This document shows positions 1 through 64,000 of a DNA stretch of 64,000 nt, in pieces (position 1 is the stretch's first letter; every line of letters starts with the position of its first letter). The translations under genes and the position numbers were made by a program. Below the pieces are notes generated by a model that saw only the letters and a program-made list of their open reading frames with translations, was not told where the DNA came from and ran no database searches. Source of the DNA: the human T2T-CHM13v2.0 reference genome, Homo sapiens; NCBI RefSeq assembly GCF_009914755.1, contig NC_060934.1. One strand, written 5' to 3'.

Positions 1-2024
1 GCGGGAGAGTACAGCTGGGTCCCCACACCCTACCTGCATGGGTTTAGACTCCCCGCCCTACTTGCACAAAGGAGAGGCGGGGGCATGACTTCACTTCCCT
101 GCGGTGGAAAGCTCAAGAACACGGCGTGATTATCTCAGAACATGCACACCTCCCCTGAACAGGTAGTATAACATGCTGGGTTGCCTTCTGTCTGCAGAAA
201 ACACTCCCAGCTAACACAGAACCAACCCAGCCTTCCAGACAGCTGCTGCGATGCGCTCCTACATGTGCCCAGCCCACTCCACACCCCCCTGGCCCCACTG
301 CAGCCTGGATTCATTCATTCAAAAAATTACTTCTGGGGCATCTACAATATGCAGGCCATGCACAGAATTAAGGGGACAATGAGCTCAAGGAGCTAGCTCT
401 GCTTCAGGGAGCTGCGGAAATCACTCTGGAAGGTTCTAAGTTCGTAGTCAGAGTCCTGCTCCTTGGTCCAAGTCCATTTACAACACTTTTTAACTTCCCC
501 TGATACAGGAATCAGAAGGCTCAGGGAGTGAGAAGAGACACCCTTGGCTGCTGCACTAAGAGGGACTGAAGACTCCCTCCAGACAACAGGCCACCCAGGC
601 AGAGGGAGCCCAAATGCTCACAGGAAAGCCAACCCCAGGAGGTACAGACGCTTCTGCGACATGCAGAAGAGACAAAGTGGCCTCGAGCAGCTGGAGCCAA
701 GGTCTCCTAGGACGCAGGCCCCATCCATGCCCCCCAGGCGTCCCACCACCGCGGAAGTGGGTGATAGGGAGGACTCACTTGCCATGACCAGCTGAACCAA
801 GGGGTATATCCTACAAACCTGCAGTGTCCGGGAAAGAGGCGAGCTTCCCCCAGGAAAGGGGGCAAGCCTGTCCCACAGCTCTGGGACCCTCCTGTAAGCA
901 CCCTCCCACCCCTGCTGAAGAGCCTCTCCCCCTACATCCCTGAGGAAACTGATCACCCAAGCTGAATTTTTCAAGGAGTTGCAGGTTACACCCTACCCAC
1001 GACAACAAAGGTTTCCTTTGAGTTAAACAACGTATAGCTGAACCGGAAGAGGGAAGGTGACCACGGGAAAGGTGTTGCATTACAAGGCTCAGGAATTCGA
1101 TACCTTCACCACCAATTCTCGTTTTCCACAAATCCCTATTAAAAGACAGCACGGTACCGTTCCCAGAAATCAAGGCTCACACCACGTGGAGCTGACTGGA
1201 TGCTCACGGGGACATTCGATCCCAGCGGCCTGGAGAAAGGACGGAACAGGAGGACCCTGTGCGGGCGCCATTGTTGTTCATCAGTATACATTTATAAAGA
1301 AACGGAAATTAAACACTGTCATCAGATGCTCTGCACTGCTGCTCATCCACGGCTGTGTTTTTTCATCCTCCCACATTAACATTTCCCCCTAATGTTCTAT
1401 CTTTTTGCCATATATAATTAATTTTAACAGCTTCTGCAACTTCCCCACAGGTTGTTGCTGTTTCTTTTAAACAGTATACTGCTGAGAAATTGATTTGTTT
1501 GCTCCGCGTGCCTGAAGAAACCACATTATGAAATATGTATAAATGTCACTGTTCGGGCTGCTTCTCAGGATAAGTGCAGAAAAACGTTCCATTTTACCTC
1601 CTTACACAGGAGTCCACTCACGGAGGCTACTCGCATGTATTACCCGTGTGCTCACACACAAATGCCGATGAATTACGCAGCATTTTCTTTGAAAACCTCC
1701 TATTTATCCTTAACTGGTACAAGGCTAGGGGAATCATCTTAATTGCTACATGGAAAGAATGAATTGCAAAAGCATTCAGTCGACCAAGAAGACTTTATTT
1801 TTAACAGCATGGGGCCAGGTGGAAGTTGCCAAGTTTGCCAAAAATAAATGAATCAACCAATCAATAAAGCAAATGTGTTCAGCTGGTGTTAAATGAATGC
1901 CTGGGAAGAAGGAAGCCACAGACAGCACGTCCTTCTTTCTCCCCTTCTCCCGCCCCCACCCCTGTGAAAACACCAGGCCCGAGGACACGAGGGTCATGGG
2001 AATTCTCAGCCATTTCCTAAATCG

Positions 2025-2440
2025 TTACTTTTATTTATTTATTAATTTATTTGAGACAGGGTCTGCCTCTGTCACTCAGGCTAAGTAGAGGGGTGTGATC
2101 ACAGTGCACTGCAGACGTGAGCTCCCAGGCTCACACAATCTGGCCACCCAGGCATAGGCAGGCGCCGCCACCTGGCCGAGTTTTAAAAACATTTTCTGGA
2201 GATGGGGTCTCCCTCTGTCACCCAAGGCTGAGTGCAGTGGTGCAATCATGGCTTACTGCAGCCTTGACCTCCCAGGCTCACACAATCCTCCCACCCAGCT
2301 ACTCTGGAACCTGAGGACCACAGATACACACCACCACCTGGCTGATTTTTTAAAAAAATTTTTTTATAGAGATGGGGTCTTGCTATGTTGCCCAGGCTGG
2401 TCTCAAACTCCTGGGCTCAAAGGATCTGCCCTCCTTGGCC
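2025..2440 (-). mobile_element. Old Alu (AluJ-like) plus an extra partial right-arm fragment
   Basis: T-rich tail, then gagacagggtct…, a second gagatggggtctccctctgtcaccc…, and left arm tagagatggggtcttgctatgttgcccaggctggtctcaaactcctgggctcaa. Confidence 0.8.
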
Positions 2441-5400
2441 TAAATCATTACTTTAGAAAATGCATCCAATTATCTGCTCCTTCAACAATGGTCAAAATTC
2501 AGATCCAGATACTAAATCCTAAAATTACTGAAAGTAACCAGGCTCTTGCACTTCTGAGCTATTTTATCAGCATTTGTAGCTGGGGGAGCTGCTCTAAGTT
2601 GAAACTAATGCCCCTTTACACTTGAACCTGGCAGATCCCTCAAGCTTCAGTGAAATGCTGTGTGTCCTTCCATAAAGACCAACTGAAACTGCTTAAAACC
2701 AAGACATTTTTTTTAAAAAAAACAAGTTATTGGTCTAATGCATTCTAAGAGTATTAATACAATCAGCAATGGTAACGCATAAATGTTAAGCAAAAATATT
2801 TACAGAAAGAAATAACCTTTTCCTCTGCCACTAATCACACCCAGCAACACTTGATTAGTAAGCCAACATTTTAATAAGAGAAAGCTCACTTCCCTGCCTA
2901 CTCATTTGCACATCGGCATCTACGCCCCAGCCTGAAACTTGACAGTAAACACAATGCACCACCACTCCCTTCAACAAGTGAGGCTCTGGCCCTGCCGCTC
3001 ACTCCATCCACTCCTTCCCACTCTTCTTGCCTTTAACAAACACACGCTCCAAGCCTCAGAGAAATCAGCCGCTGACCCGTGTCTCTGGCTGTCCCACACA
3101 ACAGGGCTGCCATCCCTCAGTTCAGTGGCCAGGCCTGTCTAGGGCACAAGGGGGTCTCCACCAGGGTTGGCTGATGAGGGGTAGCAGAGGCCCATTCTCT
3201 GCACACTGCCACACTCTCAGCGGAAAGATGCACCCCATGTGCGGCCCCACTTCACATGGACCAAGTGCTCTTCCTCCCACAACCCTGGGTGTGGGGACGG
3301 TACCATGACAAACCTGAGAAAGCTTCCAGGAATATCAAAGCCCCCGGGAAGCCATCTTCACTGTAAAGGGACCCTGCAGTGTATGGGAAGCCAGGCTCAC
3401 TACCACAGTGTTTCCGGAAAGGCTTCCACCAGCAAGGGACGCGGGGCGACCTGAGTTTGGGGTTGCTTCATCGGCTCCTGAATGCCAGATATACCTAAGG
3501 CCACACATGCTGGCAGGTGGATCTGGGCGTCAAGTTCTTCACTAACAAAATGGGGGTCTTGGGAAGGGTATGAGGATCACGGAAAGAGAAGCGGACACCA
3601 CGCCTCCATTTCCCAGCATAACGTCACTCAGTGGCAACAGAGACTCCTGGCCCCGCCAAGAGTGAGAGGCAAGTGTGCCCACCATCCTGCAGATGCCCTG
3701 CTCGGAGGTACCCCTCCAGCGAAGGAGCAACTCAGCAGGAACCCACCCAGGCCGGCCACACAGTGTTGACACATGGGTCACAGTGGGAAAATTCAGGCCT
3801 TCTGCCTGGTCTCTTCCTCCCTACTTTGCAAATCCACTCTGATGAGAACCAGCAGCCAGGGTGGCGCAGGAAGCGGAAAACAACAGTAACAGCAGAAAGC
3901 CAGACTCACCAGGAGAATGGAGGGCGTGACCCCTGTGTGACCCTGGACCCATGTAGATGCTAAAGCAAAAAGAAGGGGAATGGACGGGGTGATCTCTCCA
4001 TCCCTACTTGGGAGGCCACACTAGGTTGCTGAGATGCTCAGGAGAGAAGAACAAACACTGAATCAATGCCTCCCATTTATCCTTGGGGGGTGGAGGGAGG
4101 CTGGGATTCCGAAGCATAACTCACATCCAGAAGGCACAGGAATAAAATCCAAGCAAGAACCAAGAGCTTCAGCGGGGGCCCCTCCTCCCCTACTCCGAAG
4201 GCTGGCTAAAGCTTCGCTGGCATCTTCCCCACTGCCCCATCTCAGCCTCCTGACTGTTTCTCACCTAGAGAACCCCAGAGATGAAAGGCCCTGTGGATCT
4301 TCCTCTGGTTTGTGGTTTCGGATGTTGGCAGTCTTGCTTCTGGCCCAAACACTGGAGCAGGATCACACGGCCCTAGCAAAGGCCCCACGGATGCATGCAG
4401 GCCAGGAGCTCAGGAGGCCAAGGGCCCGAAGGACTCTGGGGGCCACACACTGGGACCAGAGTGGCACAGTGGCCATGGCGCCAACACCTCCACCACTTCA
4501 CAACCATTGACAATCGGACCCCAAGGTTTAGGTATGTGTTTCCAGAGTAATTCAATACTTTCCTTCTGTTTTTCATGGAAAAAAGATATCTGTCCTGCCA
4601 GAAGCAGGCTAGAGGACCAATGATCAGGAAGATGACCTCAACTAGGTGGCCTGCTACAGCCACAACTCAGATGGAAATCCAGCCTAGTTCCCACAGCAGA
4701 TCAAGGCAAACCCCTCTTCCACCACCAAGCACACTGAGTTTCCAGCACTGTGTCACCTCAGACTGTCTTTCCCAGAGGCCCTGGTCGGCAGGCCAAGCTT
4801 CTACATCATCCTGGAGATCTGTCAAAATACATAATACAGCATGCATGGCAGCCGGAAACAGTCCTATCTTTGCAAAACCACAGCTGCAACTATTCTACCA
4901 CCATTTTACGTAATATAATAAAAGTTAAGGGATTTGATTTGCATTCCCCCTCATTTATGAGCATTTAACCAAAAACACTTTTTCTGTGACACTTTTGTTA
5001 AAAAAAGATAATTGGGTACTGCTGCAAATATTAATGCTTAACAACAAAATAGTACTAAAAAACCATGACCCAACTGAAGTGATGGAGAACGAAGTCTTTT
5101 TCCAGGAGAAGCCAGCAAAGCCATCTGGCACATTGAGCTTTCATTCTGACAAATAGCAACATACAGAACAGATAGTAAAAGCAGAACATGCATCCGATCT
5201 AAATTTAGCACGTCACTATTCATTACTGAGAGAACGAGCCTCTTGTCAGGAGAAGGCTGAAGTGTTTGACGTCAAGTTACTAAAAAAGACGGCCATAAAC
5301 CAAAATATTAAGTCTAGCACAACAGGAATGGGATGCTTTTAAAATTAGGACATGCTAAAGAAAATACTAAGAGGGCAAAAACGATGTATAAATGGCTCTA

Positions 5401-8022
5401 GGGCCTCACGGATTCACCATTACCTCTGATGGTGTCACGTGATTTTCATCTACCTCCTTCTTCTGTGCCCACATTTTAAAAGATGTGTCTAGACCAGAGA
5501 TCTCAACAGGTGGGCTCTGGTTGAAATCCATACGTGGTCCTTACTTTGGTTACAATCCCACATGACCTCCTTGTGTTGCTGCATGTAGACAGCAGGCAGA
5601 GCTGGATACAACTCCCTGGGCATGGTGACGTTCCACAGAGCAGAAAGGGTCTGAGAGCAAACACACGCCTTCTGGGGCCATGTGAGAATTCCACCATGAG
5701 AGCATCTGCAAGTGGTCAGGGGAGAAGTTTTATCCTGCTTCTGGGGTGGGCTGGGCGGGGAGCAGGTGGGCCAGTGGGGCCACACTCAGTGTGTGCGTGG
5801 GCCGTGGACACCATGAGCTGTTGTCACAGCACAGTGACCATGCTCCAGTGATGGCCAGCTCCAGTACCACACCAAGTCTCTTAAGCTCTTCCAAAGTGCT
5901 ATAAAAAACTCTTACCCAAAAGGATGCCAAAAATACAGGAATGGTGGGAACCCCACATAAGGGTAAGTGTCTTGAGTCTGCTTAGCACTCAGGAAACATT
6001 TGTTAACAGGAAGCGTGTCACAATTTCATTCTGGTTCTGGATGCATTTGGAGAATGTTAACTCATCTGTCTGAGAGGGAGATCACTGCTAAACAGGATCC
6101 CAGAGTGGCTCTGGTTATTAGACTGAGTCAAATGAAAGTGTCCTCATTCAACCATTTTTGATATTTAAAAAGTCCATTTCATCCTTATACACCAAGTTCC
6201 CACATCCTTCTGTTTAGAGAAAATGATTTCCAACACTGAAATGAGCATCTATGAAACGTAATGATGGTCCATCCAGCGGAGATGCTCCCAGGCAGGCAGG
6301 GCCTGGTACTTGTCTGGGTGAAAGAGCGTGGATGTCCAACATGGCCAGTTCCATGGTGTCCAACTGGAAACATCACCATGACCCAACCCACTGAAAACAT
6401 CTTTGGACCCAGCACCCAACACTGGAACTATCTTTGCCAACCCCAGGCCCAAGGTGACTTTGTCTCTGCCTGAGAAACCCGGGCAGATTCTAGCACACAG
6501 GTCTGAGAGTGAGAGCCAGAAAAGTAAGCAACGTTTGTCCTGAAAGGCTGAACTGAATAAGGTTGCGAGTGGCGGTCCTGACCTCCCTCAGGTTTCCACC
6601 AAAGAACATTCCATCAGACTTCCAGTTCCTCATCCTCCTCAATGCTAAGAGCCTTAAGTGTTCAAAGATGACTGAGGGGCCCCTCTCATACACAACTCAA
6701 CTCGAGCTTCACGCTCTGCTATGGCCTTTGGCCCAGCAAAGCCCTGTCAGAGCACTCCCAGGAAAGGGTTCTGAATTTCTACATCAAATTCAAGCTTAAA
6801 GGGTGGGGAGGGTCCTGGGTACCAGCCCAATCCACCTGTTCGATTCACAGATAAGGCTTCCGAGTGCCAGCAGAGACCACTTGCTCAGTCACCAAGCTGG
6901 TAAGCAATATTTGGAGGTCTAGGTCTGGGTCAGCTACCTCAGTTTCCCCAGCTAGATCTACTTTATGGAGAAAAGGAAGGGACACACAGAGATCCTTTCC
7001 TGATCCTACAACCCACTGTGCTGCTTAGGTTCAGGCAGAGATTCAGCTTGGCCCCCTCAGGTGGTCACCCATGTGTGCCCCTGGGCTCCAAGTCTCTAAC
7101 TGCCTCCAGCAACTCAGGAAGCCAGGCCTGAGGGCCTGGTCACAAACTTAAACCTCTCTGGGAACCAAAGCTAGTCCCCTCAAGGCTCTGCTAGGAGTGT
7201 GACAGGTGAGAGAGACAGGACACAATTGGCTAGCGGTTTCCCTTGCTTTTGAATGATGTTGTTACCTCACGGGGAAAACATTTTTTTTTAAAAAGCAAGA
7301 TTAAAATCAATTCCATCAGAGAAGTTGCCACTTTGAGACTTTAAGAAAGATCCAGGTTTTGTGAAAAATGGCTAAAGACATGCCGAAATGAAACTTAGAA
7401 TCCCAAAACCCTGCTACGGGCACAGGATTGAACTCCATCCATCAATGAGTGTGGTAGGGATTGAATGCTCATCTCAGCCTGCACCCACATTCCCAATCTA
7501 CTCCGCCAGAAAAATCATGGTATGTTCAAGACATCCTAGAGGCTGGTAACACTAAAAGCCTAAGCTGACTGAAGAGGTGCCAGTATCCACAAGCCGCCTT
7601 CTTCCTAAAGACATCCATCTATCACTTATGACTGACTCGGGGTGTCATGAGATGGTTTCTCTAATTCATTTTTATTCTTTTTAATTAATACATCGAGAAA
7701 TCCTAACACTATTTCCATTCTGACTTGAGTTTCCTTGTAGCATAATTTCCGTTGACTTATCTCTATAGCAGCAGCAGCAGCAAAAATCACTTTACACTGA
7801 ACTATATTGCTTCAGAGTTAATTACATGTATTTTGCTTTTGATAAATGAAAATACTAGATGCAATTAATTGAAAGACAATCAATATGATCCCACGATTAG
7901 ACATCCCAATGAAACAGCCAGAGGCTGCAGGCAATCCATACTCATCAACTAATTGAACACACATTGCAAAGGGGATTCTAGAAAACTGAACTTTTACCTG
8001 GAGATATTTCACAATAACTCAC

Positions 8023-8126
8023 CAATATAAATCTGTCCACAAACTCTATAGTTCACACGATGGGCTGTCCGTCTTTTTAAGGGAATACACCTTCATTGGT
8101 TCAAAACCATTTAAGGTGATGAAACC
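8023..8126 (-). other. CTBP2: CTBP2 non-coding (5'UTR) exon 2, 104 nt
   Basis: Minus strand reads cattcattttgctttcag|GGTTTCATCACC…GGACAGATTTATATTG|gtgagt, with a polypyrimidine tract, AG acceptor and GTGAGT donor. Matches the recalled CTBP2 mRNA leader. Confidence 0.92.
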
Positions 8127-9139
8127 CTGAAAGCAAAATGAATGGAGTCAGTGAAGATGAAGTAGAGATTTTTTTTTTTTGTTTACATCTAGGCATCCTT
8201 TAATTGCATTTTTCCAATGCCTTCGACTCTAAGCTACCAGAGGTTATTAAATGGTTTCATTAAAAATACTATTTGTCTTGCTTTAGTCACACACCAGATC
8301 AAATTAAACAGTAGAGCACCAGAACAAATGAACCCTTTCCATCTATTTTGACACAAAGCCAAGTGTGCAAAAGCAGAAGGTGATATTGTGTCATCACCGT
8401 GAAAATGTCATTTAGCTTTCTCTACATCTCCAAGTAGCAAGCAAAGGGACAAAAGAATCAATACCTTCAAGCAAAAAGTATTACCAACTGTTTTGAGAAA
8501 TATGGAATTATAAAGTGCAAATCATGAGCCCACGGTTTATAAGTGCTATTAGCATAAATGCTGACAACTGTTAATCTACTGTAACTCTGATTAACGGTTG
8601 CAGTTGTCCATTAATAGAAGGCATTTTAACTTACTACTGAAATTGATTACTCAGTTAAGAATTCAATCCTAATGTTCAATAAAATTGCACTTTCTTGGCA
8701 AATGCAATATGAACCGAGGTGATGCATTAAACAGAACTCCCATTTATTTTACTCTACATGGAACAGAGAAGGAATACATGGTGGGACCCACATCATCCGA
8801 ACTACTTCCTATGCACACACAGCTGTGAGAGAAGAGAGCAAAGTTCCTCCTTCTGCGGCTGATGGGGAAGGCAGACAACCTGTGCAGCAGGCATGTCCAG
8901 GTGTCCTTTCTACGGCTTTTCCAGGAAGAAAAGATGGAATTTAACACTGGAGTTGCTATGTAACTGGAGAGCCCATGTATGAAGGTAGTCTTGCTCGAGC
9001 CCCACGAGAGAGGGAAGAGGCACACTCTAAAGACATGAGCTGCTGCAGCCAGGCCTGACATTGCCAACCCCACCTTACAACCAAGTTTCAAATGGTTAAT
9101 ATACAAAAAGGCACGAACCACATTCCCAGCTGCATTTGA

Positions 9140-9788
<649 letters not shown>

Positions 9789-12700
9789 TAGGAAGCTGTA
9801 GATACCTAAAAGAACTTCCCCTCTTTTAATGGGGCTTTTAATTAGCAATGGGGCTAATCTCCTAGGATCCAATCCCGTGACAGGCATTTTCCTGCATGAT
9901 TATGTAGCAAGTCATAAAGAAGAACTGCTACACTCATGGTTTCCATTCAAAAGAAAACCATGCTCCCTGCTGTTTCCACTGAATTCAATGAGTCCTCCGA
10001 CAGCCAGCTCCTGCTCCACACCTAGAACCAAGTCACTGGCAGGAAGGACTCTGAAGAACTACTCAGGAAAAGCATGGACTCTACAGTCAAGGTTATCATG
10101 TACCCAAGGTCAAGTAGTAATTCACTCCCAACTGTACACCACACTGTAACCCACACCTCTTAAGGAAGTAGATGGGAGACAGACATTCCAGCCTCAGAAG
10201 TGTTAGGAAGGGAGGGACAAGCATAGCTTTTCAGTAATCCCAAGCCTATAGTGACACAAGCATCTAACAGCCAAGGAACTATTTTTTTGAGGTGGCAGAG
10301 CTTGCCTGGCAAACTCCTATCCACCCTTCAAAACCCATCTCACAGGTTATCTTCTTTAACATCTTCCCTACTCTAGCTGGCAGGCTACTATATACCCTGC
10401 CCATCTCCAAGTCTCTAAAGGTTAAATGCCTTTTACTTAATCACATTTTATTTATCTTTGAAACATAGTAGGGAATCAAATATTTAATTAACTGCAAAAC
10501 AGAATTTATACTCCTGATTAGTGTTGCTTGTCTTCGTATGTCACAGGCTTTCTCCTTCCATTTCCAATGGTTTACACAGAATTTCCAAAAATATAAAGGG
10601 ATTGTATCTATTTTCAGGAAGTAGTCCCTTTTGGAAAGGAAGGAGGGATGGAAAAGGAACTGGGGAGGTGCACCTTAGCAATGACTATAACATTACTTGT
10701 TTTTGAACAATGTCTGAAGACAAACGTAGCAACATGTTAACATCTACCTAATCTTGATGGTGGGTACAGGTTCTAATTTGAGATATTTCATAGTAAAATT
10801 AAGTAGGAAATAGACAAGTCTGCCTTGTAGAAGGCTTCACAGAGGAGGTGACATTTCGTGGAATTTCAAGCCGGGCGTTCAAGCAACTGTGCTGCCTGTC
10901 CCAGTGAACGGCGACAGCTTATTTAGTGGAATAAGAATGTTAAAAGGCTTGGAAGACTGTCAGAATTTTAAAGCAAGTGCTCGTTGTTACTTGAAGGTCA
11001 AAAGAAGTACTTTAAAAAGACTGGAGCTACAGAAAAGCTAAAGATTCAAAAATACTTGTTTCAGCAGATACTTGCTGACAGTGCGGCGTGGACTAGTGCC
11101 CCGAGGATTCACCAGGGGATATTTTCTTGGCAGGATTTCTCTAAGAACTTCCAGGAGTATACAACGAGACGCAGAAATGACTTAGCTGATTAAAATCACC
11201 ACTACTTCTGAACCAGCAACCGCAGGAGCTGAAGTGGCCTCAGCGTGTAACTGCCGGTCAGCATGCCCACCCCCTCCAAGTTCACGTGGCTGCTTCGGGC
11301 CAGACAGGGGTCCTATTTCTGGCCTGTACCATCAACCTGCGTGAACTTATTAAACATCCCGCGGCAAATGTGATCTGCCTACAGCTGATGACAGGGGGGT
11401 GTGTACTCTCACACATCCCAGAAGAGAACCGCAGCACCCAGAGATGGATTTGGGGGTGGGAGTCCCAACCAGACTGTGGTCAGCTAGTTCCTGCACCTTC
11501 CACATATAGGAAACTCACAACTGAGGCTGCAGTACCTAGACAGGACCCCCTACCCCACCGCCACTGCTTGGGTGTTTTGTTCTTATACTAAGTCAGGCAT
11601 ACAAAAATTACGTTTTAGGTCTGTAGTGAATAAATCCTTTTCTTAGAAACTAAATGAGACTAGAACCTTTAGAAGCCTTCAATGAGCCCTAAAAAGGTCT
11701 TGATGGGGGCGTCTGAGAAACTCTGGTGTGGCTCCTTCCAGGAGGACTGGGCCTGCCTTCACTTGAACTCATAGCGTTCTTTCAGAACAGCTTCTGTACT
11801 CTGCATGGCATGGAAGGGGTGCCCACCCACCCACCCAAATGCAGAGATAACAGAGGCCAGGCGAGCAGCTCAACCTGGCCTGGCCCCCCCATGCCGCCTG
11901 CTGTGAGCAGCATTCATCTAACCAAGTGCCCGCTTACCTACGCTTTCTCTGCAGGAGGGATTTCTAGTGATATTTCTGCCATCTGAAGCTCACATGTGCC
12001 AGCTCTCGTTAGGACTTGAGGCTTTCTGCTTGAACTCACATTTTGGCTGTCTAGGCTCCTCCTCCTACTACTGTCCCGCCGTGGATGGCGAAGGATTCAT
12101 CACCCCTGCTTCAAGGTGGGGCACCTCCTGCTGCCTCCTCTTGAGGCTGGCCCTGCGGCTGGGTCACACCAGCCAGAGAGCAGAACTTCAGCTCAGCGTG
12201 GGCATATATTAGGGGAGAAGAAAGACTGATCCTAAAGGGGCCCTTGCACCCTGGAAAGCCTTATCTGAAACTGACTCATGGTTTCCACGGGTCTGGCTGA
12301 ACGGAGCACCACTGTGCGCTGTGTTCCTCACACTCCAGGAAGCACCGTTCACGTTTACTGCTAAAAAGAGAAAACTGGAATGTGTCCACAAAACCATCCC
12401 TTAGGCGATCAAAAGTTTCCCACAGGTAATGGACTCTGGGAAGGGACAAGGGAAAGAACAAGGAGTTAGCAAGAATTAATCCCAAGTTCCGCAGGCCAGC
12501 ATCGGTGGCTGAGAAGTAGTATCCTGCCTGTGATTTGGAGGTAACAGCATCTACCTTCACAGGTGGTCAGGCCCTTTGAAAGAGAGAACCCATGGAAGGT
12601 TCGTCCCAAGGCCTGCATACAGCAAGCACTCAATAACTGTGTGTCATCATCAGACTCCAGACATGTCTCCAGGCTGAGGCCGTTATCCACCTCTTCTAAG

Positions 12701-15700
12701 AAACTCATCTCTGCCTAACTCATGAGATAAACAGTTGACATTCAGCACAAGAATCCAATAGTCCTAATCAGGTCATTGATGGTTAATGGTTAGGCATCCC
12801 AAGCGTTCCCCTCCCTTGAAAGGTGGCCTCACTGCCATCCTGTGGTATGGCTGTGCTCAGAAAAGAGGGATTGCGTAAAGAACCATCCAGAATTCTGCAC
12901 TTCTGCCCCAAGCACAGGGCATGGTAGCAGGTCAGAGTAGTCTACAGTCTTCGCCCCCTATACTCCACACCCCTGCCCACCACAAACATCCAGGCTTCCT
13001 CAGAGACCTCTCTGGACTAGATGCAACATCAACTATGACCTCAAACTCCTGGATCCTTTCAACAGGGATTTCCTGAGCACCTACTCAGTGCCAGGACTGT
13101 GCCAAGCCCCAGAGGCACAGGAGCAAAACAGAAACCTGGTCCCTGCCCCAGGGACTCAGGAGGGGCCACCGACTCCAGGCCCGAACCCAGCACTCAGCCC
13201 CCGCCCCACTGTTGCCCAAACCACCGAATGACTGTGCCACAAGGTCCCAAGCAAACTCTGGGGCCAAGGCCTGTACCCACGCCTCACGTAGAGACGGGTA
13301 GTGTGCAGGTCACAGTGCCCCACAGCTGGCCTGAGGTTTCTGGAAGCATGGTGTCTGTTAGGACGAGTGAACGCCCTCTGCCTCACAGACACTCCCTCGG
13401 CACCCATGCTGACGGCCTTCTCAAAATGGGCCCGTCACATGGGTACCCAGGAAATGTCCCACCCTTCTCCCCACACTCTGCCCCTCCTCCCAACACTCTG
13501 GCCCCCTTCAGAAGGGGTGACTTACCATGGGGGTGCTAAAAGTGGGACCCACAGAAGCCGAGCTGTATCAGAAGCCGAGCTAAAGCCACAGCCCTGGGGA
13601 TCACGCCCACCCCTCGGAGGCATCCAGACACAGCTCAGATACCCCAGGGCAAGCCCCCTCTCCTAGCCTGACACTCCCTAGAGCACCACGGCACTGCCTC
13701 GGGGTATCAGTCAGTATGTGGGAAGGGGAGGACTCTCAATGGTAGGACCACAAGGAAGACATGTAGCTGTTTCCCAGTCCCTGAGCGGATGGCATGGAAA
13801 GTGGTGCCAGGGGCTTTCCCCACACATCCCATAGCAGATCCTCCCAACGATTTCAAGTTCAAGGGCAGCGGTCAAGGAAAAGCCTCGGGCAAAATCTTGT
13901 CAAGAAGCCAAATGCTCTGCCCCAAAACTGACCTGCCTACAGCAGCATGAGGCAGGATGGTGGCCCTTGACTCGAGGCCATGAGAAGCAGCCCAGAGGAC
14001 CCATGGGTTCCCTGAAGGACCAGGGACAGGCACTCAGCTGCCCGCCTCCTTTCCTGCGTACCACAGTGGCTCCTGGTTCACACACCCCCAGCCACCCTCA
14101 GTGCAGTCTCTGGCCACCTGTGTGTGAACACGGGCCACACCTGTGCTCTCCCACAAGGCGACATCCCGCTCCCTGGCCTTCCCAACCCTCCTCTGCCCCG
14201 ACTCTCTTCAGTTGCAGTGAGGACGCGCAGTACAACGCATTGTAACGGGGGCAGTGGGGGGTGGCACTGGGATGGCCGCCAGCTGGCTCTGCAGGAAGAG
14301 GTCATGTGCAGTCCTGGGGGCTGCTGGGGGTAAAGACAGGCATCCCTGAGCAAACGGCAGTGGGAGATGCCACCTCTCCTCACTTCTCAACTCTGCCACC
14401 GAGCACCACACAGTGGGGTACACGTGTGACCCATGCCCTCTAACAAGGACTTCAGGCTGCTACCATGACAGCACAGCTCAACGTTGCCTGGGACGGCACC
14501 CCCCAAGCCCACCATATTAATTACGCGCCTGGCCAGCCTTTAAGGACAAACCCACCCTGAGAAAGGCCAAGCTCACTGGGCATGAAGCAGTGTGGAGTCT
14601 AAGTTTGGTTGGCACATGGGGAAAAGAAATACAATAAAATGACAACGTCTACCAAAGGGCTGAGTGTCAGATACACACTGGACAGGAATGAACAGGGTGT
14701 ACCCGAGAGGTTGTCACTTTAGCATTGCTGGATTATTCCTTCCCGAGATTCAATTCCACCAACTATTGCCTAGTAATAAATAAACCATATTAATTAGCTT
14801 GGAAACAATTATCCTTTATTCAGGGAAGGAAAAAACAACAACCCCGAAAGCTAATTCTTTCCATGTCCCTATACAGCCACGTTGGCACAGAGGCACTTCA
14901 GGTGAAATCAACACTTCATTATGACCCCCTGATGCCCAAGAGTCTCAACTCTGAGAAGAAAAATGCCCTCTAGGCAGAAACTTTACATACACAGTCTTTG
15001 TCAGAGAGTGTTTATGGAAATTTTACAATATTAAATATATTCAGCTGGTTTTAAGAATGTAAAAAGGCCCAACAGCCAAGATTTTAGAACTCGTCTTCCA
15101 ATAGAAGGCCAACCAGTGGAAAACTGGAAGGGAAGTCTTGGAATCCTGCCACTTTTTAAAGAAAAATAAAATAGGATATGTTTCCAGTGTTGTCTCAGAT
15201 GTAGTCAATTAATGTGACCATTCCCCTGCTCTTTCAGCTTTCAGCTTTTCTAGATGACAGGGCCAACGGACTTGAGACGAGCTGGGTGACAAGGAGGAAC
15301 TTGAAGCCCTTGCGGCATTAGCTAGGCTTCTAGAAGTGCCCCATCCGAAGTGGCTCCAGGACGGAGAAATAAACAAGGGCGTGAGATGGGAGAATGCCAG
15401 ATGGGAGTCCTGGCAACAACTGGAGAAAGGAACAAGGAACAAATTGATAAACGGGTGCTGCTGATCGGGGCTGCCATGGGCCAAGTTTTGAAAGGGGGGA
15501 AGAAAAGTGGATCCACGAGCAAGCAGCCCACACAACGACGTCATTTTGTGAATTCAAGCTGCATTCCCACACCCAAAGCTGCCCGTGGGCCATGGAAGCA
15601 GAGGCAGCCGGTGTGAGCAACTGGACCTGAGGCTCATGGGGCCTGGCTGCACCCCCACACACCTGTACCTGAGTGGGGCACGACAGTCCTACTTACAGAC

Positions 15701-16569
15701 AAGCCAGGAAATCACCTGAACTTGAAAGAGACCAGTGCAGTGGAGGCGGTGGGGGGTGGGAGGGGGGGATGGGGAACGCTTAAAATCAGCCTGGCTCAGA
15801 GGGAAGCCTGGCCCTGAGGTCCCCGCAAAGGCGCGCAGCTCCGAAAGACAAGTAGAAAACACATCCCAACTCAGAAGCACTTGAAGGTATCCGTCTCTAG
15901 TCTTCCATGGTTCCACACTGTAAGTGGACAAGGCGGCTGCTGGTGGAGGTGCACACACCCCTGTGAGATGGTCAGGAACCTGCCAGAAGGAGCGGACATA
16001 GGAGATGGCTCACTCCAACTGGTGGCCACTACTAACCAGCTGGGGCATCCTGGTGTCAGGCTCCGGTCTTGCTTTCTCCCTGATAGGGTGACCAAGAGGG
16101 GTTTTCTGAGCTCCTTTCCACAGGGTATCCCAAGGACACCTGATCTAACAAGGGCCAGACTATATATTTACTATAGGCCCTACACAGGGCCAGAAGGTGA
16201 GCAGAGGGGTCTTCAGACATTCAGAGCACACACCCATACCACAGCGAGAGATGGAACCTCTAAAGCTGGCAGGTTTTAATGCAAGATCCCCTGACCAAAA
16301 GCAGGATGCTGGCTGCTCTGAGGAGTCAGCGAGGGTGTGACCCCCACTCCCACTGCGGTGGAAGGAGTGGGCATCTTTTCTGTAAACTTGAGATTCCATG
16401 CCCCACTCCACTCTCCCCCTAGGGAATCCTTAGAAAAGTGGTCAAGATGTACCAGACCATGCTGGAAACCAGAGTAGGATAAATTTTCTCCTGATAGAGC
16501 TGTACAGGGATATGTCAGACACTATCCATCTCAACAATTATGTATTTACTAAAAGTATTTCAAAATACT

Positions 16570-16845
16570 TCAAAGACATAGGAAAAATACTTATAGGTCA
16601 AATGGAAAATAAACTATGAAACATGTATTCAAATCTCACATATTTTAAAACATTCTTCAGTGAATCTCATTTTTAGTATATACGTATATGCATAAGAGAC
16701 AGAATAGATCCAAAGTGTTATTCTCCATGCTAAGATTAAAAAGGATTTTTACAATGTGTAACATAACTATCATTTACTTATTTCTTATACTTTCCTGTAT
16801 TTTTCTATTTTCTGCAAAGAGCATGATTTCCTATAATATGGAAAA
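16570..16845 (+). mobile_element. Ancient L1 (L1ME-like) 3' fragment
   Basis: AT-rich sequence ending ttttcttatactttcctgtatttttctattttctgcaaagagcatg…aaaaa, typical of old L1 3' ends. Confidence 0.5.
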
Positions 16846-17345
16846 ATGTGAGCTGTGAGCTCCTGTCAGGAGGGCTCTGAAGCTGGGGTGCAGAAAGTGA
16901 GCTGCTGCCTGGGCTGCTTTGCCTTGCAGGTTTTCGGGCCACACCAACATTGTAAAGTGGCCCCATTTAGGATGTAAGTCCCTGCGTGGCTGCTGTACTA
17001 CAAAGGTGGGTTTTGAAAAAAGCCAAGTGTCCCTCCACCCTCATGCAAGTTCGATACAGAAAAGGATGTTCTCTTGGGGATTTCAATGCAGATGTCTCAA
17101 TTCCAATAGCCAATCAACCTGGGAGAGAATTGGTGGGCTGGAGAGACACAGCGAGAATCCCTTGCCCCAGCGAGGATCTAGGACCCCGACTGATGCCGGG
17201 AAAGAGGCACAGCCAAAGCCTTGTCAGGGCTCAGCCAAAGGAGACTTCCCAGTGGGCTCCAGCCAAGTCCTTGACCACAGATTAGACTCCAGCAGGATGA
17301 GCAGGAAGATGAGCAGGAAGTGGCATTTAAAAACAAATGACGTGA

Positions 17346-18148
<803 letters not shown>

Positions 18149-19924
18149 TAAGGAGCCCTTGGGTGAGGCTGTGAGTCACCCCAGGAGAGTGTTCTCTCCC
18201 TCTGCTTTCTCTTCTTCCCCCAGGAGCCCAGGTGTGGTCACCTGTACCTCCCTCATGGGGCCACAGCGGGAAGCACAGGCAATACCAATGCACAGCGCTC
18301 AGCGTGGCGCCTGGCACGCCAGAGGCACCCAAGTGTTAGCTGTATCATATACCAAATGCTTTACTCACACGGCTTGGTGAATTCGAGAATCCACAGTCCT
18401 GGAAAGAAAAGAGGCCTGAAGGAAACCGGGTTCTATTTAATTTTAAACTGAATTATGAACCCAAACCTCAAGGTTGGGGGAGATTTCAATTGAAAATGAA
18501 GAGTATCCTTGCTGTGGAATGGAGCAGCAGCTAAACCCACCATGTACAAACTACTCACTTTTCAGACTCTGTACTTTAAAAAATCCATTTCAAGGCTATG
18601 TATGTCACAGAAAATAGCATATGAAGAAACTCTGCAAACACAGCCATGAAGGAAGCACCCAAAGACAGAACTGAATTCCCGGGTCCAAAATATATTCCCT
18701 CTAGAAGCAACTCATTCTATTTTTAAGAATTAATCACAGTGCCAAACGAATACAACAACATCTAGAAATGGGGAAAAAGGCCTGCGTCCCCCAGACCATC
18801 AGCAACAAACTCCTTTCCACCTTGCGCCACACCACGCTGTCACCCAGGCTCAAGAAACACATCACGGAGGTGAAACCTCCCAAACAGCAGCCCCTTCACA
18901 TTCAGCCAAAGTGAGTTCCGACCACCCAACTCTGATGGTCCTCGATGCAGGTGACGCAGCCTCTTACCAGGGGAATCTGGGATGGGAGAGAAAAGCCAAA
19001 CTCCAGACCAACCTGCGGCCCACCCTAACCCAGGCCTGTGAACCAAGAGACCTTCCAGTCCTGGCTCCCCAAAAAGCAAAGGGCACTTGCCTACAATCAG
19101 CAGCAGGGCTGGCTTTAGTCTTGATTCAGGAAAAAAAATAACTGCAGAGCCCCTAAAGGACATAGAAATATTATCTATTGATTCATGCGCATCAAGTCAC
19201 TAACACTGGGAATCCTGAACTAACTTACACACGTATGTAACTGCTCAGCCGCATTTCTGCAGTTTGGAAAGAATGGACAACCTTTCAGCATGGATGTTCA
19301 TGAGGGTAGCAATTCACAAATGCTGTTCTCACATGATGAACATATAAATACACACAAGTATGTATGTTCAAAATGCAGGGCAAGCGTGCTTTCTGAATGA
19401 ACAACTCAACATTTTCACTGTGAGATTAGATTCTTGGGACTTGTAATTTTACAGTTTTCACTGAAGCATGCCAAAGCCACATAGGTGCAACAGGCCTTCC
19501 TCCTAAAGAAACCATGCCAGCACAGCCCTCACTTGCCTGGTGCACCGGGCCTGCACCACACGTATTATTATTCTGAGAGCATGAGCGCCAAGAAAGAAAA
19601 CCGAGACTCAAAAGCCCAAGGGCTGTTTCTTCATGTTTCAGTCAATGTACACTGTGCAAACACATGCAACACAGATGAACAAAACTCACAAGGTGAAGGG
19701 GGTTCTTCCACTCTTTCCAAAATCAGCCAAGCCAACTGGTACAAAAGTCACTCCCAATACGACCCCATGGACATCTGCTGAGACGCGACGAGGTAAGAGG
19801 GGGCTGTCGACATGACCAGCTCTACTTGTCACCAAGCAAGGGTCCTGTCACTCTCGGGTTTCCATGATGGATTTCCTCTTCCGCAGTGTTCTGGTCTAAG
19901 GCTGGGTCAAAAATCTTCCAGTCA

Positions 19925-20550
19925 ATACACAGAAACCAACCAGCCATACATACAACAACTTGAATGAATCTCAAAGGGAATTAAGCCAAGTGAAAAATCC
20001 CAATCCTCAAAGGCGGCAATGCTGTAAGGTTCCATTTATATAACATTCTTAAATGACACTGGAGAGATGGTGAACGGATTAGTGGTTGCCAGGCTTAGAG
20101 ACCAGGAAGTAGGTAGGACACGCCAACTCCAGAACTTTCTTTGAGCAAACTGGGTCTTAGAAGCTGGTCAGCTGTGTCTACCCATGTGTGTCGACCATGT
20201 GCTTCAGCTGGGGACCGTCCTGGCCACCTCAAGTGGATATGACTATAAAAGGGCAACGGGGGGATTCTTGGGCTGGTACAAATAGAGACCTACCCGTGCT
20301 AAAATTGCACAGACTAAATACACAGCCAAATGAGTGCATGTTACACTAGGGATTTCTGAATAGTATCCATGGATTCTATCCACGTCAATTTCTCCGCTGT
20401 GTTGCTGTTACCAGAACTCTGCACAATGTTACAACTGGAGGGCACCAGGGAAAGGGTTTAAGGGACCTCCTGTATTACCTTCTCCTACCCTGTGAATTCA
20501 TTCTGTATGTGAATCTGCAATTACTTCAAAATAAGTTTAATTTTTAAAAT
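19925..20550 (+). mobile_element. L1M (L1MC/L1MD-like) 3' region fragment
   Basis: atacaacaacttgaatgaatctcaaaggg…ttccatttatataacattctt…attagtggttgccagg…gtatgtgaatctgcaattacttcaaaataa. Confidence 0.7.
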
Positions 20551-23500
20551 AACAGATTTGTCATTTTTTGGTTTATGTGGTTTAGCTCATGCTGGGCACT
20601 AAGTAGGGCAATTCCTTTCTTTAGGGGATCAGCGCTTACAAGGAGGGGCCATGAGGAGCTGGCCCTGTTGACACTGCTTACGCACTCAACTGGGATCTGT
20701 GTCCTCCGGCTCCCCAGGGGCCCCGGGGTGCATTCTGTCTCTCGAGAAGCCAGAGCTCACAATTCCTGAACCCTGACCTTCTCTCACTGGAGCTGGCAGA
20801 GATGCTCGTGCTACGTCAATTCTTTCCTGGGAGCGGGCATGACTGACTCATTGTTCTCTCCCAGGTGCTGCCAGCTGCCCAGGCCTCCCAGGGCCACACC
20901 CAACAGAGGGCACGTTCCCTGACAGAGCAGCCCTGGAGGACAGACCAGCAGAGAAAACCAGCCCCCGGGGCAGCTCTGTGCTGGGCAAGTGCCTCTCTGG
21001 TGGGTAACAACTTCAGGACTCCCTGACCCAGTCTGGCTAAATCGAAACTACAGAGCAGGCTGGAACAGGCCAAGACTGTCCCCAGCTGACATACACAGTT
21101 GTACGCTGGGCTGGCCGGCTTCCAACACCCAGCTTGCTCAAAGAAAGTTCTAGAGCTGGAGTGTGCTAGCAGATAGCCAGGGTCAGGGGAGACCCAGAGC
21201 TACGCCCCTGCTTCTCGAGCCTGGGGACCTTGCTGGTGCCCTCAAATGCCACACCAGCCTTTTGTATCACCCGAAAGGTCTTTGTGGCACTCTGTGTCTT
21301 TTCCTGGGCCTCCCCTGCTGCCTCCCTTTTAGGAAGGGCTGGCATACTCGACGCTAGCACTCCCGGTAACTCCCCGCTGGTTCAAAGAATCCAAAAGAAA
21401 ACTGCAGGAGCGTCTTTGCTGTTTCCGCCTTTATTATCTTCAAGGTTCCACGTTTTTTCAGTTCATTCGACAATTTACTATCTGTCAGCAACAATAATAA
21501 AAGTACCTCCATCTCCCAAAATGTGCCACTAGGTACACGTGTATAGATAAAAAATAAGCAGATTTTAATAATACTATTTTTTGAAATTCTATAAACCCTT
21601 AAACAGTCATTTACCAAAAAAGCTGAATCACTTTCAAATCATCAACATTGCTTAGCTTTAAAGCTGCTTAAAACACACACAAACCAGTGACTCTTCCACA
21701 CAAACAAAAATTATATTCTACATACATTAAATATATAATTTGATTAAACATATTTATGTCTTTGTGATGACATTTAAAATAGAAGTAATCATTTTCTTTT
21801 TTAAAACAAAAACTCTTTCAATTATAATTCAAAGCTGTCAAACCAATCTTCTGCTACAGATCTTTTAAATGTCACATACCTTCAAAAGGGGATGGCAGTT
21901 TCCTTTTAAATATGCAATTCCAAACAGTGCCTTCTGAATCAAGAATGTATTAAAATACACCGCTGGCATTTATCTCGATGAAGTATCGCCCTCTGCCCCC
22001 TCCCTCCTGATAGATATGTACAGACGCACGGCACTCAGATGTGTTTCTCCCCAGTGTAACTTGGGAGCGGTTGGTGCCACTGCCACTGGCTGTAGCCACA
22101 GGGCTCAACACCAAGTCACACTCCTAACACCTTAAGGGGACAGAGGTATCCTCTCATGATTCTTCCAGTTTTCTTCCCAGATGGCTTGCTGAACTCTGTG
22201 TAACCCAATGTTGGCGGAGCATCAACAGCCCAATCGTAAGACAGCGTTAATCACATGCAAAAAAACCTCCAAACTCATTCTCATAAGTCAATGACCTACA
22301 TATTCAATTGCTTATTTGCCATCCGAGTAGCAAACACCATGCTATATTTAAACACAGAGCTTAGATATATCTTTCTTCTAAAATGCTCAGAGAGACAGAT
22401 ATAAGCCTTATATTTCAGCCCTCTTCTCAACTTTAGGAAAGCAAACCTTGTCAATATCCGGTGTTTGGGAATCTCTGAAGACAACAGTCTGGTCTATTCT
22501 GCCATTGTCTTAGTAAGGAGGTACTAAGCATCATTTTCATAAAAAGCAAACATCCCCGCTGGAACTTAAGTCAATTGAAGCTTGCCTTCTTAGCACCTGA
22601 CAAACAGTGCTCAGATAATGGCTCCGAGTGAGTTAAGCATGGGTCATATGCATGTCACATACTCACTGTCCCAAAACCAGTCAACAGTGATAGAGTGAAT
22701 GGGACACTCAGTGTCCAAAAACCAGTCAGCAGAGTGACCAGAGTGATGGGGATGCGAATGTTTCCTAACTGCTGTACCTCGGTAGCAGAGACGACATCCA
22801 GCAGAGATGACAGCAAAAACAGCAGAAAGCTCTTGAGATCTGGGCTAAGAAAGGGAGCCATAGCTCAGGGGCTGTCCCTCTGCCAGCCTCTTGGTATTTC
22901 ACTCAAATCAGAAGAAGTGTAAACAAGTCGGTCCCCGGATCCCCAACCAACGTTTGTTCAAGGGTGATGCTAAGAACATCGGAAGAAGTGTCAGGGCTGA
23001 GCATTCGAGAAACCAAATAGATGACATGCCTAACCCAGTCTCAAGCCAAAGCCAGTGCCGTCCACCTAAGAAGCAGGAGTGGACTGAGGTTGCGGGAAGG
23101 CAAGGAGGAGCCCAGGGCTCTGGCCTGTACCACTAGACCGCAGTGCAGCGGTGGCCTGGGAGAGGCCCGCTGGACACACTTCGCAATGGGCCAGTTCAGC
23201 TGCTGGTGCTTTCCTGCCTTGTCCAACTATGTGACCTCAGGCAAGTCACTTAGCCTCTCAGAAGCTCACCTGGCAGGGTCGAGAGGAATGCTACCTAGCA
23301 AGACGCTGTGATTCTCGGTAACTTAAGTTCTAATTCCACTTAAAAATAGGCAGTCATGAAACTTAACGACCAAAGCCAAACTCAAAAGTCACTGGGACTT
23401 AAAAGACATCAAGAGTTAAGGGGCTTCTCTCTTTGGGTTCAGGCTAGAATTCTCTTCCTTGGGTGCTGAACTCCGTTCCTAGCGTATGGATAGGAAGCAC

Positions 23501-23948
23501 CAGAAAATGCCATCCGCAAGGCCAGGCCCCACAAACTGACGTGTGGTACAGCTGAGGATGGGGATGGCAAAGGCAGAAAGCCACAGATGAACCGAAATAC
23601 ATGGCAGGGCCAGGCCCGTCAATCAGGACAAGCCACGTACTTGTTCCTTCCCTGTTAGGGCAGATGTGCTCGCACCTCCCGGCCTCGGCCCCAGAGAAGC
23701 TACTATCTGCTCCCCTAGGCGCCAACATTCCTTATTTGATCCTTGCCATCAAGCTTTTATTCTGATCACCACCCCCCGCTATACAGACACACATATACAC
23801 ATCTATAGCTATTTCCACATTTCCACACCACATTCACATCTTCCACATACACACACATCCAAAAGAGCTGCGTGCACTTCTGATGGTCAAAGCCTATAGC
23901 CCATTCTCAGCTGCCATCTGTCTTGCCTGCTGCACCACACACGTGCAT

Positions 23949-23985
23949 ACACACACACATTCTCTCTCTCTCTCTCTCTCTCTCT
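23949..23985. repeat. Compound (AC)n-(TC)n microsatellite
   Basis: acacacacaca followed by about 12 TC units. Confidence 0.9.
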
Positions 23986-25739
23986 ACTCTACTCTGTCCA
24001 TCCCAATACTGCATCAACTGTGAACAAGCCAGGTACTATTAAGTAAGGAAGGCTGGAAATTAAATGAGACATAACTTTGTCCTCAAGGAGTTCAAACAAG
24101 AAACAGCCGAGTGTTACACGAAGTAGGCACGGACGAAGGAGGGATGGCAACTCTGCCTCAGCCCCATGCACATGCTCTCAAATCAAAGGCACTCCAGAGG
24201 CTCCTTACCACCTGCCTTCTAGATACTTCTGTCCAACTGCATGTTCCATCAACCCCTCCAACTCTGCTCACCCGCAACCACTGACATCACTGCCTCACCC
24301 CTTGCAGTGCTCATCAACAACCCAAACAAGCCCAATCCTGCCCTGATCTCATGTCTGTGTCACTGGAACCAACAGGCCTGCCTCAACCACTGTCCACCTG
24401 CACATCTGAGAGGCTGGCAGGTCACCGGGGCTAGCCGTGCACGTCAGTTCCTGGGAAGAAAGTAGAATGTGAATCATCTTCTCTCAAACGCCTATCAAAA
24501 GCCCAGCTGAGATCAATAATTTTTTGGGAGAACAGACCTGTACCAATTGGCTCGGTGTTTGGTGAGGTATTGTAAATTTGATCCTAAATCAAAGGGTATC
24601 CCTAGAAGGACCCACATGGAATGGCCTCCTCTAAACATCCCTCCATGTTGTACTTCTGACTCTTTCCAGCAATCTCAAGCACAAGAAGCAGTTGTGGGAA
24701 CCCAGGCCTGGCATCTGTTGGCAGCCCATGGTTGGTGGTAGAGCACTTTACAGCCATCACTATGCCCTATACGCACCTCCCTGTGGCAAGCTGTTTCCCT
24801 GAAGGACACACGTCATCCCTCCCTAAACTCAGAGAGAGCTGCCCAACTTAAGTTATCTGTTACAGCAACTGTCGTGAAATTTTTGGTTGCTGTATTTGCA
24901 TTTTAAAATCAATTTTGGCCCTCCCCCAATCTCAACCCCTATTACGGCATCCTATTTTTTGAGTCCTCAAAGAACTTTCCTGAAAGAGGTAGGATATAAA
25001 TACATAAAATGGAATCCACTTAAGAGAACATTCTAGTAACCCTATAAAACATGCTTCTAAAAGTAATGACCCCAGAGACTTGGAAGAGCTGGCTGCAGCT
25101 TCCTGAGGCCCATGAGGCTAGCACACCCAGATGCCGGGTTCTGGGGTGGCCCAGCTCATGGTGAGGCTGCTCTGGGAGCAGCTGTCTAGAATACCTACTT
25201 AGCCAAGTGTCCATCCTCACACGGAAGCAAACTAGGACAGCATGTGCTACCATGTGACCATCAGTAGGCTCCAAAAGTCCACTTCTGTCAGTCATGAATG
25301 CAAAACAGTGGGCACAGATGTCAGAAAGAACCAGGAACACACCAGGTACCAAAGGCCACGACCTTCATTCTTGACTTACTAGCCTGGAGCTTCATCAGAG
25401 AGCATGGTATTTTGGGGACAAGAGGAAGCAGGGGAAGGGAGAGACATTGGGAGGCGGGGGGAAGGAATGAAGGAACAAGAATTGTTCAGAATAGCCAGGA
25501 AAAGCAAGAGAAACAGGCCCCACCCTAATATAGAGGACACAGCTACATCTTCCAGAGCATGTGAACTCCACAGCCCACGCCCAGCAGAGCCAACGGTGCA
25601 GACCCCTGCCCCCATCCTGCTAGTAGGGAGGTGGGGGTCAAGGGAGAGGAGGGGGCCCTACCCACTCACCCTCCCATCCCACTCCACCACCCAAGCAGAA
25701 AGCCAACGTTCTGTAGGGTGGTTTAAAAAATAGCTGACT

Positions 25740-26480
25740 TCCATACATGATCAGTGGAAGCATAAAATGTTATAACCACTTTGTAAGACTAAACATACAC
25801 CTACTCCATGACCCAGCAATTCCATTTCTAGGAACTTACCCAAGAGAAATGAAATCATATGTCCACAAAAAGACATGCATGAGAATGGTTCATAGCTACT
25901 TGCTCAGAATAGCGAAAAGCTGGAAACAGCCCAAGTGTCCATTAATGGGTGAGCGGGTAAAGAAACTGCGGTCGAGTCATTCAGTGGAATACTACTCAGA
26001 AGTAAAAAGGAACAAGAGAATAATCTGGCCCAAAATGTCTTAAAAATCTCAAATACATCATGTGTGTGGCAAGAAAAAAGCTTCATGCAAAAAGGTACAT
26101 GTGTCATAATATACATACATATTAAATTGTATGTATACATGTATATGCTGTGTATAATGTACATACATGTATTATGTAGTATTACATGAAATTCTAGAAC
26201 AGGCAAGACTACCTCTGTTGAAGGAAAAGAAACCAAAACAGTGGTGGCCTGAGATGATCAGGGAGGTGAGGGTGGGGACAGCCTGGCAGGGCCCCAAGGG
26301 GACTTTCCGGAGTGACTGTAGCTCTTGGTAGGGCTTTGGGGGGTACGCAGGTATGTGCGTGTGTTAGAACTAACCAAATGGCACACTTAAGGTCATGCAT
26401 TTCATTTGACCTCATGCCCCTTCCCCACCAATCCCCACTTCCCTCCCAACACTTCCTCTAAGTTTTACCTCAAAGAAAAA
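25740..26480 (+). mobile_element. L1M (L1ME-like) ORF2 3' end / 3'UTR fragment
   Basis: gacccagcaattccatttctaggaacttacccaagagaaatgaaatcatatgtccacaaaaagacatgc…ctggaaacagcccaagtgtcc…; the translation HLLHDPAIPFLGTYPREMKSYVHKKTC resembles the L1 ORF2 C-terminus. Confidence 0.88.
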
Positions 26481-27074
26481 ACAGAAAGAACCACAAACAG
26501 GTTGACCTTAGGTCATGAGACCCGTGCTCCAGGTGAAGATCTGAAATTCAGCCAAGAAATGTGGTCAAACAGAAGATGACCAGGGCTGGGGGCACAGTGT
26601 GTCCTGCCGAACCCGGGGGTGGTGTGCACATTCATTGTAGATGATCAGACCCACCTGTCCGGTTTTCCTAACAAGAGACTGAAAACAATACCAAGACAAC
26701 CTTCCAAAGGAGACTCCAAAACCTCAGCTGGGAACATTTTATTCAGAGCGATTCACAGGAGGCCTGTCTCTGGAAGGAGGAGCACAGAAACACCTGTGAG
26801 GACCAAGGCCCTGGAGGCACAGGGAGAATAACTACTCCAAGTCCAAGTCTGCAAACAGCACACGACAGAGCAGCAACCTCTGCCCGTGAGCTCAAGGAGG
26901 TCCAGGACACGGTCAGGGTTGTTTGTGCTAACGCAGGCTGATGAAACAGAGGACCCTGCACCGAAAAGGGCCCTCTGGGAAGAAAACCCCAGGACAATGA
27001 CATGTGCAACATGCTGGCTGTACAGGGCTTGGAAGCAGGGCAAAGAACCCCCAGGTATAGCCCACAGGATTTCT

Positions 27075-27398
<324 letters not shown>

Positions 27399-28679
27399 TA
27401 GCCTTCCCTTGCTGAGCCTCTTTGGAGGCAGGGCAGCCCTTGGCCACGGTTCCCCAAGAGCAAAGTGATTACCACAGGTCCACTTGGAAACACGCTGCCA
27501 AATGCCACACGACTTGGACGCAGCTGCTGTTAAATGCTGTGTCCTATAAAAGTGGGACTTCTCAATCTGAAGTTGCGTTCCCAGCTCAAGTCACACGTGG
27601 GCTGCACTTACAAGCCTCTCAAGAGGCCCAAGAAGCTTTTAAAGTATTAAGTATAGAAAATACATGCAACTTCCCAGTTAAAATATAGTGCGTGGACACT
27701 GGAAAAGGTCAATGCAGCCTCCACTCCATTTTCATTACTGATGCTTCACCCAGATGGTGGGGAAGGTACAATAAAAGCATATTTAGAGACCGACTGTACT
27801 GCCAGACAAGACTAGCGGAACTCTAACTCCCAGGTTGCCTTGATCTGAACAGGTTCTAGAAACTGCCAAGCATCGCCCCCTCATTTTAGAGGGAGGCACC
27901 CTGCCACCCAGAGAGGGCAAAGGGCTCGCTGTCCAAGCTGGAGAAAATCCCTGGGTATCGCCTCCGACCCACTGTATCTCAAATACGATGTGTGTTGGCT
28001 CGGCTCTTCCAAAAACCGAAGCCAAGACACGATCAGCTCTGGAAGAGACTTCTTGGGGAGGCAGACAGGCGGGGAGGCAGAGGGAGACGCAAGTCTGACA
28101 GCAGATGCAGATGAGATGGCAGGGAAGGCAGGAGGCTGGGGAGGAGGAGTCTTCACCTGCTGTCCCCGGCTGGGAGCAGCCCGCAGAGCGCAGGCTGTCT
28201 GGGAACGCCATGCTGGATTTCCACTGCGGGATTCAGAACGTAGCAGCTGGGGCCACCAGTCACTCACATTCCCAGAAGCAGAAGATCAGGAGCGTCTTCA
28301 TGGCTGCCACACCATGCCAGGTCATTGCTGCAATTTTACAGCCCGACTTGCTTCTAAACTTCTCCAACGTTTGAAAATCAGGCTTTAAGGGCACCTAGCC
28401 GAACCCAAAGTGTTTAGGTGGATGCCATTTGGGTAGGTGTGAGGCCCCCAAACAAGGGCAGAAGGGAGGGGCAGAATCTACAGGACTCAGTGAATAAATG
28501 AGCAAGAATGAGTGAAGTGAAGCCATGAGGTTCATTTAGGCTGGTGAATGGGAGACGGCGCTGCTTTCTATCTAACCCAAGCAAGTGTAGGACAGGGAGG
28601 GGGCAGCGGCGGGTTGGAACTACCCAACTCACTGTACTACTTACGTTCACATTGTCTGCTTTAACAAACAAGCCTAAAA

Positions 28680-29030
28680 TTGTGTATCAGCTCAACACAT
28701 TAGAATTTGATTTCTAAATCACAAGAACATCAGGCTCATGTTCCTAATGGGCAACTCTGCTCCACAGAGTGATTCAGGCACTCAGAATCCTCCCCTAGCA
28801 CCTAGGCATTCTCTGCTGGATTTTCCACATCCAGCTGACAGTCAACAGGAGAAAAACTGAGCAAGGCACACTTGTTTCTTAATTAGTGCTGCCGGGAAGC
28901 GACACACATTGCCACCCACATTCCATGTGGGAACTATCATGGAGCCTCCGACAGATACTTGAGGTGGTGGAAGGGAAGCAGGGCCCTTTGGTGGACAGCT
29001 GGTGGTCTCTGCCATACTCACCTTCTGTCT
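28680..29030 (-). mobile_element. MLT1-family MaLR LTR fragment
   Basis: ctctgctccacagagtgattcagg…gaagcgacacacattgccacccacattccatg resembles MLT1 LTR motifs. Confidence 0.5.
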
Positions 29031-29429
29031 CAGTCTTAGGTCAGGCTTATTTCGGAAGCATTATAGCACTCTGGGTCTCTGAACACAAGAACCCTGGATG
29101 ATCTGACCACTGAATCAAATCAGAAAAGAGAGGCCAACAACTCTAGAAATGCAACTAGTAAATCTTCTGGTAACAAGTGGAATTTCGTTGACCAATTCAA
29201 AAGTCCAGCAACTGCCTTTTTGTTGGAAAATGCCAAACTCTAAAACTTTTGCAAAAACAGGTTCATGTTCTTCAAGTCTAAGACATCATCAAACCTTAGA
29301 CCAGCATCATTTTATAAACCACTAAGGGAGAAAAAAAAAAATGCCGTCAATTAAACTATGGCTTGTGATCAATTTTATGACACAACTTGAGTCCAGAGAT
29401 GTTAAAGTGCTGAAAAACCAATACAGTGT

Positions 29430-29580
29430 CTTCAATGAAGTCTTCCAACAGCCTTGTCAGAAACACAGGAATGGCCATTTCACAGATGAAGGCCTGGGGT
29501 TCCCACAGTTGGGGGACTTGGCAGCAGTCAAACAGCTGGCGAGGGGCGGAGTTGGAGGAGGAGGATTTCCAACCAGCCTC
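29430..29580 (+). mobile_element. MIR fragment
   Basis: ccatttcacagatgaaggcctgggg…gacttggcagcagtcaaacagctgg resembles the MIR core. Confidence 0.6.
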
Positions 29581-32500
29581 TGACTCAGCACCTGGTAGAG
29601 TCCTAATCCCTGCAGCTGTCTCCCAGCACACCCCCAAACTCTCAAAGCCCAAGCCAAGCACCAGTATTCGCACATCCGTACAGACTGCATCAAATGGCAA
29701 ATCAAGCACCTTGGGTATATAATACTTATAAACTTATTTGAATAAAAAAAACTCCACTAAAATATGGGTTTTCATCTGCACAGCACTTTACCAACAAATT
29801 CCACGACATTCAAGTGAGAACAGATGATGTACTGAAATATCAACAACAAGAATCCGATTTGGTAAACAGCAGAGTGCTATTTTCACATCATCCTAATGAA
29901 TTTAGTTTCAATAAACACAAATCAAGCAAACACTCAGAAAATTTTAACAGTATGGCAAAATGACGCTTAGAATGACAGCCCCAGAAGACGAAGTCTTTTT
30001 TGACAAGTGACAGATACCACAAGGAGAGAAGAATCAAAATGGATGACTGGATTTAAAGGGCCTGCCTGTGGCCCACATCCCTGAACTTGGCCCTGCACCT
30101 GCTTGCTAAATCTCCTTGATTGTGGGGGAAGCAGCCAGAAGAAAGCTCTAGATCCCTCAATCCTGCTCAAGCTGCCAGGCACATTCTAAGAGCATGTGTC
30201 TGGTGCATGGAAATCCACATACAGCAGGTCAGTGAGCACCCACAGAAGACCACACAGATTCAAACTCTTGCCCATAGCCTCCATCTCAGTATGACCTTCA
30301 GCATCAAGCACTGATTACTGGTAAGTATGTAGAGATGGGAGAGGACAGGTCAAGGCAGACCCAGCCTCCTCCTCAGACCTGCTCACCTGCCTACCCATCC
30401 CCCAAGATGTGTCTCAATCCCATCGTGCCCTGAAAGTAGAGCCCAGGTTAAAATCTCAGCAAAGAGTTTCACAAAGTAGCAGTGAAGCCAAGCATGCAAC
30501 GATCAGGCCAGAAACTCAAAACCAGGGGATAGGGAAACAGGCTCACGCGCTGGTGGGGTACTCTGCAGCCAGGAGGAGCGCAGGCAGGGCCACCTCTTCG
30601 GAGGGTGTCTGAGCAGTCCTTCAATCTGAATCCTTTGTTTTCTCCATCTGAAAACAGAGGCTTGTTGTTTGGAGGGTGTAATTAGAACGCATTTGAACAC
30701 AACTATAAACTCTAAATCACTTTAAAGAGGCTAGTCTAGTCTTTTGAAATGACTGTTTTTGCCTTGGAAATAATAAGCCACCATGAACAAATTTAATCAA
30801 AGTTGTATTTACAAAGAGTCTCAAAGCCTAAAGCAGAAGTATACCATCTCTCCTCCACACTGTGAGCTCTTTAGGGACAGGGAAGTGCCTCATTCCTATT
30901 CAGCCGACCATGTGGAAAACTACAACTGACTTCTGAATGGCAGGCACTTCCTAACCACGGCTGGAAGACTGGAGCAGCTTCTTTCTGCATGGGTGATAAA
31001 ATGTGTCCAAAAAGAAACGCACATAAAGGCATGTAAAACTTAGCAGGTAGGATATCAGGCAAGAAACAAACTACAGATCAGATTTGAAAAGGACACGATC
31101 AGAAGGAACAAATGGAAACATTCCGAAGTCCTGTCCTGGAGCGCTAGTTACTCGCTGCATGCTGTTCTGAAAATGCAAATATTGAGCAGCCCCAACGACC
31201 AGATTTAACAAGCCCATCACCAACAGCCAACATGACCAACATCAAGTAATTCTGTTATCATTCCCAACTCAGAGGTGGAGAGACTGAGGCTTAGAGTCTC
31301 ATGCCAGAGTCCACGGCAGTAAGAGCAGATTCAAATCTAGGCCAACTCAAGTCCACCCAGCGGAAGCCCCCCCGCCCCGTGCCTTGCTCAGCAGAGACAA
31401 CAGGGCAGGAGGAAGCGGGGAGAAAGGAAGGTCCATGACTCTGTAGGGACCGCCTGGTGGGGAATTCAGGTCCCTCTGCTTCCTGGCCCTCTGCTTCAAC
31501 CAGGGGAGTTCACAGCAAAGTTCTTGTTCTGAACCCCAGGTAGGGACCATAATCCTACCGCTCCCAGCAACTGCTGGTGACTCCTCTGAGCAAAGAGCAC
31601 TCTGCCAGGCAGGACCAATCGAAGCCCACAAAGGCTGGAGAACCAGGCTGGCAGGCCCCTCCTTTTCTGCCCCCGCACCACAGCAGCCCCAGACACGCGG
31701 CGCGGGAGGACGAAGAGAACCTGACCAATGAGGGAGGGTGAAGCGCCCAGCACCCTGGGCCACCTCTGCGGGTCCTTGGGGAAAGGAGCCAACAGTACAG
31801 ATGCGTGTGGCCAGGCCTCCTCCCATCTTCCCCCAGCCTTTCCCTCCCAGCCTGGAGAGGGAGTCAGGCATAGCCCTCCCCACTCCACCTACCCTGCTGC
31901 TTAGCTCCTCCTGCCTCCTGCCCCCTGCCCCCTGCCCCCGCTATACTCAACCCTCAATAATACTAAAACCCACGTTAATACTAGAACCCACGTTCATCCC
32001 AACAGCCAACCCCCGGGGACCTTAGCCGACGTTCACAACCTCAAACCTTCCCGTCATAGGCAGCGGCAAGGCTACATTGTGCATGGATGCCTTGGTGCGC
32101 CCCCACTCGCTGCGCTGGGCTAGAGGGGAGCCCCTTCTTGATCCAGGTATCACTGTTAGGTTTACTTCCTCCTGCACCCCGGGAGGAAACCAAGTCCCCA
32201 GTCTCTCCCTGACTCTGCCTTCTACAAAAGCCCAACCACCAGGAAGGAAGCCAATGCCCAGGAATGCCTCCAGGTGTCCTTTGTTCCCTGCAGCACCCGC
32301 TCCACCACCCTCTCTCCCTACTGTCCACAAGACAGCCTCCCACCTTTGTAGGCCAAGGATTCCCATCTGAGGGCTCTGAAAAAAATGTAAGGTCCCGGAA
32401 TCCCTTGAGACACTGGAAAGCCAGATTCTTTCTCTATAGAAATGCATATATGACCGTCCCCATCCCATCCCCCATCGCCTCGTGGGGTTCCTGGGCTGAT

Positions 32501-33043
32501 CCCCCACCCAGGCAGGAAGCCTCAAGAGGTCCACAGTCTGAGTCAAGCCCTCCAGCTTTGTCTCCTAGGCAACGGCTGCTTTCTCCTTCCAGCTACACAT
32601 GGACCAAGGCAGGAAGATCCCAGCCTCCCTTCATTTCTGGCATCCCAGCAGCTAGCCCTCCTCTCCATCCCCACGCACACAGGCACCTCACCCTATGGAG
32701 CTCATTCCACTGCATTCTTTTGAGGAAGTGAAACAGCCCTGAAAGATGACCCTCACCTGCCGATGGGAAGCCAGGCCACACTGGGCTCACCACTCGGGAC
32801 ACTTCTCGGTGTGTGGCCCTGGGTGCCCCTGTGCTGCTCTCCTGCCTGGCCCCACAGCAGGAGCGTACCTGTCAGTCAGGTGTGCATTTAAGAAGTCGGC
32901 CTCCCAGGGCAGCCTTCTGCCCTCTGACCCTGCTCCCAGTCTGTGGGGCAGCGAAGTTAGGACTTACCTGATTCTCCAGCCCATCCCTTCCGGCCCACGA
33001 GCAGAACAGGACAAGTGGCCTCAGCTGAGGAGTGCTGGCTGGG

Positions 33044-33208
33044 CAGTGGTTCCCTACCTGGTTGTTCATTAGAGTCACCTGGGAACTTTTTATTACCAAG
33101 GCAGATGCCACTGTGGACCACACACTCAGAACCTGGGGGTAGGATTAAGCTGGGATCTTTTTTCAAAGCTCTCCAGGTGATTCTCAGATCCAGATAAGGA
33201 TGAGAACG
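33044..33208. mobile_element. MER5-family (hAT-Charlie) MITE
   Basis: cagtggttccc…cattagagtcacctggg…aaagctctccaggtgattctc…gatgagaac matches MER5B architecture. Confidence 0.7.
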
Positions 33209-36124
33209 AAGGGGCTGGAGGGACCCAGGCAGGGGGCGGCCTCCTAGGGGAGGGTGAGCTGGGAGGGAGGCCCAGGCTGGCCCCTCACCCTCACAGCTCA
33301 CAGCCTACCTCCTGTGAAAGGCCAGCCCTGACCTCAGGGTGCATGGGTGGGGCTCCCCAGGCCCCAGACACATCCCCCTGTCTGGCTCACCCAGCTTGAT
33401 CGCCTGCCCAGTGTTCTCTGGTTGGGTGGTCAGCTCCTTGCAGGCAGGAGCAGGTCAGGCTTGTTCAGGCCACCACTCCAGAAAAGCATCGGCCACACTG
33501 TTCCCCCACCCTAACCCCTGGTGCCCAGCTCATTAGCCTTGAGTTGAAGAAAGGCCCTCCTCTTTTGTGTGCCTATAGGAGTGGGACAAGGTACTGTGGA
33601 GGATGTGGGAAAGAAAGAAAATGAACCCCATGGAGCCCATTCTTGCAGGAATTATGCCCTCAGCACCTTCCAAGCCTCCCTACTTAGGCCTCTTTTGCTC
33701 CTAAAACAAACCCTTGCAGAGAATGTGACTCACTCTATCTTCAACATGCACCTACTACACAGCAGGGGCCAACGAACTTGAAGTCATCAGTTGACAGTTA
33801 CAAGACACCGTCCAAACGCTGCCTATTAGTCCCCCCAAAACAGCTTCACTAGCACAGGGACATCTAGGGGCAGAGACGTAAAACATTCTCCCAAAATGGT
33901 AACAGGATGTTTCCCTGATGGCGTTGCCCAGGGCCTTGAAAGAGCCGGGAGCGATTTCAAATGGGCTCCGGGCTCGTGTCAGGAGCAGGAGCTGCCTTTG
34001 GTGGGACACAGGTCACCAAACCTGACCCACCCAAATCTTCAGCACTGACATCACCGCCGAAAACGAGAGGTTTGTTTACGACAAGGTCTCATATTCCTGC
34101 TTGTTCTTTACCTAAAAATCTAAATTTCCCATGTGGGTCCTTACACATCTGTATCAACAAAATCACAATTCGCCAAGATACTGAAAGCACCAACAATTTC
34201 TGAGTTTAAGGAGAAGAGACAAAGAAATCAAGACAACAGGAAGAAGGATGCAGGAAGATGTCACCAGTTTGCTAGGACGTGGGCCTCAGGAGTCAAGAGT
34301 CCCTTCTGGGGGCAGCGGCTGTGGCCAAACCCAGAGCAGAGTCTCGGGAACCCCTCAGCCTTATTTCCCAAGGGGCCTGGGAGTCCCTGGTGACTCTGGT
34401 GGGCTGGTCCTGAATATCCCAGCTCCTCTGTCCTCACCATCTTGTCAACCCCACCAAGGCTGCAACCAGTTCCCTCCAAGGATGGTGACCTGCACATACA
34501 ACATCAAGGCACCGACTTTATCTTTTAAATGCACAATGTGCTGGAGCCAAAAACAAAACAAAAAGCCTCTCCAAGATGCTTTCCTGAAACACACTAGGCT
34601 GAAAAAATGGAGCCCCATTTCCTCTTATTTTTAATTTTACATTGGCTGTGTTTATAATAAAATAGAATAACTTATTTATTTGCTTACCTTACTTGGAAAG
34701 ACAATAAATTGGAAAGGCTTCATAAATCTCACAGGGAATTCCTTTCAACAAGGACTGTCAGCAAAAATCCGTAAATAACCTTCTGCCAGCCTCTAGCAAT
34801 CACCTCCACCACGTTCTTTTTCCTTCCTGCTTTTGTACTAATCTTCTAGCAAACAAATCAAATCACACACCAAAACGTTTTTATTCTTATCGAGGTAAGG
34901 CTCACAAAACATCCGGAGTCCACTGGGGCTACTCACTCACGTGGCCTCTGAGAAGACTCAGATGCAGAGAAGACCCCAGGGGACCGCGGGAGGGGCACCT
35001 CTGCACCCTCATAGCCAGCCACGCTCCTCTCACTAACTTACAAAAACAGAGGTGGTGATTAGCTTCAGAAGCGGAGCCAGAGATGCTCTTCTAACAACTG
35101 CAGCATTAATTCCATCTGGAGCAAATCATCCGCAAAGCCCTAGACACACACATGAGGAAACAAAGTCCAGGGCAGGTTGCTGATAGGTCCCGGTGCCTCC
35201 TCCCACCCAGACTTGGCTGGTGTCCACAACGCAGCCTCCGCTCACCTGGCTCCCTTATAATCTCAGTGTCGCCGGAGCTTCTGGTCAAGTGCACTCATCC
35301 TGGAGCCGACTGAACCAAGGGAGCCAACGGAGTCACGCTGGGTGATTCGAGACTATCCCAAGCAACACGGACCTCATGCGGCAGGTCCTGTCCCCACCAC
35401 GCTGACACTTGAAAGGCAACTGTTTGAAACTGGTTCAAATGGCTGTGTTTGACTTGAAACACATCCGCGTTTGGTGGGGCTGGTGAAAATGACCTTCGGC
35501 AGTTCAGAAACAGCGGAAGATGGACAGTCTCACGCTGAGGTTTCAAGGACTGTGCTAAAAATAAGATTAACTAAGAGGCAGAGAAGGAGGCTCGTGGATA
35601 ATCAAATGTGTAAGATTGGAAAGAGCCGCTGTAATCAATTTACATATCAGGAAAGGGTAATTACCATAACCAAAGGGAAAATTTCTCCAAGCCAAATGGT
35701 TAAAAAAAAAAAAAAAAACAGACCAGCAAACCACTACCCGAATAAATGTAAAACAAAAATGTATGTTTCCAGCCAGGATGTCAAATGCCTTTCAGGCTCC
35801 AGAACTACAGAGTTTCACCCTGCGACCTTGATTCTTGGGTGCAAGATGACGAACTTAAGAACTCCAAACATACCTGTGCCCGTCCGTCTCTTCACTCGGC
35901 TAACTGTGCAAAGGAACCGGCTTCTGATGAGTCCCACTGTGGTTTCCATACAGCAGCTGCCAAAGAGCTGTGTGTTCCTGGGAAAGTCACTGAGCTTCTC
36001 TGAGTCTACTTTGTCTCTAGCCTGTGAGTGGTGCATTAGCCATTACTATTATGCATCTACCAAATACATCTCCATCTTCCCTGCTTGGCACATTCCTGGC
36101 ACTCAACAGACAGTAGATACTATT

Positions 36125-36428
36125 AGCCAGGCGAGGTGGCTCACGCCTGTAATCCCAGCACTTTGGGAAGCTGAGGTGGGGAGATTACTTGAGGCCAGGA
36201 GTTCGAGAGCAGCCTGGCCAACATGGTGAAGCCCTGTCTCTACTAAAATACAAAATTTAGCCGGGTGTGGTGGCGCACACCCGTAATCCCAGCTACATGG
36301 GAGGTTGAGGCATGAATTGCTTCAAACCAGGAGGCAGAGGTTCCAGTGAGCCGAGATTGCACCACTGTACAATCACTGTACAGCCTGGGTGACAGAGCTA
36401 GACTGTCTCAAAAAAAAAAAAAAAAAAA
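36125..36428 (+). mobile_element. Alu (AluS-type)
   Basis: Alu dimer with poly-A; degenerate TSD agacagtagatactatta / agatggtagctactatta. Confidence 0.95.
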
Positions 36429-37572
36429 GATGGTAGCTACTATTATAATTATTCCACCAAATTAATGTATTTCTAATATTCTTGAATGAGGGCAGAGGAT
36501 TTTCTTAAGTGGTCCCCTTTCAAAGTGATTTAATACTGCACACCCCTAAAAGACTGTCTGCCTTGTTTTTTTCTCGACTGTTCATTAGCCCCTGTTTTTT
36601 GGACTCTGGGAGCTTCCAGTCTAGGCCAGCTGGGCCTGGGCATGTAATAGCAAAAGCTACTCACCTGAGCAAGCACCGCTGGAGGGGCTCTCAACTCACT
36701 TCCCTCCAAGTCAGCTGGAATTTTTGGATCCACCCAAGGGAAGCAACTTCCCCACCCAAAGTGTGGAGATAGATGTGGAGCCCCAGAAGGGTTCTGGGAA
36801 AGCATCCTGTATCCAGGACACCATGAGGCCTTGTGGCTGCCTAGAACTGCGACCCTACTGTGCTCACAGCTGCACATCACAGAGCACAGGTGGCTGGTGA
36901 CCTGTGAAAAGGTCCCCAGATCACCTTTCCAGACAGTAAAGAACTTTGCTCTCACCATCCGAAAGCAGACCGGTGGCCACACACATTCGCAACTTCCACT
37001 CAGCGTCTAGCACACCCCTTCCCCAACCCTTGCTGAACTGTCCCTGAACCCTTAATAAAGACACGATGGGGTGTCCACCCACCTTTCAGCTACTAACCCC
37101 ATGTACCCAAGTGTCCTCACACTACACTGGGAAGCCCCGCTGAAATCTGCTAAGCTATGTATGTCTTTGGAGGGTATGTTTCCATCACACTCGCTGCATG
37201 GCAGTTTGTTCACAGACGACCACCCAGAAGAAGCCAAGAATGCTTAGACATTAATTTCAGGCCAGGAATCAAGGTCACATTTAGTCTGAGCTCAAAGGCA
37301 TCAAAGGGTTTTCTCATACTGCAAATGCACGCATACAAGATGCACCGAGATCACGGGAATGCCAGTCAGGGCTGGCCAATCACGATGACTGCCGCTTAAA
37401 CCTGCCCTCAGCCTGACTGATGTGATGAGGGAAGGGGACAAAGAATGAGCTCCGAAAGGACATTTCGGGCAACGACCAGAAAATTAGCAAATGCAGTGAT
37501 CCCCACTTAACAATTTTATAAATTCCAAGACTCATTTCAAGTTTCTCCCAACTGAAAGAAAATAATATCAAG

Positions 37573-37870
<298 letters not shown>

Positions 37871-37889
37871 ATATTAAAAACCATGACGT

Positions 37890-38205
37890 GGCTGGGCATG
37901 GTGGCTCACACCTGCATACCCAGCACTTTGGGAGGCCGAGACAGGCAGATCACTTGAGGTCAGGAGTTTGAGACCAGCCTGGCCAACATGGTGAAACCCC
38001 ATCTCTACTAAAAATACAAAAATTAGCCAGGCCTGACAGACTGGCTGTAATCCCGGCTACTCGGGAGGCTGAGACAGGAGAATCGCTTGAACCTGGGAGG
38101 CAGAGGAGAGGCTGCAGTGAGCTGAGATCACACCACTGCACTCCAGCCTGGGTAACAGAGTGAGACTCTGTCAAAAAAAAAAAAAGAATAAATAAAAATA
38201 AAAAC
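37890..38205 (+). mobile_element. Alu (AluS-type), TSD aaaaaccatga
   Basis: Alu dimer with A-rich tail; aaaaaccatga on both sides. Confidence 0.93.
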
Positions 38206-38638
38206 AAAAACCATGAGGCAATGAGTCAGTTGCAGCTTATATCCCAGAGTGCAATAGGGACTTCCTGCCAAGCATCTCCTCTGCTGGGCACCTGGGCACA
38301 AGTCTCCAGCGCCTTCTCATTACCTCCTCCTGTGAGAGGAACTAGTGACTAGCGTCCTATTTGACGCATAAGGAGCTGGCAGGGTTGAAAGTGGAGCCCA
38401 GGACTGCAAGCATGGCCATCTACCCTCGGGGCCGGCACCAGCCTCGGGGCAGCTGACCTTCCCCACCTCAGAAGCTCTCATTCCTCTGGGCTTTCCACAA
38501 ACCACCCTTCTTGACCACAAAAAGGTGGCCATCCTGACTGGTCTCTACCTTCAGGAAAACAAATGGGGACCTGAGGGCGCTCAACCACCCCAGACCACCC
38601 AGAAGTCACAGGAGCACGGAACAGGAAGCAGGGAGACA

Positions 38639-38888
38639 GCACACAGTAAGCACATGGCAAGCACACAGTAAACACACGGCAAGTACATGGCAAATACACA
38701 GCAGGTACACAGCGAGCACACAGTAAGCACACGGTAAACACTCAGCAAGTACATGGCAAATGCACAGCAGGTACACAGCGAGCACACAGTAAGCACATGG
38801 CAAGCACACAGTAAATACACAGCAAGCACACAGCAAGTACACAGTGAGCACGCGGCAAACACACGACATGCACACGGTTAGCACACTG
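38639..38888. repeat. Minisatellite, 11-bp unit (GCACACAGYAA-like), 22 full copies plus a partial
   Basis: Units gcacacagtaa / gcacatggcaa / gtacacagcga etc. are in exact 11-bp register. Confidence 0.95.
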
Positions 38889-39479
38889 CCCGGCTCCCTC
38901 CAAAGCCACTTCCCCCACAGAGAAAGGAGAAAGCGGCCCTGGCCTGGCAGTCACTCACAGTCCCTCTGGACCTGGAGCCAGCGGCTATGGCGGACGAAGA
39001 GGCACCTGTTCCCAGGCACTTTCCAAGAGGGGCTGGTGGGACACAGTGTGGAGAGGCAGCTGTTGTGAGTGTCCCTGGGGAGCCCAGGGAGCATGGCCTT
39101 AGATGCACCAGGGCCTGCAGGTGTGGCCCAGAACTGCCCACTCTTGGGTTTGCAGGGGACGGGGGCGGTTTGCCTACTTTGCGGAGGAGGTGGTTATCTG
39201 CTGGTTTCAGACACGACTCAAGACTGCAGTGACTGGCTTTTGGTCCGACCTGTCCAGACGAGCCAAGCTCCTGGAGTCTCAGGCATCCCTAGGATGGCAC
39301 TGGGGAGAGGAGGGGTGTCATCCAAGCCAAGTCCATCTGCTGTGACCAGAGCACCCCTGGGGCTCATGCATAATCCTTGGATATTACAAATGTCCTGGAA
39401 ATTACTGGCCTCTCACACCAGCATCTACCAAACTCCTCGCACTTCCTAGGCTGGCCCTTCTACTATCAAAAAGGAGTGA

Positions 39480-39680
39480 TTTCCTTAGTGGTGGCTGGAG
39501 GCTGGGAGTCAGGGCGGGGAGGCAGGAACTCCATAGGAGCACAGAGAACTTTCCTCGGTGATGGGATGGTTCCGCAACCACCCGGTGGCGACGCCTAGAT
39601 CGTCAAGACTTGCAGAACTGCATGCTAAAGGGTGTTTTACTGTATATAAGTTATTTCTACATAGGATTTTGAAAACTTGA
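39480..39680 (+). mobile_element. Ancient L1 3' end fragment
   Basis: agaactttcctcggtgatgggatggttc…ttttactgtatataagttatttctacat resembles L1ME 3' termini. Confidence 0.55.
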
Positions 39681-40237
39681 TCCTTCTCAAAAAGCAAATG
39701 ATAAAATTAAATGACTTGCTTTATGCAGTGAACTGTGAAATCCTCTGCGGCCCCCAAGAGCTTTGCAACTGAGGGGTGGCTGAGCCAGCACACACCCCAC
39801 CAGGCTTCCTTGAAATCAGCAACACCCAGAAGACACCAGGAGGAAGGATTCTGTGAAGCACATGCTCGCAGAGGCTGCCTGAGATGCAGCTCCGCTTCAG
39901 ATGGTTTACTCAGGGAAAATCATTTCGTTACCTCCCGTGGTTTAGTGGCCAGGACATGGGAGCTGAAAGGACACGCGAGCTTGAAAGGCTCCTACCTTGG
40001 GTTCCCTCTCCCACATTTACCCTCAGCACACCCCCTTCAGCCTAACTCCAAACCTAATGTGGCCACCTCTGCCCACCCCAGCTCGCGGAAATCCACCACT
40101 GTTTTGCTGAACTCCAGATAAACCCTCCTTGCTCTTCTTCCCTGTAGCCCGGCAGCCCCCCCACGACATCCCGCACACAGTAGGGGTGCACCTTCATTCC
40201 ACAGGCAATGTTCAGAAGAAGCAAATTCGCCTCAGCC

Positions 40238-40524
<287 letters not shown>

Positions 40525-42951
40525 TCACCTCAATGGCACTGCATTATCACACCATGTAACATGTTGAAACCCTATGTCTAAAATATTGTATACCTATTTT
40601 TATTTGATTTACTAAATTCTAAAGCTTTTCTAAATCTCTAAAAGGTAGTTTCCCCAGTAATGCATAACTGCTTAATCGGGAAGTGTACAAAACATAATTA
40701 CACTGCCTAAAACTACAATATTGCTTATGGGAATATCTCCGTTCATGCATTCCACTTTATTTTGTATTTAATCTCTATTAAGATGTCTATGTGAAAACAG
40801 ATAGGTATTCTTCATAAACACCATAAATCATAAAGTCATTTCTTTGCTAACTCAAGTCCAAAAGCGGCCCCAAAAGAAACTGCCAGGGCCCCAAAGACTA
40901 TCACTTTCCATATTCAAGCAGACAAGCTCCTTGCACAGAGGCCTCAGTGCAGAGCCCCAAAACACCTAGCCCTGGGCCAATTAGTCAGGTCATAATTTCT
41001 CTCACCATAAATGGCTCTGCATGCAACTCAAAAAGCACCCAGACGCTCCCCAGAAAGCAGTCACTCAAACCAAGAAGAGCAATTCCTTTCTGCTCAAGAC
41101 CCCAGTTACAAACCTCATATCAAGGGGCAAACAGAGTCCCTTAAATCCTTCTTCATCTAAGGACACCCGTGGATGCTCTTTCAAGTTCACCTTTCAACCC
41201 GGGGGACTCCCACCAAAGGCTCCAGACTCTTGAAACTGGATTCTCCTGCTTCCCTTCTGGCCTTCGAATTTGCACCCACCCGCTCATCCCTAGAATGGGG
41301 TCATGTGAATACACAACCATTCTCTGGACGGCCTGGTATTGGTGGAGGAGAACCAGTTCGGATCTCGCTCGATCATTAATTAACTGTGAGCCCAGCCTAT
41401 GCGGCTTGCCAATTCCTCAAGTGGGAAATAATCGCACTGCCTCACAACAGGGTTGTTACTAAAAATAAAATAAGCCAATGTATAACAAAGTACTTCTGCA
41501 AACAGAAACAAGCTAGGTTACCAGCCTCGCTGAAGCCTACTAATTAATAAATTCCCCGATCAAGATAAAAAGGATTTGCCACAAAACGAGTTCACTCTCA
41601 GTTCTAAAACAGCAGGTATCACTCCCAAATCCGCTTGCATCATGATGAAACAGGCTAGAGGCACAAGTGAGGGCCTCGGGGGCGCTCCTGAAGGTTAAGC
41701 ATATTTGCCTGCAGTGGGAAGTAAATGCACCTTTTGCTGATCCATGTTCTTGCTCACACGGGCCAATGTTAAAAACATCGACTCTGTGGCATCCATCTTT
41801 GACTTGTGTACATAGATAGTAATAGTGTGCTTCACTGAGCAGTTCAGATTTTACTAAAATATAATCTGCAAAACCAATTTCTTTTCTAGCAGGTATGCTC
41901 TGACACTGCCCAGCCTCATCTCAATACACACTGCTGCCCGGTCAAGAGTGAAATGTCAAGTGCATCTGAATACGGAACTAGCTCCAATTTTATCAGACAC
42001 CCAGGAAATTTCCTCTGCCTTCCTAGAAATGCCTGGTAATGTTGGAGGGTGGAGAATCCCTCTTCAAAGAATGAGGATGAGTACAGCAGAAATCCATATT
42101 CCAAGTTTCAAATAATTTAGTGGGTTATTTGAGTTATATAAAATCTTCTTTCAACCATTTTTCATGCCAAATGTTCAATAACTAGACTCGAGTGTGTGGG
42201 TGTGTGTTGGGGGAGTGGTTTGTTTTTGAAGAAAGCCAGTCTGTGTGCTGCTGTTGGCAGTTTCGGGCTGGCTGCATCAGGCACCCCCTGGAGGAGGTGG
42301 CTAAAAATACAGATGTTAGGGCTTCTCCATCGGGACGAAGGGTGGGGCCCTCAGGAGACTCCTGGCCAGGGGTGCCTTGGGGACGCCCCTGCTCCAGAAG
42401 CCAACCTTTTGAGCACCCCCAACCCCAGGTACCAGGGCCTCTCTGGGGACTGACTGAGTCACTCGTGAAAACCACCAAGCCCACCCAAGCTTCGTAGTAT
42501 TAAAGGTATCTGCTGTCCCTTGGGGCAGGGTAGGGCAGGGCACGGCAGGGGGCCAGAGAAGGTTGCTAGCACTTATCTGCTCCCTCCTGATAAAACAGGG
42601 CACAAACAGCCACTCCCTGCTAGGAAGAAGAAGGCACAGTTGACGGGAGGATTTGTCTTTCTCAATGACATTCACGCCACCATAACTACTGGGATTGCCA
42701 TGAATCCTACTACTATCACCACCACCACCACCAGCACCACCGTCCCTAATAATAATAATGGTAACAAACAGCTAGCGTGGGAGCACTTCCCACATCTTAT
42801 TCATTGTGCACACTCTCCAGGATTTGCAATTGAAGAATATGACATTCTGGCCCCAGACCCCTGGTCCCTGGCCAGCTGAGATGCCCTTGCATTCCAGCAT
42901 GGGTGGTTTCCCAAGGGCATTTTCAAGGACCATTTTGCTTTTCCAAGTGAG

Positions 42952-43614
<663 letters not shown>

Positions 43615-44647
43615 TCCAAGTGAGATTTTTTAATAGCATGAGTTGAATCCAAAGAAACTGCTGGTCCATGAAATGACCAGCCCACTCTGAAGGTGACAAA
43701 CTAACTGCCGGACAGGCACCTTCCTTACCCCACCTTGCCATTTCACGCACATGACCTACTATTCACACCTGGAGCCCCACAGGAAGCACAGAGCAGTTAA
43801 CACTGGCTGGGTGGAGAAAAGATATTTGAACATTTCAATCAGAAGACATTTGGTGATGCTGTACGCACATGCGTACTGTGCCTGGCCCCTAGTGGGTGCT
43901 CAGTCAGTATCTGTGAATGAATATCCTAGGAGGACATGATTAATTACCACCCCATTGCCAGGGCCTGGGGTCAGGAACATGCTCAAACATCACAGCAGAT
44001 CTGCCACCCAGCTGCACCTGGTCCAGTTACCACAGCTGCTGCTGACTGAGCACCCACAAGAAACCAAACAGGATGCCACCAAGCAAGTCGACAGCCCTGG
44101 TCACTGACCGGCAAACGCACCCATTCCTCAGGGACCTGGGAGGGTGAAGGGAGCTATGATGATGACGTGTGCACAGAGGGAAGGGCAGACACAGTTCCTT
44201 TTCCTCAACAAATATGCTCCTCGGAATGTGGCCTGTCATGCCCACGTTCACTGTGGTTTATGTACTGAGGCCTCAGTAGAGGAGAATTCAAACCTGAGCG
44301 ACCCTTCTCAACAGGCTTCACCTGGGCAGGGTGGCTGGGGCAGCACTGGGCCCCCACCCTGGCTGCCCATCAGGCAAGGCAGTTTTTTTCTTCCTTCTCC
44401 AGGAAGAGAAAGTAGGTCTTAAATAGAAAGTAAATATTTTACTGAGCGTTTCTTGGAGTGACCTAATACGTAGTAACATCCCACAGACTAAAATTAACCT
44501 CGTGAACAGTTTTCAGTTCATTGCTTTGGGCCCCAGGAATCAATGAGAAAGAAGACGGCTGCTCCCAAACTAAGCCAGCCCCACCAGCCACTCCCCTTCC
44601 CTACCACAGGGCACGACATCTTCCAGGTATTTTTAACATAGCACCAT

Positions 44648-45085
<438 letters not shown>

Positions 45086-47637
45086 TGGGAGAGAAGTCCA
45101 GCATTTCTTTCCATCCCTTCTTTGCCACACTTCCTTGTTTTGCCTCTACTAAGCTCTAGGAGGGCAGGACCATCTCTCCTTGGGCCGAGCCTCAGTGTTT
45201 GAAAGGAAGAAAGACATTCACGACCTTCCAGTGGGACCTCTCTGGTCACCAGCCACCAAAGTGAGCACAGCAGTTAGCTCAGTGCTTTCAAAGTGCGCTG
45301 CCGGGGCCCCTAGAGCAAAACTTTGGATCTGAGCCAGGACCCTGACATGCCAAGTAACCACCAGGTTGCAAAACTCCCAGCTACAGGCGTGACCAAAAAG
45401 GTGGTCCATGTGCTGCTGCAGCCCCCTTCCCACTAACCACAGCGAACCCAGGCTCTCCCTCCCACCTTGCCCGCTGCTCTAGAAAACAAAAGAGAATTAG
45501 GAAAGTAAACTCCTTTTTAAGCTTCCTTGCTGAGAAATATTTTAAAAGACTGCTCTGAGGGGCCAAGTAACATACGGGATTTGCTTCTAAGCTCTCGGGC
45601 CCGACTGGGACACAACCAGGGACCCAAAAGCACAACTGGGTTGAGTCATAACCCCCCTCCCTTCATCCTCTACGGACATGAGAGCCTCAACTAAGACATT
45701 CTCGAATTTACCACAGGAGTGTCTTCCTTTGCCCACTATTTGGAGCCATGTGGCCAATTTAGGATAGAAAAATATTACCCACTATTCAAGGCCTTCCTTA
45801 AATGCTGAGGAAGACATCACTGCAGACACAATTCCAACTTTAATTGTGAAATCTCCTGGCTTTTGTCACTTGAAGCCTCATTCTTAATCCCAGGCTTAGC
45901 TGAGAAATGAGAAGGATGTGTGCAAGTGGAGGAAAAAGAATCCTCAACCCTGAGTGAAAAGCATGCGCCGTGGAGGAGCGAGGAGAATGGACACTCTGAA
46001 GATGCTAGGGCTGGGAAACAGGGTGCTGGGGAAAACTGGCTCGCTGGCCTCAGAGCTGCGGCAGGTCCACCACTGCGCCGTGTTCTGCTGGAGGAACCTG
46101 GATGCCAGCTCAGTGGATCTTCTGCCCAGCGCAAAGGATCCCTGAAACCTGGAACAGGACAGGGGACACACCATAGACACGACATGGGCTCTGGAAGACC
46201 ACTCACAAGGCCCGGCTCACAGGAAATGACCATTCATGGGAACCTGCACGCCGCAGTCATTCTCATGCTTAGATGCCACTTTCCAAGCAACAGCCTCTGA
46301 GAAAGCAGCTTCCCCCTTCTCAGTGTCCCAGTGAGGCACCACAGAAAGGAGAGGGCTGGCCCAGGGATGATCCTGGCCCCACCACCCTCTTCCAGGTGGA
46401 GTGAAGTGGAAGGAGACCTGTTTAAAAACTGCAGGGGGCACTTAAAATAGGCTGACTCTATTCATACCCAAGCTGGAGGTGAGCCAGGACACCGGGACTC
46501 ACATGACTGATTTGTCAAGAGACTCCTCCCAGCACTTCCTTGAGTCATCCACAAGACAGAGCAGAATCCAAAGGCCAAGATGGAGGCGGGGGGCACCCAA
46601 CATCCACACCACCCCCGGCCCCACCAGAGCCCCAGCGGAAACCAAGGATTTCCAGAATACACATGTGCTCACAAGTGTACACACGTGTTCACAAAAAGAA
46701 GAGAAGGGTTGTAGAATAGGAAGGTAATCTTATAAAGAAAAGCCTGTTTTTCAGGAAAACCTTCACCTTGTGGGGACCTTACCCTCTATGGAAAGCCAAG
46801 GTCAACCTGGGAGCTCCCGCATCACCTGCTCCGGGTACTCTTCCGGTGGAGCGGGGCTGGTCTCTGGATTTGAAGACACACCCAACTCTGTGCCATTCCC
46901 TGTCAGTTCTCTGATAGCCTCTTTGAAAAGAAGGCTGTTCCCTTTGTTCAGGAGTATTAATTCAAATTCCTTTCTAAGGCCCACACCACACGGATGCAGG
47001 GGAGCGACCCAAAGGAAGTTCACCCGGCAAAACCTAGTTTCTCCCTGGTTTTCACAGGAGTGGTGCAAACAGACTATCACAGTTAGGAGAAATCCTAAGC
47101 ATCTTCCCTGTCTCTTGACCCCCAACTCCCCAACGTGGAACCCACAAACCAGATCCTATTTCAGGTGTGCACATGGCTCCAGTTGAATGCCAGAGGCAAC
47201 CAGAGTTGGGGAGGGGTGCATCCCATGGACCCAAGCCCTCCCTCGAGGGAGATGGGGGGTGGAGGGCAACTGAGATCACACTATCCCAGACCACAAACAT
47301 GGTCTTACCTATTGATGAAATGATACCTGGCCACTAAATCCAATTTTACCACATGAAACCCTAAGCACTGTGAAAGCTACACACATAACCCCAGGAGAGT
47401 GTGCCCATGCATTCTTGGAGTGTGGGGTGGTGCTGCATCAGAGACACACAGATGAGGGCAAGGGAGAAACAGCTTGGGAGGAAAGAAGGAGTCTAGTCTT
47501 GGTTAGTGTGGCAAAGCCATCCCCAGACATTCCCGTGTCCCAGTCAAAGGCCACAAGAAGCCTCGGTCAGCCACAGAGAAGCCAGAGCCAGGCGAAGTTG
47601 GTAGTAACTAGCCAGACTTAATTACCTAAGCTCCCTG

Positions 47638-48068
47638 GCCCTGACTCTTCATTGGTAAAACAGTGACTAACTATCACCTGTGCCTCTGCGAGGACAGCGC
47701 TGTGCTTGGCCAGGGCTGGAGAGCCGATCTCAAGGCAGGTGTCTGGCCTTTTCCCGGACATAGTGAGTCTGTGATCCAGAGTCTGACCCACGTATTCAAC
47801 GGGGCCTGCCTCACTTCCTGCTCTAGGATGTTTTACATTCACTGCACTTTTGGAGTGAATATTCACAACAGCCTGGCTCCTGTTTGGAAGCCTGAGGCAG
47901 GCCCCGTTGAATACGTGGGTCAGACTCTGGATCACAGACTCACTATGTCCAGGAAAAGGCCAGACACCTGCCTTGAGATCGGCTCTCCAGCCCTGGCCAA
48001 GCACAGCGCTGTCCTCGCAGAGGCACAGGTGATAGTTAGTCACTGTTTTACCAATGAAGAGTCAGGGC
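47638..48068. repeat. Long near-perfect inverted repeat: arms 47638-47813 and 47893-48068 (176 bp each), 79-bp spacer
   Basis: Base-by-base comparison shows the arms are reverse complements except 47755(C)/47951(A). The opposite-strand ORFs 47663+ and 48043- share an identical N-terminal translation. Confidence 0.98.
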
Positions 48069-48239
48069 AACGCAACAACACACAATGGCCCAGCGAGCTA
48101 GTGCCAGACACTAAGTAAGTGCTCAAGAAATGGTTGCTCTCTAGTTACTTGAATAACAGGTAGAGCGCACTTGAATGGCTGCATAAGTTTCTGGAGCACC
48201 AAATTAAGTCTGCAAAACATAGAGGCGAACACAGAAATT

Positions 48240-49610
48240 CCTCCATGGAGAAGACGAGGGCAAGACGAAACGGGCCAGATCGCACCGTCCTACCACTCTG
48301 CGCTCGGACAACCTCTAGTCACATGCCTCGCCAGGCTTCAGGTGTTGGGAGCCGCCGGGGTGAACAGCAGAGAACGCAGCAGAGGCGCGCAAATGTCACT
48401 CGTCCTCGACGTGGAGTTCTGCTGAAGGTCTCAGTGGCCCTCGCTGTTTCCCACAGCAACTGCCACTGCGCTATTTGTACTACAAGGAAAACACCCAGAT
48501 TCGAAGGTTATCCAAGAACCGTGGTCACCCCCAAACACTGCCCAGGAGACGAGATCCCAAGCCGGTCAAGTGGAAATGATGCCGCTGTTTACCGTTTGCT
48601 TGCAACTCAGCCACCATCGCGCAGTCAATCAACGAACCTCACCACTCACCACGACCCCAGGAGTCCCCATGAGTGCCCGGAGTCCGCGACCGCTGCGGGG
48701 TGGAGGCGGCTCTGGCCTGGTGCAACCAGGTCCCCGCCCCTGCTCTGAGCCTCGAGTGCGGGCTGGGGGCCAACCTGGTGTCCCGCGTGGTCTCGAGGCT
48801 CCTACCTTGCCGGGGCCTCGCGGACCGGAGAGGGGCCGGCGACCCTGCTGGCTTGAGGCGGCGTCTAGCTGGACCCCCGCCGCCCCGGGTCCGAGCGGCC
48901 CCGCCCAGCACAAAGGCCAGCGGGAGGAAGGAGGAAGTGGGCACGGAGCGGGGGGAGGGGGCAGGGCCCATTCTCACACCTCTCAACGACTTCCCCGCGG
49001 CGGGAAGCGGCTCCATTTACAAGTGTAAAGGCGAGGCGCGAGGTGGGGGGGCCCGGGGGTGTCAGATACCGCGGCCCGCGGAGGGGCCAGGGTGGGGCCG
49101 CCAAGTGCCCTGCGGGGGGAAGAGGGCACAGCTGGGGCGGGGCCGCGCCGCCAGGTGTTCTGGCCCGCGGGGGCGGGGCCTCCAGGTCCACCCGCCGGGA
49201 GGAGAGGGGCGAACCCCAGGGATGGAGGGGGCTTCACCTGGGGCTCGGGAGCCAGGAACCCCGGGACCCCGGGACCCCAGAAGCCCGGACGCCAGGAGGC
49301 CCGTCCTTGCAGCAGGGTGGGGCACCCCCGCGGTCCGGGAAATGCAGGAGACCCCGCCCCCTCCAGGTAGAGCGCGGCCAGGTGTGGCGGACTGGCGCTC
49401 CCCGCAACAGAAGGTCGCGCAGGACACCGGAAGTCGTCCTGGAGTCAGTCTGAGCGGATCGCAGGGGTTCCAGGCGCCCCAGGCCCCCCACACCGCGAGT
49501 CACAGGAACAAGGAGGAAAAACAGCCTCTTTATGACTTGGGGGAGGCAATTCAATATTTCTTCCTGGCATAAAATAGGAATTGCTCTATTTACCCAGCCC
49601 GCAGGAGCGT
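48240..49610. promoter_or_regulatory. Intronic CpG island (possible alternative promoter or enhancer)
   Basis: Abrupt rise in GC and CpG content with multiple GC boxes (e.g. GGGGCGGGGC near 49134 and 49171). Confidence 0.8.
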
Positions 49611-52600
49611 CGTGAAGATTAATGACTGTGAAATGTTTTTAAGATCAAAAACATTCCCAGATTTTACTTGTAGGCACTTATATGTGCATATTGGTATCTG
49701 TACAGCAAAATATACTCTTTATTGATTGCCCTCCTAGTGTGACTTCTATTCCGTAATCTGAAAGCCCCGAGATAAAGGAATCAGGTCTGTCTCTGCCTGC
49801 TCCTGAAACACTAGGAAATATGGGTAGGAAATGTCAGGTCAGCTGGGCATCTACGCTGAGCCTCTATCCAGTCCGCAGGGCAGATAGAGCAATCCAGAGT
49901 GCGGACCACAGCTGAACGTCTGGAGAAAGGGAAAAAACTTTAAGATTATTGGTCACCCCCCACTGGGAAGAAAACACAGTATCCTCCCCAGCTCATTAGG
50001 AGGTGCTCCCAAAGCCTGAGTCTCCATCAGGGTCTCGGGTGTTTGCAGAGCCTTGGCTGGCACTGGGAGCCAATGGTCAGCCAAGTTCTGCCTGTGCCAG
50101 GAGCCCACGCAGCCCATCTGGCCCGGCAGCTCCAACAGCAAGGCCTCCCTGTTCCGAGCAGAGTAAGGCCACATGACCGCACAGAGGACAATGTTGGGCT
50201 TCCCAGGGGTGTCTCCACTCCAGGCTGAACATTCTCAGTTCCCTCAACCGTTCCTGGGACATGGCTTTAAGAGCTCTCTCGGGCCCTGCCCGCTGCTGGC
50301 GCTGGCTGTACTCCAGGTGGGCAGGCCTGGGAGCTGGCTGCAGCAACACCAAGTGGGGTGTCCAGGATCCAGATGGATTTGCAAGCACTGCCCCCACCCG
50401 TTCCCTTGGTCTCCCTGGACCTGAACAAGCAGCGGATAAGCCGACTGTGTTTGCACTTCTAGACTGCACGAAAGACCATCCATCAGCAAAATAATAAACT
50501 CACAGCTAGAGCTCATTTAAAAGGAAAGGTGCACAAACTCCTGGCCTTTCACCCCCTCCAGCAGAGAAACCTCGAATGCTCTGTTTTCCCCTCCAAACTC
50601 TTCTCCTCTCATTTCCCCTCTCCACCCTCCCGCTGCCACACACACACCTGCGGCAGGTACAATACTATCACTTCCAGGTTAGATTCTGGCCACTTACACC
50701 ATAAAATGATTCTTTGCTAGCCTCATTTTATAGATGAGATTTTTAAATTCCATCTTGGAAAAAGAAAAGCCCCATTAGGCCAGAGGAGTTGATCTCCCTC
50801 CACGGTCTAGGTCTTCGGTTCCTTCCAGAGAAACTTCCTCAGGTTCCATGACTCCATAATAAAGTTTTTGTTTGTCCTGGGACGGGACAGATTGCTGGAG
50901 GCCAGATTTCAGGCATGGCTGGAGCACAGCCACGATAAGCTGGACTTTACAAGCCCTGAGCTTGCTTGTGCTGCAGGAAGACCTACACACACTGTCTCTG
51001 TGACACATCCTTTAACGTGGCCCTTCCAGGCTTCTGCCACAACGTGGGCTGGAATGAGACACAGAAATATTGCCACTATTTCCAGACAATCTTTAAGGCA
51101 GCTGACAGTTTCTTTTAGTCATAATTAAGGATTTGTTTTAATGCAAGAAGCACATTTCTGCTGATCAGAGGAGAGCTTTGGAGGAAGCACAAATCAGCAA
51201 TACAATGGAAGGTAAGTATTTTTGTATTTTATAAATGAGAAGGATTTTTAGAACCCCACGGATGAAAAGCCCAGCCCTCCCTCTCCCCCCTCACCCCTGC
51301 CTCCAGGGCTTTTCTGGACTCACAGAAGGCAACAAAACCAAAGGCAAGGCTGGCCACCACCAGGATCAGGGGCAGACAACAGCAGCTATTCAGGGTTCCC
51401 ATCCTTTAAACACCAACCGATCTTTGGGAAAAACGAAGTCTCTATTATTACCTAGGACAAAAGTCACAATTCTCTATAGAAACAAAATCATCACTTGTCC
51501 CATTCATAAGATCCCAACCATTTCATCACAATTTTTGTGAATATTAAGCCAACTCTAGGCAACCATCTGTTAAATTTAGTTAGGTAAACAGCTAAAGCAG
51601 ATCACTTTCTAAAACATTCACTGAGGGAGGGACTAGGCATATACACATGCAAACTACAACTGGTTCTCACCGAGTGTCGTTGCTAAAAAAACTGAACAGG
51701 CTTCAGACACCAACAATGGTTAATGATCTACATATTATCTACATATTCCACTTAAGGTGAGGGTTAGAAAGTGAGGGGCCAGGAATGCACCTCCCTTAAG
51801 CTACAGAGTTGGTTCCACTTTGGGACCTCGGCTCCCACGTGGAAGGAGAAGGGCTTTGTGAATGGGGGAGGAGCTTTTTCCGAAATGGCAGCAGCTACGC
51901 AAAACATGAACATCCAGCAAAAACTTATTTTAGCTGCATTCTCCCTAATGCTACCAACAGATTAAAAACTACTTTAAAGTCAGGAGAGGAGTAAAAATAA
52001 ACACAACTTCCTCCTGTGACTTAAGATGCCTCCTTTCTGAAGTTGAATATCATTTCCTAAAATCACATTTCGAGGGGGTAGAAAAGGTCTGTTTACTTTC
52101 CTTGAGGAACTCTTACTATCTGCTGTTAAAATCGTTCCTCAAAAAAGCAGATTACTGAGAAGAGAAAGCACACGACGTTCCTTAGCAGTCCAGAAAAGAC
52201 CACCTTCTAAGAAAAACTCTGGAAAGGGGGCAGGCCAAATCTCCATGCCCGGCAAAGACGGATGAATGTGCCCCTGGTTCCCATCCCGTCCACAGCTCCT
52301 GAAGTTTCTGTGTTCTCCAGCAGTCAGAAGAATGAAGGCGAAACTAGCCCTTGGCTCCCATGGTCAACATTCCACACAAACAATGGCCTGGCTCTCTCCC
52401 TATTGTACATTCTGTATTCATTTGTGAATCCCCCCTTTTTTTTTTTACACAATGTGCAAAGCCCTTCTTTTCACAGGCGAAGTTCTGAATGCCCAAGTGC
52501 AGCCATAATTTAGGCTTTAAACATTAATAATGATAGCTAAAAGCAAACTCCAGATTATGCCCAAACATTAATTTGTGAATATCATTAGAGTCACACTGAT

Positions 52601-55600
52601 GGCTTTTGGATACTCTCCATTAAATCATGATCAAAAGGGCCACTGAACACCTTTAAAATGGTTCTTAAGTTTTTAGCAATTATTAAATATAATTTTCCAA
52701 ACCCCAAGATAGGATTAAAAAAAAAAAAACTCTTTCATAAGTCTTTGATACATATTCCATCAAACACAGACTTGAATGAAAATTAACTTCAAAAGATGAG
52801 GTGGGGAGGAGAAGCCTTGCATTTTCCCTTCTTTCCAGGAGTGCTGTAACTTTAACTTGCAGCAGCGTAAATTAAGACATGCTTACCAGCTGTAAGGGAG
52901 AAAACTGATATCTGCCAGGCCGCACAGTCTCTAAAAGTGTATCCATTCCAGCATTTCATGTGCCCACTAAAAGTTTTCAGCAGGGTAAGTTCACACAAGC
53001 ATTCCTCCCCTAGCAATTCATAGAAAGATTGCTGGGGAAAAGACACCCCGAGATTTCACCACATGGGTCACTTCCATTAAGTACAAATACTTCTTTTTCC
53101 AGGGACAGACACACTGCCCTCCCATTTTTTAGTTACTACAAAAATATGTTCCACCCTGTGTAACAGACCTACCATCCCAAAGTGGAAATATTACCTGAGC
53201 TGTGCCCTGCCCAACTGATAAATTTCCCTTCCCAACCATGTGCTGTATGAATATATATTTGTGGCCTGATTCAGGGCCACAGGACACTAGGGCTGCTGCT
53301 TTTCCCTGATAGATTAACAGAGGGACCCAGGCTGCATGCACATACATTATGATGACAGCCCCTCTCTATGGAAATGACAGTGGTAAAAAAATGACAACTG
53401 GGGCTGCCATTCTACCATTGCTGTAAACTCTTTAAATTTTTTCCATTTAGGGAAAGCGTTAAGTGCAAAGGGTATAACTTTGCTTTCAAAAATGATTCAT
53501 GATGTTAGTGAACTGTTGGCAAATGGCATTCTGGTGCTAGATCTCAGCAGGGCTACTCCCTCACTCAGAGGTGTCCTTTTCGGTTTTTTTTCAATCCGTG
53601 AATCTCAAGGATTTCAAATAGTGTGAGCTGTTTGTATTTTAACAGCAATGGTAACAATAAAAATATCATTTTAAAATCCAGTGCACTGCTTGTTCAGTAC
53701 ATACTATATATATTCATCATTTCTTTGCCTTGTAGCTGGCTACTCAGAAACTAAAAAGTTGTAGGTTGATTTTCTGGTTTTGTTGTTTGTTGTTGCTGTT
53801 TGTTTGTTTCATTTAATCTCTCTTTGAAACATTTTCCAGACTTAAAAAGTAAAATTTCTGGAGTTTTAAAAGTTAAGACTGAAGTTATTGATTATTCTCT
53901 GAAAGGGTAACTGACAAACTAGTTAATAATTATACAGATAGCAAGTTTTACCGTTTCATCTTGTGTACACGACCAGATTAACAATGGCAGGGAAAGCACA
54001 CACAACTTGGCAGGGACAGGAACAGGTGTGCCCCGACTCTCAAAAGGCCAAAATATCTCACCAAGTATGTCACTGGCGTGTTTTTTACAATGGCAGTAGT
54101 GTTTGTTTTTAACTAGCCAAACGTTCTTACTTTCTTAACTTTAGAGAGATGTACTTTACGAATATCTTTCTCTTCACGGAATTGATGATTCAGTTCCACA
54201 CATAAATTGCAACTCGTGCAAGGAAATGATTTTTAGGGACAATGAGGCTTTTTAAAATCAGTTAAGAAAAGGTAATTCACCCTGCCCCTCCCCGCAGGAG
54301 AACACCCATTCAAGGGTCAGTTTCAAAGCTCCCAGGCGAAACCGTAAATAACTCACAGGGTTCTGCATTCAACCTGCAGACTCTTATTAAGGTACAATTA
54401 GAGAGGGGGTTGTCAGGTGGGGGTTAAAAAAAAAAAAAGAGCGGGGGGGAGTCGGTATTCTTTACCTTATCTTTCTGAACAGGAAAAAGAATTAAACCCA
54501 AACCACCTAGTCAGGTTCAAAACAAGCTCCAAACCCAAGATCTTTTAATTCCCTCTAATAACTGCTTTCCACAGGGATGTAACTGGGGTCCCCTACCCCT
54601 GGGGCACAAAAAACCAATCAGCGCCATAAATTCCCTTTGCCTTCAACCCTCTCTCCCTTTTACAGGGGGGCAGGGTAGGGGGAGGGGGTGACCCAACATC
54701 AACACTTACACTCTACAGAAATATGCTGGCTTATTTCCTTTGTTTGCTCATGTTATACTTGATCAAGTGTGAACGATTAAACTGGTTTCATTAAAGGCAA
54801 GTGCATTCACGGCTAACATCCAACTTCAATGGCAACTGTAAGCATATTTTGCAAGAAAGAGGGCCTGTTTTTTTGCTTGAAATCTACCATCTCATTAACT
54901 TTTCTTTTGGGGGCAATAAAAAGGGCACTAGGGGTTTTTCAGGAGAATGTCAGAGCAGTTCAGAGATCTGATGCCAGACAAAAGAATATTTAGCGTTTCA
55001 ACTCTACGATACAGTCTCTGCTAAAGAAAAAAATTCTGTTTCAACATTAAAGCAGCTATGACTGAAAATGTCTAATTAGCATTTTGACTATTACTTTATA
55101 ATTGCTGTAAGAAGTATCCTTTGAAATCAAGTGATTACAAAAACAAGATCCTTTAAAGTCTCATTACTTCAAAATAGAAAAGATTTATATTTAAAAAAAA
55201 AGGGGGGGGTTAAAAACCTCAGAATTCTCAAAGTACATGAAAACTACCCACTTCTACTTGGAAAACCCTCGAGGCAAAACAGCAATCTTAGGTACTGAAC
55301 ACGAGGTAATTTTTAAACTGTCTTCGAACCCAAACACCTAGTAGAGAAAGCTATCTTTTTTGAAAGGGTGGTATGAGTCGATATATTTCGCCCAAGTTAG
55401 AAAGGCAGAAAGAATCACTTTGTAAACTTCCCCAAAATATAACGTCCCCTCAAAATTATCCATGTCAGATAAAAATATACCAGTCTCTAGAATATCCAAC
55501 AGAATTGCAAATAAGGCGTTTAGCATTTTAAATTCCCAATGCATATTTATAGAATAGAATTCTCTTGTCTATCCTTCCAGCCACTCGCATCAGACTCTCT

Positions 55601-57350
55601 AAGAACTTAACCCGATCTCCAATCTTTAAAGAAAAAAGGGGGTAAATACACAGAAGGATTGTTTACCCCGGACAGGGCAAGGAAGCCCGGTATGACGACG
55701 TAGGCCATTGCCAGCAGCCTCCACCACGAGCACGCAGAGCGGGGATTTCTACGAAAAATTCCTCCTCTTCCCTATAAAATCCTAAACGTGGGGTCCTCTG
55801 CAGCCAACTGCCGCTTGGGCCGCCTCCGGAAAAAGTACCGGGCGGGGGGAGGGGGGACAACCACAAACACTCGCGCGCACACGCTCACTCCGTGTCCGCG
55901 ACCGTCGTCGCCGGCGGAAAGCGAGCCACGGGAGGGAGTGTGTGCGCGCGTGTGTGTCTCGGCGCGGCCCGCGGTGACCGAGCTGAGCTCTTGGGCCCGC
56001 GGCCTCCGAGCCCCAGGGCGCGGCGTGGGCTGCAGGCGACCCGCCACGCCGCTGGGCCTCCCGCGGGAGAAAGGCCCAGGCACGCCCCGGCTCCCGCGCG
56101 CCTCTGCCCAACTCGCCCGGGGCGCTGGGGGCAGCGCGAGGGAGAGAAAGAAAGGCGCTTCCCCTCGGCCGCGCGGGGCCGTCCGGCGCCGCGGAGGGCT
56201 GGGAGGAGGAGGAACCGCGGCGGCCCGGCTGTCCCTGCGCCGCACCGGGTCCCTGCCGCCCGGGGCGCGCCCTAGCCAGCCCCTCCTGCTAAACTTTTTC
56301 TTTTTGATTCGCCCCACCCGAAAAGTGCGGCCCGGGCGGGGAAGGTGGGGGAGGCGGGCGGGCCGGGCTCCCGGCGGCGGCGGGCGAGGAGGAAGTGGTG
56401 CCCGCGGGAGCGCGGCCGGGCAGAGGAAATGCCCGGCCCGCCCGGCCCCCGCCCGCGCCCGCCGCCCGGCCCGCCCAGGCCCCCCGCCCCGCCGCGACTT
56501 TGGCGGGCCGAGCCCCGCGCGGCAGTGGCGGCGGCGGCAGCGGCAGCAGATGTGGCCCGGCTGCCCGGAGGAGCCAACAATGCGGGGCCGGCAAAACAAA
56601 AGGGTTCCACTTCGCCTCCTTTCCCGTCTTTCACTTGCGCTCCCGGGGAGCCGCGCGGGATCCCCCGCCGGCAGGGGCAGCGCCCCTGGGGACCGAGAGC
56701 CGCTCACGCCCCGACTTCCCCACGGAACCCCTCTTCTCCGCGCCCCCCCCACCCTCGCCTCGTAGGCGCAAGGCCCGCCGCACCCCGGCGCGCTCGGACT
56801 CCTGTTCCCCGGAGATCCGGCCGTATTGTCCCCGCGGCGCGTCGCGCGCTCGGCCTGGGTCGCCGGCGGCCCCCGGGCGCGCACCCACCGGGCTCAGGGA
56901 GCAGGAGCCGGGGGCGCCCAGGGAACCGTCGCCGAGACGCCGCCGCCGCCGCCGCCGCTGCCCTCCGGACGCCGCCGCGCTCGGGGTTTCTTTTTTTTTT
57001 TTTTTCAACCCTGATGGGAAGGAAGGTGACCGCCTACTTCGCATTCATCAACTCTCATCACAACAACAAAAATCCTGGCGCAAACGGCGGCCAGCGGGCG
57101 CAATCGGTGGCGGGGGCGGGCGGGGACCCCCGAGCCAGCGTCCACCCCCGGGCGCCGAGGGGGGACACGAGGCCGGGGGCACGGACCAAAGATGTCCTCG
57201 GATGCCGGCTCCGCGTCCTTCGCCCTCTTCCTCCTCCTCCTCCTCCTCCCTGAGTGGCGCAGTGAGGCGCGGGCGCGGCGCCCCCAGCCCGCGGCCGCAG
57301 GTGAGGCGGGGGCGGCGGCGGCCCCAGCCCTCCCCCGGGGCCCCCCTTAC

Positions 57351-57595
57351 CTCGTCCCGGACGGTCGGCGTCCACGGCGAAAGGCGCCCACCCTGGAGGC
57401 GGCGGCGGCGGCGTCTCCCGCCCCTCCCACCCCACCCGGCGGCGGTGGCGGTGGCGGCGGCTGTGCGGCCCCCCCTCAGCGCGGCATGGCTCCCGGTTCG
57501 GTCCCTCGCTCCTCGGGCCGCCGCCGGCTCCTCCGGGCCGCTCCCGAGCCACCTTAAAATGACACACGCACACAGGGACACACACACAAAAACTT
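57351..57595 (-). other. CTBP2: CTBP2 non-coding first exon (proximal); TSS approximate
   Basis: Donor GAG|GTAAGG at 57351/57350 inside the CpG island. The exon 3' end GCCGACCGTCCGGGACGAG matches the recalled mRNA sequence preceding exon 2. Confidence 0.8.
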
Positions 57596-57858
57596 AATCT
57601 CTCCAGCTCCCCGCCCCTCCCCCTCCCGCCCTCCCCACCCTCCCTCCGCTCCCCTCCCCTCCCCACCCTACCCCTCCCTTCCCTTCCACCTCCTCCCCTC
57701 GCCGCCGAGCCTCTTCCTACTTCCCCACCCACCCCACCCCCTTCCTCCGCCCACCCGGTTCCCAATTCCCCCCGCGTCCCGGCCCCGCGCCCTCCCGCCC
57801 GCCGAGAGGGGGCTGCGCTGGGGGTCCCCGGCCCGGGCCCGCCCCGCGCCGCGCTCAC

Positions 57859-58100
57859 CCCCGAGAGGATGCTAATTCCAACTTGGATCGGGGGAGGGAA
57901 CGTCCTGGATGCCGAGCGCCTCCCGGCTATTTGCTCTTCTTTATTTGTTTTCTCCTCCGGGGAAGGAGAAGGAAAACGGAGAGAAAAGGAAAGGAAAGAA
58001 GCGGCGCTGGCCGCAGCTCCCGGTACCCGCTGGCTGCGCAGGAGCTAGGCGGGAGGCGAGGTGAGGGTCGCCGCTCGCTCACTCCTCGCTCCTGTTTTTG
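57859..58100 (-). other. CTBP2: CTBP2 alternative non-coding first exon; TSS approximate
   Basis: Minus-strand donor TCTCGGGG|GTGAGC at 57859/57858. GC box (58116-58121) and CCAAT (58137-58141) lie just upstream. Confidence 0.65.
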
Positions 58101-60140
58101 GGGGGGGGGGGCAAAGGCGGGGTCTCTTTTTGCAAACCAATGACACAACCCCACATGGGCCGGCCTCGCCCCCTTCAGATACTCCTCACTACAAATCGGC
58201 TCTCTCGGGGGATTAGTGGCTCCGCGAAAGTGCACACAAGCGCGGCGGGCGGGAGGGCCAGGGGCCGGGCGCGGCGGGCACTCCCTAGCCCGGCCCCGCC
58301 CGGGAGGCCCTCGGGAGGCGCGGGGGCCTCGGTGGCAGGGGCCGAGGTCCTGTCGCGGTGGCTCGGGGTCCGCTGCTCCCCTGGCCCTTCATCCTCCTCC
58401 GCCCCTTCCACGTGGGGTACCGGGCAGCCGGCCACGTGGGGGAACGCGAGCCCCGGGTGGCCCCGGTCCCATGGGGCCCCGCCCAGCCAGCGGCGCCGAC
58501 CAGCCCCCTTCCCGGCCCCCGGGCTCCAACTTCCTCCTGGTGCCCCGCACCGGCCGCTTCTGCCTTCTCAGGCCCGCGGGGTCAGGCGCGGGCCGGCCAC
58601 AGGGGGCACTTGCGCTCCCCAAATCCAGATCCGGGAGACCGTGCCGGAGAGGCGGCGACCGCTGTGGGTGCGCAGGGAAGGGCCCTCTGTGCTGCAAGTT
58701 GCAGCAGTGCTGTGCCCTAAAAGAAGCAAAACATTCTTACACATTGAAAAAAAAAAAAAAGGTTCCCTCTTGCTGCCTGGATCTCGCCGGGGCATTTGAG
58801 AAGCCCTGTGTTGGGTCGGAGCCCCGGGTTTCGAGGAGGGAGGCGCGCTGCGGCGTGGGGGCCCGCGACTCGGGGTCCTGGGCTTGCGCGGCGGCCCGGA
58901 GCCCACGCCGTCCTGACGTCTCAAGGTTGGAGTCTGCACAGCGAGCCTGGGAATCCAGGCCCAGCGGCCGCTCGCGGCCCAACGAGCACCTGGGCTAAAT
59001 TCCCCGCCCGTGACCCGCGACGTCCGAGCGCCGTCTCCGGAAGGGAGCTGGTGGCCGTGGAGTGTGGGGTCTTCTCCCTGCGCCCCAGGGCCCCCCAAAC
59101 TCTTCTCACTACCCTGAGTTCGGCGTGCGTCCTCCAAGAATCCCTGGGTGGGCTGAACTGAGCCCTTAGGATCGATTTGTTTAAAAACCCTATTGAGATA
59201 TTAGGAGCTGGATTGAGATGTCGAGCAGGAAAGGAGTGGGAGGGGTCTGAGGTCCCGCCTTTGGAGGCCGCAGGGACCGCCATTCCGCGAACCCAGCCGC
59301 GCGGTGTGGTCTCCTCCATCCCTGAGTGCCCCGCGCCCTGCAGAGCCGAGGAAACTTACAGCCAGGGCCAGGGGGCCGGAGGAGAGGCCACCGAGCTGCA
59401 CGACCCTTTTCTGCATCCCAAAGAGCGTTGCTCCAGGCCTCCCAGTCTTCATTAAACATTTCTTAAATCCTGCCCCAGCCCGCCGCGGGGCTTGTTTGCC
59501 AAAGCGCACCAGGTGCGTTGCGGCCTGAGCGGCCTGCAGTGGAGGGGCCGGGACTATCGAAGATTGCTTAATCACTCAACAAGATTTTAAAACGTGATTG
59601 AAGACCGCCTACCTGTGAGGGCAGCGCCGACCAGGCTTTTCTTGCCCGCTAGTCCACGTAATGCGGTCGCTAAGAAGCCCGCAGCAGGGTTTTCGCGTGA
59701 CCTTCATAGGGCCTGGCCAGGCCAGCTGAGGGGCGCGCCGGGCTGCGCTTCCATCGAGGAACCTCCGCACATGCAATCACGGTTGTCTCGTCTTCTGGCA
59801 ACCCTGGATCTCCACAAACTGATCTTCAGGGTGCTTCTCTCTTCAGCAGTTTTGCCTCAAGGGCATGGCGCCTCAGCTAGTTTTTGGCTGTAAACAAACC
59901 GCGGCCACCGCCAGGCTACCGGGTTACCAGTACCTGTTCTTCGGAGTTTCTTAGGCATAAACTATAAGAACTACAAATAAAGATTTTCTGCTTCCTTATT
60001 TCACAGAAGTCTTTGGTTCTGAGTGGTCTTCTTTTCTCAGGAAGAAACCACAAAAAGCCTGATTTTCCATATCACTCCTTCACTTTCACGTGTTCTATAA
60101 ATTTGAATTCTGACTTAGAAAGTATTACTAACATGTTCTT

Positions 60141-60755
<615 letters not shown>

Positions 60756-60914
60756 GAGAAAGTATTATTAATATATTATTTGTTTTGAAGACATTAAAAG
60801 CAAGGCATCCTGAGAGCTGAAAAGTATTTCTCACTTCACTTTACCTGCATTTTAAAATATGGAGCTCATTTGCCCCCAACATGTGAATTATTTCATACTA
60901 TTTTTTTTAAGATG

Positions 60915-61153
60915 TTGCAAACAAAAAACCCAATTCAAAAATGGCCAAAGACTCAATAGGCATTTCTCCAAGGAAGGTAGACAAATGGCCAACGGCCAGT
61001 AAGCACATGAAAAGATGGTTGGCCTCACTGGTCATTAGAGACATGCAAATCAAAACCACGATAAGTTACTACTTCATGTCCACCGGGATGTCTTTTATCA
61101 ACAAAAGAGAAAAAAACGTGTATTGAGGAGGATGTGGAGAAATGGGAACCCTT
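60915..61153 (+). mobile_element. L1M ORF2 3' fragment
   Basis: aacccaattcaaaaatggccaaagactcaataggcatttctccaagg…aagcacatgaaaagatg…atgcaaatcaaaaccac…gaggatgtggagaaatgggaaccct. Confidence 0.85.
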
Positions 61154-61554
<401 letters not shown>

Positions 61555-62121
61555 TTATACCTCCTCGGGAGCACTTCTGATGTCTGTAGGAACCCAGGGG
61601 CTGAAAAAGGCCCGTGGGACCGGCCTGCGGCTGCATCACAGCCTGCCTCCCCCGCTACAATCAAAGACCTCTAACCGAGGTTCTTATTTCTCAGCTTCCT
61701 ATCTTTCCTATTTCATTTCCAGGAACCAATGGTTGTAGAAAAAAAAGATAGTGGCCCTAGATAATGGTGGGTCCTTTTATCGGAACTGTTTTGTGCAATA
61801 AAATGGACTAGTTGTGTGCACTTGAGTATTTCAAGGGTCTGTGCAGCGAGAGTTACTGGGAGTTGGACTTAACTGTATTGTTACTCACCTATCTCTGTTA
61901 TTCAGGGTTCAGCTCACTTCAGAACCGCAATTATCTGAAGCTCTCAGTTGCTGTCCTCAGTGGATGTGGGAATTTTGTTGCAATGTTTTATAGAATAACA
62001 GTGCTCTCTTTGGCTATAATATAATCACTATGTGATTCATAATTAATTCTAATCAGTGAATACATATTGCTTTTATAGATGCCATGGCCCTTTCCAACTA
62101 TGCATTGAAAATCCTAGGCTC

Positions 62122-62508
<387 letters not shown>

Positions 62509-62514
62509 TTAAAT

Positions 62515-62538
62515 ACACACACACACACACACACACAC
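62515..62538. repeat. (AC)12 microsatellite
   Basis: Direct reading. Confidence 0.95.
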
Positions 62539-62896
62539 TCTCACTGCCTGAGTCCTTTGAAAAACAGTGACTACAGTCCTAGGAAAACAAAAGCAAACAT
62601 GTTGATCTACAGACACAAGTGAATCTGTATTGTAACATCTAGAAGAAATCAGCAAACATACCACGCAACTACTACTCAACAAACATTGAAGGAAGGTCTG
62701 TGCCGTTCCTGGCCCAGGCTGGACCCTGGGTACAGAGATTAACCCCAGCTGGTCACTATCTCCAAGGAGAGAGCATCCCAGGGAAACTGCATTAGCTCAA
62801 GTATTATCTCATTTAAGCCTCATAATACTGTGAGGTAGGGATTAAGATTCCACAGTTATCTGTGGGAAAGGTGAAACTCCCAGAAAGATTAGGTAC

Positions 62897-63186
62897 TGAG
62901 CCTGGCTTCCCGGGCATGTGACCCTATGCTCAAAAGGGAGAACTTGGCTCTGCTGTCACCATCTTAAAAATGTTTTATGAAATTTTTAATTTTTTGTAGA
63001 GATGAGGTCTTGCTATGTTGCCCAGGCTGCTCTTGAACTCCTGGCCTCAAGTGATCCTCCTACCTCGGCCTCCCAATGTGTTGAGATTGCAGGCGTGAGC
63101 CACTGGGCCCGGACTTAATAATTTTGAACAAGGGGCTTTGCATCTTCGTTTTGCACCGGGCCTCACAAACTGTATAGCTGGTTCTG
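62897..63186 (+). mobile_element. MER45A-like (hAT-Tip100) element interrupted by a minus-strand Alu monomer (FLAM-like, ~62982-63112)
   Basis: gctctgctgtcaccatcttaaaa [Alu monomer] cttaataattttgaacaaggggc…ttttgcaccgggcctcacaaactgtatagctggttctg matches my recall of MER45A. Confidence 0.7.
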
Positions 63187-63671
63187 ATTACATTCATTTA
63201 GATTAAAAAGGCCGCATCCTTGCACCATAGAACACAAAGTGGTAAAGCCAAGCAGTCTTCATTATCAGCCCATGGAGTCACATAGGAACCAACATGAGTC
63301 TAAGAAGTCCCCTGGCCTCTCACTAGGCCACCGCCTTGCATGTACAGTGCTGAGTCCACCCATGGAATGTTAATTTTCCTATGCTGCAGCAGGGCAGGCC
63401 CGTGACATGCAGACCTCAGACACATCAGCAATGGTAACTAAGGCTGGAGTCATGCAGGCTACTGACTCAGTGGGGCCAGTAGTGAGGCCACGATGGGATT
63501 ACTGCTGAGAATGACCAAGCATGGGACAGAGATGGAATGGCAGCCTCCCGGGAGCTGCTGCACACGGAGGAAAGAGCTCCATTATCATAGGAAACGATTC
63601 GGCTCCAACCAGAATTAGCTTTATGGTCAAAAGCTCCTGAAATCGGGGTCTGCTGGGTACTGAGCGCGTCA

Positions 63672-64000
63672 GGCTCTACAGAGTGAAGACTTAAATCCAA
63701 GGTCATGGCCAGACATCTGGAGTTCATCGCCAGGACTGTGATGGCACAGGAAGGGAATGTGGAAAGCGCACACAGGACCCTAAACAGAATCCTAACTATG
63801 GATGGGCTCATTGAGGACATTAGGCGTCGGCGGTATTGTGAGAAGCCATGCCACCGGCTGCAGAGGGAAAGCTATGAGAGGTGCCGGCTGATCTATAGCA
63901 CGGAAATGGCTCGCAATATCAACTTCTTGATGTAAAAGAATTGGGCAGATCTCTGGCAGGGCTGCTGAGGCCTGTGGATGGGACACCCAGTGTGAAACCC
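63672..64000 (+). pseudogene. MRPS21P6: Processed pseudogene of mitochondrial ribosomal protein S21 (probably MRPS21P6); runs off window end
   Basis: Intronless frame 63705-63968 reads [86 protein letters not shown]. It is colinear with 87-aa MRPS21 but has a premature TAA at 63933-63935. UTR-like flanks are present. The P6 number is from memory of the locus. Confidence 0.9.

What the first reader, a model, noticed from the sequence alone, without database searches (positions are those of the whole stretch)
47638..48068. 176-bp non-Alu inverted repeat that forms a fully paired hairpin in the CTBP2-sense RNA
Seen: arms 47638-47813 and 47893-48068 are reverse complements at 175/176 positions around a 79-bp spacer. 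They are not Alu, L1 or transposon TIRs, and keep 6 and 5 CpGs. The one difference (47755 C / 47951 A) is a C·A mismatch on + strand RNA but a G·U wobble on the minus strand, so the CTBP2 pre-mRNA can form an uninterrupted 176-bp duplex. The repeat starts about 170 bp downstream, in CTBP2 orientation, of the intronic CpG island. Established: such short-spacer, near-perfect IRs are unstable and rare in mammalian genomes, and long perfect dsRNA is a substrate for ADAR, Dicer and PKR. Inference: either a very recent fold-back duplication, or an older hairpin kept homogeneous by arm-to-arm gene conversion and acting as a hairpin-RNA/endo-siRNA source, editing target or cruciform. This is the best candidate for an undescribed system in the window.
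Basis: partly seen in the sequence, partly recalled or inferred. Interest (0 to 1): 0.85.

Follow-up and report, generated by a model that had tools for sequence, protein, structure and literature searches.

The report
Young inverted duplication in CTBP2 intron
A unique 176-base stretch in a CTBP2 intron is present twice in opposite orientation, almost certainly a young replication-error duplication, so the intron RNA can fold into a long perfect hairpin for which no function is shown.

Summary
Arms 47638-47813 and 47893-48068 are complementary at 175 of 176 positions around a 79-nt spacer. The CTBP2-sense (minus) RNA folds into an uninterrupted 176-bp stem with one G·U pair.

The sequence is single-copy in T2T-CHM13. 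It has no target-site duplication and no diverged extension, and it reaches no Rfam family's threshold.

The only arm difference is a CpG transition. That fits one event followed by one ordinary mutation. With mutation rates recalled from memory, the age is about 2-4 My, and 0.05-21 My across the two 95% intervals.

The best reading is a young inverted duplication made by replication template switching or fold-back. This is a published way to make perfect intronic hairpins in one step (PMC5453318, PMC10710096). It is probably neutral and predicted to be an ADAR substrate.

Nothing supports an "undescribed system". The lineage test, editing and small-RNA checks could not be run.

New in passing: processed pseudogenes show an alternative CTBP2 first exon (48911-48593, minus strand) that is absent from the supplied gene table. 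The hairpin starts 525 nt downstream of its donor.

The parts
47638..47813 (.). Left arm of the inverted repeat (176 nt, 6 CpG, GC 56%). In CTBP2-sense RNA it is the 3' half of the stem.
47814..47892 (.). 79-nt spacer or loop (GC 46%, no CpG). It holds a small 7-bp hairpin of its own (ATTCACT / AGTGAAT).
47893..48068 (.). Right arm of the inverted repeat (176 nt, 5 CpG). In CTBP2-sense RNA it is the 5' half of the stem.
47755..47755 (.). The only arm-to-arm difference. It is C here (a CpG) and pairs with A at 47951. This gives C·A in plus-strand RNA and G·U in minus-strand RNA. It is a CpG transition.
47814..47818 (.). CTTCC, complementary to GGAAG at 47886-47890. It sits next to the inner junctions but is offset by the two bases CC (47891-47892). 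It may be a 5-bp extension of the repeat with a 2-nt indel, a microhomology used in the switch, or chance.
   Evidence: BLAST extension to query position 181; extra 5 pairs and a 2-nt bulge in the fold
48200..49550 (.). CpG island upstream of the repeat in CTBP2 orientation.
48593..48911 (-). Alternative CTBP2 first exon that is not in the supplied RefSeq table. Processed pseudogenes on chr18 and chr22 join it directly to exon 8023-8126. A GT donor lies at 48592-48591. The inverted repeat starts 525 nt downstream of that donor.

Best explanation
This is a young, single-event inverted duplication of unique intronic DNA. During replication the nascent strand switched to the complementary template (or folded back on itself), copied about 176 nt backwards, and then returned to the original template. 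In the four-point template-switch model this is type '3-2-1-4' or its mirror '1-4-3-2', and it leaves two reverse-complement copies 79 nt apart. One CpG later mutated in one arm. The structure is most likely a neutral passenger. It lies in the long 5' intron of CTBP2, 525 nt downstream of the donor of an alternative first exon. It is therefore transcribed with the pre-mRNA and can fold into a 176-bp duplex. By inference that duplex would be edited by nuclear ADAR and destroyed with the intron. Shown: the structure, its uniqueness, the type of mismatch and the transcript context. Inferred: the mechanism of origin, the age, the editing and the neutrality.
For: 1. The arms are 175/176 complementary with sharp borders. 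The best local alignment of the left 1-kb flank against the reverse complement of the right flank scores 18. Shuffled controls give a mean of 14.25 and a maximum of 18, so no older, decayed palindrome surrounds the repeat.
2. The sequence is single-copy. Arm plus spacer gives 2 of 2 matches at this locus only. A 2.9-kb query gives 19 matches: 2 are this locus and the other 17 all lie in window 48577-48912, outside the repeat. The same search found 75-82% matches for that other segment, so arm paralogues of similar divergence would probably have been seen.
3. There is no target-site duplication, and no Rfam family reaches its gathering score (0 of 6 matches).
4. The single difference is a CpG transition. 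With recalled mutation rates, half of the expected arm differences fall at the 12 CpG positions of each arm. The maximum-likelihood age is 1.9-3.8 My and the two 95% intervals together span 0.05-21 My. P(1 or fewer differences) at 30 My is 0.003 or less.
5. The mechanism is published. Template switching creates perfect inverted repeats in one event. Type 1-4-3-2/3-2-1-4 made up 31% of 794 high-confidence human-chimp events (PMC5453318 section 6). Such events gave over 6,000 hairpins in primates, and the resulting miRNAs are enriched in introns (PMC10710096 abstract and passages).
6. A 79-nt spacer is compatible with persistence. Inverted Alus with a 52-bp spacer did not stall replication in eukaryotic cells (PMC7999016 passages).
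Against: No outgroup or second human genome could be examined, so the key prediction (one arm missing in an outgroup) is untested. Microhomology at the switch points is not clean. The 5-bp CTTCC/GGAAG match is offset by 2 nt from the arm ends, and the outer junction shares at most 1 nt. I did not find length distributions in the passages I read, but the published genome scans were designed for 'short-range' events and a 176-nt copy may be longer than typical; this size comparison is inference. Arm-to-arm gene conversion would give the same near-identity. The dating uses mutation rates from memory and assumes no conversion. Editing is inferred and was not observed.
Confidence: 0.72

Rival explanations
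1. This is an older hairpin that is kept nearly perfect by arm-to-arm gene conversion and/or selection because its RNA is used. Possible uses are as a hairpin-RNA or endo-siRNA precursor, as a dedicated ADAR or dsRNA-binding-protein target, or as a regulator of the nearby alternative CTBP2 promoter and first exon.
For: In the sense RNA the single difference is a G·U pair, so the stem stays uninterrupted. The repeat lies only 525 nt downstream of a splice donor and about 130-170 nt from a CpG island. Expressed, structurally stable inverted duplicates have been argued to be enriched and conserved in mammals (PMC5398296 abstract).
Against: A C-to-T change gives G·U on one strand in any case, so with one mismatch the 'wobble on the sense strand' has a prior of about one half. 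No Rfam family reaches its threshold. No paper in the held library links CTBP2 with an inverted repeat, a palindrome or intronic dsRNA editing. The known conversion-maintained palindromes I recall have arms of kilobases to megabases, and 176 bp is near the lower limit for efficient mammalian homologous recombination (recalled). Human somatic Dicer processes long dsRNA poorly (recalled).
Confidence: 0.08
2. This is an assembly fold-back artefact, or a change private to the CHM13 cell line, and not a feature of human genomes in general.
For: Only one assembly could be inspected. Fold-back chimeras are a known failure of some long-read libraries (recalled).
Against: An artefactual fold-back copy should be an exact complement or carry random, indel-type errors. 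Here the one difference is a CpG transition, the signature of a real germline mutation after the duplication. With recalled rates, P(at least one difference) within 100,000 years is only 0.03-0.05, which argues against a very recent private event. A consensus assembly would also need the same chimera in most reads (inference).
Confidence: 0.07
3. This is a relic of a palindromic mobile element: a MITE-like DNA transposon, or two inverted copies of one repeat family.
For: The overall shape (two inverted arms around a short loop) resembles a MITE.
Against: It is single-copy in 3.1 Gb and has no target-site duplication. It is not among the masked stretches listed by the hub. 99.4% arm identity does not fit DNA transposons, which have been inactive in the primate lineage for tens of millions of years (recalled).
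Confidence: 0.02

Closest known systems
Template-switch mutations (four-point model, types 1-4-3-2 / 3-2-1-4) that create perfect inverted repeats and intronic hairpins (Löytynoja & Goldman 2017, PMC5453318; Mönttinen et al. 2023, PMC10710096)
   Same: A reverse-complement copy of adjacent unique sequence. Near-perfect pairing consistent with one event. [quoted passage not shown]
   Different: The copied tract is 176 nt, whereas the published scans targeted short-range events and miRNA-sized hairpins. No ancestral state was available here to solve the four switch points. No small RNA is known from it.
Fold-back inverted duplications with a spacer, formed by FoSTeS/MMBIR-type replication errors (MMBIR model PMC2621351 and ODIRA-type model PMC10766183, both seen only in the listing)
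   Same: An inverted duplication with a short unique spacer. Weak or short microhomology at the junctions.
   Different: Those events are usually kilobases to megabases long and are described as pathogenic or amplification-associated. This one is 176 bp and sits silently in an intron.
Catalogued non-repetitive predicted dsRNAs and inverted duplicates of the human genome (dsRNAscan, PMC11838218; Chen et al. 2017, PMC5398296; Barak et al. 2020, PMC7006430)
   Same: An intramolecular, intronic, non-repeat duplex. 96% of predicted dsRNAs in protein-coding genes are intronic.
   Different: It is far more perfect and longer than the typical member. Median non-repetitive predicted dsRNAs are 75-144 bp with 14-30 contiguous pairs, against 176 contiguous pairs here. 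It is below the 300-bp cut-off used for the 'immunogenic' lists. CTBP2 does not occur in the 3 held supplementary files of PMC7006430.
Conversion-maintained palindromes of the sex chromosomes and PATRRs
   Same: Near-identical inverted arms around a short spacer.
   Different: Sex-chromosome palindromes have kb-Mb arms carrying genes (recalled). PATRRs are spacer-less and reported as more than 90% AT (PMC7999016). This repeat is 56% GC with a 79-nt spacer.

Membership tests
Template-switch / fold-back inverted duplication | A tract is present as a reverse-complement copy of nearby sequence in cis | tested here: met
   Arms are 175/176 complementary and 79 nt apart
Template-switch / fold-back inverted duplication | The source sequence is local and unique, not a dispersed repeat | tested here: met
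   The only matches in the 3.1-Gb assembly are self and the inverted arm. No other hit to the arms appears in the 2.9-kb query
Template-switch / fold-back inverted duplication | The ancestral or outgroup allele lacks the second copy, and the four switch points can be solved | not testable with these tools
   No primate genome or second human genome is held. Scans of genome contigs and viral contigs for a stray orthologue gave 0 matches
Template-switch / fold-back inverted duplication | Microhomology at the switch junctions | tested here: inconclusive
   CTTCC/GGAAG lies beside the inner junctions but is offset by 2 nt. The outer junction shares at most 1 nt
MITE / DNA transposon | Multiple copies, terminal inverted repeats and a target-site duplication | tested here: not met
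   Single copy. The only shared 6-mer, TGGCCC, is not at the right border
Known structured RNA or miRNA family (Rfam 15) | Score at or above the family's gathering threshold | tested here: not met
   0 of 6 matches at E up to 1 reach the threshold. The 3 that overlap the repeat score 26-36 bits against thresholds of 53-100
Conversion-maintained palindrome | Arms identical within a species but diverged between species | not testable with these tools
   No orthologous sequences are available
ADAR substrate / editing-enriched region | A long duplex in a transcribed region | tested here: met
   An uninterrupted 176-bp stem in the CTBP2-sense strand. It lies inside the CTBP2 intron according to the hub table and downstream of an exon shown by pseudogenes
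ADAR substrate / editing-enriched region | Clustered A-to-G changes in RNA on both arms | not testable with these tools
   No RNA-seq or editing database is held.
Hairpin-RNA / endo-siRNA locus | Dicer-dependent 21-23-nt reads from both arms | not testable with these tools
   No small-RNA data are held

The most novel reading that the evidence does not exclude
The hairpin is not a passenger. It is a lineage-specific 176-bp perfect duplex placed 525 nt downstream of an alternative CTBP2 first exon. It is kept perfect by conversion or selection. It acts in cis on that promoter or exon, for example by recruiting ADAR or other dsRNA-binding proteins co-transcriptionally, or by yielding small RNAs. 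That would make it a primate-specific regulatory hairpin born in one template-switch event.
Probability: 0.06. Interest if true: 0.7.

Novelty: new member of a known kind. Interest (0 to 1): 0.3.

Why it matters
If confirmed in other human genomes, this is one of the cleanest natural long duplexes made of non-repeat sequence inside a broadly expressed gene: 176 contiguous pairs and single-copy. That makes it a convenient endogenous test case. It can show how nuclear ADAR, dsRNA-binding proteins and intron decay handle perfect dsRNA. It can also show how large a single template-switch event can be in the human germline. Both arms are identical, so short reads, editing calls and small-RNA reads multi-map here. 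The locus may therefore be under-reported in existing catalogues. If it is only a neutral young duplication, as I think likely, it is ordinary.

Tried and rejected
1. Rfam scan of 46000-50000 at E up to 1 gave only sub-threshold generic hairpin matches (Plastid-psbJ-5 twice, mir-434) over the repeat. I rejected these as family membership.
2. I looked for an older, decayed palindrome around the arms and found none.
3. I looked for a target-site duplication and found none.
4. I looked for paralogues or a repeat family in the own genome and found none for the arms.
5. I tried to find an orthologue or a second human copy as a stray sequence in genome contigs and viral contigs, using a 30-nt spacer pattern. 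Both scans gave 0 matches. This was a long shot and says nothing about other genomes.
6. I tried to decide which arm is the copy from junction microhomology. The two scenarios are symmetric and cannot be told apart.
7. Literature searches: CTBP2 with 'inverted repeat' (16 papers, 14 listed), with 'A-to-I/dsRNA/intron' (4 papers) and with 'palindrom/intron' (18 papers, 10 listed). From the listings, none is about this structure.
8. Supplementary tables that might list the locus: PMC7006430 has no CTBP2 in its 3 held files. Those of PMC11838218 and PMC5398296 were closed.
9. Earlier findings of this scan were not open.
10. In PMC7954356 I searched for event-length statistics and found none in the passages returned.

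Full report
OBSERVATION. The window holds an inverted repeat with arms 47638-47813 and 47893-48068 (176 nt each) around a 79-nt spacer. The arms are complementary at 175 of 176 positions. The only difference is C at 47755 against A at 47951. In context the left arm reads TCCCGGA and the reverse complement of the right arm reads TCCTGGA, so this is a C/T transition at a CpG. The arms have 6 and 5 CpGs and the spacer has none.

Folded as RNA, the minus (CTBP2-sense) strand gives an uninterrupted stem of 175 Watson-Crick pairs plus one U·G. Its MFE is -423.6 kcal/mol and z is -42.8, with 0 of 100 shuffles as stable. The plus strand has one unpaired position, with MFE -415.5 kcal/mol. As single-stranded DNA the same hairpin has MFE -259.4 kcal/mol and z -38. 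A scan of the whole window found 153 inverted pairs. Among the 25 longest shown, this is the only one at 90% or more. The other 24 are 75-88% complementary, lie 1.4-52.6 kb apart, and fall in stretches the hub lists as masked repeats.

WHAT IT IS NOT. It is not a dispersed repeat. The arm plus spacer matches only itself and its own inverted copy in the 3.1-Gb assembly (2 of 2 matches at this locus). A 2.9-kb query around it gave 19 matches. Two are this locus, and the other 17 all fall in window 48577-48912, outside the repeat. That search detected 75-82% matches for the other segment, so arm paralogues of similar divergence would probably have been seen. The tool warns, however, that only the best candidates are scored.

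There is no target-site duplication. The best shared word at the borders is a 6-mer that is not at the right border. No older palindrome surrounds the arms: the best flank-to-flank local score is 18, against a shuffled mean of 14.25 and maximum of 18. No Rfam family reaches its gathering score (0 of 6 matches at E up to 1). The three matches over the repeat are generic hairpin hits of 26-36 bits.

ORIGIN. The facts are sharp borders, unique local source sequence, near-identity, and a single difference of the fastest mutational class. The simplest account is one duplication event followed by one ordinary mutation. The published mechanism that produces exactly this layout is replication template switching. 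In the four-point model, the type '1-4-3-2' and its mirror '3-2-1-4' create an inverted repeat. That type made up 31% of 794 high-confidence human-chimpanzee events (PMC5453318, section 6 read). [quoted passage not shown] They are reported to have produced more than 6,000 hairpins in primates, and the resulting miRNAs are enriched in host-gene introns (PMC10710096, abstract and passages).

Beside the inner junctions, CTTCC (47814-47818) is complementary to GGAAG (47886-47890) but is offset by CC (47891-47892). This may be a 5-bp extension of the original copy with a later 2-nt indel, a microhomology used in the switch, or chance. The two scenarios (left arm copied, or right arm copied) are symmetric, so I could not tell which arm is the copy.

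AGE. The mutation rates here are recalled from memory and do not come from any call. They are about 0.4-0.8e-9 per year for non-CpG sites and 5.5-11e-9 per year for CpG transitions. With them, the expected rate of arm-to-arm differences is 2.6-5.3e-7 per year, and half of it falls at CpGs. One difference gives a maximum-likelihood age of 1.9-3.8 My. The two 95% intervals together span 0.05-21 My. P(1 or fewer differences) is 0.003 or less at 30 My. The event is therefore young on a primate scale. Whether it is human-specific, shared with African apes or still polymorphic cannot be said. Arm-to-arm gene conversion would invalidate this clock.

TRANSCRIPT CONTEXT (new). The only part of the 2.9-kb query with paralogues is window 48592-48911, inside the CpG island. 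I fetched 3 of the matching loci. In 2 of the 3 (chr18 L003 and chr22 L005), the match to 48911-48592 is followed directly by a match to 8127-8022, the annotated CTBP2 exon 8023-8126, at 90-95% identity. These are therefore processed pseudogenes of a CTBP2 mRNA in which an exon ending at 48593 is spliced to that exon. The minus strand reads ...AAACG|GTAAAC at that point, a canonical donor at 48592-48591. The third locus (chr11, L004) matches 48912-48577 only, runs 15 nt past the donor and shows no second exon. It is left unexplained. The four other acrocentric hits share the chr22 end points but were not fetched.

This exon is not in the RefSeq table supplied with the finding, though it may exist in other annotation sets. 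In transcripts from this promoter the hairpin begins 525 nt into a roughly 40-kb intron. In transcripts from the upstream promoters it is also intronic, according to the hub table.

HOW IT MOST LIKELY WORKS. Shown: the sense pre-mRNA can form a 176-bp perfect duplex. Inferred: such a duplex in a nuclear intron would be an excellent ADAR substrate. It holds 77 adenosines, of which 52 do not have the disfavoured 5' G neighbour (the neighbour preference is recalled). It would be removed with the intron. At 176 bp it is below the 300-bp length said to favour MDA5 (PMC11838218 passages), and an intron is not expected to reach the cytoplasm. Long, nearly perfect duplexes are tolerated in pre-mRNAs far more than in mRNAs (PMC7006430 abstract and passages).

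At the DNA level a 79-nt spacer should blunt instability. Inverted Alus stalled replication in primate cells with a 12-bp spacer but not with a 52-bp spacer. This is attributed to the 100-200-nt Okazaki initiation zone of eukaryotes (PMC7999016 passages). I therefore read the structure as a neutral passenger. Nothing I could run shows editing, small RNAs or an effect on CTBP2.

RIVALS. (a) An older hairpin kept perfect by conversion or selection and used as RNA (0.08). The G·U on the sense strand is suggestive but has a prior of about one half for a single transition. No supporting data exist. (b) An assembly artefact or a change private to CHM13 (0.07). The CpG-transition difference argues for a real, not brand-new, germline allele. 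With recalled rates, P(at least one difference) within 100,000 years is 0.03-0.05. (c) A mobile-element relic (0.02), contradicted.

COMPARISON AND NOVELTY. The structure works like, and most likely is, a template-switch or fold-back inverted duplication. The features I could test are met (inverted copy in cis, unique local source). Microhomology is inconclusive. The defining ancestral-state test could not be run.

As a predicted dsRNA it belongs to catalogued classes. A genome-wide scan found 4.3 million inverted duplicates in human (PMC5398296 section 12). dsRNAscan predicted about 0.5 million non-repetitive dsRNAs, with median lengths of 75-144 bp and 14-30 contiguous pairs (PMC11838218). 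This repeat is an extreme member by perfection and contiguous length, but it is not a new kind.

I found no paper that mentions it. The searches were CTBP2 with 'inverted repeat', with 'A-to-I/dsRNA/intron' and with 'palindrom/intron' (judged from listings). CTBP2 is absent from the 3 held supplementary files of PMC7006430.

VERDICT. This is a real and striking structure with an ordinary explanation. It is a new member of a known kind. Interest is 0.3, mainly as a clean natural test substrate and as a large template-switch event. The decisive test is a simple alignment to ape genomes, and it remains to be done.

Noticed in passing
window 48593-48911 (minus strand); L003 2463-2873; L005 2272-2602: An alternative CTBP2 first exon inside the CpG island is absent from the supplied RefSeq table. 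Processed pseudogenes on chr18 and chr22 join it directly to exon 8023-8126. A canonical GT donor lies at 48592-48591.
   Followed up: yes
G000 C22:4686271-4686497, C15:2399103-2399329, C21:3000806-3001032, C14:1992213-1992439, C13:5663037-5663263: The same CTBP2 pseudogene fragment (80-82% identity to window 48592-48830) occurs on the short arms of all five acrocentric chromosomes. A second, shorter group of hits lies about 0.2 Mb away on each. It looks like a pseudogene caught in the shared acrocentric duplications. Only the chr22 copy was fetched.
   Followed up: partly
L004 2953-3276 (G000 C11:43676952-43677275): A chr11 copy at 75% identity matches window 48912-48577. It runs 15 nt past the splice donor and shows no match to the next exon. 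It does not fit the simple processed-pseudogene picture.
   Followed up: no
window 47837-47860: The spacer holds its own small hairpin: ATTCACT and AGTGAAT, 7 bp, 10 nt apart.
   Followed up: no
window 9131-9765, 17413-17713, 27065-27336, 37547-38218, 40238-40530, 42943-43618, 44654-44956, 60134-62402: About a dozen repeats of roughly 300 bp (Alu-like by length and copy number, not classified here) in both orientations give many 75-88% inverted pairs within the same CTBP2 intron. These are the ordinary source of intronic dsRNA in this gene.
   Followed up: no
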